Part shown: piece after piece, positions 1 to 64,000 of the stretch
Position numbering within the stretch: the stretch's first letter is position 1
How the letters are laid out: each line of letters starts with the position of its first letter
Source of the DNA: Chrysemys picta bellii
Taxonomy: Eukaryota
Reading direction: 5' to 3'
Assembly (NCBI RefSeq): GCF_011386835.1
Contig: NC_088802.1
Span: forward strand, 38,688,001 to 38,752,000
DNA: 64,000 bases
The notes under the pieces: model-generated
Database searches by the model: none
Told to the model about the DNA's origin: nothing
What the model saw: the letters and a program-made list of their open reading frames with translations, nothing else
Program-made: the position numbers and the translations under genes

Positions 1-260
1 CTATAACAGGAAAGAAATAAACCCACTGTCCTCTAGCTAGCTCGGATACCCATAGCAGTGAAGCTATGACAGCATGGGTTTCAGTGTGGGCTACACAAGC
101 TCGCTCAGGACCCTGGGTACTTACTCGGACAGCTGCCCTACACTGAAGTGCATACTGCTGCAGCTTCAATGTTATCAGTACCCAAATTAGCTAGCTTAAA
201 GCTAGTTCAGGGATGTCTACACATGTTGCAGTCACATCTCTGGTTGTAGTGAGACATACT
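1..260. mobile_element. Harbinger-type MITE, right end (starts before the window)
   Basis: Ends TGTAGTGAGACATAC, a degenerate copy of the GTAGTGTAGACATACCC terminus; internal GTCTACAC motif. Confidence 0.5.
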
Positions 261-639
261 TTCAGTTTCAATGTCAATAGTCCAGACCTTGGCGACAGAA
301 CTACAAGCATGTGCATGTGTGATGGAGGAAAAACAATTTGTTAAAGAAACAGATTTCAGTGTGAAGCTTCTGAAGAGTCATTAGAAACAAAAGTGACTTA
401 AAGACGTCTACAGAAGATACCTCAACAGTGTCCTTAAACTCTCTTCCCAACCCCTACTGCACTACCTCAAGAACATTTCTGGGATGGGCACTGTTATGTC
501 ACAACAAATAACTTAGAATATACCCTTTCAAAACAATTGCAAAACAGTCTCTTATGACTGGGGAGTGCTGCAAAATTCTGCCAGGGAAGAAAGATAACCT
601 TGCTGTGTTCTCCCAGTGTAATAACAAATCAGAACTTAC

Positions 640-772
640 CAAGACTTTTGAGGAAACCACAGAGTTTCTTGGCTGCATCGTTTACACAGAGATTGAATTT
701 AGCAGCAAAATAAGGCAATGACTGAGTGCATATAGACACTGCCAAAACTTTGTGTTTTGAGGTATCACATTT
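640..772 (-). CDS. NARF: NARF coding exon 4
   Basis: ttccag|AAATGTGAT...AGTCTTG|gtaagt, 133 nt. Confidence 0.96.
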
Positions 773-3700
773 CTGGAAAATAAACAAAGCATGCAGGTGG
801 ATTATTACAACAGCATAAGATCCCTCTCCTTCTCATTCCCTCCCCATCCCCAAGAGTCACTCCTCTAATTGCCTGCTCTTTAAACAAACATACCAGGAAA
901 GCCCCAATGAAGCAACTACCATCCTTCTTACAGAGAGTGGAATGGAATTTCCCTCTGGTTCTGTCAATGTTGAGAGTCAATCAGCTAGAGAGTTTGCTGT
1001 TGTATGACTCAAGGAATTCCATCCCTCCCAGGACAACCCTATCCTTGGCTCGTTAAGCAAGTAAGGAGAGTTAGAGAATCAACACTTATAGGATTTTGAT
1101 AACTAAGGGAAGCATAATGCTCCCAAAATATGGGAAGAGCTTAGAAACAAATATAGGTGTTTAGATTAAGGTTTACAGGAGCACGGAGATTTGAAATTTT
1201 AAATATGATCCTTCAAACTAAGGATGTGATCCTGAGAGATGCCCAATGGCCTTAACTTCAACAGGAATTGAGGGCATTCAGCAGGACTGGACCCTAAACA
1301 AACCAACCCAGCAATGCTATATATGCACAATCAAGTGTGTTTGGTTGAAGAAAAAGACTGATGTGCAAAGGTAACATTCTGGTGAGGATGACGTCATCTA
1401 TGTGAAGATGTACACTTTGTGTTTTAGTTAGGACATGTTGCCTGTCGTTTATGTTCCTCACCAACGGTAGTGGAAGACTTAAAAGACACAAGCGATAAAA
1501 CAGGAATAGAGAAATCCTGCACCAGATGACTTAATAGAAATTAGAACTGGAAGAAAGCAATGATTCTGCTACATTTAAATCTTTATTAGAGCATAAGCTT
1601 TCGTGGACTACAGCCCACTTCTTCGGATGGGCTGTAGTCCACGAAAGCTTATGCTCTAATAAATTTGTTAGCCTCTAAGGTGCCACAAGTACTCCTGTTC
1701 TTCTTTTTGCGGATACAGACTAACACGGCTGCTACTCTGAAACCTGTCATTTAAATCTTTGTCTGTCTCACACTTATACAACCACATCATGCTATAGAAT
1801 CAAACCAGTCCTAAAAACTGGCTAGAATATTCTGGGAGGAATCCTTACATATATCAAATAGGTGGAGAGAGCAGTATCAATTTCAATTAAAAATAAAATT
1901 TTTAAAGTAGCTGTTGCCTCCTGGGTGAGAGAACAATAGTCTGGAGTGGTAGATCATTAAGTCAATGTCAAGATCAGCAGACTCAAGTACAGTATGTATT
2001 AGGAAAGCTACCAAAGAACTAACCTTAACAATAAAATGGCACTGTCTTCATGTCAGACAGAAGCTATGATTTTATTTATTTTGCAAGAGGAAAAAGAACC
2101 CAAGATACAGCAAAAAGATACTCTTCTGAATACACATCTTTCAAATGTGTCTGGTATCATTCATACCTTAAAGCACGTACTAGAAACTAATGGGACAATT
2201 CTCTCTAATTTTTGCAGTCAGGTCTTTGATAATTGATAATTTCATACCTTGTGCATATTGTTATCTCATACTTTCACCATGATCACAAAAACCAGAATGC
2301 CTCCAACACTCGAGAAATGCATATTTAACAACACTATAATTGCACACCCTACAGTTTATTATTGAAGTTATGAGATAATCATCATGCTTTGCCCTACAGT
2401 TTCTTACTTATGCCTTACAGAATACATCTCATAAAATTTAGATTACAGCCATGATCTTACTTTCACTGATGTAGTGCTTTAACTGCTATACTATTCAAGG
2501 GTTTTTAGTTATCACTGAAACTGCTTAGTCACTATCTCACATCCTTCCTCTCACACAAATTCCTGCATGCTTTGTCACTTTACCTTGTTAAGGTTGAGTA
2601 TGCGAAAGAGTTCCTTCTGATTTTGCTGGAAAATCCTGACACCTTCTTCTGATGTCACACAGTTGTCACAAGCTAGGCAGTCACTAAGGAATATTTTAGC
2701 ACCAGCCAATTTATGGAATTCATTTTTCTAGAAATGAAAGGAGATTGGATAAGCTAACTTTCAGGGCCTTTGCACTGACTTATTTAAACTGCAACTGTAA
2801 AAACACAAGACTGTCCCCCTCATGTGTGGGTGTAACATTTAAAATTAGAAAATGGTCTGTTCAGTCTCTCTTGATTTCTCTGCCCCCTGTCATTATTAAA
2901 CTGTATTATTATATGCCAAAGCATTTTGAGATATTGTGTACTATCATACAGAAGACAGTAGTGGCAAAAAAATTCAAACTCAGATTTTTAAAGTTAAGCA
3001 TCTAACCAACATCCATATTTATGCACCTGAAGTGGCTTGATTTGCAGAGGCATTGAGCATTGCATCCATTAACTTCACAGGCAGTTGCGAGTACTTACCT
3101 TCTCAGGCTTCTTCAATGCTGAATATGGATTTACATAATTAACGTCAGACATCCAAGTCTGAAAACGTTGGCGACAGTTTTTATTAAGGGCACAAAACAA
3201 AGGAAAGGTCATGTCGTGATCACTTGAGTCAGGCAAACTGTCTCAGTGCCTAAACAAGATGAGTCCCATGTCTATGGCAAGCAGGATTTGGCCCCAAAGT
3301 TGCATTGTTTTTGTGTTACATTATATGAATGACAGCTCTGTAAGGGATCTGGGGGTCATAGTGGATCACAAGCTAAATATGAGTCCACATTGTAACACTG
3401 TTGCAAAAAAAGCAAACATAATTCTGGGATGTATTAGCAGGAGTATTGTAAGCAAGACATGAGAAGTAATTCTTCCGCTCTACTCCACACTGATTAGGCC
3501 TCAGCTGGAGTATTGTGTCCAGTTCTGGGTGCCACATTTCAGGAAAGATGAGGACAAACTGGAGAAAGTCCAGAGAAGAGCAACAAAAATGATTAAAGGT
3601 CTAGAAAATATGACCTTTGAGGGAAGAGTGAAAAAATTGGGTTTTGTTTAGTCTGGAGAAGAGAAGACTGAGAGGGGACATGATAACAGTTTTCAAGTAC

Positions 3701-6700
3701 ATAAAAGGTTGGTACAAGGAGGAGGGAGAAAAATGTTTCTTCTTAACCTCTGAGGATAGGACAACAAGCAATGGGCTTAAATTGCAGCAAGGGCGGTTTA
3801 GGTTGGACAGTAGGAAAAACTTCCTGTCAGAGTAGTTAAGGACTGGAATAAATTGGCCAGGGAGGTTGTGGAATCTCCATCCTTGGGAATTTTTAAGAGC
3901 AGGTTGGACAAACACCTGTCAGGGATGGTCTAGATAATACTTAGTCCTGCCTTAAGTGCAGGGTACTGGACTAGATGACCTCTCAAGGTCCCTTCCAGTT
4001 CTAGGATTCTATGATTTATGGATGGAACATTGTTTGTTAGTTAGTTTGAGAGAGGAGGAACTTCTGCAAAGGAGAGAGAGAGACTTCCAGACCCCTTGCA
4101 AACTCTCAAACGAAAAGTGTTATTCAGTGTAATTTAGCAAACCAAGTATGAGACCTATAGCATCATTACCTTTTTCACCTATAGTTAGAACATACTTTTG
4201 TGTGGTTTGAAGTGCCAAGCACCCTCCACCTTTTCTTTCAAAAGTAACTCACACAAGTAAGAAATTTGCAGGATCAATTTTTGCATGGAAACTGTTTTCC
4301 TGTATATTGCATTTGCCTTGAGTTGATCCTACTAACTCTGACTTGTGAGTAACTTTTACTCAAGTATTCCATTCTCTTCATTTGGACCACTCATGGGAGT
4401 AACGATTTCATGGGTTGGACCCGATCACGTCAGATGCCGAGCAGCCTAAACTTCTATGGATTTCACTCAGAGATAAAGGTGTTCAGCCCCTTGAATGATC
4501 AGGCCCTTAAAATGCAAGATGCTTTTTTCGGGGGGGAGGGGGAGGGGAGATACTGTGTCATTTTAAGTGTTGGTAAGTATCAGCTGCATGTCATTCTGTA
4601 ATTATGAACCACGTTTATTTGAACGAGTAAAAAATGCAAAAAAAGCTTGATTGAGATATAATAAAACAGGCACAAACCTTTTTTTTTTTTTTTTTTAAGA
4701 TTTGAGGAAGCATTTTCAGCCTTTTCAACTCTTTCTACAAAGCCACTGAAAGAAATTATCTTGTTGGTGCTCTGCACTGAGTGCTATCTTTTCAATTTCA
4801 TCCTTCTTAAGAAATTGTCAATATAATAAACCTGCTTTTCATAGCTGTTGAATACTCACGTATCCCACTGACTTTAATTGGAGTTCTAGGTGCTCAGCAC
4901 TTTTGAAAAACCAAACCCTGTGTTTGTATCCCTATCCCTAGAGCCCTACGTATATACAAAATTTGTATCCGCATCTGATTCACAAAAATGATCTGCAGAT
5001 ATCTGCATCAGTGGATAGCCATGGATATCTGCAGATTTACAGAGCTTTAGATATAAAATTTGGATCGGTTTCCATCTGCGATCTGCAAAAATGTTCCACA
5101 GATATCCGTATCCATGGATATCTGTGATCCGGATATCTGTGGCTATAAAGTGGATATCTGCGGATTTGCAGGGCTCTACCTATTCCAGCTCCCTTCTGGA
5201 TTATTTTCTGTGAATTAGTTCTTACATGTAGGACTTTGGTTTATAAGTACAGTGCATATATTTATTTGTGTATAGCTTATCCTAACATTTATTTATTCTT
5301 TTCCAAAGGAAAAAAGGGCACAGAACAGAGAAGGATAAAAGTCAAAACAATAATATACCTTAGATTAATAAAATCATTTCAAAAAAGGAACATTACCTCC
5401 TCATTTTCATCATTCGTGCTCAGTGGATCAACCGATGTATTTTGCTTGTCATCATTTTTCTGTTTTTTACTACATTCCTGAAAGACATCATAGAAATGTG
5501 TGATATAAACCAAAAACCACTGCTCAAAAAACATTTTTAACTAGGTCTATGACTTCAGATTGTGTGTTACATTTTTCCAACATGTTTATTACAATGAAAA
5601 CATTGATGGGAAGTTCACCTGCTTGGCTTTTACAGCTTTGGGTGTATTTTTAACACTGGGGGCAGGGATAAGGAAAGAGAGCAGGGAGAAAGGTACTGCA
5701 GTATATATGGCAACCAGTATAGCAGGGGTGGCCAGCCTGTGGCTCCGGAGCCACATGCGGCTCTCTTCAGAAGTTAATATGCGGCTCCTTGTATAGGCAT
5801 CGACTCCGGGGCTGATGCTACAGGTGCCAACTTTCCAAGGGGGGGAGGTGCTCACTGCTCAACCCCTGGCTCTGCCACAAGCCCTGCCCCCACTCCACCG
5901 CTTCCTGCCCCCACCCCTCAGCCTGCTGTGCCCTCGCTCCTCCCCCCTAGAGCCTCCTCCATCCCAAGAAACAGCTGATCAGGAGGTGCAGGGAGGAAGG
6001 GGGAGGCGCTGATCAGCGGGGCAGCAGGCGGGCGGGAGGAGGCACTGGGAGCTGGGCGGGGAGCTGATGGGGGCTGCTGACATATTACTGTAGCTCTTTG
6101 GCAATGTACAGTGGTAAATTCTGGCTCCTTTTCAGGCTCAGGTTGGCCACCCCAGCACTATAGTGTACCATAAAATAGTCACATAAAGCCATTTGAAATG
6201 TAATCAGAATATAATGAAAATTGCATAAAAGATCATGTCACACACAAAAAATCAGCATCGGTAGGTTACATTAAATGTCATTCCCATCACAACTTGCCCA
6301 GAGAAATAAATATAATTAAACCTTTCCTGGAAAAAAAAACAGTTTATACATTATTATATGAATGGTATCAGTAAGGTAGACTACAAGAGGCAAGCTCATT
6401 TAGAACTATGCACTGTGTAGTGGCTATCTGTGACCTGGTAATCTATGACCAAATTCTATTACTGCACCACCGTCTCAGATATAATATATCAAAAAGTTCA
6501 AGTCACTTAACTGTGCACTGGCTGCAACTTAGCCCTGCCCTGCGGTATAAAGTTAAGCCCCTCCAGCGGCCCAGACTTGCTTTTCTTATTCAAAAAAGGA
6601 AACCCCTTGAAACACAAAGGATCCTCACATTATGTAACAGATCAAGCAAGTGAGTGTCTGACCTGGGGGTGGAGTCAAACTACTTACTGTTTCCCATGCA

Positions 6701-6753
6701 TAAAGTCGTAAGAAAATAGCACTCACCTTTTTGGTACAGTTTTCACACTTCAT
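640..6753 (-). CDS. NARF: Nuclear prelamin A recognition factor, 5' part of spliced CDS: join(6727-6753, 5397-5477, 2584-2727, 640-772); continues beyond the left edge
   Basis: Spliced translation [22 protein letters not shown].../[29 protein letters not shown].../[28 protein letters not shown]...CGFLKSLG matches vertebrate NARF. Exon sizes 27/81/144/133 nt, all GT-AG, phases consistent. Confidence 0.96.
1585..1747. mobile_element. Short Penelope-like element insertion with 5' inversion
   Basis: 13-bp duplication CATTTAAATCTTT (1572-1584, 1748-1760); perfect 35-bp inverted arms 1582-1616 / 1629-1663; typical turtle PLE end GGATACAGACTAACACGGCTGCTACTCTGAAAC. Confidence 0.82.
1591..1630 (-). 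ncRNA. Minimal hammerhead ribozyme-like motif, variant core CCGAAGA
   Basis: CAU-CCGAAGA-A-GUGGGC(UGUA)GUCCAC-GAAA-GCUU-AUG; lies on the sense strand of a NARF intron. Confidence 0.42.
2584..2727 (-). CDS. NARF: NARF coding exon 3 (CLACDNC Fe-S-type motif)
   Basis: ttctag|AAAAATGAA...AACAAG|gtaaaa, 144 nt. Confidence 0.96.
3341..4016 (+). mobile_element. 5'-truncated CR1 LINE 3' end
   Basis: [27 protein letters not shown]...RFRLD; ends GGTCCCTTCCAG..ATTCTATGATT. Confidence 0.93.
4939..5178. mobile_element. hAT MITE with GATATC/ATCCG subterminal repeats
   Basis: TIR TAGAGCCCT(A/G)C; 8-bp TSD CCTATCCC/CCTATTCC. Confidence 0.85.
5397..5477 (-). CDS. NARF: NARF coding exon 2
   Basis: tttcag|GAATGTAGT...GAGGAG|gtaatg, 81 nt, [27 protein letters not shown]. 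Confidence 0.93.
5723..6155. mobile_element. hAT MITE
   Basis: TIRs CAGGGGTGGCCAGCCTG / CAGGTTGGCCACCCCAG; TSD CAGTATAG/CACTATAG. Confidence 0.85.
6727..6753 (-). CDS. NARF: NARF first coding exon (CDS part, MKCENCTKK)
   Basis: ATGAAGTGTGAAAACTGTACCAAAAAG|gtgagt. A strong polypyrimidine/TAG acceptor at 6846-6847 suggests the exon spans 6727-6845. Confidence 0.9.
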
Positions 6754-7117
6754 CTGTGAGTCTTTGTATTACTTTTTGGTATGTATGTCTATTCAATGTT
6801 TAAAGGTGATTTTCTTTCTACAGAAGAGTGTTGATTCTCTTTATTCTACAGGCAGAGGAAGAACGGAGGAAGCAGAGGGAGGAGTTCAATGACTCTGCTT
6901 GTCAGCTCTCTGCAATAATAAAGGCACAAAGAGCAAGAAATTAGCCTAGCTCCCCCTTCCAATTCCTGTTGCCTTTTGTTGTTATTATTATTGGCCTACT
7001 GCCCTCTTATGGCACGCCTCCTGATTGGCACTTTCAAAAGCCATCGAGATGCCCGGGAGTGGGAGGGTCTGACTGCATAGCACCCAATTCGGTCTTCCTG
7101 TGGGTGGGAAGGACCTT

Positions 7118-7169
7118 TAGATTCATAGATTCAAGGACTGGAAGGGACCTCGAGAGGTCATCGAGTCCA
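7118..7169 (-). mobile_element. Very short CR1 3' tail
   Basis: TAGATTCATAGATTCAAGGACTGGAAGGGACCTCGAGAGGTCATCGAGTCCA. Confidence 0.7.
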
Positions 7170-9878
7170 TTAGCTTCTTCAGACTCTATAATGGACCGGT
7201 TTTACAAAAAATAATTATCACACCACACGTTAGAGAATTTGCTTACATTGTAATGCGCAACAAATACCGCAGAGGAAAAGCTTTTAGGAAGATCAGTGGG
7301 CTGGATGCAGGGCCTGCAATCAGCATGATTAATGGCTTTAGTATTGTACAGAAACATTCCCTTCCCCCACCTCCTTGACATGCTTAGAATACAAATCTGT
7401 AACCCATGATTCTGATTCATGTTCATGCTGTAGATTCTGGCAGCGAATACATGTTGCTCTGGGGGTCGGGGACTTTGGTCATCCCTGTATTTTGCACAGT
7501 GGTAGCAAGCTTTGACACTACATGCAATTGATGCGAAATGAACATGCAAAACAAGGGTGGTAAAAGGGGTCACCCCTGCACAAGCAGAAGAGACTGTATC
7601 TTGCTCTAAGAGGAGACTTGGGACACTGCTTCTCGAGGGAAAACGCAGCTCTCTTCTTAATAATGGTGGGAGTGCTCCATAGACAGTGCCGGTGTAGACT
7701 CTGTCTTGCAGGAACATCAAAATGGGGGGGAACAACAGGTTCACACCGCCGCAATGGAGGAGGAAAAACTGCTTTTGATTTGAGTCTCGTGAATGTGGTG
7801 GCGCCTCATTCTCTGCTTAAGTGTTTAATAGCCCCCCTTTTAATCACACACACAAACCTCTCTTCTCTTATCCCAGTGATTACACAAATCGCTCCCTGTG
7901 GGGCACCTTAAGCCTTGAATTCTGATCATTTGCAATGAAACGATTCATGATTCTCACTACCATCATCGATTTTTTTTTTCGCAAAGTCAGCACAAGGCTA
8001 ACAATTTCCCACTGTCACAACCGCAGTACATTGCTTGGCACCCAGATGCAGAACAAAGGGGGGAAATCTAACATTTTTTATGTCTATACAAACACACAGA
8101 CGTGCTATCACAAGCTGTAACAAAATAACCACCATGCAGCTAAAGGAATGAAAGAGAAGAAAGGGGAATGAAAGAGAAAGGAAGGGAAAAGAATGAGATA
8201 CTGTACCTTGCTGCTTGCTTCATTTAACCTATAGTAAATTATGTCCTGGCTGGTAGAAATTAAACAGCATGAGGTAAAGTCTGGAGCATGTTGCGGCTAT
8301 TAAAGAGATCCATGTATATATTAGGGGAAAAAACTAGGCGACAAGGGTAGGGAGTCAAGCACAGGCTCCAGAAAAAGAAGCGAAGTGCTCTTCTTTTTCA
8401 CCTATTATTTAATGTAAATTCTTTCTGTCCTGCTTGTGCCCTGAGCGGCTCCCCCGGCAGCCTCTACTCCCTCCCTCCCACTCAGTTAGAAGTGTTCATT
8501 GTAGACCTGAGCGCTGTCACGTAGTCCCAGGCACTTATCTGGAACTGCAAGGGACAGCGCCTCTCTGCTGCAGAGGAGGTAAAGGTAACGCCTCATTCTC
8601 ACAGCTCGGCTAGGACAGAGTGGGGGCAACAACAGCAAAGAAGCTTCAAGACTGACATTCACACGTTGCTAAAGGGCACTGCTTTGTTTGTACACACTTC
8701 ACCACTCCATACAGGATATGCTTTTCTAGCGCCTCAAAAGCAGAAACTAACGTGAAGTTCCACAGATCTCCTTGAGTTTTTTTGTGTTAAGACATTGAGC
8801 TTTTTGTGTTGCTTTTTTTCACCATGACTATTAAAAAGAAACAAGAGAGCTTATCTCAAACTATAGTACCTACATTGTAGACTGACTTGCCCCGAGCCTG
8901 AAGGCTGTGCCTACTGTGCATATATTGATTTCAATAAACAATAAATGAACACAACTGCACTATTTGTTTGTGTCTTCCTTGAGAGACAAATAGAAATTGC
9001 TTCTATATTTTGTTCACTTGCAATAACAAAAATTGCAGAAAAGCGGCTTTGCCCACACCCTGCAGTGAGAAGGGAAGCTGTTTGTAGACTGTATTTGGCC
9101 CTTTTGGTGTCCCAAGCATAATTTAAAGTGCTGTTATAAATCAGAAAATAGCAAACAGTGGAAACATGTAAACTGTAATTATGCACAGTAGTATGGAGCC
9201 TCATATATCCTCTGCATGACAACTGTACTCACATTCCCTTTAAGGAGACAGTTAACATTAATGGCAAGTCATTGACATACAGAGAGATTTGAATAGCTTT
9301 TCCTGCTGTTCTTGAGTTTGTTTGTATGTAATATTCAACAATTACACATGGGCAAAACTGCATTCTTCTTTCCTTTTATTTTTTTCCCCTCTGAGTTTCT
9401 CTCTAAGACAGCTCCTTCTGGATTTAGGAAGGTTATGGAAAAATCATATTACTACAGCTAAATACAATGCAAATGATAATTTCCTGTTTCTATAACTCTG
9501 GTTTTCATGATTTAGTAAGCACAGTACATGTGATTTTACATGTTTCACTTCTCTTTTGTGACCTTTTACATTTTAAAGGCTAAAAAGTGACAATGACCTT
9601 GAATCTGTTTTTATTCAGATCCCAACTGGAAGCCTCAGCTATAATGGTATTATTTACCACAAAAGTTTTCCTTCCCAAAACAGCAGATATACCCAACTCC
9701 ATGAAAAAGACTTCTACAATTTAAACTGCAGATCCTTATGCACCTGGATCACAGGTTCAGTATTTTCAGACATTAATACAAAGGTCAAATTCAATATTGG
9801 GATCTCTTTTCCATTTTATCCTTTAAAACAAACAAACAAACAAACAAAAAAAACATGCAGCTATGCACATCTGTGCAG

Positions 9879-10020
9879 GAACATAAGAATGGTCATACTG
9901 GGTCAGACCAATGGTCCATCTAGCCCAGTATCCTGTCAATGTACTTCAGAAGGAATGAACAGAATAGGTAATCATCAAGTGATCCATCCCCTGTAGCCCA
10001 TTCCCAGCTTCTGGCAAACA
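9879..10020 (-). mobile_element. CR1 3'-end fragment
   Basis: GAACATAAGAATGGTCATACTGGGTCAGACCAATGGTCCATCTAGCCCAG, a typical reptile CR1 tail. Confidence 0.75.
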
Positions 10021-10063
10021 CTTCAAGCTTATGCTCAACTTCAGAGACTGTGCATTGTGTGAA

Positions 10064-10997
10064 TTTAGTGAGGCGGTGGGCTACCCCACAGCTCCGCTGA
10101 GGGCCGAACCTCCCCTAATACCAACGTGGGCGGAGCCACCGGGTCCGGCGCCCACCCCTCCGAGGTCACGGCCCCGACCCGGAAGTATAAAAGCCCGCCT
10201 GCAGAGCTTAGGGGAGCCTAGGCTGGTGGAGAGAGCAGATGTCTGTGGCCGAGCTTCTGCTTGGGAAACAGCTGCAGGCTGCGACCGGCCTGCTGACTCA
10301 CCGGGCCAGCCGAGCCTACCTCTCGCCCGCTACCCCGAGGAGGACTGGCTGAGCCTACTCTGTGCCAGCTACCCCAAGGAGGAGCTGAGCCTGCCCTTCG
10401 CTACCTACCCAGAGGAGCCAATGCTGGTGGAGAGCACAGACGACACTAGGACGGCCCAGGTACCATACGAGGGGGAGTGTGGAAGTAGCCCGGGGGCAGC
10501 CGACCCCAGTCTGGCTGCTGCACTGCCAGAGCCGATGTCAGTGTGTTGCAGCCAGGATCCCCACTGACAGCAGCGAGTTTCTGCTGCTGCTAGGGCCCCG
10601 GGCTGGGACGCAGTGGAGTGGGAGGGCCTGTGTCCCCCCTGCCACCCACTCCTTGGGTGGCAGACTCCCCCTTTTTCCCCTGGCCTAGAGAGGCTGGGTA
10701 CCTGCTTGACTATTGGCTTGCTGCCCCGCCCTGACCTAGAGCCTGGGCTGCCACAAACTGACTCAGCCCCTGCCCAAGGGCCGGGGTTTCTGATTGTCTA
10801 TTTAATTGCTGCCTCGCTCTGACCTAGGGCCTGGCCTGCTATAGACTTTGCCTCAGTCCCTGCTTACAGGCCTGAGCCCTAACTGTGTGTCTGTTGTCCC
10901 AGACTGCCGCCGGACCCGGACGGACGGCGGACTGTAGCGAGGCAGTGGGATACCCCACTGCCCCGCTGAGGGCCGAACCTCGGCCAACACTTCTACA
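10064..10997 (+). mobile_element. Solo-LTR-like retroelement with a 47-bp terminal direct repeat
   Basis: Termini T(T)TAG...TACA; possible TSD GTGAA/GGGAA; GC box 10128, CCGGAAGTATAAAAG 10179-10193; 10066-10112 repeated at 10935-10981 (42/47). Confidence 0.65.
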
Positions 10998-13310
10998 GGG
11001 AAGTAGTACTTCCTTTTGTTTGTTTAAAACCTGCTGCCTCTTAACTTCATTGGGTGACTCCTGGTTCTTGTAAAAACCTAAGGTACAAATTTACAGACTA
11101 ATTTTGGGTCTCTCTGTTTTTGGTGTCCAACCTGAGACATCTGTGACCCCAGACATTTATGGCCAGAGGTGCCAGTATTTGCATTTCCCATTGCCTTTAT
11201 TAGGAGTCATGAATTTTTGGCACTTCTGAAAATCAAGCTAGGATGTCTCACATTGGGGGTCCTGAAACTGAGGCATCCAAAATCAGTGGCCACTCTTGAA
11301 AATGTTAAGTGAATGTTACTGTATTCATACTGCGGGACTGGCACACAGCTCAGTTTGAGGTGTTATTTTCACAGCTGTGACAGTCAGCATTTCCTATGTT
11401 TCTGCCATCTCTATCCCAGATGCTGTCACATTCTATTTTACTCTCTTAATGTCATTTTTTTCCCCTACGGATATCACACTCAGTCTGCAGCTGTGAACCG
11501 TGTTTGAAGTTAGAAGTAAGTCTCTAAACATCTCAAGACTAGGAATTATTAAAGGGGGGCACTCCTCATGATATTTTCAGTTTGTGAAAGGGTTTCCTGA
11601 TCCTTAGATGATCGTCTCCAAAGTTGGCACAATGATTCTTCCACAGTCAAACTAAATTATATATTTTTAAATTAAATATTTATTAACTTTTGCAGAGGAA
11701 ATATTAAAGAATACTGTACTCCCATTTTTGAAATGTTTCTGTTTCCCTCATATGTCTTTGGATTCCTAAAGTAACACAGCCACAATCCACATAAAAACTG
11801 CAAGCTTCACACAAACACATTTTGATAACATCTTGGACACAGGCTACTTTTGACACTTTATCATTACACAGTTATTCCTCTACTCCAAGAACATATACAT
11901 AGATTTCCCCAAGATCAGCTGATTCAACTGCTAAGAACCATCAGCTACTTTTGACTCTGCATGTGCACCTAGTGAGCTGGATGGGGGGAGGATGGCAATC
12001 TGGCTGAGAAGAAACTATAGGAGGAGGGTGTTGCTTATGAGGGAGAGAGCGGACCTCTAGGAAAGCCAACAGAGATGTGGATGACAGGCAGAGTTGAATG
12101 GATCTTAAAGGTTGAGTCAGGCTTTAGAAGGGGCAGGAGGGTTAACAGGGATGTGCAAGGCAAGGGTGCCTGATGGAGAAATCCTGTGTCTCTGTGCTGA
12201 GGCATTAACACTTGAAGGGATCCCCTGGCATTGATGCCTCTACTCCCTGGCACACTTAGTTAGGCTGCAGAACCGTGGAGAACCTTCATGCATCAATTCG
12301 TTGACCCATAAAGGTTTGGCACTCCTGGTCACTACTGCCTCAGCTCTCTGGAGCACCAGTCAGTAGCACCATGAAGGCAGAGGGTATTTGTACTAAGCCA
12401 TCATCACATCAAGTGGCAAGTGCTCCTTTCAGTGCTGCTACCTTCCTGTGGAAGAAGTAGAAGCAGCAGTAGTGAGTGCACCCTTTAAGTGCCAGTGCCT
12501 TCATGCAGAGGCATTGGGCTACCCCACACTGCTTGTATAGCTTTGCCCACCCCACCCCATCCACAATCTCCCAACTCCTCCATACCTAATTTCCTCTCTT
12601 GCTCCCCACTTACCCAGTCACCCCTGGGCTCTACCAGCTTCCCATTCACCCATGTCCAGCTGGAATCACATGTGAGAGAACTTGTTAAAAGCAGCCCATA
12701 CCAAACCAGCAGTCTGAGTTGTCAGTAGCCGCTTTCCCCACAGGGAAGAATACTTTGAAAATTGTAAAAGGGGCAAATTTACGTTTTCACCCCTCACAAC
12801 TGTCAGTTGGTTCAGGAACTGAAGAAAAGAACCTATCATGGAGTATGATATTGAGCCAATTAGAAATCTTCAAGGTGCTCTAGCCCTTGAAAGTATATCT
12901 GTTATATGAAACTGTAGAACAAACATTGCAGCATGCTCTATGCAGGCAGGAAGACAGAACACTAAATTGTGGACATGAAAGAGAATTTTACTGGGTTCAA
13001 TCCTCAATGATCCCAGTCCTGCACTTCTTAATGGGAATTTTGCCTGAGTAAGGAGTGCAGGAACAGGACTTATGCATGTGCATTTTCTTAATTATAAATT
13101 AATGGGGATAACAAGTTTTACAGTGCAGCATCGGTTTTATTAGTAGAATTAATTCTAACGGTCTCATTAAACCTAGAAGAGTAGGCAGAGGGAGACTTTT
13201 TTTTTCCTTATTTCATGGTAGGATCATTATTCAGTTCACTTTATAGACTGTCAATTAATGATTTTCTATTTAAGCTATTTGCCTTCCACAAGTGAATATT
13301 GTACTATGAA

Positions 13311-14590
13311 GATTCATAGATTCCAAGGCCAGAAGAGACTACAGTATTGTGATTATCTAGTCTAACCTCCTGTATAACATGGGCCATAACTTCCCAAAAT
13401 AATTTGTAGAGCAGGTCTTTAGAAAAACATCCAATCTTAATTTAAAAATTGTCAGTGATGGAGAATCCACCAAACCCCTTGGTAAGTTGTTCCAATGGTT
13501 AATTATTCTTAATGTCAAAAATTTACACCATTTTTCCAGTCTGAATTAGTCTAGCTTCAACTTCTAGTCATTGGATCATGAAGAGTCCATTATCAAATTT
13601 TTGTTGCTTATGTAGGTATCAATAGACTATAACCAAGTCACCCCTTAACCTTCTCTTTGTTAAATAGATTGAGCTCCTCAAGTTTATCACTATAAAGCAT
13701 GTTTTCCAATCCTTTTAATCATTCTTGTGGCTTTTTACCCTTTGCAATTTATCAACATCCTTCTTGAACCACCAAATCTTTTTCAGTCAATGCTTCCCAG
13801 TATAGAGTTTCCCACCCCAGAAGTCTGGTCTACATTCTTTGTTCCTAGATGTATATACATTTACATTTAGCCATATTAAAAAGCATATTCTTTGCTTGCG
13901 CCCAGTTTACCAAGCAATCCAGATCACTCTCTGTGACCTATCATCTTCATAATTTACCGCTCCCACAATTTTTGTGTCACCTGCAAACTTTGTCAGTGAT
14001 GATTTTGTGGTTTCTTCCAAGTAATTAATACAAATGTTAAATAGTGTAAAACCAAGAGCCAGTCCATGCGGGATCCCATTGGACACATACCTGTTTGATT
14101 CTCTGTTTAGAATTACATTGAGACCTATCAGCTAATCAGCATTTAATCTGTTTAATGTGTGCCATGTTAATTTTGTATCGTTCTAGTTTCTTTAATCAAA
14201 ACATCTTATATACCAAGTCAAACACCTTACAGAAGCCTACATATATTATATCAACATTACCTTTATCAACCAAACTTATACATTTAATTAAAGATATCAA
14301 GTTAGTTAATAGGATCTATTTTCCATAAACTCATACTGATTGGTATTTATTATAGTAATATAATTAATTCCATATCAGCCACTTCATTATGTTGCCCAGG
14401 ACTGATATCAGAGTGACAGGCCTATAATTACCCAGGTCATCCTGTTTACCCTTCTTAAAAATTAGCACAATATTAGCTTTCTTCCAATATTCTAGAATTT
14501 CCCTAGTATTCCAAGACTTATTGAAAATCAACATTAATGGCCTCAGTTAGCTCTTTAAAAACTCTGCTGATTTAAAAAAGTCTAGCTTTA
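13311..14590 (-). mobile_element. Older, decayed CR1 LINE fragment
   Basis: GATTCATAGATTCCAAGGCCAGAAG...ATCTAGTC 3' end; decayed RT-like sequence (GTCACCTGCAAAC = FAGD-like, reverse strand). Confidence 0.75.
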
Positions 14591-14736
14591 AGATCTCGTT
14601 TGCATAAATTTATTATTTTATCCTAAATTATAAGGTGTAATTTTCTTCCCTAAACAAAAACTTTAGGTCAGATTTTAAGCAATAGACAGGAAGAGTAAAG
14701 AGAGATAATGGATTAAGAAATGTCTGAGGAATCAGT

Positions 14737-14938
14737 AAAAAAACAACAAGGAGTCTGGTGGCACCTTAAAGACTAACATATTTATCTGGGCATAAGCTTT
14801 CGTGGGTAAAAACCTCACTTCTTCGGATGCAACACTTCTTGCCTTGCACATCCCTGTTAACCCTCCTGCCCCTTTAAGGTGCCACCAGACTCCTTGTTGT
14901 TTTTGTAGATACAGACTAACACGGCTACCCCCGATACT
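14737..14938. mobile_element. Short Penelope-like element insertion with inversion and a captured 37-bp segment
   Basis: 12-bp TSD TGAGGAATCAGT (14725-14736, 14939-14950); inverted arms AAAAACAACAAGGAGTCTGGTGGCACCTTAAAG. Confidence 0.82.
14790..14830 (-). ncRNA. Minimal hammerhead ribozyme-like motif, variant core CCGAAGA
   Basis: GCAU-CCGAAGA-A-GUG(A)GGU(UUUU)ACCCAC-GAAA-GCUU-AUGC. Confidence 0.4.
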
Positions 14939-15526
14939 TGAGGAATCAGTGTTTGTCAAAGCACATTATTAATAGTTATACTGATTTTAAAAATACTAGA
15001 GAATTATCAACCCCTAGCATTAAAAAATCATGAGTCATTCCCCCCCCAAAAGCCATGAGATTGGCTTTAAAATCATGAGATGTACAAAAATAATAATTTT
15101 GGGATTCTTATTATTTGCCTTCTGGTTTTGGAGACTTATGGTTTGCATTTTTAAGCTTTTCTACATAACCATGAGGACTAGAAACATATTTATAAAAATA
15201 TATAAGATGAGATCACCACATAATATCATGACTCCAGGAGCTGGGGGTTTAAGAAAAACATGAAATATTGCAAGACATTTGATAAAATGACAAGAAGTGG
15301 CAACACTGATAAAATTTAGCATTCGCTTAAAAGTGCAAAACAAAATGTACTGTTTCTAATAAAAATTCACAAGGTATAGTAGCCTAATTTCTTCTACTGG
15401 ACTAACAAAGTGTTTGCATGAATACACATCTTTGGTTCAAAGGTTTGTACTGTTATCTATCTCCAAATTCATGCACAAGTGTCTGTCTATATATAGAAAC
15501 AGAGATATTAACAGCAATCCTAGAAA

Positions 15527-15724
15527 AGCAGTGTTTTTTAGTGGTTAGCATAAGGAACTAGGAGTCAGGATTCATGGGTTCTATTCCCAGCTCTGTGACC
15601 TCCTGGGGCTTTGTTTTCCTCATCTCTTAAATAGAGAACAATACGCACCTCCATAGGGTTGTGAAGCTCAGTCAATGCACATAAAGTACTTTGGGATGGC
15701 AGGTGCTATAAGTGTAAGCTATTA
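15527..15724 (+). mobile_element. Ancient MIR/CORE-like SINE
   Basis: TAGTGGTTAG..GGAGTCAGGA..GGGTTCTATTCCCAGCTCTG..GTTTTCCTCATCT core; AAGTACTTTG..TGCTATA tail. Confidence 0.6.
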
Positions 15725-15994
15725 TGTGGTCACCGTCAATGACACTATGGGGTCTCTTAGTCTCCTTGGTAGCTGTATAATGCATGCACCAGTGCCAGCA
15801 TGTGGCCAGATGCTATGCTACAGTGACAGCTGTGGTGTGTATACTCTGGGCAGCCCTGTTCAGTCATAGCACAAACAATAGGAGCAGCTGTTTAGGCCCC
15901 AGTTTCCCATGCAAGCTCTGAAATTCTTGCTCTGTTACCTCCTAGGTCGGAAGAGTCACTCACCAGCACATTTCTCACTGTCTCCAACCACAGC

Positions 15995-16242
15995 AGGTTT
16001 CAGAGTAGCAGCCGTGTTATCTGTATCAGCAAAAAAGGGGAGTCCTTGTGGCACCTTAAAGATTAACAAATTTATTTGGGCATAAGCTTTCGTGGGCTAG
16101 AGCCCACTTCATCAGATGCATGAAGTAAAAAATACAGGAGCAGGTATAAATACGTGAAAGGATGGGGGTTGCTTTACCAAGTGTAAGGTCAGTCTAAGGA
16201 GAGAAATCAATTAACAGCAGGATACCAAGGGAGGAAAAATAG
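15995..16242. mobile_element. Penelope-like element pLTR fragment
   Basis: AGGTTTCAGAGTAGCAGCCGTGTT...GTGGCACCTTA...GCATAAGCTTTCGTGGG, same family as the 1585 and 14737 copies. Confidence 0.78.
16080..16119 (-). ncRNA. Minimal type I hammerhead ribozyme motif (PLE-type), canonical core
   Basis: GCAU-CUGAUGA-A-GUGGGC(UCUA)GCCCAC-GAAA-GCUU-AUGC: stem I 4 bp, stem II 6 bp, palindromic stem III; expression not shown. Confidence 0.62.
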
Positions 16243-16385
16243 GTCCTGGTCCACTGCCTGGACCTCACCAGCTCTGAGAACTGAAGACTAACCTTACTCA
16301 ACAAAACCATCCTCCTCCCTCCAGGAGTCTCCCTGGCTCTACAGTGTTAACCAATATGGCCTTCACTCCAAGAGTGCCTCAGCCA

Positions 16386-16567
16386 CCATCTTGGAGTTGG
16401 GTAGTAGCTGTAAGACCTTCACTTAACAGTCCATCTTGGATTTGGGCGGGAAAGAGTTAACGTAAGACGCCATCTTTGATTTGGGCAGCTGTAAAACCTT
16501 AATTTAACACGCCATTTTGGATATGGGCGGAAAGGATTTAAAGTTGGTCGCCATCTTGGATTTAGGC
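16386..16567 (+). repeat. Five-copy ~40-bp tandem array with core CCATCTTGGATTTGGGC (YY1-like sites)
   Basis: CCAT cores at 16386, 16431, 16470, 16512, 16551; units alternate A-B-A-B. Confidence 0.8.
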
Positions 16568-16599
16568 ACCAAGCCTATACACAGAAGTTAGTGGGTATT

Positions 16600-16990
16600 T
16601 TCGCGGGGGGGAATTACTTTTGCCCGAAGTAAAAATGGCCGCCGAAGTTCCGGCGCTATTTACGTATCGACACTCTAGCGCGCGGTGTTCAATCTCTTCT
16701 GTGATCGGGGAGGGCGCTCGGGTCCAACGACTCTATGGTGTGGCGCCTCCCGTCCGGATTCGGGAAGTAAAGTCCGCGGCGAGTCCCGTTTGATGCGCGT
16801 CCGTGTGGGGCCGCGCTGCTGCGGGAAGGAACCGGTCAGTGACGGTGCTGCTTCCCTTCCCAGCGTGCGGGGGGATGGGAGTGAGGCGGGTGTAGGGGGT
16901 GCGGGGCTGGGATTTGCGGGGATTGTACAGAGTGGGGAGCTGGCATTTTAGGGGGCCGGAGGAGCAGACTGCATGCGGTGGGGATGGGGG
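16600..16990 (+). promoter_or_regulatory. CpG island promoter of CYBC1, with probable non-coding exon 1 ending at 16834
   Basis: CpG-rich; AAAATGGCCGCC YY1-type motif at 16631-16642; CGGGAAGT ETS-like site; donor CCG|gtcagt at 16834/16835; G-run intron start. Confidence 0.72.
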
Positions 16991-17900
16991 GTGAGGTGGT
17001 GGGCAAACTCCATTGTCTGATTAGTGCATCAGAGGGGAGCTCAGTCCAAGCACACCTTTCCCTTTCTTCTTGTTGAGGCAACTGAGGCTGGGGCGAGGAG
17101 CAGGAATTAATTACCAACGGAATGTTGATAAAACAACAGAGCTGCAGTATGCCAGGAATAATAGGATGGGGAAGGAATCATGTGGCACCCCCGCTATTTT
17201 CTAGTGAATTATAGAACAAACACAAAACAGTGACTCCTCTGCAGTTCTAGACTAAAATATTTTCCACCTAGCATCTGCAGGGAAAGATGAAGAACTTGCT
17301 TTGGGTCACGTTGAGTTTCAGTTGACAGCTGGACATGTGCCAGGAGATGTTAGAAAGACTGGGCTAAGATTTGATTTGGAGGGAGACCGATTCAGAGCAG
17401 AGAGGCAAAAGGGGCTGAATGATTCTGTATTAGCAGAAATTAATGCAGGATCGTGACTCAGCTTTGGCTGTTTCACTGTCAGGTTCCTATGCACCTGCTG
17501 CTAGGAAGTATTTGAATCATGTCCATGGAATGTTTTCATTTAAATAAAAAAAAAAAAAAATCATGAATATATTTCTGTTTAGCTTTTATAATTTTTTTAA
17601 AACTAAACTTTGTGTCTAAAGTGACCCACAGTAAAAGTATGCTTCATGCAGTATCCCAGAACAACAGGATGAGTAAGGAAGCAAGATTGGGCCATTTCTG
17701 TCTTCTCAGAACCTAGTTGTGCATGAGGCTGTCTGGCTGTTTGCTTCGTAATGTCGATTTAAAGCACTGTTGAGTGAGTTGTAAGGGATGTAGAATCCTG
17801 TAATGTAGGCAGATAACATTCACTGAAAGCCAAATTTCCGCTAACTGATGCTGCAGACATAGGAATTGTTAGTTCAGTAATGTAATAATGATACCTATAA

Positions 17901-17975
17901 GGTCTGATCCTGAGAGGTGCTGAGCAGGCACAATTCTTATTGAGTTCAATAAGAATTGTAAGTGCTCAGGATCTC
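17901..17975. repeat. Short palindromic MITE-like relic (Chompy/Harbinger-like hairpin); one of many similar decayed copies in the window
   Basis: Perfect 14-bp arms ACAATTCTTATTGA (17930-17943) / TCAATAAGAATTGT (17946-17959) inside GGTCTGATCCTG...CAGGAT. Confidence 0.55.
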
Positions 17976-18385
17976 CCAGGATAAAAGAACCATATAATGC
18001 TTTCAAGCCAATGATCCCAAAGCACTTTACAAATAAAACGACTCACAACACACTTATGGGGAAGCTCAGTATTATTTTAGAGTTGCATAAATGGAAAGGT
18101 TAAGCGGCTTGCCCAAACTCTCCCAGTGACTGAGTGGCAGAGCCAGAAATACAACCCAGGAATCCTGACAGCCTCCAGCTCTCTCCATTAGATGTACTGC
18201 CTCCACATGGTACTGCATTATGTCATGCCGTGTCAGCTTTGCAGTAACAGCTAGAGTTCTTTCATCTGAGAAAGGGTGAGAATGCAGTAAGTCTTTAAGG
18301 CCACTTAAAGTAAGAAAAGTGTCTGGTTTATATACTACTTGATTTGCTTGCAATTGCCTTAAGGATGTAGTTTGTTTCACCAAAT

Positions 18386-19380
18386 AATCATAGAACTGGA
18401 AGGGACCTAGAGAGGTCATCTAGTCCAGTCCTCTACACCCAAGGCAGGACTAAATTATCTAGACCATACCTGACAGGTGTTTGCCCAACCTGCTCTTAAC
18501 AATCCCCAATGATGGAGATTCCACAGCCTCCCTGGCCAATTCATTCCAGTGCTTAACCACTCTGACAGGAAGTTTTTCCTAATGTCCAACCTATACCTCC
18601 CTTGCTGCAATTTAAGCCCATTGCTTGTTGTCCTATCCTCAGAGGTTAAGAAGAACAATTTTTCTCCCTCCTCCTTGTACTGACCTTTTATGTACTTGAA
18701 AACTGTTATCATATTCCCTCTGTCTTCTCTTCTCCAGACTAAACAAACCCAATTTTTTTCAATCTTCCCTCATAGGTCATGTTTTCTAGATCTTTAATCA
18801 TTTTTGTTGCTCTTCTCTGGACTTTCTCCAATTTGTCCACATATTTCCTGAAATGTTGCACCCAGAACTGGACACAATACTCCAGTTGAGGCCTAATCAG
18901 CGCAGAACAGAGTGGAAGAATTACTTCTCGTGTCTTGCTTACAATACTCCTGCTAATACATCCCAGAATGACGTTTGCTTTTTTTGCAACAGTGTTACAC
19001 TGTTGACTCATATTTAGCTTGTGATCCACTATGACCCCCAGATCCCTTTCTGCAGTACTCCTTCCTAGGCAGTCATTTCCTATTTTGTATGTGTGCAACT
19101 GATTATTCCTTCTTAAGTGGAGTACTTTGCATTTGTCCTTATTGAATTTCATCCTATTTACTTCAGACCATTTCTCCAGTTTGTCCAGATAATTTTGAAT
19201 TTTAATCCTGTCCATCAAAGCATTTGCAACCCCTTCCTGTTTAGTATCGTACACTCTATGCCATTATCTAAGTCATTGATGAAGATATTGAACAGAACCA
19301 GACCCAGAACCGATCCCAGCGGGACCCCACTCATTATGCCCTTCCAGTATGACTGTGAACCACTGATAACTACTCTCTGG
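18386..19380 (-). mobile_element. 5'-truncated CR1 LINE (RT C-terminus and 3' end) in CYBC1 intron 1
   Basis: ORF 18739-19254 FNKDKCKVLHL...LEYCVQFW; tail TTCTATGATT; same subfamily as 3341-4016. Confidence 0.94.
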
Positions 19381-20603
19381 TAATGTGAGTAAAGGTAATG
19401 TGTGCAGTAAGTAGGATCATCTGTCTTCTAGATGACACTCTTGGGGAAGGCTGCACAACACTTTTCCTCTCTCTTTTACATTTAAGTAATACCAAGATTG
19501 TGACACAAACCAACCAAATAGAGGAAATTCACAGTTAATGCTGGTATACCATCCACAGCCTGTTCTGCTGGGCCTACTAAAAATGTTGTGGCATACATGG
19601 TATTTCATAAAAATGTGATCCCATCTCCCCTTCCATGGGTTGTGGCTGTGTATTCATCACCATAATGAAGAACAGTTTGAAAACATATTGTCCTTTTCCC
19701 CCAGTCCCTCTCCCCCCCTAACTAGTTCTCCACTAGAAGAGACATTTTAAACCTTCTGGAAAGCTATCCCCATTGTTGTCTCCTCCTCAGTGGTAATCCA
19801 TCCTGACCAAATCAGTCCTGCCCTCACACGTCCTGCTGGACCCCTAATCTAAATCCTTTACTATGCTTGTGCTGAAGTCACCATAGGTAGAACAGAGTGT
19901 GTGTTTGGAAGCCGCAATTGCTCAAAGATTAAAATAATTTCTTGCCGTGGTTATTTGATGAAAATGATTTGTCCAGTCTTAATGTTTATAATTAATGCCT
20001 CTCTTCTCTCCTAATTCCCACCATCTTTTTCAATGTGTGTTGGGCCTAGTTTCTGGTTGAGGAGGGCTGCATATGGCTGTCTACAGTACCACTCAGTTAC
20101 ATTCCTGAGTTTGCTGTAGGTATAGCTTAGTGCCTTGTGAAGTGTTTCTTCCCATTTGGGCTGATCCTGCAGCGCTCCCAACCCTAGAGTGAGGGACTGA
20201 GTCGTGAAATTCTGTGTTGTAGTGTGCTGCCTAGTCCTGCTTTGGCTGCTGGGTTGAACCATTATTGTTGCCCTTTCCTGTCAGCTGAAGAAATGCTTTG
20301 TAAAAGAACTTACCACTCTCTTTCTATTGCTTTTCTTTTCTCCTTAGTTCACAATTGCTAGTTGATGCGCTGCTAATTTTATTTTGACAGCCAGTTTTGG
20401 AAACTCTTCTAAGGATATTGCTTATGCTAGGAATGAAGGGAACCTTAATGAAAGAATGAGACATTTCTTACAGGGTTCAAACCTTTGTTAGTCTTGTTTT
20501 GCAAGTCTCCATGGTGATTATTGTACAGGGTCATAAATGTGCATGGTATTTTACATGTAAGTAGAACACCATATCCCTGCCCTGGATAGATTATAATCTA
20601 GAT

Positions 20604-20958
20604 CAGGGATCGGCAACCTTTGGCACATGGCACGCCAGGGTAAGCCCCTGGCGGGCTGGGCCAGTTTGTTTACCTGCCGCATCTGCAGGTTCGGCTGATC
20701 GTGGCTCCCACTGGCTGCAGTTCGCTGCTCCAGGCCAATGGGTGCTGTGGGAAGCAGTGGCCAGCACATCCCTCGGCCCACTCCGCTTCCCGCAGCCCCC
20801 ATTGGCCTGGAACGGTGAACTGCGGCCAGTGGGAGCTGCGATTGCCACATCTGCAAATTTGGCCAGGTAAACAAACTGGCCCGGCCCACCAGGGGGCTGG
20901 CCCGGCCCACCAGGGGGCTTACCCTGGCATGCTGCGTCCCAAAGGTTGCAGATTCCTG
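20604..20958. mobile_element. Palindromic hAT (Charlie-type) MITE
   Basis: TIR CAGGGATCGGCAACCTTTGG; TSD ATCTAGAT/GTCTAGAT (nTCTAGAn); long internal inverted symmetry; 21-bp tandem duplication at about 20877-20918. Confidence 0.87.
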
Positions 20959-21108
20959 GTCTAGATTGACATGACTGAAGGTTAACAAATATTGGGGCAT
21001 AGAAAGGAAGGACAAAGGGTACAGCAATAACTTGTAAGTTCTTACTCCTTTTCATTGTCCAGCTAGGTTTCATGAGTGTTACTAGGCTGTAGGGAATTTC
21101 TCCTGAAG

Positions 21109-21193
21109 ATGTACATGTTGCTTGAAAACCGCACAAGTTCCATTCTGCATTTGAAGAGATCACCTGGCATCAGATCTTGGTCTCTCTTTGTTG
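21109..21193 (+). CDS. CYBC1: CYBC1 coding exon 1
   Basis: ATGTACATG...TTTGTTG|gtaaga, 85 nt. Confidence 0.94.
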
Positions 21194-34490: not shown

Positions 34491-36095
34491 GAATCATAGA
34501 CTATCAGGGTTGGAAGGGACCTCAGGAGGTCATCTAGTCCAACCCCCTGCTCAAAGCAGGACCAATTCCCAACTAAATCATCCCAGCCAGGGCTTTGTCA
34601 AGCCGGGCCTTAAAAACCTCCAAGGAAGGAGACTCCACCACCTCCCTAGGTAACGCATTCCAGTGTTTCACCACCCTCTTGGATATCTCCATTATTTATT
34701 ATTATCTCCTAGAGCTGGAAGGGACCTTGAAAGGTCATTGAGTCCAGCCCCCTGCCTTCACTAGCAGGACCAAATACTGATTTTGCCCCAGATCCCTAAG
34801 TGGCCCCCTCAAGGATTGAACTCACAACCCTGGGTTTAGCAGGCCAATGCTCAAACCACTGAGCTATCCCTCCCCCCTAGTGAAACAGTGTTTCCTAATA
34901 TCCAACCTAGGCCTCCCCCATTGCAACTTGAGACCATTGCTCCTTGTTCTGTCATCTGCCACCACTGAACAGCTGAGCTCCATCCTCTTTGGAACCCCCC
35001 TTCAGGTAGTTGAAAGCAGCTATCAAATCCCCCCTCATTCTTCTCTTCTGGAGACTAAACAATCCCAGTTCCCTCAGCCTCTCCTCATAAGTCATGTGCT
35101 CCAGACCCCTAATCATTTTTGTTGCCCTCTGCTGGACTCTTTCCAATTTTTCCACATCCTTCTTGTAGTGTGGGACCCAAAACTGGACACAGTACTCCAG
35201 ATGAGGCCTCACCAATGTCAAATAAAGGGGAACGATCATGTCCCTCAATCTGCTGGTAATGCCCCTACTTATACAGCCCAAAATGCTGTTAGCCTTCTTG
35301 GCAACAAGAGCACATTGTTGACTCATATCCAGCTTCTCGTCCACTGTGACCCCTAGGTCCTTTTCTGCAGAACTGCTACCTAGCCATTCGGTCCCTAGTC
35401 TGTAACAGTGCATAGGATTCTTCTGTCATAAGTGCAGGACTCTGCACTTATCCTGTTGAACCTCATCAGGGTATTTTTTTGGCCCAATCCTCTAATTTGT
35501 CTAGGTCCCTCTGTATCTGATTCCTACCCTCCAGTGTATCTACCACGCCTCCCAGTTTAGTGTCATCTGCAAACTTGCTGAGAGTGCAGTCCACACCATC
35601 CTCCAGATCATTAATAAAGATATTAAACAAAACCAGCCCCAGGACTGACCCGTGGGGCACTCCGCTTGAAACCGGCTGCCAACTAGACAGGGAGCCATTG
35701 ATCACTACCCGTTGAGCCCGACGATCTAGCCAGCTTTCTATCCACCTTACAGTCCATTCATCCAGCCCATACTTCTTTAACTTGGCAGCAAGAATACTGT
35801 GGGAGACTGTATTAAAAGCTTTGCTAAAGTCAAGGAATAACACATCCACTGCTTTCCCCTCCTCCACAGACCCAGTTATCTCATCATAGAAGGCAATTAG
35901 GTTAGTCAGGCACGACTTCCCCTTGGTGAATCCATGCTGACTAGTCCCGATCCCTTTCCTCTCCTCGAAGTGTTTCATAATTGATTCCTTAGGAACCTGC
36001 TCCATGATTTTTCCAGGGACTGAGGTGAGGCTGACTGGCCTGTAATTCCCCGGATCCTCCTCCTTCCCTTTTTTAAAGATGGGCACTACATTAGC
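34491..36095 (-). mobile_element. 5'-truncated CR1 LINE (reverse transcriptase and 3' end), frameshifted
   Basis: [65 protein letters not shown]; TCTATGATTC tail at 34491. Confidence 0.95.
34679..34876 (-). mobile_element. Tortoise Pol III SINE (tRNA-derived head, CR1-like tail) inserted in the CR1
   Basis: Minus strand GGGGGAGGGATAGCTCAGTGG (A box)...GAGTTCAATCC (B box)...GACCTTTCAAGGTCCCTTCCAG tail; interrupts CR1 sequence CACCCTC|CTAGTG. Confidence 0.9.
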
Positions 36096-36585
36096 TACAT
36101 CAATTCATCTAGATATTTGCCTAATTTAACAACAGGCTACATAAAAAGCACTAGCAAAGTCAGTACAAACTAAAGTTTCATACAGGCAAATCACTTGTTT
36201 ATTCTGCTCTGTATACTATACACTGATAAGTACAATATTTATATTCTAATTGATTTATTTTATAATTAGATAGTAAAAAGGAGAAAGAAAGCAATTTTTC
36301 AGTAATAGTGGGCTGGGACACTTTTGTATTTTTATGTTTGAGTTTGTAAGCAAGTTGTTTAAGGGTATGTCTACACTACGAAATTAGTTCGAATTTATAG
36401 AAGCCGGTTTTATTGAAATCGGTTGTATACAGCCGATTGTGTGTGTCCACACATAAAATGCTCTAGGTGCTCTAGTCGGCGGACCGCATCCACAGTACGA
36501 GGCTAGCGTCGACTTCCGGAGCATTGCACTATGGGTAGCTATCCCACGGCTATCCCACAGTTCCCGCAGTCTCCGCCGCCCCTTG

Positions 36586-38278
36586 GAATTCTGGGTTGAG
36601 ATCCCAATGCCCGGATGATGCAAAACAGTGTCGCGGGCGGTTCTGGGTACATGTCGTCAGGCCCCTCCCCCCCCGTCACAGCAACGGCAGACAATAGATT
36701 TGCGCCTTTTTACCTGGGTTACCTGTGCAGACAACATGGAGCCCGCTCAGCTCAGCTGAGCTCACCGTCACCATATGTCCTCTGGGTGCCGGCAGACGTG
36801 GGACTGCATTGCTACACAGCAGCAGCTGCTAACTGCCTTTTGGCGGTAGACGGTGCAGTAGACTGGTAGCCTTCATCGGCGATCTGGGTGCTGGCAGCCG
36901 TGGGGCTTGCCTTTTGGCAGTGGATGGTGTATTACGACTGTTAGCCATCCTATTACAAGTCGGGTCATCGCACGTTAGCAGAGTCTTCCCCGAGCAGCCG
37001 ATCGTGCAATAGGCCTGAAGACCATCGTCATACACTAACTGCCAAGCGCCCCGTATTTGCTGCCAAGCACCCAGAAAGATGCCGAGGGCTATCAGTCACG
37101 CTGCACCGTCATCTTAAGATGTAAAAAATAGATTTGCTCTGTATTCATTTGCTTCCCCCTCCCTCCGTCAAATCAACGGCCTGCTAAACCCAGGGTTTTC
37201 AGTTTAATCTTTGGGGGGACCATTCTGTGTGACAGTTGTTTGTGTTTCTCCCTGATGCACAGCCACTGTTCTTCATTTTAATTCCCTGTACCTGTACGCC
37301 ATGTCGTCACTTGGCCCGCCCTCCCTCCTTCCCCTAGTCCGTCAGATACTACTTTCGCGCCTTTTCTTTGAATTCTGGGTTGAGATCCCAATGCCCGGAT
37401 GATGCAAAACAGTGTCGCGGGTGGTTCTGGGTACATGTCGTCAGGCCCCTCCCCCCCCGTCACAGCAACGGCAGACAATAGATTTGCGCCTTTTTACCTG
37501 GGTTACCTGTGCAGACAACATACCACGGCAAGCATGGAGCCCGCTCAGCTCAGCTGAGCTCACCGTCACCATATGTCCTCTGGGTGCCGGCAGACGTGGG
37601 ACTGCATTGCTATACAGCAGCAGCTGCTAACTGCCTTTTGGCGGTAGACGGTGTAGCATGACTGATAGCCGTGGGGCTGGCAGCTGTAGGGCTGCATTGC
37701 ACCAGCCCCTTGCCCTTTGATAGGCGATGGTATATTATGACTGGTACCCATCGTCGTCATACTGGAGTGGCTGTCAATCATGGCCACCTGGGCAGACATG
37801 TTTCGATGATGATGGCTACCAGTCGTAGTATACTATTTTCTGCCAATTGCCCAGTATTGTCTGCTAAGCACCCAGAAGAGGCCGAGGGCGATGCTGGGTG
37901 CTGGCGGACGTGGGGCTGGCAGACGTGGGGCTGCATTGCTACACAGCAGCAGCCCCTTGCAGACGATGGTATATTATGATTGGTATCCATCATCATCATA
38001 CTGGAGAGGCTATCACTCATGCTGCACCGTCGGCTGCCAGCTTAAGATGTAAAAAATAGATTTGTTCTGTATTCATTTGCTTTCCCTTCCTCCGTGAAAT
38101 CAACGGCCTGCTAAGCCCAGGGTTTTCAGTTTAATCTTTGGGGGGACCATTCTGTGTGACAGTTGTTTGTGTTTCTCCCTGTTCCTGTACCTGTACGCCA
38201 TGTCGTCACTCGGCCCTCCCTCCCTCCCGCCCTCCCTCCTTCTCCTGGTCCATCAGATACTACTTTCGCGCCTTTTTT
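36586..38278 (+). repeat. Tandem duplication of the Harbinger 5' leader (unit 1 36586-37369, unit 2 37370-38278)
   Basis: Both units begin GAATTCTGGGTTGAGATCCCAATGCCCGGATG and share near-identical first ~270 bp and last ~230 bp. Confidence 0.85.
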
Positions 38279-38309
38279 CTGACCAGGCGCCATAGCTAGC
38301 ACTGGGATC

Positions 38310-39611
38310 ATGGAGCCCGCTCAGATCACCGCGGCAATTATGAGCACTATGAACACCACGCGCATTGTCCTGGAGTATATGCAGAGCCAGGACATGCCAA
38401 GGCGAAACCCGGACCAGCCGAGGAGGCGATTGCAGCGCGGCGACGAGAGTGATGAGGAAATTGACATGGACATAGACCTCTCACAAGGCACAGGCCCCAG
38501 CAATGTGGAAATCATGGTGTCACTGGGGCAGGTTCATGCCATGGAACGCCGATTCTGGGCCCGGGAAACAAGCACAGACTGGTGGGATCGCATCGTGCTG
38601 CAGGTATGGGACAATTCCCAGTGGCTGCGAAACTTTCGCATGCGTAAGGGCACTTTCATGGAACTTTGTGACTTGCTTTCCCCTGCCCTGAAACGCCAGG
38701 ATACCAAGATGAGAGCAGCCCTCACAGTTGAGAAGCGAGTGGCGATAGCCCTGTGGAAGCTTGCAACGCCAGACAGCTACCGGTCAGTCGGGAATCAATT
38801 TGGAGTGGGCAAATCTACGGTGGGGGCTGCTGTGATCCAATTTGCCAGGGCAATGAAAGACCTGGTGATAGCAAGGGTAGTGACTCTGGGCAACGTGCAG
38901 TCAATAGTGGATGGTTTTGCTGAAATGGGATTCCCAAACTGTGGCGGGGCCATAGACGGAACCCATATCCCTATCTTGTCACCGGAGCACCAAGCCACCG
39001 ACTACGTAAACCGCAAGGGGTACTTTTCAATGCTGCTGCAAGCCCTGGTGGATCACAAGGGACGTTTCACCAACATCAACGTGGGATGGCCGGGAAAGGT
39101 ACATGATGCTCGCGTCTTCAGGAACTCTGCTCTGTTTCGAAAGCTGGAGGAAGGGACTTTCTTCCCGGACCAGAAAGTGACCGTTGGGGATGTTGAAATG
39201 CCTATCGTGATCCTTGGGGACCCAGCCTACCCCTTAATGCCATGGCTCATGAAGCCGTACACAGGCAGCCTGGACAGGAGTCAGGACCTGTTCAACTACA
39301 GGCTGAGCAAGTGCCGAATGGTGGTGGAATGTGCATTTGGACGTTTAAAAGCGCGCTGGCGCAGCTTACTGACTCGCTCAGACCTCAGCGAAAAGAATAT
39401 CCCCATTGTTATTGCTGCTTGCTGTGCGCTCCACAATATCTGTGAGAGTAAGGGGGAGACCTTTATGGCGGGGTGGGAGGTTGAGGCAACTCGCCTGGCC
39501 GCTGATTACGCGCAGCCAGACACGAGGGCGATTAGAGGAGCACAGCAGGGCGCGGTGCGCATCAGAGAAGCTTTGAAAACGAGTTTTGTGACTGGCCAGG
39601 CTACTGTGTGA
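38310..39611 (+). CDS. Harbinger DDE transposase (DDE_Tnp_4/HARBI1-like family), 433 aa, intact ORF
   Basis: Motifs NFRM..F..L, HTH-like YRSVGNQFGVGKSTV, AIDGTHIP, NRKGYFS, GWPGKVHDARVF, LGDPAYPL, RMVVECAFGRLKARWR, CCALHNIC. Confidence 0.96.
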   Translation: MEPAQITAAIMSTMNTTRIVLEYMQSQDMPRRNPDQPRRRLQRGDESDEEIDMDIDLSQGTGPSNVEIMVSLGQVHAMERRFWARETSTDWWDRIVLQVWDNSQWLRNFRMRKGTFMELCDLLSPALKRQDTKMRAALTVEKRVAIALWKLATPDSYRSVGNQFGVGKSTVGAAVIQFARAMKDLVIARVVTLGNVQSIVDGFAEMGFPNCGGAIDGTHIPILSPEHQATDYVNRKGYFSMLLQALVDHKGRFTNINVGWPGKVHDARVFRNSALFRKLEEGTFFPDQKVTVGDVEMPIVILGDPAYPLMPWLMKPYTGSLDRSQDLFNYRLSKCRMVVECAFGRLKARWRSLLTRSDLSEKNIPIVIAACCALHNICESKGETFMAGWEVEATRLAADYAQPDTRAIRGAQQGAVRIREALKTSFVTGQATV

Positions 39612-39745
39612 AACTTCTGTTTGTTTCTCCTTGATGAACCCTCCAACCCCCCCCCCCCCCCCCGACCCGGTTCACTCTACTTCCCTGTAAACCAACCACC
39701 CCACCCCACCCTCCCCTCCCCAATTCGAGCACCGCTTGCAGAGGC

Positions 39746-39785
39746 AATAAAGTCATTGTTTTTTCACATTCATGCATTCTTTATT
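39746..39785. terminator. Back-to-back polyA signals of the convergent transposase (+, 39746-39751) and Myb (-, 39780-39785) genes
   Basis: AATAAA on each strand, 28 bp apart, downstream of both stop codons. Confidence 0.65.
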
Positions 39786-39877
39786 AGTTCCTCACAGAAG
39801 TAGGGGGATAATTGCCAAGGTAGCCTGGGATGGGTGGGGGAGGAGGGATGGAAAAGGACACACTGCATTTTAAAACT

Positions 39878-40380
39878 TTAACTCTTATTGAAGGCCAGCC
39901 TTCTGATGCTTGGGCGATCATCTGGGGTGGAGTGACTGGGTGGATGGAGGCCCCCCCACCGTGTTCTTGGGCGCCTTGGTGAGGAGGCTATGGAACTTGG
40001 GGAGGAGGGTTGTTGGTTACACAGGGGCTGTAGCGGCGGTCTCTGCTCCTGCTGCCTTTCCTGCAGCTCAACCATACGCTCGAGCATATCAGTTTGATGC
40101 TCCAGCAGACGGAGCATTGACTCTTGCCGTCTGTCTGCAAGCTGACGCCACCTATCGTCTTCAGCCCGCCACTTGCTCTTTTCATCCCGCCATTCAGCCC
40201 GCCACCTCTCCTCTCGTTCATATTGGGCTTTTCTCATCTCCGACATTGACTGCCTCCACGCATTCTGCTGTGCTCTATCAGCGTGGGAGGACATCTGCAG
40301 CTCCGTGAACATATTGTCCCTCGTCCTACGTTTTCTCTTTCTAATGTTCACGAGCCTCTGCGAAGGAGAAACATTTGCAG
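39878..40380 (-). pseudogene. Harbinger Myb/SANT-like protein, exon 2 (NLS-like RKRKRR, coiled coil, Pro-rich tail)
   Basis: Acceptor ccaccag|CTGCAAAT in phase 1 with exon 1; spliced frame 346 codons plus stop. Confidence 0.88.
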
Positions 40381-40807
40381 CTGGTGGAGGAGAAGGGAGA
40401 GGTGGTTAAAAAAAGACACATTTTAGAGAACAATGGGTACACTCTTTCATTACAAGGTCGCATATTTCGGCTTGCAGACAGCCATGGTAGGCCACAGTGT
40501 TTTGGCTTTTTTAACCTTCTTAACATGCGGGAAAGGTTGCAAACAGCAGCGCATTTCCCATATCAAGGATGAATTGGGTTGTCCATTTAAAATGGGTTTT
40601 CAATGTAAAAGGAGGGGCTGCGGTTTCCCGGTTAACATGCGGCACAAACACAAGTAAACCACCCCCCCCCCATACACGATTCTCTGGGATGATCACTTCA
40701 CCCCTCCCCTCCACCGCGTGGTTAACAGCGGGGAACATTTCTGTTCAGAAGAGCAGGAACGGGCGCCTCTGAATGTCCCCTTAATAAAATCACCCCATTT
40801 CAACCAG

Positions 40808-41104
40808 GTGACCGTGAATGATATCACTCTCCTGAGGATAACAAAGAGAGATAAGGAATGGATGTTGTCTGTATGCCAGCAAACACCGGGACCATACGCT
40901 GCCATGCTTTGTTATGCAATGATTCCAGACTACGTGCTACTGGCCTGGCGTGGTAAAGTGTCCTACCATGGCGGACGGGATAAGGCAGCCCTCCCCAGAA
41001 ACCTTTTGCAAACGCTTTGGGAGTACATAAAGGAGAGCTTTCTGGAGATGTCCCTGGAGGATTTCCGCTCCATCCCCATACATGTTAACAGACTTTTCCA
41101 GTAG
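40808..41104 (+). CDS. Putative BEN-domain terminal exon (98 aa) nested antisense in the Harbinger Myb intron
   Basis: Phase-0 acceptor ccccatttcaaccag|GTG, stop TAG 41102-41104, ATTAAA 41139-41144 plus U/GU tract; peptide follows a BEND3-type hydrophobic pattern (recalled, not searched). Confidence 0.62.
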   Translation: MTVNDITLLRITKRDKEWMLSVCQQTPGPYAAMLCYAMIPDYVLLAWRGKVSYHGGRDKAALPRNLLQTLWEYIKESFLEMSLEDFRSIPIHVNRLFQ

Positions 41105-41198
41105 ATGTACTGGCTGCGATTGCCAGGGCAAATTAATCATTAAACACGCTTGCTTTTTTGTGTGTAATGTTTACAAATATTTACAAAGTTACACTCAC

Positions 41199-41736
41199 CA
41201 GAGGTCTCCTGTGTGCCCTGAGGGTCTTGGGTGAGTTCGGGGGTTACTGGTTCCAGGTCCAGGGTCACAAACATATCCTGGCTGTTGGGGAAACCGGTTT
41301 CTCCGCTTCCTTGCTGCTGTGAGCTACCTACAGTACCTCCATCCTCATCTTCCTCGTTCCCCGAACCGTCTTCCCTGTGTGTTTCTCCAGTGAGAGAGTC
41401 ATAGCACACGGTTGGGGTAGTGGTGGCTGCACCCCCTAGGATCGCATGCAGCTCCGCGTAGTAGCGGCAAGTTTGCGGCTCTGCCCCAGACCTTCCGTTT
41501 GCTTCTCTGGCTTTGTGGTAAGCTTGCCGTAGCTCCTTAATTTTCACGCGGCACTGCTGTGTGTCCCTGTTATGGCCTCGGTCCTTCATGGCCTTGGAGA
41601 TCTTTTCTAATACTTTTCCATTTCTTTTACTGCTACGGAGTTAAGCTATCACTGCTTCATCTCCCCATATGGCGAGCAGATCTCGTACCTCCCGTTCGGT
41701 CCATGCTGGAGCTCTTTTGCGATCCTGGGACTCCAT
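41199..41736 (-). pseudogene. Harbinger Myb/SANT-like (trihelix) DNA-binding protein, exon 1, with premature TAA at codon 32 (41641-41643)
   Basis: MESQDRKRAPAWTEREVRDLLAIWGDEAVIA*LRSSKRNGKVLEKISKAMKDRGHNRDTQQCRVKIKELRQAY...CRYYAELHAILG; donor TCTG|gtgagt. Confidence 0.9.
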
Positions 41737-42711
41737 CACGGTTACCTGTGCTGATGAGCTCTGCGTGGTCACCTGTGCTCTCCACGCTGAGCAAACAGGA
41801 AATGAAATTCAAACATTCGCGGGTCTTTTCCTGTCTACCTGGTCAGTGCATCTGAGTTGAGAGTGCTGTCCAGACCGGTCACAATGAAGCACTGTGGGAT
41901 AGCTCCCGGAGGCCAATAACGTCGAATTCCGTCCACACTACCCCAATTCCGACCCGCAAAGGCCGGTTTTATCGCTAATCCCCTCGTCGGAGGTGGTGTA
42001 AAGAAACCGGTTTAAAGGACCCTTTAAGTCGAAAGAAAGGGCTTCGTTGTGTGGACGTGTCCAGGCTTAATTCGGTTTAACGCTGCTAAAGTCGACCTAA
42101 ACCCGTAGTGTAGACCAGGCCTAAGAGAGGTGAAACTTGGCAGTAGGCAGGACAAATCAGACTCCTGAAAGGAGTACATTAGTCTGGAAATGTTGAGAGC
42201 CACTGAATTAAACCAAAATGGCATATGCACATGCTGCTGGTCAGATACCAGAAAGTGGAGCAGCTGTCTGCAGAACAGAAAGAAGAGACCTACTCTTATT
42301 GGTAAACAGGAAGGGACTGTGTGGCTACAAGTTTTGAGAATTAAAGCAGGCCTCTGCCAGTCTAGGTGCTAGTGACTCTCCTTCAGCCAGTAAGGTGACT
42401 CCTAGTCCAGGGGTGCTGGAACAATTTTTATAATGGGGGTGCTAATGGTGGAAACCACATATTTGGTGTTTGTTCAAGCCAGGGGGTGTGGCAGCATTGT
42501 CCCAGACAGCTGGGGTTGGGAAGCTGCATGGACCAATGAAGAGAAATGAATTTGAAGTGTGTTAAAGTCTCATTTGGACTTCATTTCTAAGGCACATCTG
42601 TAAAGGTATGGGGGAACTAGCATTCTATAGTGGGATGGTAACATTTTAAACACTCATGCCTTTATTTAAATCCCTTCCATTTCCCACCATGAATAACATT
42701 GCTTCTGACTA

Positions 42712-42890
42712 GAGCACTGGACTGGGACTCAGGAGCCCTGATTTCTATTCCCCGCTAGCTACTGGCCTGCTGGGTGACCTTGGGCAAGCCACTTCACGTT
42801 TCTGTGGTTCAGTTTCCCCACCTGTAAAATGGGGATAATGATACTGACCTCCTTTGTAAAGTGCTTTGAGATCTACTGCTGAAAAGAGCT
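42712..42890 (+). mobile_element. Ancient MIR/CORE-like SINE
   Basis: GACTGGGACTCAGGAG..TTCTATTCCC..GACCTTGGGCAAGCCACTT..CAGTTTCCCCACCTGTAAAATGGGGATAAT. Confidence 0.7.
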
Positions 42891-44759
42891 ACAAAAGGGC
42901 TTATCTGAACTGAGCCAAATGTCCTGAGGCTAACCCATCCTTGTTTATTCCCCAGAAGTCCAGAGCAAGGCATATCATATACAATGAACCAAAGGCCCAA
43001 GCTCTTTGAGGCAAGGGCATTCAGTGTAGTGTAGAAAGTAGCAGTATTTATCCACAGTGGACAGTTTGCACAGGAGATATTGAAATAGACATCAGAATAG
43101 CTCACTGGTTAGAGCACTCACCTCAGGTGGCAGAGGGGACTTGAACCAGGGCTCTCCTACATCCCAGGTGAGTACCTTAACCACTGGGCTAAAAGTTGAA
43201 GAAAGGCTTCCCTCCTGCCCAGCTTCTTGCAAAAACAGCATAGGTGCCTATGCAGAGGTTCACAGTTGAGAATCCCAAGTAGAGGGATGCATGTCCCTGC
43301 AGCCAGCACTTAAGCACCTATCTCCAAGCGGGAGGGGCTTAGCACGCCTCCCTCAGTTTGGCATCTCCCATTGCCTACCTTAGGCAAGGAGCTGCCTAGT
43401 GAGATAGCTTTTGTGAATCCCATTCTACACTGCCTCTCTCCATTTATTGTATCTCTGCCTTTCTCAGTTGTTCAGAGATATACTAATTTAAAAGTTGACA
43501 TTACAACTTGGCCCCATACTCAATCTTTAAACTCTGTATTTAGATGTTTCAAGAAAGCAATGAATGAAGCAAACATTTTAAAAGGTATTTTGAATATTTA
43601 TTGTAAATTCACACTTGGAGTATCTGATTTTCACAGACTTATTTTGTGCCCAGTAGTTACAATATGCTTGTTAATGGTTTACATACAAGTTCATGTTTCA
43701 CAGCTCTTGTAAACTGGTTAAGAGCCCTCATCTCAAGCACCGAAAGCCTACGGGTGTCTTTCTATTGACTTCAGACTAGTTTCTAACTTTGCAAGTAGAT
43801 GCAACAAAAGTCAGATTTATAGTTATGAAGCTAAGGACTGAAGGGTGTCTGAAGTGATTTCGATACTTTTCTGTTATGTTGAGAGGCTTTAAGAAACTTC
43901 CTCAAATAACCAGACTGCAGTGTTCAGCATGTTACCAAAAATTCATTTCCCACCTCTCATTTCAAGTCCTGCAAGTCCACTAAAGCCAGCTGACTCCTGC
44001 TTTGATGCCCTGTCATACACCATGCTGTGATGTCACAGCTCTCAAAGACATCTTTCTCCTGTTCTCCTAAAAAGCTAGTTAAAACCTGTATTTTAATAAC
44101 TTTTTTTTTAAAAGGTCAAGTTGTGACCTTCAGTTCCAGATTTGAACCTGCTCAAAGCTGGATGTAGGCTTTTTGTTTTTTAAAGTTTCTTTCTATACTT
44201 TAGAAACTAAGAATGTCACAAACAGGACTTATCTGGAGCCATGGATTGACTGAAGTTTTGTCATAATGCTGCAGTAGGATGTGTACTGGAACACTGCCTC
44301 TGAGCAAGAATCAGATGGCCATAATGGAAAGACCTACAACAAGGCAGAAGTATGCGGAATCTTGGGGGTGGGGAAGGGGGCATTCAGCTCATACTGGTGA
44401 GTGACTGGAATTTGCCACATTACTTTTTCAGGTCACTTTTACCTAAAAGAGAAATATTTTCAAAATTCAAGATCTGTCTTGATGCACTTTCTCCTTTCCC
44501 TATACTCTCACTACTAAGGACACAGCCAAGCTTGGCCTCATTCTTGTTTTCATTGTTATACACAGAAGTAAGTCTGGCCAAGTACGCATATTGCAGTAGC
44601 TGATTTCAGAGGCTGAGTTTCGGCATTGGTTGGAGGTAAAGATAGAACCCCACATCTTCATACTTAGTCATTCTAGCTGTGCTGATGCAAATTCCTTGCT
44701 GTGGATAGGGCCCAACTCAACTTCAGTGAAGTTGCATCCACTTTACTATACATGGGTAC

Positions 44760-44765
44760 TTTATT
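44760..44765 (-). terminator. Candidate HEXD polyadenylation signal AATAAA
   Basis: First minus-strand AATAAA, about 80 nt after the HEXD stop; usage not shown. Confidence 0.4.
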
Positions 44766-44842
44766 CCTCTGGCTATACAGTTACTCATGAATTTGCACCA
44801 GCCAGGGTCTTAGATAAGACGTTTGGCAGTTTGTGAGGGCAG

Positions 44843-45011
44843 CTAGGATTGTGCTTGTATTGCTTTGTCTAGGTCATCCACTACTTCCTGCAGTTTGTGT
44901 AAGCTGGGATGGACATTCTCCTCCATCCACTCTTCTAGGGTACACATGTAGAAAACTCTCTCAAGGGCTGCTTGAAGCTCTTGCATCACAGCATTCCACT
45001 TGGCTAGAAGA
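44843..45011 (-). CDS. HEXD: HEXD last coding exon
   Basis: [21 protein letters not shown]...[15 protein letters not shown]...QS* (TAG 44843-44845). Confidence 0.95.
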
Positions 45012-48000
45012 CTAAACAGAAACCAAAGGAAGAAGTGAACAGAGTGTGCTACAAGTCATGTTCTTCACCAGGATTATTAGCCAACTGCACCAAGTACATT
45101 TGCAATTAAGTCATGACAAAAGAGATGAGATGAGATCATCAGGTGACCCTTTGCAGAGAGAAGAAATGGAATTCTAGCATACTGTGCTGGAGCCTTAAAG
45201 TTCCATTTCTCCTGCAGGAAAGGATGTATCTTTTACAGGACTGCAATGGATTTAAAGCTGCAGGACTGTACCTTACATTTTGGGGGCAGTTAACCTCCGC
45301 ATCTCATTCATTCAGTGGCTTTAAAAAATGGTGCAAAGGAGTATCAGTTAAGGAGGAACTGTGCCTTTTTTTTTACTTGAAACCTGACCTTGAATTAGTA
45401 GGGATTTAAGTCACTACTAATTCAAGCAGTTTTTGAAATTTAATCTCCCCCTGCCATAGTAACTGTTAAAAAATCAGCATAACATATGAATTGACAAAAT
45501 AGGCTTTAACTTTAAATAGGCTTGGAAGGATTAGATTTTTATCGGTAAATGTTGATTTCACAATACATATACACACAAACCAACCAAAAAGAATTTCCAT
45601 GGATGATAGAAATGCTGGTTGAGAACCTTACTTTGTGTGAGCCCCACCTTAATGAGTATAAAATGTGTTGTAATGAATGCTGCCTAAAAGCATGTATTTA
45701 CAGCTCTGCTAAAACAGTTGGTGTATAAAGCTTTAATTATTTGAATCTCAATGTCTGTCAAATAATTATTGTCTGACCTCCTCTGCCCCCGTGATTTCCC
45801 ACAACTGTGAAAATTTAAATAGATAAAAATATACACTGATCTACTAAACAAGACCATGAATTGCATTGGCAGTGGACTGGGAGTCAGAGGATCTGCTTCT
45901 ATTCCAGATCCTGCCACTGCATAGTCACTTCCTTTCTGAGTAGCTGTCTTCCCAATCTGTAAAATGGGGAAAGTGATATTTACCTCTTGTAAGGCACATG
46001 AAATCTGTGGATGAAAAGCACTATACTATTTTTATTTCTCTCACATAGCAAAAGCTTCCTGTGGGATAACTCTGTACCTGCATTCCATGGAGCCATCCCA
46101 AGTCAAATACATGGGGAAAACCTATATGCTTCATGTTCGATTGTTTTATAACAACTAGGTTGCTTAATGTTGACTTATTCCAAATGATGGTGCTCAAGTT
46201 TGAAATCACAGAATGTTTTAAACACAAGCTTTATTTCCAGTATCTTGCAAAGTGGAGTGTTGAGTTACCTTAGTGCATCCGGCTGAAAATGATGCATCAT
46301 TATAGGATGAACGATCCTCCTCTTTCTGTGGTAGGGGCTGAACCAGCCTGTGACATACCTGAAAATACATCTCAGCCTGAATATTCCTTGAAACAGCAGT
46401 GACTGATGGGGACAGATGGCTGCAGGCCAGACTGAGGTGATGTAAGCAGGGCCGGCTCCAGGCACCAGCTTAACAAGCAGGTGCTTGGGGCGGCCAAGGG
46501 AGAGGGGCAGCACCTGCGGCAATTCGGGGGCAGCAGGTTCCTCACTCCCTCTAGGAGCGAAGGACCTGCCGCTGAACTGCCACCGCCGATTGTGGCTTTT
46601 TTTTTTTTTTCCCCCCAATTGCTGCCGCCGATTGCGACTTTTTTTTTTTTTGCTTGGGGCGGCAGAAATGCTGGAGCCGGCCCTGGATATAAGAAGTGGT
46701 TTAAATTGGAATCTCCCTCACACTGATGTAGACACCCTTGCACAGTTGTAGAATGGATCTAATGCAGTCTAAATTAGTGTAAGGGAGTCTAATTTATGCC
46801 ATTTTACACATCACCTTTGAATTTGGTTGAGAATGATAGTTTGGGTCCTAAGGCACAATATTTTGCCGTTATAATTTAAACACTAATCTTTTTCTCACTA
46901 GAACTTTCAGAAATTACATTTTGTCTTCAATGGCAGTAAAACTTTGATTCAGCAAAGAATTTAAGCATGTGCTGTGATAAAAAGGGATGGACTTAGGCAA
47001 GTGTCTGGGCAATTTGCTGAATCCAGGTCTAAATGTGTTATCCTCTGCTGGTATCACTCTATTTCAGAGCAGAGGGTCATGTAACGCCTTATCCACCAAC
47101 TAAGCTCCACAACTAAGAGCATTAGCCACCTTAGAGAAGTCAACTTAAGTTTTCTTGCACCATTTATGTACATTATGGGCCAATCACTTATGAGGAGACA
47201 GCAAAAATACAAAGTTTATTTTTTTTTTTACCTGTTTCTTTCAAGAAGTTCGTCTACTGAGGGCTTCAGATAGAAGCAGACCTGAGTCACAAGTGTAAAG
47301 ATGTCACTCCCTGGAAAGGTCCCTGAACTTTCACTGTCCAAAAAGAATATGTCAGTCTCCAAAATTACATCGCAACACAACAAGAAGCATCTGAATCCAG
47401 CAAGTGGGGCTTTACCTCATGAAAGTGTCGATTTCCAGACTTGAGAGCCCCAGCTGTTTCTCCACATTTTCTTTAACCTTTTCAGAATAGGCACCTGGGC
47501 AAAGGACAATCAAAGTAAGAGGGGAGCAGAGGAAAAGTGAAGCCTCAAATGGAAAAATGGGGACACAAATAGCTATAATACAAGTAAGGAGGGATTTTAA
47601 CTCTGCTTCCACTAAAGTCAATGGTAAAACTCTCATTCACTTAAACAGAAGCAGGGTTAGGCCAAAACTGAGTGCTTATGAAAATCCCTCCTACAGACTT
47701 CAGTAAGGTGTGTTAATTTTCCATTGAGAAATTACTACTGCCACCCCAGACCTGTCTGCCTAGTTTTTTTACATTGCATTTCCCTCTTAATATTTTTAGA
47801 CCATCTTAATTTAAAAAAAAAAGTTTCAGGAAGCTTTCCTAGCCCCCAAAAGAAGAAATGCAGAAGACAGAATTGACCCTTGCAGAATTCTACAGGTTAA
47901 GGCCTAGTCTACCAGTATAACTATTTAGGTTAAGGGTCTTTTTTTCCTGAAATGGTTATACTGATTCAGTCGCTAGTGTGGATGAAGTTATACAGGTATA

Positions 48001-51000
48001 AATACCTTCTACTGGTATAGCTTATGCCCCTTCCCATCTGGGAATTAGCTATACTGCTATAAGCACCTTGATGCTGGTATAGCTGCATCCATTTTAGGGA
48101 GGCTGTCCTCCTTTATCCACATTGGTATAGTTTAAGCAGAACAACTTGTTGGTATAGACAAGGCCTTAGAGTTAAATGTGGTCTATGTGTAACTAGTCTC
48201 ATTTCTGTATGAGCAACGAGTCAAAAATCAGTTTAAGCAGATTGGTTTCAAAAGCAATTCATAGCTTCTAATGCTTAAAAAGATTACACTTGAGAAAGGA
48301 AATCAATGTCAATTTATGCGCTACTCAAAAACACAAGAGGATTAGTATAATAAGGTTCCTTATTAAATTAATGGAACCACACAATGGGTGGAAACCACAG
48401 CAGCTGTTATTACCATAGTCATGCCTGTGTGCCTACAAAGAGTATGAAATTAGATCAGAAACACATTGTTTATAATCTAACAATTTTCATGATCACAGAC
48501 ATGCCTGTTAAATTTAAGAGGTGGTTTGATCTTGCAGAACTTTAGTCACAGTTAACTTTTATTTCTTTTGGAATAGATATTAGCTCTGATAGAGGATATA
48601 GACAGTGTGTACCATTCTGTAGCGCCTGTAGACACACAGCTAATGATGGGATTCCCACTGGAAGAAGCTCACATAAGACAGAGAAGTGGTCATACCTGAA
48701 ATAAATAAATAAATGTCCATTCAGTCAATGCTTTGCTGTAAATAGGTGCTGAATGTTAGCATTTCATCCAACAGTCTTGAAGTGTTTTATAAACATTAGT
48801 CCATCTCTCAGGATAAAGCACATCCTAACTCCCCCTCCAACGTACAAAGGGATAATTATACCTCTGTTACTGATGAGGAAACTGAGAAACAGATTAAGTA
48901 ATTTGCCCAAGGCAAATCAGGGTCAAAGCCTGAATTAGAACTCAGGATTTCTGGCCTTATCTTAGATCATACCTCTGTCCCATGAAACGCTTTTCTCCTT
49001 CTAATACTTACAATTATTTCCTCACGTAGTTTTGTGGTATTTGACACCATCATTACAATAGTTTATTCTTTTAACTATTCCATTTCTGGACTTGGGTATT
49101 AACTAGAGCAGCATTGGAAGGATAAACTTTAAGTGTCTGGCCACATTTCTATGGGGTAGCCCCCATTTTCAAGGGTTTAACTGGACTGGGAGATCAAGCT
49201 ACATTCATATTTTCATCCCATGAAGGATAAAAATAACTTGTGCTATCTGAGTTAGAGTGCAAACAATTTCAAAGGCATCCTGTGGAATGGTTTGTTTAAA
49301 TAATCATTGTCTGCAGGCCATTTAGTTGGTATGTAGATTAGTCCTATCAATGTTAAATATTAGCATAGGATGAGTAAAGTGGTCTCCATGCATCTGCAGA
49401 AAATAATCTGTAATAAATGTGTATTCAATACATCCATCCCCTCACCCAAAAGAAGAGTGAAATAAAACCCAGTTCAAGGTGACACAAAACAGCATTTAAA
49501 AAGGCTGAAATTCCAATCTTCATTTTGCCTTAACACTTAACTATTGGACGTGTCTTCAACAAGAGTCATTTCTACTGATTAACCTGGTGTGCTACAAAAC
49601 ACAAGCTCCCTAGTTAAGAATGTAGTTGAGTTAACTGAGTTTTTTACTCCCAGGTAGAGCAAATATTAATCGTCGTTGGATTTAGACCTGAACACCCTTC
49701 AGTTTTCCCCTCCACACTCCATGGCCTTAATGCTCCTGGGCCAGAGGACTGGAAGGAACCTTTTGAGACCCATCAACAACCCTCAGTTACTTGGGGAGGG
49801 GCTATAAGTGAGCAACAGGAGGCACTGCAGTATTCCAGAGTTCCCTGCAGCTCCCTGTGGATCCTTTATGCCTATCTTGATACTGTTCGGTGGGAATTTG
49901 TTTGCAGACATTCCATGGAACTGCTTAAAGAACAGCCCTTACCTTTGCCAGCCGGTCAGGGCGATGCCTTGGAGCATATCAGCAGGGGTGCTGTTTGCCA
50001 CTTTCAGCCACTGGAGATGGTTTTTTAGGTGGTGTCCAATCAGGGTTAGAGACTGATTCGCCCCAGTGGCTCCTTTAAAGGCACTAGCAAACCACAGCTT
50101 GGGGAAGCCACACTTGCGGTACTTTTCAATGAGAAGCACTGAAATATAAGACCAAGGGGACATGTACAGCACAAGGTGCTCAGTTTTAGCTGCATTACTC
50201 CTGTTCAGAGGAATTCTGGATCCTGAACTCTTGTGCAAAAGAGACACAGCTCTGGGTTTGAGCTAGAAGAGGCCAGAAGCAGCGTCACACTTTCACTCAT
50301 TGAAAAACACAGTACATTTGTTCACCAAAGGCTATTCTGGATGCAGGCACTGGAGCCAAAGTCCATTTGCAGGCAAATGTCCCTTACTGGCTTTTAGTGA
50401 GAGTCTTGCTGTCTATAAGATCAGGCCCATATTCTCAAGGTACTTCATTCATGATCTGATTCTGCAAACCCCACTCACGTGAGGACTCCTCACATGGCCA
50501 AGTGTTACTCACTTGAGTAAGGACTGCAGAATTGGGCATCTGGAAACCCCGCTGTTATAGCAGAGTCCACACAGGGCCAATTTCTTCTCTCACTCTGGGG
50601 TAAATCAGAAGTTACTCCCTCCAAAGATTTACACTGGTGCAGGTCAGAAGAAAATCAGACCCAATGAATGCAAACACTTCGGAGATTTAAGTTTCATCTC
50701 TAGAGTGCTCAGAAAGCTGGGTGTATACCTGAATGTATGGAACACCAAACAACTGTTAGTTACTGTAGCACCTAAGTCCTGGTCTACACCTAAAACACAG
50801 ATCGATCAAGCTACATTTCTCTGGGCTGTAAAAACGTAGACACAGCCAGGTCAATGGAAGAATTCTTCCATCAACCTAGCTACCGCCTCTTGAGGTGGTG
50901 GATTTACTACAGCAATGGAAAAATTTCTTCCATCACTGTAGAAAATGTCTACACTACAATGGCATAGCTGCAGCTGTGCCACGGTAGCTCTTGCAGTATA

Positions 51001-54000
51001 GACACACCCTAAGCATTTGAATATAAAATCTTTAAGGCTTGATCCAACTCCCATGGGAATCAAATATGAGCCTTTTCTCTGACTTCCACGGAACTTGTAT
51101 GAGGCCTTTAGGGTGGGATTTTCAGAAGTGCTCAGTATTAGTCTAACTGGACCCACTGAAGAATGCTCATTAACCTTCAACAGAAGCAGAATTAAGCCAA
51201 CGCTAAGGACTTTTTCAAATGACACCCCTTGTTGACTATGCTGAGTGCCCAGGCCAGTAAAAACAAGATGACAGGTAGGTGTGAAAATCCTGACCTTAAC
51301 AGATGAAAATCCTTCACAACAGGAGTGGAGAGAGAAAAATAAAGTTAGATGGAACAGGTACAATGCCACGAAGTCAGAGCAAAGGGGTTTGCTTACAACT
51401 TCATTTTGACAGTGTAAAATGGTGAGAGATTCTTGATGACAAATATAAGGTTTTTTTAAAGAAGCGACATGCCTAAAGTCTATATTCAGTTTAACAGAAG
51501 GGTAGGCTAAGATCATCTTTCCATATATTCTGCTGGAAAGAAAGGGACCATACTCCCCTTGAAAACCTTCCCAGGAGCAATAAATCAGTGTGCACAGATT
51601 CTAGCAAGATCTGCATAGTTGTCTCCATCACATACAGAGATTGTTATAATTAATATAAGTTAATATTAATATAAGTTAGTAGGAGAAGGTTTATTTAATA
51701 CAGCAAAAGCTTCTGGTGTCTGGGGACCATGTGATGTAAGAATTGGAAACTGGCCATTTTTAAGTTTGCATGCTCCGCGTAGTTCAGAATCAACAGTACA
51801 AACCTTTGTCATCCTCGTCAAGATCCGGTGCATAGTCCCAAATCATTGGCTCCATCAGCTGAGCTACCCCAGACTCTAGAAGGAGCAGAATTCGTTTTAA
51901 GTGATGCAAAATGGTCAGTTAAAGCTACGTGTGTGTTAATGCTGCAGTAATCAGCCCTGCATCAAACCCCACGGGATGGGTTTGTCAGCCTTGGATGCAG
52001 ATGTTCTCTACGTACAGAACAGACAAGAACACAAGCAGCACCAGAGCGCAAGTCCCTCCTGGCCTCTCCCTGCAAACTCTGGTTTAGAGAGGACTCTTCC
52101 AAGGTGAGGCTCCATTCACTCCTTAGATTCTTTCCTGACACTGTCAACAAAGGGACCAATTAGTGACCATCCATAGGATGGACACCTATTAGCCAGACTA
52201 AGGCCATATCAATGGAAGTACTGGTACAGCTGTGCCGCTGCAGCACGTCTGGTGAAGACACTCTATGCCGACAGGAGAGAGCCAACTCCACAAGTGGCAT
52301 AAGCTTTGTCGGTGGGAAAAGCTCTCCCATCGCCAAATGCTTATGTTGGTGTAATTTATGTCGCTCAGTGGGGTGGAATATTCACACCCCAGAGTGACAT
52401 AAGTTTTGCTGAGATAGGTGGTAGAGTAGACATAGCATAAGAGTCCTTCATCTCTAGCCAGTCTCATTATCAATCTCCTGGGCTTACCAGCGAATGTGGT
52501 TACAGGAACAAATGATCCTGCAAAGGTTTGATCCTGTATTCTTTGCACATATAAAACTTCCTCCAACTTCAGTGGAAATTCTGTATGTACAAAGTGCAGG
52601 TTTGGTCCCAAGTTACTTTGTAACAGATTAATTCACTTGGATTTAAACACTGAAGACTACCTGGCCATGCAGAAGCTGCTGCCAAGCATCAGTAAACATT
52701 GCAAAAAATCAGTGTTTAACCCAACCCCATTTTAAACTGTTCAGAGCAGGTCTTCATGGTAGCGTGATGACAATGCTGCTGGCTGGCTGGATCCCTGTTT
52801 ATATCAGGGCTGCACCAAGTTTAGCAATAGTTGGAAAAAGGCTAATGTGAACGAGGCCACTGAGCAATCCCACAATTCAGTTCTGGACATCCCTGTCGTG
52901 CACAGCGATAAACAGCAATGTCAAAGACACCCGGTCAGGGCTTCTCTCCGTTAGTCTGCACCATTGGCATGCAGGCACTTCTGTGGAGAGCAACTACTAA
53001 CTGGTGCACAAAACACTGCCCAGGCGGGTGTGGAAGTTGAGGCTAAGGACACTGATTCAAACCTCTGTCTTTATGTAAAGCTCCATGAAATTTTTTAAAT
53101 GGTCAGAGAGAGACGACAAAGACCCACACACGGCATCTTGATCTATGTTAGGTACTTATATGGCCCCTGTTACCACAGTATCTGAGCACCTCACTATTTG
53201 TAATGTATTTATCTTCAGGACTCGCCTGTGAGGTAGGGCAGTGCTATTATCCCCATTTTACAGAGTGAAAACTGAGTCACAGAGAGGCTATGTGACTTGC
53301 CCAAAGTCACTTAGGAAATCTGCAGCAAAGCAGGGAATTGACACCAGGGCTCTAACTACTGGGCAATCCCTCTCCTCTCCTTAGCTCTTTGTGAAATCAC
53401 TTCTGACTTCTTCCTAATTGTCACAACTGAATGACGAGTTGCCCAGTACAGTCTGTTTCAAACACGGGTATGTAGAGTTTGTTATGCTATAAAGTTATGA
53501 GAGGCGTCCTCCTGCCCAGCTCACATACCTGTCAGTGTTTCCTCACTCACCCCCCTGAGCATATCATCCCACACAATGGGCTTCACCTCCGGATGAGACG
53601 AGACCATGCAACTTGCAACTGCTTTCATGTGGGACAGACACAGCTTCTCTGTGCTGTTCTCTTCTTTCTGCAGCCATTGCTTTGATTCCTCCCCTTCACC
53701 GAGATAGTAGACCTGGGGGCACCAACCAAAAGACACTGCTTTATCATAGAGGCTCTTTTAATATGTCTCCTCCTTCATCCCTGTCTCCTCTTATTTTCCT
53801 TTTCGTGGATCAAAGAGAAGAGAAAAGGGTAGGGAAGAATGGATTCCCCATCTATTCAAAATGAAGACAAGAGCTCAGAGTTTCCCAAGAAATCTCCCTG
53901 TCGAAGCCTCCCTGAGCCTGTAGCAGGCAGCAAGCACAGAGCATCCACACGGTTTGGTAAGACGTTGGCCTATAATTCCGTTTAAATCCCATCCCACAGC

Positions 54001-57000
54001 TGGTGAGCACTCCAGCCTCAGTAGCTTTCATGTGGGGCTCCAACAGCCCAGGGAGGCCTCTACAGGCTGTGGAGACCTGTGTGCTGTGATGGCTGAAAGT
54101 CTGCACAGAAATGAAGGGGTTAAATATCCTAATGAATTAAACTACTTAAAGAAAACATTTTCAATGACTCGGCAAGTTAGAATAACCACCTCCTGGAAAG
54201 TCTGGGCAGAATCTTGAGGTACAACTCCTCCAGGAGCCTGAACAATCCTGTCAGCTTACCTAAGAGCCATCACACCTGTTTTCAAATCACACAGTGACAT
54301 GCACGTTGGAATGTGGCTCTGCACCCTAGGGTTAGAGTTCCTCTGGTAAGGGTACTTGGAGCTAGGGTTAGGGTTCTTATGGATAAGACTTCTCACTCTA
54401 GGGTAAGAGTTCCTATGGGTGGGGTACTTGGGGCAAGGGTTAAGGTTCCTATGGGTTGGACTCCCTGCCTTAGGGGGACTCTGTTCATCTGCCATCCAAC
54501 TGCCTGTAGAATTACCTGGGTGCTCTCCATCAAACTCATCACAGATAGAAACAAGTTTACGGCACTGAAAATTATGTGTAGATACCAATGGGCTTGGAGA
54601 GGGGTGAGGGAGAGATTATGATCCTGGAAAACTAGATCGGAGTTTCCAAGGTGGTTAATGAACAAAAGTGCCTCAGCCTAATGCTCTTTATATATCCATT
54701 CACGTGACTGTGGATGTTCTCATTATTCTTGAGAATCCCTAATCCTAACCAATGTACCTGGCACTACTTCTACGAAGTGGTATAGTGAGGGGATATGGCT
54801 TTGATTCTTTGGGACTTTAATATGACGTTATCATACCAAACCACTTTGCAGACAGAAATCACTCAGCACACCAGTGAAGTGCACCTCTGGGATAGCTGGT
54901 GGCAGTTGTGTAACAGCACATATCAGCAGGAAGAGAGGACTATGTCACCCAACAGAAACTAAGGGAGCATTTTTGTCAGCAGAACGTATGTTGCATTATT
55001 TATTATTTGTATTGCAGAAGCAGATAGGAGTCATGGCCAGGACCCCATAGCGCTAGGTGCTGTACAAACACAGAAAAAAAGACGGTCCCTGCCCCAAAGA
55101 GCCTAACTAAGAAGGAATTTGGCCAGGACAATGATGCTAATAACTTAGCTTGAAAAAACACGGGATATAGTTGAACATAACCAATCAGGACCTCAGGCTT
55201 GAAATCTGATTCCAAGTGAACCCCTTTTAGGCCAAGGGTCTTACTCAAGCCAAGTGCTGAGTTAGAAGCACCTTTCTGGAGCTAATACTTTACTTTTGAT
55301 CAACCTATTAAAGAAAATAAACTCCTTCTGTTGCAATCAGCGATATTAAGAATTAAAAATTACTTTTAGATTTAGCTTCTCAGAGCTGGAATCTTGTTGG
55401 TTCCCTTGCCTGAAAAGTTAATTTCACTCCGATGTGTCCTCAGCATCCACCACTAAATTCAGGGGGTCTCTGGTCCACCCAGACACAAAAAGATTTCTGC
55501 GTGAACCCTCGCTTTGTCCCTCAGCACTTGAGAGAAACGGTGTCATTAGGGAGAATCATACCTCATCAGAGCCTATGTGAAACCATCGTAAGCCATCGTG
55601 CAGCGCCACAACCTGGTCAATCATTGCATTGACCAGCATCAGGGATTCCTCTTTGTGTGGGTTGAGGGCATTTGGAAACATCTCCACTTCCCGGAGGTGA
55701 GAAAACTCTTGGTGTTTTAGGACAAACTACAAAAGATGAGATGTACGGATGTAACCACAGAATGACTGCAAGATCGACACAACTATGGTGCTGTCTCATG
55801 TCACTTTGGGATCCAATGGGTGCCACTGTTACAATTTTGGAAACTTTGCTGTGCTCAAGAAAATGACAGAGGCAGAGGACAAGCCCCAACAGAAAAATTC
55901 TGTCAGTTTATCTACTAGGGGAGGAAGAATCATCTTGTTGTTAAAGCCTGGGAATGGGAGTCAGGAGATCTGGGTTCTATTCCTGGTGCTGCCACTTACG
56001 TCCGCTGTGAAGTCACATCCCCTCTGTGTGTCTCAGCTTTCCTACATAGAAACTGGGGATAAGAGCACTCCCTGTCTCACTGGAGCGGTTGAAAAGATGA
56101 ATTCACTAGTGTCATTGGGGTGCTCTGGATTGCTGGATGGAAGGTGCTGTTAAAAGTGCAGAGTAATATCCCCCAAATGCTAAACACTAGAAACGACAAT
56201 GACCCATGGCCTACTCCCTGCTTTCCAGAATTCTCTAACCTACACAACATCCCCCGAATCCAGACATGCACTTACTTCCATGTGTCCAAAGGTCTGCACC
56301 AGAGGGATAACTTCTAACTTGTGCAATTTTGCCAAATTTAAAATCTCTTTAATCTCTGAGGCACTAGGAAAAGAGAGAGAAAGAAAGTGAGAGAGAGTGA
56401 GAGTACACACGCGTGGGTTATTTACACGAGGATCCCGGGACAGAGTGTTTAGAGTTAACCAAAGCCAGTAGCTTGTCAATTTCAGAAGGATGATGCTCTA
56501 ATATGTATAAGGCACCTTTTATCCCAAAGCTCTTCACAGGCTTTACTGACTGTACAGACTGCTATTCACTGTATAGACAGAAATCACAGGTAAAGGCTTC
56601 ATAGAGTTAACATTGGACAGCAACACTAACACAACTGGAAGGGAAGCACTTACCTTATGCAACTGGAATGCAGGGGTATTTATGGAGCAGAACAGAAACA
56701 CCTCCGTTGGCATTTGGCTAATATTACCTATACCTGTGAAAATTATCCTGGGATCCTTAGTGACCACATGTAGTCAGGATCCTGCTTTTATTTCTAGTCT
56801 AAAAGCTGGCATCTTTGGCAGCTGCTTCATACCATGCTGTGCTGTCAGTCCAGTACAAGTACTTGGCACTCAGACATAGCTCTGTACGCTTTTCAGAGTG
56901 TTGTACAGCCATTACAGTAACTAATCTCACTTACCTATCTGCCTTCTGGGGTGTTGTATCATTATTCCCTTTTACAGATTGGGGAAACTCAACACAGAGG

Positions 57001-58961
57001 TTAAGTGATTTTCCCAGGGCCACAGAGGGAGGTAATGGTAAAGGTAGGATTGAACCTCAGGAGTTCCTGACTCCCAGCCCCATGTTCAGGACATTAGACA
57101 ACACCTCAGCTCAGCACTGTATTGGACAGAACTGTCTCATCTACTGAATCGCCTGCACTACTTCCTCGAGTTTTCTCGACAGCAGTCCCAGCCAAATCCT
57201 GACTTGGCCCAACAGACAAGATCCCAAGACTGTGGACCAGATTTAAGGTGAAGGGCTGATTTTACATGCAGAAAAATTTAACAAGGAAAATGCCAAAGCT
57301 GTGCTCCTGACAGACACAAATGGGAAACAGCAAATACACCTTTACCCCGATATAACGCGACCTGATATAACATGGGTTCGCATATAGTGCGGTAATCCCG
57401 GGGCTCCGGCAGCGGTGCTCGAGCGGCGCTTTAAAGGGCCTGGGGCTCCGGCTGCTGCGGGGAGCCCCAGGCCCTTTAAATTACCGCTGGAGCCCTGCCG
57501 CTGCTACCCTGGAGCTGCGGCAGTGGGGCTTGGCCGGCGATTTAAAGGGCACGGGCTCCCCACAGTGGCTGGAGCCCGGAGCTCTTTAAATCAACACTAG
57601 AGCCCTGCCGCCGCTACCCTGATAATAACGGGGTTTCACCTATAACGCAGTAGGGATTTTTGGCTCCCGAGGACCACGTTGTATCGGGATAGAGGTGTAC
57701 ACAGTCACCAGCAGACATGTTCTGCTCCATTCCCCCCCGGCCCCAGGACTGAGGGGAGGCTTGCTGTTGCATCTTCATCCCATTTATAATGCACTTTCGC
57801 TTTCCTTATGCCCTCTATTGCAGCTACCATCCTTCCATACATTGACTGTATGACACTCCCTTTGGAAACCATCAGTAGCAGCTTCACCAATGATTCCTCT
57901 GGACTCTTAAGAATGGCATGTGATACTCCTCTCCCACCCCCCAGGAGCTTCTACAGCTGTGCCAGATGGTCGGTCCAAGAGTGAGAGACCAGGACTCAGC
58001 CTGTAGCCTCCTCCCTAGCAGTATGAAAAGGCCACCTGACAACCCTTGCAAAATGCATTTGACTGCAATACCTGTAAGCATGCTCTGCTCTGAGTGGCTT
58101 CAGCTCTCCCTCATAAGGAAACATGTCCTCATACTCAATGAGAAGGCCATTGGCACCAAGGGTACGAAATAAAGGAAAGATCTGCAAGAAAAAGAAACCA
58201 CTGCAGATCTGTGTCTGGCTTGTAATAACAATATCCATGTTCACAACTAACAAGCTTAACAAGCTCATGTCTTACAGGTCCTGGCCTGCATAATTCCCAA
58301 GGTAACAAAGGCAGCAGGATGTGAGGAGGAATCTTAACTTTTTTTTGGCAGTCTGTCTGGCACCTATGTGGAGTATTTCATTCACAGTGAAATCAGAACC
58401 CAAGATATCAAGAAGCCCAGAGCTGGTTGGCTCAAATGTGAACAGCTACAACCAAAATCAGATGCTTCACTTGGACAGAGGACTCTGCTTAAGGTTTTCC
58501 TTAACTAGAATCTGAATTCCTCATGCAGCTGCAAAGCATTACCGTTATTGTGTGTGGTGGATTTAGTGCTGGTGAAGGAGGCTGGAATGAAAGCTTAATC
58601 TGCAACAAGTGGAAATCCTAAATCATTATTTCCTTCTAGGAAAGGACTGAGGTTACTGCAGTTTACAGTAAACATCCTAAATAAATTCTACTGACACATT
58701 CTGGCCTCTAGATAAACCAAATTTTTTGCTCTCCCCAATCAAAGCCATATGGATCACTACATGCTCTCTTGCATTACACCCCCCAGTGTGACCTCCAGCT
58801 AAGGACTGGAATCATTTTGGAGATGATTTAACAACCCCACTTGCATGCAATAAATGTTTTACCTCAGCCAGGTAGGAGACCTTTGGTGGAGCACCTTTGA
58901 GATCCAAGTGCACTAAGTGCAGCCCAAATGGTGAGGAGACCGTCATTTTGTTTTCTTCCAT
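44843..58961 (-). CDS. HEXD: Hexosaminidase D (GH20), complete spliced CDS, 473 aa from ATG 58946 or 478 aa from in-frame ATG 58961: join(58863-58961, 58072-58181, 56276-56363, 55562-55726, 53529-53712, 51804-51875, 49943-50138, 48613-48695, 47416-47494, 47232-47333, 46269-46358, 44843-45011)
   Basis: [53 protein letters not shown], catalytic [33 protein letters not shown]; 1422 nt from 58946 to stop; all GT-AG with consistent phases. Confidence 0.97.
45855..46030 (+). mobile_element. Ancient MIR/CORE-like SINE
   Basis: GGACTGGGAGTCAGAGGATCTG..TTCTATTCC..CTGTAAAATGGGG core. Confidence 0.6.
46269..46358 (-). CDS. HEXD: HEXD coding exon 11
   Basis: 90 nt, [29 protein letters not shown]. Confidence 0.96.
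46447..46685. mobile_element. Young hAT MITE in a HEXD intron
   Basis: Perfect 15-bp TIR CAGGGCCGGCTCCAG; TSD GATGTAAG/GATATAAG. Confidence 0.9.
47232..47333 (-). CDS. HEXD: HEXD coding exon 10
   Basis: 102 nt, [33 protein letters not shown]; preceded by an 82-nt intron. Confidence 0.94.
47416..47494 (-). CDS. HEXD: HEXD coding exon 9
   Basis: 79 nt, [25 protein letters not shown]. Confidence 0.94.
47901..48165. mobile_element. Harbinger MITE
   Basis: GGCCTAGTCTAC ... GTATAGACAAGGCC, flanked by TAA/TTA. Confidence 0.75.
48613..48695 (-). CDS. HEXD: HEXD coding exon 8
   Basis: 83 nt, [27 protein letters not shown]. Confidence 0.96.
49943..50138 (-). CDS. HEXD: HEXD coding exon 7
   Basis: 196 nt, [25 protein letters not shown]...GIALTGWQR. 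Confidence 0.96.
50776..51009. mobile_element. Harbinger MITE with the same asymmetric ends as the autonomous element
   Basis: TAA|GTCCTGGTCTACAC ... GCAGTATAGACACACCC|TAA. Confidence 0.85.
51804..51875 (-). CDS. HEXD: HEXD coding exon 6
   Basis: 72 nt, [23 protein letters not shown]. Confidence 0.95.
52202..52437. mobile_element. Harbinger MITE, left TIR partly deleted
   Basis: TAA|GGCCATATC... AGAGTAGACATAGCA|TAA; interior resembles 50776-51009. Confidence 0.65.
53150..53370 (-). mobile_element. Ancient MIR/CORE-like SINE
   Basis: ATTATCCCCATTTTACAGA..AACTGAG..GTGACTTGCCCAAAGTCAC, reverse-strand core. Confidence 0.65.
53529..53712 (-). CDS. HEXD: HEXD coding exon 5
   Basis: 184 nt, [14 protein letters not shown]...[16 protein letters not shown]. 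Confidence 0.96.
54326..54465 (+). repeat. 36-bp x4 minisatellite with telomere-like TAGGGTTAGGG core
   Basis: Units start 54326, 54362, 54398, 54434 (C[TA]AGGGT[TA]A..GTTC[CT]T.TGG). Confidence 0.8.
55562..55726 (-). CDS. HEXD: HEXD coding exon 4 (catalytic DE)
   Basis: 165 nt, [24 protein letters not shown]...WFHIGSDE. Confidence 0.96.
55905..56165 (+). mobile_element. Ancient MIR/CORE-like SINE
   Basis: GGGAGTCAGGAGATCTGGGTTCTATTCCTG..CTCAGCTTTCCT core. Confidence 0.55.
56276..56363 (-). CDS. HEXD: HEXD coding exon 3
   Basis: 88 nt, [29 protein letters not shown]. Confidence 0.96.
56880..57120 (-). mobile_element. Ancient MIR/CORE-like SINE
   Basis: ATTATTCCCTTTTACAGATTGGGGAAACT..GGTTAAGTGATTTTCCCAGGGCCAC..GAACCTCAGGAGTTCCTGACTCCCAG. 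Confidence 0.6.
57337..57697. mobile_element. Tc1/mariner (Tigger-like) MITE
   Basis: TA TSD; TIRs CACCTTTACCCCGATATAACG / CGTTGTATCGGGATAGAGGTG; GC-rich internal repeats. Confidence 0.82.
58072..58181 (-). CDS. HEXD: HEXD coding exon 2
   Basis: 110 nt, [36 protein letters not shown]. Confidence 0.96.
58863..58961 (-). CDS. HEXD: HEXD coding exon 1
   Basis: (MEENK)[28 protein letters not shown]|gtaaaa. Confidence 0.92.
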
Positions 58962-60477
58962 CTTCTTAGCATGTCAACAGTCTTCAGCAAAAGCAAATAT
59001 TTTACCTTGAGGAAAGCAGCAAAACTTATTACTCGGAGTATTTCCCCCCCCACAATTAAATATGGGTCTTAAGTACAGAAGTCTCATGTAAGCAAGATTT
59101 AGCCCAATTTTTTTAACCGGGGGAAGAGCTGCACTTATAAAAAAGTACTAAAAACACAAGCTAAACCATTGTGCTGAAACACAGATCGCAGGCCCAGTTC
59201 TATTCCCAGCTACATCGTATCCATGAGCCTGGCACATGCGAGGGCAGAACCGGACAAGGGATTCCTGGCTTGTAATTCCACAATGGAGAGAGTTGTGAAT
59301 TTTACACATCTGTGGCACCTTTTACCCAAAGACCCGAATGTGATTTTCAGGCAGCCATTTAACCTCCCTACCCCTTTGTGAGGAAGCAGAAAAGGGGTAT
59401 TCTTATCCCTGTGCTGCAGATGGAGAAATTTGGAAAGGGCGACACTGAAAATTAAAAGTCAGAGAGGACGTCAGTGGGAGAGGGCTGATACCATGTCGTA
59501 AGTGAACAGAAGATGCAGCTAAAACACTTGGTGTTCCAGACTACCCATCTGTCTCAAGCGAGTGTCTGGACATTGGTATGGGGCCACAGGGTATTAGATT
59601 AACGATATCAAACACCACCTTTTTAGGCCACACACGGGCTGCCAGGGCCTGTTCACAGTCACATCTGCTGATTTAGTCACAGAGCAGTTTGACTCCTCTT
59701 TGCTCCTCAGAGAAAGCCCAGTGCTGGGAAAGTGAAAGACTACCCCATCTCCTGCAGCACTGACAGATTTGTGATCTGCAAGGCCGCACCTGTGTCCCTG
59801 CCACAGAGAGCAGTGAGCTGAGTGAGGGTAATGAAGCAGGGCCCTGAGGCTGTGCGGGCCTTGCTGAGGGAGATTGAGGAAAAACTTGTCCTACAAAGCC
59901 ACCGTCCCTGGCAATGATGCACTGGCCAGGCAGCGCCCGCTAGACTCTCGGACCCAGTACCACCAGTTCTGGCGAGCCAGGGAGTGCGTCCAGCCTGGCT
60001 ACAACCTCTAGCCCTCTTGTAAATTACAGTCCTGCTTATGTGGGGGCAGGGGAATCCCCCTCTGATTGGTAGCCTGTCCCACTCACCCACCTCTTCAAGA
60101 AGAGCAGCCAATCAGAGTGGCTGTAGGAAGTCCCAGGAACTGACACTGTTTCTCACAGGAGGAGAGGAGCAGGAAGAGCTGAGCAGATCAGGGCTCTGCT
60201 CCCCCATCCCTCCTGTGAGCAGCAGGGATGGAACAACACATTTGCTCCCCCTGGATGCAACACCCAGCCTAGGAAGGGGAGGGGAAGAACCCTTAGATCC
60301 TAGGGGGGAATGGATTGTGCTGTCTCCCGCCTTGGCGTGGCGGGGTGGTGGTGGGGGTGATCCCAGGAGCTGCAGGAGGAGCAGAGATGGGGCGGGGGGA
60401 GACGTGATGGGGAACTGGGGGGAAAGAACTAGTTGCAGGGAAAGGGATGGGCAGATGTAGGTGGTCCCACCCATGGA

Positions 60478-60745
60478 GCTGGGCACAGCCGTTGCAGCCT
60501 CCCTCCCCCACACACTGGGGTGGCCAGGGCAGTTGCAGCTCCTCCACCGCCCCCCACTCACTCTAAGGTGGCCATGGCAATTGCAGGCTCCCCCCCCCCC
60601 ACTGGGGGTGGCCGGAGCGGTTGCAACACCCCCCCCACACACACACTGGGGGTGGCCGGAGCGGTTGCACCCCCTCCCCCCCACTGGGGGTGGCCGGAGC
60701 GGTTGCAACCCCCCCCACACACACACTGGAGTGGCCGGGGCAGCC
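60478..60745 (+). repeat. ~40-bp GC-rich minisatellite (6-7 copies) in HEXD intron 1
   Basis: Unit CACTGGGGGTGGCCGGAGCGGTTGCAAC(C)n(AC)n. Confidence 0.85.
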
Positions 60746-60969
60746 CCACTCTCCCCTTCCAGAGCAAGTCTAGCGGGTTTGGATCCAACTCACGATTCGT
60801 GGGCGCTGGGGTTAGCCGTGGTTTCGCACCCGCCCGGGCCCTGACCAGCCCCAAGTCCAGAGCCCGCCCGGCCAGCGGCACCCACCTGCCCCGGCACCGC
60901 GAGGGTTAACGCACTTCCCGGCCCCACTCAGACCCAGCAGCAGCAAGACAGTTCACGGGATCCGGTCTC

Positions 60970-61370
60970 TTGCATGGATTGCTCTTGTCTGTCCTACCAC
61001 CCATTTCCCCGCCGGCCTTCATTCGGTAATAGATTTCTTTGGCCTTTCTCCTGGCTGCTTTCCAAGCGTCTCTGACATGGATTACTCTGGCCTGCCCCTT
61101 CACAGGCTATTATTCTGGTATGGCCTGCCTCTAACCCTGTCTATGCTCTATCACTCTGATATAGATTGCATTGGCCTGTCTCTTTCTCAATCAATTTTCA
61201 TACCTCCTGCTCTGTCATTCTGGTATAGATCGCTTAGGCCTGTTTTGCCCATTGCTCTGACATAGACTGCTCCTATCTACTTGCCTTTTCTTGTCTGCCC
61301 GATCACTCCGGCGTGGATTGCTCTAGCCTGAACTGCTTCCTGTCTCTGGTATGGATTGCTCTGCCCTGTC
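60970..61370 (+). repeat. Degenerate tandem repeat with core (A/G)GATTGCTCTGGCCTG, about 8 copies
   Basis: Cores at 60977, 61080, 61164, 61228, 61265, 61316, 61354, plus a partial copy near 61118. Confidence 0.6.
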
Positions 61371-61467
61371 CTCCAGCCTCAGCAGTGGCTGCTTGAGCGC
61401 ATCGCTCCGGTCTCCCCGTGCCGGCCGTTAGTGCGGCGCTCCGGGTAGCGACCGCGTCCGCAGCGCG

Positions 61468-61565
61468 ATGGCTCCGCAGAGGCGGGCGGGGCCCAAGGCT
61501 GCCGAGAGCGGCGGGGGCAGCGCGGGGACCTGGGCGGACAGGGGGGAGCGGAGGCGCCTCAGCAG
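61468..61565 (+). CDS. OGFOD3: 2-oxoglutarate/Fe-dependent oxygenase domain-containing 3, coding exon 1; remaining exons lie beyond the window
   Basis: MAPQRRAGPKAAESGGGSA... resembles human OGFOD3 MAPQRRAATKAPEG; phase-2 donor CAG|gtacct; head-to-head with HEXD as in mammals. Confidence 0.88.
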
Positions 61566-63295
61566 GTACCTGCCGGCGAGGGGGCGTGGGGTCCCGGCTG
61601 CTTCCCCGCAGAGGGGGCGGGTCCTGCTGGGCTGGGCCGGGCGCCGTCCCCTCAGCCCGGGGATACGCCCCTGGTGCCCGTTAGCGCCGCTCGCTGTGTG
61701 GCTGGGGCTCCGCGCCCTGCCCCCACCTGCCCCGGGCGGGATGCGGGAGCCCGATCATGGGAAGGGACCGGGCAGGAGGGAGCCCAGGCCCCGCGCTGCC
61801 CGGCGGCTCTGCAGGGGGCTGCTGTGCGTGGCCGGCTACCGCAGGGCGCCGCGGCCCCGGCGTCAAAGATGTGGCATTAAAACAGCCCCACCCCGCCGCT
61901 TGTCCCCGTGGGCCCCGCAGGGAGCTGCCCAACCTGGCACGTTGGAGCCCCCATCCGCAGAGTGCCCGAGCGCCACGCAGACTCCCACGCCCTAGTGCCT
62001 TGCTCCTCAGCACACCCCGGGGAGCTGGGGAAGGGGGCTGCTGTCCCCATTGTAGGGATGGGGAACTGACGCACAGAGAGACCAAGTGACTTCCCACGAT
62101 TACACAGGCAGAGCAGGGATTTGAAGCTGTGTCCCAGGCTTGCATCCTGCAGACCTGATCACCCTACCTCGTGGGTGAAAGTCCACGATGCAGCCTTTCT
62201 CTTAAGAGCCCCTCTAGGGAAAGCTTGAGTAGCTCAGATCTAAGCCATGATGTGTTCATGAAGGCCGTACAGGTGTTCATAATGCTGATAATACTACCCC
62301 CGAATCTTCATGATAGCTGAAATTTATTCCTGTATCCAAAATTCTTAGCAAAACCAAAATTTGATTGTATGAAACTTTATCTTTGTGAAGGGTTTGGATG
62401 GTTCCTTGAGACTTTACCTAATATTTGTTACCTGTAGTAAGTTTTGCGAGTATTTGTTCCCCAAATAACAGGTCAGGAAGGAGCTGCACCCCATCCATTG
62501 GTTATTTGTACCTGTTTTTATTAGGGTTGGCTTTCAGTGTTATGTCTAGACGATGTTAGGCATATGCTATTCCATTAAAAACACTGTTGCATAGTTAAAT
62601 GTGCAAATCAGCAAATGCAAAGAAAGGCCCCAATCCTGCAAAGACTTGTGTCACGATGAAGGGGCTTTGGGTCAGACCCGAGAGGTGCTGCGACCCTGTT
62701 CAAGTACGGGTGTTGCGGTACCACTCACTCAAATTTGTAGGGGGTGGGTGTAGGGGTTCATGGGCCAGGAGGGTCAGGCTGCTGGTGGGGGAGGGGAAGA
62801 TGCCTGAGAGGGGAAGAGAAGGTTCAAATGTGGGGGGGATATCAATGTCCCCTATTTTAAATGGCACTCTGCAGTTCCTACTTGGTTAGCAATAAAAACT
62901 CAGTTTCTAGGTAAAATGGGGGTGGGGCAGATGCGAAGGGAGGGAGCTGCTCCATTTTTTTTCTCCTCCATCTTAAATATGTATGTATGGGGAAAAATAC
63001 ATTAAACGGACTTTCTTCTGGGTTTTTTGTCTTCCTCTTGGCAAGGTTCTTGTTGGAAAGCCAAGTTCTGCCTGTTAAGAGTAAGGTAAATTAATTGCAT
63101 TTTTAGAGTTTCATTGTGATTTAGAGAGGAGCCAAATGTTTCTGGAAACACACTGTAAAATGGTTTGGAATCCTAAACCATTGGAATGCAGAGAGGATTA
63201 AAAAACAGAACGGTACAGGGTCTTACAGCTGAGCTCCATTATTCTGGCTCTGCATTTCAGCAGGGCCGCCTGGTGCCCTTGATGGCAAAGCCTGG

Positions 63296-63361
63296 TGATC
63301 TTTTAAAAAATCAGGATTGATTTAAAACTGATCATTTAAAAAATCAGGATTGATTTAAAAC
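63296..63361 (+). repeat. 33-bp tandem duplication
   Basis: TGATC(T/A)TTTAAAAAATCAGGATTGATTTAAAAC x2, one mismatch. Confidence 0.85.
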
Positions 63362-63448
63362 AAATAATAAAAATTAATAATCCTTCCAAGTCTGGCATGA
63401 GCCTAGATACTCGTGTGTACTTCTGTTAAGAATCTGCAGCCTTATCAC

Positions 63449-64000
63449 TACGGCCCTACCAAATTCACGGTTCATTTTGGTCAATTTAACAGTCATAGGC
63501 TTTGAAAAATCATAAATTTCATGATTTTAGCTATTTAAATCTGAAATGTCACATGTTGCAATTGTAGGGGTCCTGATCCAAAAAGGAGTCGTGAGTGTGT
63601 GTGTGTGTTACAGGGTTGCTGTGTGTGTGGGGTTGCGGTACTTCTACCCATACTTTTGTGCTGCTGCTGGCAGCTGCAGTGCTGCCTTCAGAGCTGGGCA
63701 GCTGGAGAGCAGCAGCTGCTGGCTGGGAGCACAGAAGTAAGGATGGTATGGTATTACCACCCATACTTCTGCGCTGCTGCTGCGGGAGGTGCTGCCTTCA
63801 GAGCTGGGTGCCTGGCCAACAGCTGCTGCTCTCTGGCTGCCCAGCTCTGAAGGCAGCACAGAAGTGAGGGTGGCAATACTGTGACCACCCTAAAATAACT
63901 TTGTGACACCCCCCGCAACTCTCTTTTGGGTCAGGACTCCCAATTTGAGAAACACTGTTCTCCCCTGTGAAATCTGTATAGTAGAGGGTAAAAGCACACA
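63449..64000. mobile_element. hAT-type non-autonomous element, left part, running off the window
   Basis: TA(C/G)GGCCCTACCAAATTCACGG end; internal duplicated GCTGCCTTCAGAGCTGGG blocks. Confidence 0.65.

What the first reader, a model, noticed from the sequence alone, without database searches (positions are those of the whole stretch)
38310..41104. In-frame alternative splicing could fuse the transposase N-terminus to the BEN exon
Seen: the BEN-like exon has no start codon ahead of its predicted first helix, so it needs an upstream exon. The transposase ORF has a good donor CAG|GTATGG at 38603/38604, exactly 98 codons from the ATG (phase 0). Splicing it to 40808 gives a 196-aa transposase-N/BEN protein with no catalytic core. 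Other phase-0 donors exist at 38531/38532 (weak) and 39098/39099 (AAG|GTACAT). Established: in zebrafish Harbinger3_DR the Myb-like protein binds the transposase N-terminal region. Inference: one promoter may yield both the transposase and a catalytically dead DNA-binding isoform that competes for the Myb partner, analogous to the P-element repressor isoform.
Basis: inference. Interest (0 to 1): 0.75.

Follow-up and report, generated by a model that had tools for sequence, protein, structure and literature searches.

The report
Transposase-start/BEN splice in turtle Harbinger
A turtle Harbinger transposon carries a real BEN-fold coding exon with a strong splice acceptor; RNA contigs join it to its own tiny start-codon exon, while the proposed splice from the transposase start is seen only in database gene models, so a regulatory fusion protein is possible but unproven.

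Summary
The sequence facts are correct. CAG|GTATGG lies at 38603/38604, 98 codons from the ATG and in phase 0. The acceptor lies at 40807/40808. The joined frame would give 196 aa without the DDE core.

The exon at 40808-41104 is real coding sequence (dN/dS 0.27-0.44) with a BEN fold (pLDDT 95.7; Z 12.0 to BEND3 BEN4).

The exon's usual upstream partner looks different from the one proposed. RNA-type contigs of two runs join 40486 to 40808 (GT..AG). That mini-exon ends in a Kozak-context ATG, and the motif ATG|GTARGCCA is kept in four diverged copies. This gives a 99-aa two-exon third gene inside the Myb intron.

No transposase-to-BEN joint was among the 15 joints listed; 21 more were not shown.

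Five other gene models also leave the transposase at that donor. Both splice sites therefore look usable.

A good phase-0 donor is not beyond chance: 27-47% of codon-shuffled ORFs have one.

Verdict: partly supported. The fusion is plausible as a minor isoform, and a repressor role is untested. This scan had already noted the BEN exon on other DNA of this genome (s1-314110, s1-323757).

The parts
36363..42121 (+). Whole Harbinger copy, flanked by the 3-bp target duplication TAA (36360-36362 and 42122-42124). Terminal inverted repeats GGGTATGTCTACACTACG... / ...CGTAGTGTAGACCAGGCC.
38310..39611 (+). Intact transposase ORF, 433 aa. DDE_Tnp_4 covers residues 215-376.
   Evidence: E 1.5e-36
38310..38603 (+). 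Transposase N-terminal 98 codons, the proposed 5' exon of the fusion. Ends ...WWDRIVLQ at the donor CAG|GTATGG (38603/38604).
   Evidence: The donor is kept in 4 of 5 copies. It is used as a donor in models P0008/P0014, P0077, P0078, P0082, P0083 and P0086. L007 42474/42475 reads CAG|GTATGG.
38529..38537 (+). Weak phase-0 donor CAG|GTTCAT (38531/38532). Not conserved among copies.
   Evidence: 1.8 bits; CAT|GTTGAT and CAG|GCTCAT in other copies. Used only in the Chelonia model P0007, which spans two copies.
39096..39104 (+). Phase-0 donor AAG|GTACAT (39098/39099). No model or joint uses it.
   Evidence: 5.8 bits
40465..40486 (+). 3' end of the BEN gene's own first exon (its start is unknown). 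Ends in the start codon ATG 40484-40486 in the context GCCATGG. Donor ATG|GTAGGC at 40486/40487.
   Evidence: Joint 40485->40807 (cut +1), GT..AG, in runs X1 and X6. The motif ATG|GTARGCCA is conserved in L002, L003 and L004.
40487..40807 (+). Intron of the BEN gene, 321 nt, GT..AG. Its length varies between copies (about 245-445 nt) and it is poorly conserved.
40808..41104 (+). BEN-fold coding exon (98 codons plus stop). Acceptor ttcaaccag|GT.
   Evidence: dN/dS 0.27-0.44. AF2 pLDDT 95.7. Z 12.0 to BEND3 BEN4. The acceptor is conserved in 5 copies.
41139..41144 (+). ATTAAA, the likely polyadenylation signal of the BEN mRNA. Matching signals follow the stop in L003, L004 and L002.
   Evidence: read in the sequence; inference
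41199..41733 (-). Myb/SANT-like gene, exon 1, with one premature stop at 41641-41643. Donor CTG|GTGAGT.
40381..41198 (-). Intron of the Myb-like gene (818 nt). It holds the BEN exon, the BEN intron and the end of the BEN first exon on the other strand.
   Evidence: Joint 40380->41199, CT..AC on the + strand, in all four runs.
39878..40380 (-). Myb-like gene, exon 2 (coiled-coil tail).

Best explanation
The exon at 40808-41104 is the coding exon of a third gene of this turtle Harbinger family. Its normal mRNA starts in a short exon inside or just beside the Myb intron. That exon contributes the start codon (ATG 40484-40486, context GCCATGG). It is spliced over a 321-nt intron to 40808, giving a 99-residue BEN-fold protein that probably binds DNA.

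The acceptor is strong and takes many partners: it also ends annotated isoforms of several host genes. The transposase ORF in turn holds a usable 5' splice site after codon 98. Read-through transcripts from the transposase promoter can therefore occasionally join 38603 to 40808 and give the 196-aa protein. This is most likely on internally deleted copies, where the intron is short. On present evidence that fusion is a minor by-product and not the exon's regular upstream partner.

Shown here: both splice sites, the fold, purifying selection, the 40486-40808 joint, and the annotated fusion in a relative. Inferred: how abundant each isoform is, and any function.
For: RNA-type contigs:
- Joint 40486|40808 with GT..AG in two runs, from two organisms and two studies. 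The Myb intron is removed in all four runs, which serves as an internal control.

Conservation:
- ATG|GTARGCCA with a Kozak context is kept in four copies that are only 71-80% identical in DNA.
- The exon has dN/dS 0.27-0.44 and no stop or indel across three copies.

Fold:
- pLDDT 95.7.
- Z 12.0, rmsd 2.2 over 87 residues to BEND3 BEN4. All 13 entries with Z>=5 are BEN domains.

Many partners for the acceptor:
- Rab-3C X3, CDK6 X2, TEDC1 X5, PFKFB4 X4/X3, a GlyT1-like model, and LOC128826488 X2, whose first exon lies outside the element.

Fusion is possible:
- Malaclemys P0008/P0014 read ...WWDRIVLQ|VSTNDITLL. In L004 the donor CAG|GTATGG is at 8367/8368 and the acceptor at 9521/9522, and the intron is present in the DNA.
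- The same donor is used in five further models.
Against: - The 40486-40808 joint rests on single contigs with only 22 letters on the shorter side. It was seen in two runs whose RNA status is a guess, and not in the one run on record as RNA (X13).
- Contigs cannot give abundance or transcript starts, so 'main' versus 'minor' is inferred.
- No promoter or start site for the mini-exon was found.
- 21 joints were not shown, so a 38603-40808 joint in these runs is not excluded.
- An earlier follow-up in this scan (s1-314110) favoured the fusion.
Confidence: 0.55

Rival explanations
1. The BEN exon is a regular alternative 3' exon of the transposase gene. One promoter yields both the full transposase and a 196-aa protein made of the transposase N-terminus plus BEN. 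This protein lacks the catalytic core, binds the Myb-like partner and DNA, and tunes or represses transposition, as the P-element repressor isoform does.
For: - The exact junction is annotated in two RefSeq isoforms of Malaclemys LOC128825970.
- The donor is the best in the ORF, is kept in 4 of 5 copies, and is used in six models.
- Phases match.
- Transposase-N/BEN models recur in Chelonia and alligator.
- The Myb-like protein is said to bind the N-terminal end of the transposase (PMC9392472).
Against: - RNA-type contigs give a different upstream exon with its own conserved start codon.
- The junction positions of the fusion models differ: after about codon 30, 71, 74, 98 and 196.
- The Chelonia models checked are artefact-prone. 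P0007 spans two copies and continues into the antisense of the Myb exon. P0005 runs across assembly gaps.
- The donor letters are almost fully fixed by the conserved residues Q-V-W, so their conservation says nothing about splicing.
- A phase-0 donor this good arises in 27-47% of shuffled ORFs.
- The fusion would need read-through of the AATAAA at 39747.
- No function was tested.
Confidence: 0.17
2. The fusion never forms from full-length elements in living cells. The database fusions are products of gene-prediction pipelines that chain the transposase start exon to the next strong acceptor, mostly on deleted or rearranged copies. Only the two-exon 99-aa gene and the host-gene exonisations are real.
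For: - No transposase-to-BEN joint among the listed joints of four runs.
- No protein with the junction from assembled sequencing runs in three word searches.
- The one well-formed fusion model sits on a copy that lacks the transposase core, equivalent to window 38722-39833.
- Of the Chelonia fusion models, the two whose loci were checked are poor: P0007 spans two copies and P0005 runs across gaps.
Against: - NCBI's pipeline normally needs transcript support to name alternative isoforms (general knowledge, not checked here), and two isoforms share the junction.
- The same donor is used in independent RefSeq models joined to host exons (P0078, P0083). The splicing machinery therefore probably recognises it.
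- 21 joints were not shown.
Confidence: 0.25

Closest known systems
Drosophila P-element 66-kDa repressor isoform (retention of the third intron)
   Same: One transposon gene could give both an active transposase and a shorter protein without the catalytic part that keeps an interaction or DNA-binding module. (My own knowledge of the P-element literature, not checked here.)
   Different: The P-element repressor arises by intron retention and keeps the transposase's own THAP DNA-binding domain. Here the core would be swapped for a separate BEN-fold exon 2.2 kb downstream, which also has a start-codon exon of its own. Neither tissue regulation nor repression has been shown here.
Canonical PIF/Harbinger elements (e.g. 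zebrafish Harbinger3_DR): two genes, a DDE transposase and a Myb/SANT-like protein
   Same: DDE_Tnp_4 transposase, Myb_DNA-bind_4 partner gene, TIRs and TAA target duplication. The two-gene layout and the Myb-transposase interaction are described in PMC9710019 and PMC9392472.
   Different: A third conserved coding exon with a BEN fold lies antisense within the Myb intron. No paper in the searchable library links BEN and Harbinger in this way.
BEN-domain DNA-binding proteins (BEND3, BANP, BEND6, NACC1; the small 'BEN-solo' repressors of Drosophila)
   Same: Predicted five-helix fold with a short hairpin. Z 12.0 to BEND3 BEN4, 8.9 to BANP, 7.5 to BEND6. About 100 residues, like BEN-solo proteins.
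   Different: No Pfam BEN hit for this exon. 13-16% identity to solved BEN domains. Encoded by a transposon. DNA binding not tested.
Host-transposase fusion genes formed by alternative splicing onto transposon exons (Cosby et al. 2021, listed as reference 22 of PMC9710019; paper not held, my own knowledge)
   Same: Splice sites carried by a DNA transposon capture neighbouring exons. Here the BEN exon ends annotated isoforms of Rab-3C, CDK6, TEDC1 and PFKFB4, and the transposase N-terminal cassette is spliced into CCDC90B and a HEAT_Maestro-domain gene.
   Different: In the published cases the captured part is the transposase DNA-binding domain. Here it is a non-transposase BEN exon, or the N-terminal transposase segment ahead of its HTH.

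Membership tests
PIF/Harbinger DNA transposon | DDE transposase of the DDE_Tnp_4 / Plant_tran type | tested here: met
   PF13359 E 1.5e-36, residues 215-376
PIF/Harbinger DNA transposon | Second gene for a Myb/SANT-like DNA-binding protein | tested here: met
   PF13837 E 1.9e-8 on the minus strand. The gene is spliced (joint in 4 runs) but carries one stop in this copy.
PIF/Harbinger DNA transposon | Terminal inverted repeats and a 3-bp TAA/TWA target duplication | tested here: met
   TIRs at 36363 and 42121, TAA on both sides
BEN domain (Pfam PF10523) | Sequence match to the family profile above its curated cut-off | tested here: not met
   No BEN hit at E<=10 for the exon or its 7 close relatives. 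Distant members of the same family are below the cut-off (P0041 20.8 bits, P0070 18.4 bits, against 23.2). No PDB sequence or profile hit.
BEN domain (Pfam PF10523) | BEN fold (helical domain with a short hairpin, as in BEND3, BANP, BEND6) | tested here: met
   AF2 pLDDT 95.7. Foldseek top hits are BEN domains, TM 0.70. VIA Z 12.0, rmsd 2.2 over 87 of 98 residues. All 13 entries with Z>=5 are BEN domains.
BEN domain (Pfam PF10523) | Sequence-specific DNA binding | not testable with these tools
   needs EMSA, SELEX or ChIP
Transposon-encoded regulatory isoform made by alternative splicing (P-element type) | The alternative mRNA is observed | tested here: inconclusive
   Not among the 15 joints listed for 4 runs; 21 not shown. 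The junction is annotated in RefSeq models of another turtle on a deleted copy.
Transposon-encoded regulatory isoform made by alternative splicing (P-element type) | The isoform lacks the catalytic domain but keeps an interaction or DNA-binding module | tested here: met
   By sequence only. Residues 1-98 stop before HTH_Tnp_4 (138-174) and DDE_Tnp_4 (215-376). The BEN fold is added.
Transposon-encoded regulatory isoform made by alternative splicing (P-element type) | The isoform lowers or tunes transposition | not testable with these tools
   needs excision and integration assays

The most novel reading that the evidence does not exclude
Turtle Harbinger elements run a built-in splice switch. 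The N-terminal module of the transposase, thought to be the part the Myb-like partner binds, is alternatively spliced to a BEN DNA-binding exon. The resulting protein has no catalytic core and competes with or guides the transposase at the element's ends. That would be self-regulation of a kind not described for PIF/Harbinger. The same two splice sites would also explain why these elements so readily graft BEN or transposase-N exons onto host genes.
Probability: 0.12. Interest if true: 0.8.

Novelty: new variant of a known kind. Interest (0 to 1): 0.45.

Why it matters
PIF/Harbinger elements are described as two-gene transposons. A conserved third coding exon with a BEN fold, plus working splice sites that can link it to the transposase start or to host genes, would add a possible self-regulatory layer. 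It would also add a ready source of new host protein isoforms, since several turtle genes already carry annotated BEN-ended isoforms.

For this particular finding the value is narrower. It turns a guess into two concrete, countable junctions, 38603^40808 and 40486^40808. Long-read cDNA can decide between them.

Tried and rejected
- Pfam scans of the exon and its close relatives found no BEN hit, and only noise at E>0.01 (DUF416, MAAL_N).
- PDB sequence and profile searches found nothing meaningful.
- The first AF2 model, from an 8-sequence alignment, was poor (pLDDT 61.5) and was not used.
- L001, a contig assembled from a public sequencing run, was checked as a possible spliced transcript. 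It is collinear genomic-type DNA with deletions.
- The Chelonia fusion models P0007 and P0005 were checked as support for the donor at 38531. P0007 spans two element copies 7 kb apart and runs into the antisense of the Myb exon. P0005 crosses assembly gaps. The 38531 donor is not conserved, so it is rejected as a real donor.
- Conservation of the donor letters at 38603 was considered as evidence for splicing. It is rejected as uninformative, because the conserved residues Q-V-W fix nearly all of them.
- The alligator locus L008 is too diverged to confirm the mini-exon. It has only a possible ATGCAG|GTACTG about 280 nt upstream of a strong acceptor.
- No other copy of the element lies in the window.
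- The Sinzelle 2008 and Cosby 2021 papers are not held.
- P0008 and P0078 are not on record for a locus look-up.
Full report
**What is there.** Window 36363-42121 is one copy of a PIF/Harbinger DNA transposon in a turtle genome. It has terminal inverted repeats and a TAA target duplication on both sides.

On the + strand lies an intact 433-aa transposase ORF (38310-39611; DDE_Tnp_4 E 1.5e-36 at residues 215-376). On the - strand lies the Myb/SANT-like partner gene (PF13837). That gene has one premature stop and one intron, 40381-41198.

**The observation.** All stated coordinates hold:
- CAG|GTATGG at 38603/38604, 98 codons from the ATG, phase 0.
- CAG|GTTCAT at 38531/38532, phase 0.
- AAG|GTACAT at 39098/39099, phase 0.
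- Acceptor ttcaaccag|GTGACC at 40807/40808, in frame with 98 codons and a stop.

On an approximate donor matrix, written from general knowledge and not a calibrated tool, 38603 is the best of 61 GT sites in the ORF (8.4 bits). It ranks second of 343 on the + strand of the element.

This is not beyond chance. 47% of codon-shuffled versions of the ORF have a phase-0 donor of at least 8 bits, and 27% have one within the first 214 codons. In-frame Val codons supply the GT.

**Is the exon real, and is it BEN?** Pfam gives no BEN hit for it or for its seven close relatives, even at E 10. PDB sequence and profile searches are blank.

The exon is nevertheless under purifying selection. Against two diverged copies it has no stop or indel. 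dN/dS is 0.44 against L003, 0.27 against L002, and 0.30 between those two.

A profile search of 1.84 billion representatives found 63 proteins with the domain, nearly always at the C-terminus. They come from turtles, alligator and geckos.

With a 36-sequence alignment, AlphaFold gives pLDDT 95.7. Foldseek's best matches are BEN domains (BEND3 BEN4, TM 0.70). VIA-align gives Z 12.0, rmsd 2.2 over 87 of 98 residues, and all 13 entries with Z>=5 are BEN domains. Two distant family members have BEN as their top Pfam hit, below the cut-off (20.8 and 18.4 bits against 23.2).

So the fold is BEN. Sequence membership in Pfam BEN is not met.

**Which upstream exon?** I laid the contigs of four RNA-type runs on 36300-42150. 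One run is on record as RNA-Seq. The other three are guessed to be RNA.
- All four remove the Myb intron exactly (40380->41199, CT..AC on the + strand). The runs therefore hold spliced RNA of this family.
- Two runs, from two organisms and two studies, join 40486 to 40808 with GT..AG.
- The exon ending at 40486 ends in ATG (40484-40486), in the context GCCATGG, followed by GTAGGC.
- The same ATG|GTARGCCA is present upstream of the BEN exon in three other copies that are only 71-80% identical in DNA: L003, L004 and L002. The intron between is poorly conserved and varies in length.

The spliced frame reads M + 98 residues, giving 99 aa.

No joint from 38531, 38603 or 39098 to 40808 was among the 15 listed.

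'No start codon' is private to this copy. Close relatives read VTMND where this copy reads VTVND.

A search with a Chelonia model found Malaclemys LOC128825970 isoforms X2 and X1 (XP_053864861.1 and XP_053864860.1). Both read ...RFWARETSTDWWDRIVLQ|VSTNDITLL..., which is exactly the predicted junction.

In the locus (L004):
- The donor is CAG|GTATGG (8367/8368) and the acceptor is aaccag|GTGAGC (9521/9522).
- The 1154-nt intron is present in the DNA, so this is a modelled splice and not a deletion.
- The copy lacks the transposase core, equivalent to window 38722-39833.

A further search showed five other models that leave the transposase exactly after ...WWDRIVLQ:
- RB1 and UY3_17233 in Chelonia.
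- CCDC90B X2 in Natator.
- LOC125633506 X1 in Caretta.
- An Eretmochelys product that skips from residue 98 to 139.

In the Caretta locus, the transposase codons from about 22 to 98 form a cassette exon (L007 42283-42474, donor CAG|GTATGG) inside a gene with a HEAT_Maestro domain.

The donor is therefore usable. I could not check the RNA support behind these models.

**The acceptor takes many partners.** The BEN exon ends annotated isoforms of Rab-3C and TEDC1 (Chrysemys), CDK6 (Malaclemys), PFKFB4 (Trachemys and Chrysemys) and a GlyT1-like model (Mauremys). It also ends LOC128826488 X2, whose first exon lies outside the element.

Other models that fuse transposase to BEN join at various places, after about codon 30, 71, 74 or 196. 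Some of those from Chelonia are plainly artefacts. The 38531 donor is not conserved.

**Reading.** The most likely account has three parts:
- The exon belongs to a small two-exon third gene with its own start codon.
- The element also carries a real donor after codon 98 of the transposase.

That this isoform is regular and regulatory remains possible but untested. It would need read-through of the AATAAA at 39747. The claim that the Myb-like protein binds the N-terminal end of the transposase is repeated in PMC9392472. The original paper is not held.

**Earlier notes of this scan.** Two follow-ups on other copies in this genome reached opposite readings: fusion favoured (s1-314110) and a two-exon 99-aa gene (s1-323757). 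My RNA joints and the conserved ATG donor agree with the second. The RefSeq model agrees with the first. I did not test the Xpat resemblance named in the second note.

**Left out.** The natural database proteins P0008 and P0014 stood in for it in searches. I did not fill or look up any N stretch in the fetched loci.

Noticed in passing
window 36582-38300: This copy has about 1.55 kb of extra, tandemly repeated sequence (units of about 800-930 nt) between its left end and the transposase ATG. The first bases of the ORF (ATGGAGCCCGCTCAG) occur three times, at 36737, 37535 and 38310. Other copies (L003, L004) go straight from the equivalent of 36754 to that of 38297. The transposase promoter may therefore be displaced here.
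   Followed up: partly
window 41641-41643 (- strand): The single premature stop of the Myb-like gene is private to this copy. The contigs of all four runs read another letter at 41643 (table 3), so the expressed copies carry a sense codon there.
   Followed up: partly
window 40808-41032: A second + strand joint, 40807->41033 (GT..AG, skips 225 nt, a multiple of three), appears in runs X13 and X1. It uses CAG|GTGACC as a donor, the same CAG|GT that serves as the acceptor. It would remove most of the BEN frame. It could be an alternative splice on intron-retaining RNA or a deleted DNA variant; this is not resolved.
   Followed up: no
window 40427-40486: In this copy the mini-exon frame is open from a possible acceptor, cacattttag|AGAACA (40426/40427), to the donor at 40486: 60 nt, phase 0 to phase 0, with another in-frame ATG at 40433. 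A three-exon product (transposase-N + 20 aa + BEN) is arithmetically possible here. Other copies have about 37 extra nt at 40444-40449 (table 5c; L001, L003), which would change this frame.
   Followed up: no
L007 42283-42474; L004 8173; proteins P0077, P0078, P0082, P0083: The N-terminal coding part of the transposase also has an internal acceptor (atcctgcag|TATG, near codon 22). In gene models it is exonised as a cassette or first exon into host genes: a HEAT_Maestro-domain gene in Caretta, CCDC90B in Natator, RB1 in Chelonia.
   Followed up: partly
proteins P0039 and P0075 (PFKFB4 isoforms): A PFKFB4 isoform of 462 aa ending in a BEN exon of a more distant subfamily is annotated in both Trachemys scripta and Chrysemys picta. 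This suggests a shared old insertion that is still modelled as an alternative last exon.
   Followed up: no
protein P0064 (1818 aa, ZMYM-type), residues 1392-1469: A weak profile hit (E 2.7e-4) of the BEN-like family lies between the MYM zinc fingers and the QRICH1/DUF3504 part of a ZMYM-like protein. It may be chance or a distant relative.
   Followed up: no

What the first reader, a model, noticed from the sequence alone, without database searches (positions are those of the whole stretch)
40808..41144. Hidden third gene in a Harbinger transposon: BEN-domain exon nested antisense inside the Myb intron
Seen in sequence: inside the 818-bp intron of the minus-strand Myb gene, the + strand has a complete terminal-exon layout. 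There is an acceptor (aatcaccccatttcaaccag|GTG, phase 0), 98 open codons, TAG at 41102-41104, ATTAAA at 41139-41144 and a downstream U/GU tract. Peptide: VTVNDITLLRITKRDKEWMLSVCQQTPGPYAAMLCYAMIPDYVLLAWRGKVSYHGGRDKAALPRNLLQTLWEYIKESFLEMSLEDFRSIPIHVNRLFQ. From memory of BEN domains (BEND3/BANP/NACC1/Insv), it follows the pattern IT..D..W......PG.YA..L...MIPD, then S..G..K..L, then L..L..YI...F, then D(F/W)..I...VN. Established: PIF/Harbinger elements are described as two-gene systems (DDE transposase plus Myb/SANT). BEN is a DNA-binding/chromatin domain. Inference: this family carries a second DNA-binding module, which could bear on regulation, targeting, or the origin of host BEN genes. I know of no description of this arrangement but cannot check the literature.
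Basis: partly seen in the sequence, partly recalled or inferred. Interest (0 to 1): 0.92.

Follow-up and report, generated by a model that had tools for sequence, protein, structure and literature searches.

The report
BEN-fold exon in turtle Harbinger transposon
This turtle Harbinger transposon carries, besides its transposase and Myb-like genes, a conserved extra coding exon for a BEN-type DNA-binding fold that lies backwards inside the Myb gene's intron; it is probably spliced onto the start of the transposase, and host genes also pick it up as a last exon.

Summary
Window 40808-41104 (+) is a phase-0 acceptor, 98 codons and TAG, followed by ATTAAA. It lies in the 818-nt Myb intron, whose splicing is seen in RNA-type contigs of four runs.

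It is not a chance ORF. It has 46 homologues (E down to 4e-44), and their alignments start at the acceptor. Eight turtle Harbinger copies from several subfamilies keep the order transposase(+), Myb exon 2(-), this exon(+), Myb exon 1(-). For this frame dN/dS is 0.18-0.44, matching the transposase; the other five frames carry stops.

It is probably not a free-standing gene. RefSeq models join the transposase's first ~98 codons (donor CAG|GTATGG, 38603/38604) to this exon, giving a ~196-aa protein without the DDE domain. Other models join host genes (RAB3C, CDK6, PFKFB4, TEDC1) to it. I found no direct RNA junction for the transposase-to-BEN splice, and the function is inferred.

No searched paper describes this arrangement. 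The scan found it before on other DNA of this genome (s1-314110, s1-312471).

The parts
36363..42121 (.). Harbinger/PIF element, 5,759 bp, flanked by TAA target-site duplications (36360-36362 and 42122-42124)
   Evidence: Sequence read; inverted repeat I3; only one copy in the window
36363..36397 (+). left terminal inverted repeat (GGGTATGTCTACACTACG...)
42087..42121 (-). right terminal inverted repeat
38310..39611 (+). transposase ORF, 433 aa, open, DDE_Tnp_4
   Evidence: PF13359 E 1.5e-36
38601..38609 (+). candidate 5' splice site CAG|GTATGG inside the transposase ORF (after codon 98, phase 0). The equivalent site is used by RefSeq models in Malaclemys
   Evidence: (P0047 exon 1 ends at the homologous site of L001)
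39746..39751 (+). AATAAA 135 nt after the transposase stop. It is the likely poly(A) signal of the full-length transposase mRNA and lies inside the proposed 38604-40807 intron
39878..40380 (-). Myb-like gene exon 2 (coiled-coil/basic C-terminal part), including the stop codon
   Evidence: exon boundary from the RNA joint
40381..41198 (-). Myb-like gene intron, 818 nt, GT..AG
   Evidence: joint 40380->41199 in all four runs
40774..40807 (+). branch-point and polypyrimidine region ending in the acceptor AG. DNA similarity to the 71%-identical Malaclemys copy resumes here
   Evidence: (blastn block starts at element position 4412 = window 40774)
40808..41104 (+). terminal coding exon: 98 codons for a BEN-fold domain plus TAG
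41139..41144 (+). ATTAAA poly(A) signal of the BEN exon, kept in L001 and L005 and followed by a T/GT-rich tract
41199..41736 (-). Myb-like gene exon 1 (Myb/SANT trihelix), with an in-frame TAA at 41641-41643 in this copy
39780..39785 (-). AATAAA on the minus strand, about 95 nt past the Myb stop: likely Myb poly(A) signal, convergent with the transposase 3' end

Best explanation
Window 40808-41104 is a real terminal coding exon kept by selection. It encodes a ~98-aa BEN-fold (DNA-binding type) domain and is a third coding module of a turtle PIF/Harbinger lineage. It lies on the transposase strand, nested antisense in the intron of the Myb-like partner gene.

It has no start codon of its own and is expressed by splicing. 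The element's own product most likely comes from the transposase pre-mRNA. When the 5' splice site inside the ORF (CAG|GTATGG, 38603/38604) is joined to the acceptor at 40807/40808, the HTH and DDE parts and the transposase poly(A) site (39746) are removed as an intron. The result is a ~196-aa protein: transposase residues 1-98 plus the BEN domain, ending at ATTAAA 41139. When that splice is not made, the full transposase is produced.

Inferred mechanism: the short isoform keeps the transposase N-terminal end, the part the Myb-like protein is reported to bind. It swaps catalysis for a second DNA-binding domain. It would therefore act as an element-encoded regulator or adaptor of transposition, either competing with the transposase for the partner or tethering the complex to DNA.

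Side effect: acceptor + ORF + poly(A) works as a natural gene trap. Copies inserted in sense orientation in host introns yield host-BEN chimeric isoforms.

My odds:
- Real, selected BEN-fold exon of the element: ~0.9.
- Spliced to the transposase 5' region: ~0.6 (this exact donor ~0.5).
- Regulator/adaptor role: ~0.35.
For: Shown:
- Homologues: 46 at E<=1e-3, 7 at <=1e-30. Their alignments start at residues 29-33 of the 128-aa ORF, which is the acceptor, and end at the hits' C-termini.
- Gene order: Tnp(+), Myb exon 2(-), BEN(+), Myb exon 1(-) in L001, L002, L004, L005, L006, L007 and L008, from 4-5 turtle species. BEN identity in these copies is 41-79%.
- Exon boundaries: a phase-0 acceptor AG lies just before the domain in all nine copies, with stops upstream in L002 and L004 and a stop right after the domain.
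- Selection: NG86 dN/dS in this frame is 0.22 (bootstrap 0.12-0.41), 0.18 and 0.44. The other five frames give 0.4-3.3, with stops in at least one copy of each pair. The transposase gives 0.21, 0.18 and 0.51 for the same pairs.
- Splicing: RefSeq models XP_053864860/1 (P0047, P0005) join ...WWDRIVLQ to the exon. In L001 exon 1 ends at the site homologous to window 38603, and exon 2 starts at the site homologous to 40808.
- Gene-trap side effect: host+BEN RefSeq isoforms exist for RAB3C, TEDC1, CDK6, PFKFB4 (in two species), ST13 and an SLC6A9-like gene. P0001's first exon lies outside the element.
- Poly(A) signals: only three + strand hexamers occur in the element, and two sit just after the Tnp stop and the BEN stop.

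Against: - No RNA contig with the 38603->40808 junction appeared among the 15 joints listed (17 more were not shown). All RNA data were short contigs without strand information.
- The donor's GT and +5 G are forced by the Val-Trp codons. Its +3 base varies (A, G, C, T) among subfamilies, and one subfamily has no GT there. So donor conservation is not independent evidence, and other gene models use other donors (P0013, P0002, P0008, P0059).
- All DNA copies used for dN/dS were found through predicted proteins, which biases them toward open frames. One pair (window vs the deleted copy L001) gives dN/dS 1.17.
- The Pfam BEN HMM and an A1 profile search against PDB sequences give no hit for the turtle domain.
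- The complex prediction of the transposase N-terminus with the Myb pieces gave no verdict.
- DNA binding and any effect on transposition are untested.
Confidence: 0.6

Rival explanations
1. The exon belongs to an independent third gene, with its own promoter and a short first exon inside the element (for example between the transposase stop and 40808). On this reading it is not part of the transposase transcription unit.
For: An earlier follow-up on another copy of this genome read it as a two-exon gene (s1-312471). Gene models disagree on the upstream exon. The donor inside the transposase ORF is not conserved beyond what the coding sequence forces.
Against: No annotated model has a first exon in the 39612-40807 interval. 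That interval is the least conserved part between copies: blastn similarity to L001 resumes only 34 nt before the acceptor. The two RefSeq isoforms that lie wholly within an element start in the transposase 5' region. The foreign 21 nt joined at 40806 in run X30 is not found in the element.
Confidence: 0.12
2. The exon is a piece of a host BEN gene (of the Pat-like kind) that an ancestral Harbinger picked up. It is carried along without any function for the element, and its visible products are only accidental host-gene chimeras.
For: The closest reviewed structural match is a host protein, Xenopus Pat (E 8.9e-7, TM 0.89, 26% identity). Many annotated products are host+BEN chimeras. Capture of host fragments by DNA transposons is well known (established knowledge).
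Against: Constraint equals that of the transposase across subfamilies (dN/dS 0.18-0.22 against 0.18-0.21). Acceptor, frame and stop are kept at 41-79% protein identity in at least five subfamilies. A passenger would decay. An origin by capture is compatible with the best explanation; only 'no function' is at issue.
Confidence: 0.1
3. The exon's selected role is the gene trap itself: the element gains by producing host-BEN fusion transcripts, or by terminating host transcripts cleanly at its own poly(A) site. It would not make an element-only protein.
For: Host+BEN isoforms are annotated in at least six turtle genes, and one (PFKFB4) is shared by Trachemys and Chrysemys. DNA transposons commonly carry acceptors that favour capture (bioRxiv 10.1101/2020.05.07.082677).
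Against: A trap needs only an acceptor and a poly(A) site. It does not explain amino-acid-level constraint on a folded 98-aa domain. Element-internal TnpN-BEN models exist.
Confidence: 0.08
4. It is a chance open frame in intron DNA with fortuitous splice-like and poly(A)-like motifs.
For: About a dozen ORFs of this length are expected by chance in 64 kb (own estimate). Pfam gives no hit, and the single-sequence AF2 model was poor (pLDDT 52.7).
Against: Homologues reach E 4e-44, and diverged ones in gecko and fish were found. Selection is specific to this frame. The model with an alignment has pLDDT 94.5.
Confidence: 0.01

Closest known systems
PIF/Harbinger DNA transposons (e.g. Harbinger3_DR; domesticated pair HARBI1/NAIF1)
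   Same: TAA target-site duplication, short TIRs, a DDE_Tnp_4 transposase and a separately encoded Myb/SANT trihelix protein in convergent orientation.
   Different: The papers read describe two ORFs only (PMC9179366, PMC9392472, PMC4482050). This lineage has a third conserved coding exon (BEN fold) inside the Myb intron, and probably an alternatively spliced transposase-N-terminus/BEN product.
BEN domain proteins (Pfam PF10523: BEND3, BANP, BEND6, NACC1, Drosophila Insv)
   Different: Only 8-16% identity to solved BEN domains. The Pfam HMM does not reach its threshold. It is encoded by a transposon exon. DNA binding is not shown.
Xenopus laevis germ-plasm protein Pat (O73622) and the chordate 'BEN domain-containing protein' cluster of ~292 aa
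   Same: These are the closest matches outside turtles by structure: TM 0.89, rmsd 1.5 Å, 26% identity over residues 186-281, and TM 0.85 for the Atlas cluster, in which 33% of members carry Pfam BEN.
   Different: They are annotated as host genes with a different N-terminal part. No link to a transposon was examined here.
Alternatively spliced transposon products that share the transposase N-terminus but lack catalysis (P-element 66-kDa/KP repressors; En/Spm TnpA vs TnpD), from my own knowledge
   Same: One transcription unit, a splice choice between a catalytic and a non-catalytic protein, and a shared N-terminal part.
   Different: Here the non-catalytic form gains a new DNA-binding fold from a distant exon embedded in the partner gene's intron. 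A repressor activity is only inferred.
Host-transposase fusion genes formed by 'transposase capture' (Cosby et al., bioRxiv 10.1101/2020.05.07.082677)
   Same: A transposon-borne acceptor just upstream of a DNA-binding domain is spliced to upstream host exons as an alternative isoform.
   Different: The captured module is not the transposase's own DNA-binding domain but an accessory BEN exon. That paper's main text mentions neither BEN nor Harbinger.

Membership tests
PIF/Harbinger superfamily | 3-bp TWA target-site duplication and terminal inverted repeats | tested here: met
   TAA at 36360-36362 and 42122-42124; TIRs at 36363-36397 and 42087-42121
PIF/Harbinger superfamily | DDE_Tnp_4-type transposase | tested here: met
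   PF13359 E 1.5e-36, 433-aa open frame
PIF/Harbinger superfamily | second gene for a Myb/SANT trihelix protein | tested here: met
   PF13837 on exon 1. The two exons are joined by an intron seen spliced in four runs. This copy has one in-frame stop at 41641-41643
BEN domain (Pfam PF10523) | match to the Pfam BEN HMM at or above the gathering score (23.2 bits) | tested here: not met
   No BEN hit for the window peptide even at E<=10. The best homologue, P0026, scores 20.8 bits (E 4.7e-4); P0041 scores E 0.15
BEN domain (Pfam PF10523) | BEN fold: a compact helical domain that superposes on solved BEN structures | tested here: met
BEN domain (Pfam PF10523) | significant sequence homology to proteins classified as BEN | tested here: met
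   Window ORF vs fish P0026 gives E 3.8e-10 in a 1.8-billion-protein search. P0026's close relatives P0055, P0058 and P0061 are named 'BEN domain-containing protein' by UniRef. ESM features give BEN clusters at 0.94
BEN domain (Pfam PF10523) | sequence-specific DNA binding | not testable with these tools
   Needs EMSA, SELEX or DAP-seq with the recombinant domain
Transposon regulators made by alternative splicing of the transposase transcript | an mRNA joining the transposase 5' exon to an alternative 3' exon that lacks the catalytic domain | tested here: inconclusive
   RefSeq models P0047 and P0005 use the homologous donor and acceptor in L001. No such joint was listed in the contigs laid on the window. 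The donor is not conserved beyond coding constraint
Transposon regulators made by alternative splicing of the transposase transcript | the short product alters transposition | not testable with these tools
   Needs a transposition assay
Host-transposon fusion by exon capture | a transposon-borne acceptor spliced to upstream host exons, in frame | tested here: met
   Met at the level of annotation only. Chimeric RefSeq isoforms exist for RAB3C, TEDC1, CDK6, PFKFB4, ST13 and an SLC6A9-like gene. The loci confirm that the exon sits in an element inside the host gene. One loose end at 40806 in run X30 fits such a junction

The most novel reading that the evidence does not exclude
Some vertebrate DNA transposons carry BEN-domain accessory modules: Harbinger in turtles, and perhaps a Tc1/mariner-like element in croaker. 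These modules would serve the element as a self-encoded regulator of transposition. Because they come with a ready acceptor and poly(A) site, they would also repeatedly seed new host BEN-domain proteins. Candidate examples are the gecko KDM4B-BEN isoform and possibly the Pat-like BEN family of the frog germ plasm.
Probability: 0.25. Interest if true: 0.82.

Novelty: new variant of a known kind. Interest (0 to 1): 0.68.

Why it matters
PIF/Harbinger elements are the textbook two-protein DNA transposons, and surveys of hundreds of families list only the transposase and the Myb-like partner. This lineage has a third module as constrained as the transposase: a BEN DNA-binding fold hidden antisense in the partner gene's intron and reached only by splicing. 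That would add a new layer of self-regulation or targeting to the system.

It also gives a concrete source of new host DNA-binding proteins. The same acceptor/ORF/poly(A) cassette already appears as the last exon of alternative isoforms of several turtle genes. Diverged relatives sit in a gecko KDM4B intron and next to a Tc1-type transposase in a fish.

The origin of the many lineage-specific BEN genes becomes testable with these loci. The case also shows that ORF-based transposon annotation can miss spliced coding modules.

Tried and rejected
- Direct Pfam scans of the 98-aa and 128-aa peptides gave no BEN hit, only noise (DUF416, MAAL_N). The per-member scan of alignment A1 gave two members with sub-threshold BEN.
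- phmmer of the ORF and hmmsearch of the A1 profile against PDB sequences gave nothing meaningful.
- Single-sequence AF2 gave pLDDT 52.7 with a wrong mixed alpha/beta topology. I discarded it for the alignment-based model.
- The search for homologous proteins with the zebrafish protein's C-terminal region found only the protein itself.
- Read laying on 37300-41900 with four runs confirmed the Myb intron. It listed no joint from the transposase donor into 40808. The summed depth over the exon cannot be used, because it tracks sequence conservation among copies.
- The 21 foreign letters joined at 40806 in X30 were not found in the window or in any locus, so their source is unknown.
- Complex prediction of the transposase N-terminus (L005) with the two Myb exon products gave no verdict (score 0.02, partner pLDDT <50). 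This is neither for nor against binding.
- The Sinzelle et al. 2008 paper is not held. I used its summary in PMC9392472 instead.
- Logan-derived homologues are plain ORF calls on ~1-kb contigs and show no spliced upstream part.
- Chance ORF: rejected.
- No other copy of the element exists in the window.

Full report
**1. Observation**

It has the acceptor ...ccccatttcaaccag|GTG, 98 open codons, TAG at 41102-41104, ATTAAA at 41139-41144 and a T/GT-rich tract after that.
- The surrounding element is a 5,759-bp PIF/Harbinger copy (36363-42121). It has TAA target-site duplications and GGGTATGTCTACAC... inverted termini.
- It carries an open 433-aa DDE_Tnp_4 transposase at 38310-39611 (+; PF13359 E 1.5e-36). 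It also carries a two-exon Myb/SANT gene on the minus strand (PF13837). The Myb gene has one in-frame stop at 41641-41643 in this copy.
- The 818-nt Myb intron (40381-41198) is confirmed. A joint 40380->41199 with CT..AC ends (GT..AG on the minus strand) is present in contigs of all four runs laid on the region.

**2. The exon is real**

- A full HMMER scan of 1.84 billion representatives with the 128-aa stop-to-stop ORF found 46 proteins at E<=1e-3 and 7 at E<=1e-30.
- In nearly all of them the alignment starts at ORF residues 29-33. That is the predicted acceptor, not the upstream part of the ORF. The alignment runs to the C-terminus of the hit.
- The hits are mostly turtle gene models from Malaclemys, Chrysemys, Trachemys, Mauremys, Chelonia, Caretta, Gopherus, Emys and Pangshura. 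Outliers come from geckos and teleosts.
- I fetched the DNA of eight turtle copies (L001, L002, L004-L008). Each shows the same order: transposase (+), Myb exon 2 (-), this exon (+), Myb exon 1 (-). Protein identity to the window is 43-77% for the transposase, 41-79% for the exon and 35-67% for Myb.
- In all nine copies, including a gecko one, a polypyrimidine tract and an AG lie in phase 0 a few codons before the conserved D/E-I-(T/S)-L-L-R start of the domain. Stops lie just upstream in L002 and L004, and a stop follows the domain.
- Between the window and the 71%-identical Malaclemys copy, nucleotide similarity is lost across the upstream intron. It resumes 34 nt before the acceptor.

**3. 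Selection**

|---|---|---|
| window-L006 | 0.22 (bootstrap 0.12-0.41) | 0.21 |
| L005-L006 | 0.18 (0.08-0.35) | 0.18 |
| window-L005 | 0.44 | 0.51 |

- These are Nei-Gojobori values.
- The other five frames of the same DNA give 0.4-3.3 and carry stops in at least one copy of every pair, up to 6 per copy. So the exon is as constrained as the catalytic gene.
- Two caveats apply. The copies were found through predicted proteins, so they are biased toward open frames. And the pair window-L001 gives 1.17; L001 is an internally deleted copy.

**4. Fold**

- The Pfam BEN HMM does not hit the peptide, and an A1 profile finds no BEN chain by sequence in the PDB.
- With a 28-sequence alignment, AlphaFold2 gives a confident model: pLDDT 94.5, pTM 0.85, five helices and a small hairpin.
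- Foldseek's 13 best PDB matches are all BEN domains.
- AlphaFold DB clusters and the ESM Atlas return BEN proteins.
- The best reviewed match is the C-terminal domain of the Xenopus germ-plasm protein Pat (E 8.9e-7, TM 0.89, 26% identity).
- By sequence the link is transitive. The window ORF matches fish P0026 at E 3.8e-10. P0026 reaches Pfam BEN at E 4.7e-4, 20.8 bits, just under the 23.2-bit cut-off. Its near relatives are named 'BEN domain-containing protein' by UniRef.
- I therefore call it a divergent BEN-fold domain. Membership of PF10523 by the HMM criterion is not met for this copy.

**5. How the exon is expressed**

- The exon has no ATG of its own.
- Two RefSeq isoforms of a Malaclemys locus (P0047, P0005) consist of the transposase N-terminus up to ...WWDRIVLQ followed directly by the exon.
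- Mapped on L001, their exon 1 ends at ...ttgcag|GTATGG and their exon 2 starts at ...aaccag|GTGAGC.
- The window has the same sites: ctgCAG|GTATGG at 38603/38604, after codon 98 in phase 0, and the acceptor at 40807/40808. Joined, they give transposase residues 1-98 plus 98 BEN residues, about 196 aa, without the HTH and DDE parts.
- The transposase's own AATAAA (39746) lies inside the intron so defined. The BEN exon has its own ATTAAA (41139). These are two of only three such hexamers on the + strand of the element.
- This layout sets up a choice. Either the transcript is polyadenylated at 39746 and encodes the transposase, or the splice is made and it encodes TnpN-BEN.
- There are weaknesses.
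  - The donor's GT and +5 G are dictated by the Val-Trp codons. Its +3 base varies among subfamilies, and one subfamily has CAA|AT there.
  - Older Chelonia, Pangshura and Lepidochelys models use other donors.
  - No 38603->40808 joint was among the 15 joints listed from the contigs.
- Hence my odds are ~0.6 for splicing from the transposase 5' region and ~0.5 for this exact donor.

**6. Gene-trap behaviour**

- Many hits are host proteins whose last exon is replaced by this exon:
  - RAB3C isoform X3 and TEDC1 isoform X5 (Chrysemys);
  - CDK6 isoform X2 (Malaclemys);
  - PFKFB4 isoforms in both Trachemys and Chrysemys;
  - the hsc70-interacting protein isoform X2 (Emys);
  - a glycine-transporter-like model (Mauremys).
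- The Atlas also holds a GTPBP1 'isoform X4' cluster with the domain.
- The fetched loci confirm that the exon sits in a Harbinger copy inside the host gene. P0001's first exon lies 1.2 kb outside the element.
- In run X30, two contigs carry 21 foreign letters immediately before 40806. This is what a splice into the acceptor would give. The letters are not from the element.
- This fits the 'transposase capture' route described by Cosby et al., here with an accessory domain.

**7. Mechanism (inferred)**

[quoted passage not shown] 2008).
- A protein that keeps that N-terminal end but has a BEN DNA-binding domain in place of the nuclease would be expected to bind the same partner. It could compete with the transposase as a self-limiting repressor, like the short P-element products. 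Or it could add a second DNA contact to the complex.
- The + strand pre-mRNA also runs antisense across Myb exon 2 and the Myb intron, which could produce double-stranded RNA.
- None of this was tested. The one complex prediction gave no verdict.

**8. Novelty**

- Full-text searches for BEN with Harbinger or with transposon found no description of this arrangement. Neither did three Harbinger surveys; all describe two ORFs.
- The scan itself had already met the same module on other DNA of this genome (s1-314110, s1-312471). Follow-ups there reached a BEN-fold reading, and one of them the same splicing idea. On this window, s1-335678 proposes the same fusion.
- I rate it a new variant of a known kind of element. 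Interest is fairly high, limited by the lack of direct transcript and functional evidence.

Noticed in passing
L009:8298-12329 (Larimichthys crocea): A diverged relative of the BEN domain (P0055, 238 aa, coiled coil + BEN, 16 near-identical members) lies at 10001-11014 (+). Next to it is a DDE_3/Tc1-type transposase gene at 8810-9835 (-). Both sit between long inverted repeats (8298-8612 and 11823-12329, 98-100% identical). This looks like a Tc1/mariner-like element with a BEN accessory gene.
   Followed up: partly
L003:16559-16852 (Gekko kuhli, KDM4B region): A BEN terminal exon (37% identical to the window's) with its own acceptor sits in a KDM4B-like gene, with no transposase or Myb within 10 kb. 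The Gekko and Sphaerodactylus proteins are 94% identical over the last 102 residues. It may be a domesticated KDM4B-BEN isoform.
   Followed up: partly
model m07c90625dea0 vs Swiss-Prot O73622: The Xenopus germ-plasm protein Pat (residues 186-281) is the best reviewed structural match (TM 0.89, 26% identity). A ~292-aa chordate 'BEN domain-containing protein' cluster matches at TM 0.85.
   Followed up: no
window 39878-41736 vs L005: Between the window and L005, synonymous divergence of the Myb exons (dS 0.8-1.0) is three to four times that of the transposase and the BEN exon (dS 0.25-0.26). This is odd because the BEN exon lies between the two Myb exons. Possible causes are module exchange between subfamilies or alignment effects in low-complexity parts. 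It remains unexplained.
   Followed up: no
window 36582-38282: The 5' part of the element holds internal duplications: 36582-36871 resembles 37366-37670 at 93%, and 37087-37371 resembles 38008-38282 at 79%. They are absent from the 4.3-kb Malaclemys copy L005.
   Followed up: partly
L005:7257-11600 (Malaclemys terrapin): In this copy the transposase (429 aa), the BEN exon and both Myb exons are all free of internal stops.
   Followed up: partly
window 40945-40955: A GGTAAAG donor-like site lies inside the BEN exon. A Chelonia model (P0013) splices out of the homologous place into a + strand ORF antisense to Myb exon 1 (window ~41669-41860).
   Followed up: no
window 35466-36086 (-): A reverse-transcriptase-like ORF (CR1/LINE type by its motifs) lies directly upstream of the Harbinger copy.
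   Followed up: no
L004:30948-35150 (Chelonia mydas): A second, oppositely oriented Harbinger copy of the window's subfamily lies in the same locus. Only the last ~20 codons of its BEN exon are still recognisable. This is the one copy met without selecting for an open frame.
   Followed up: no
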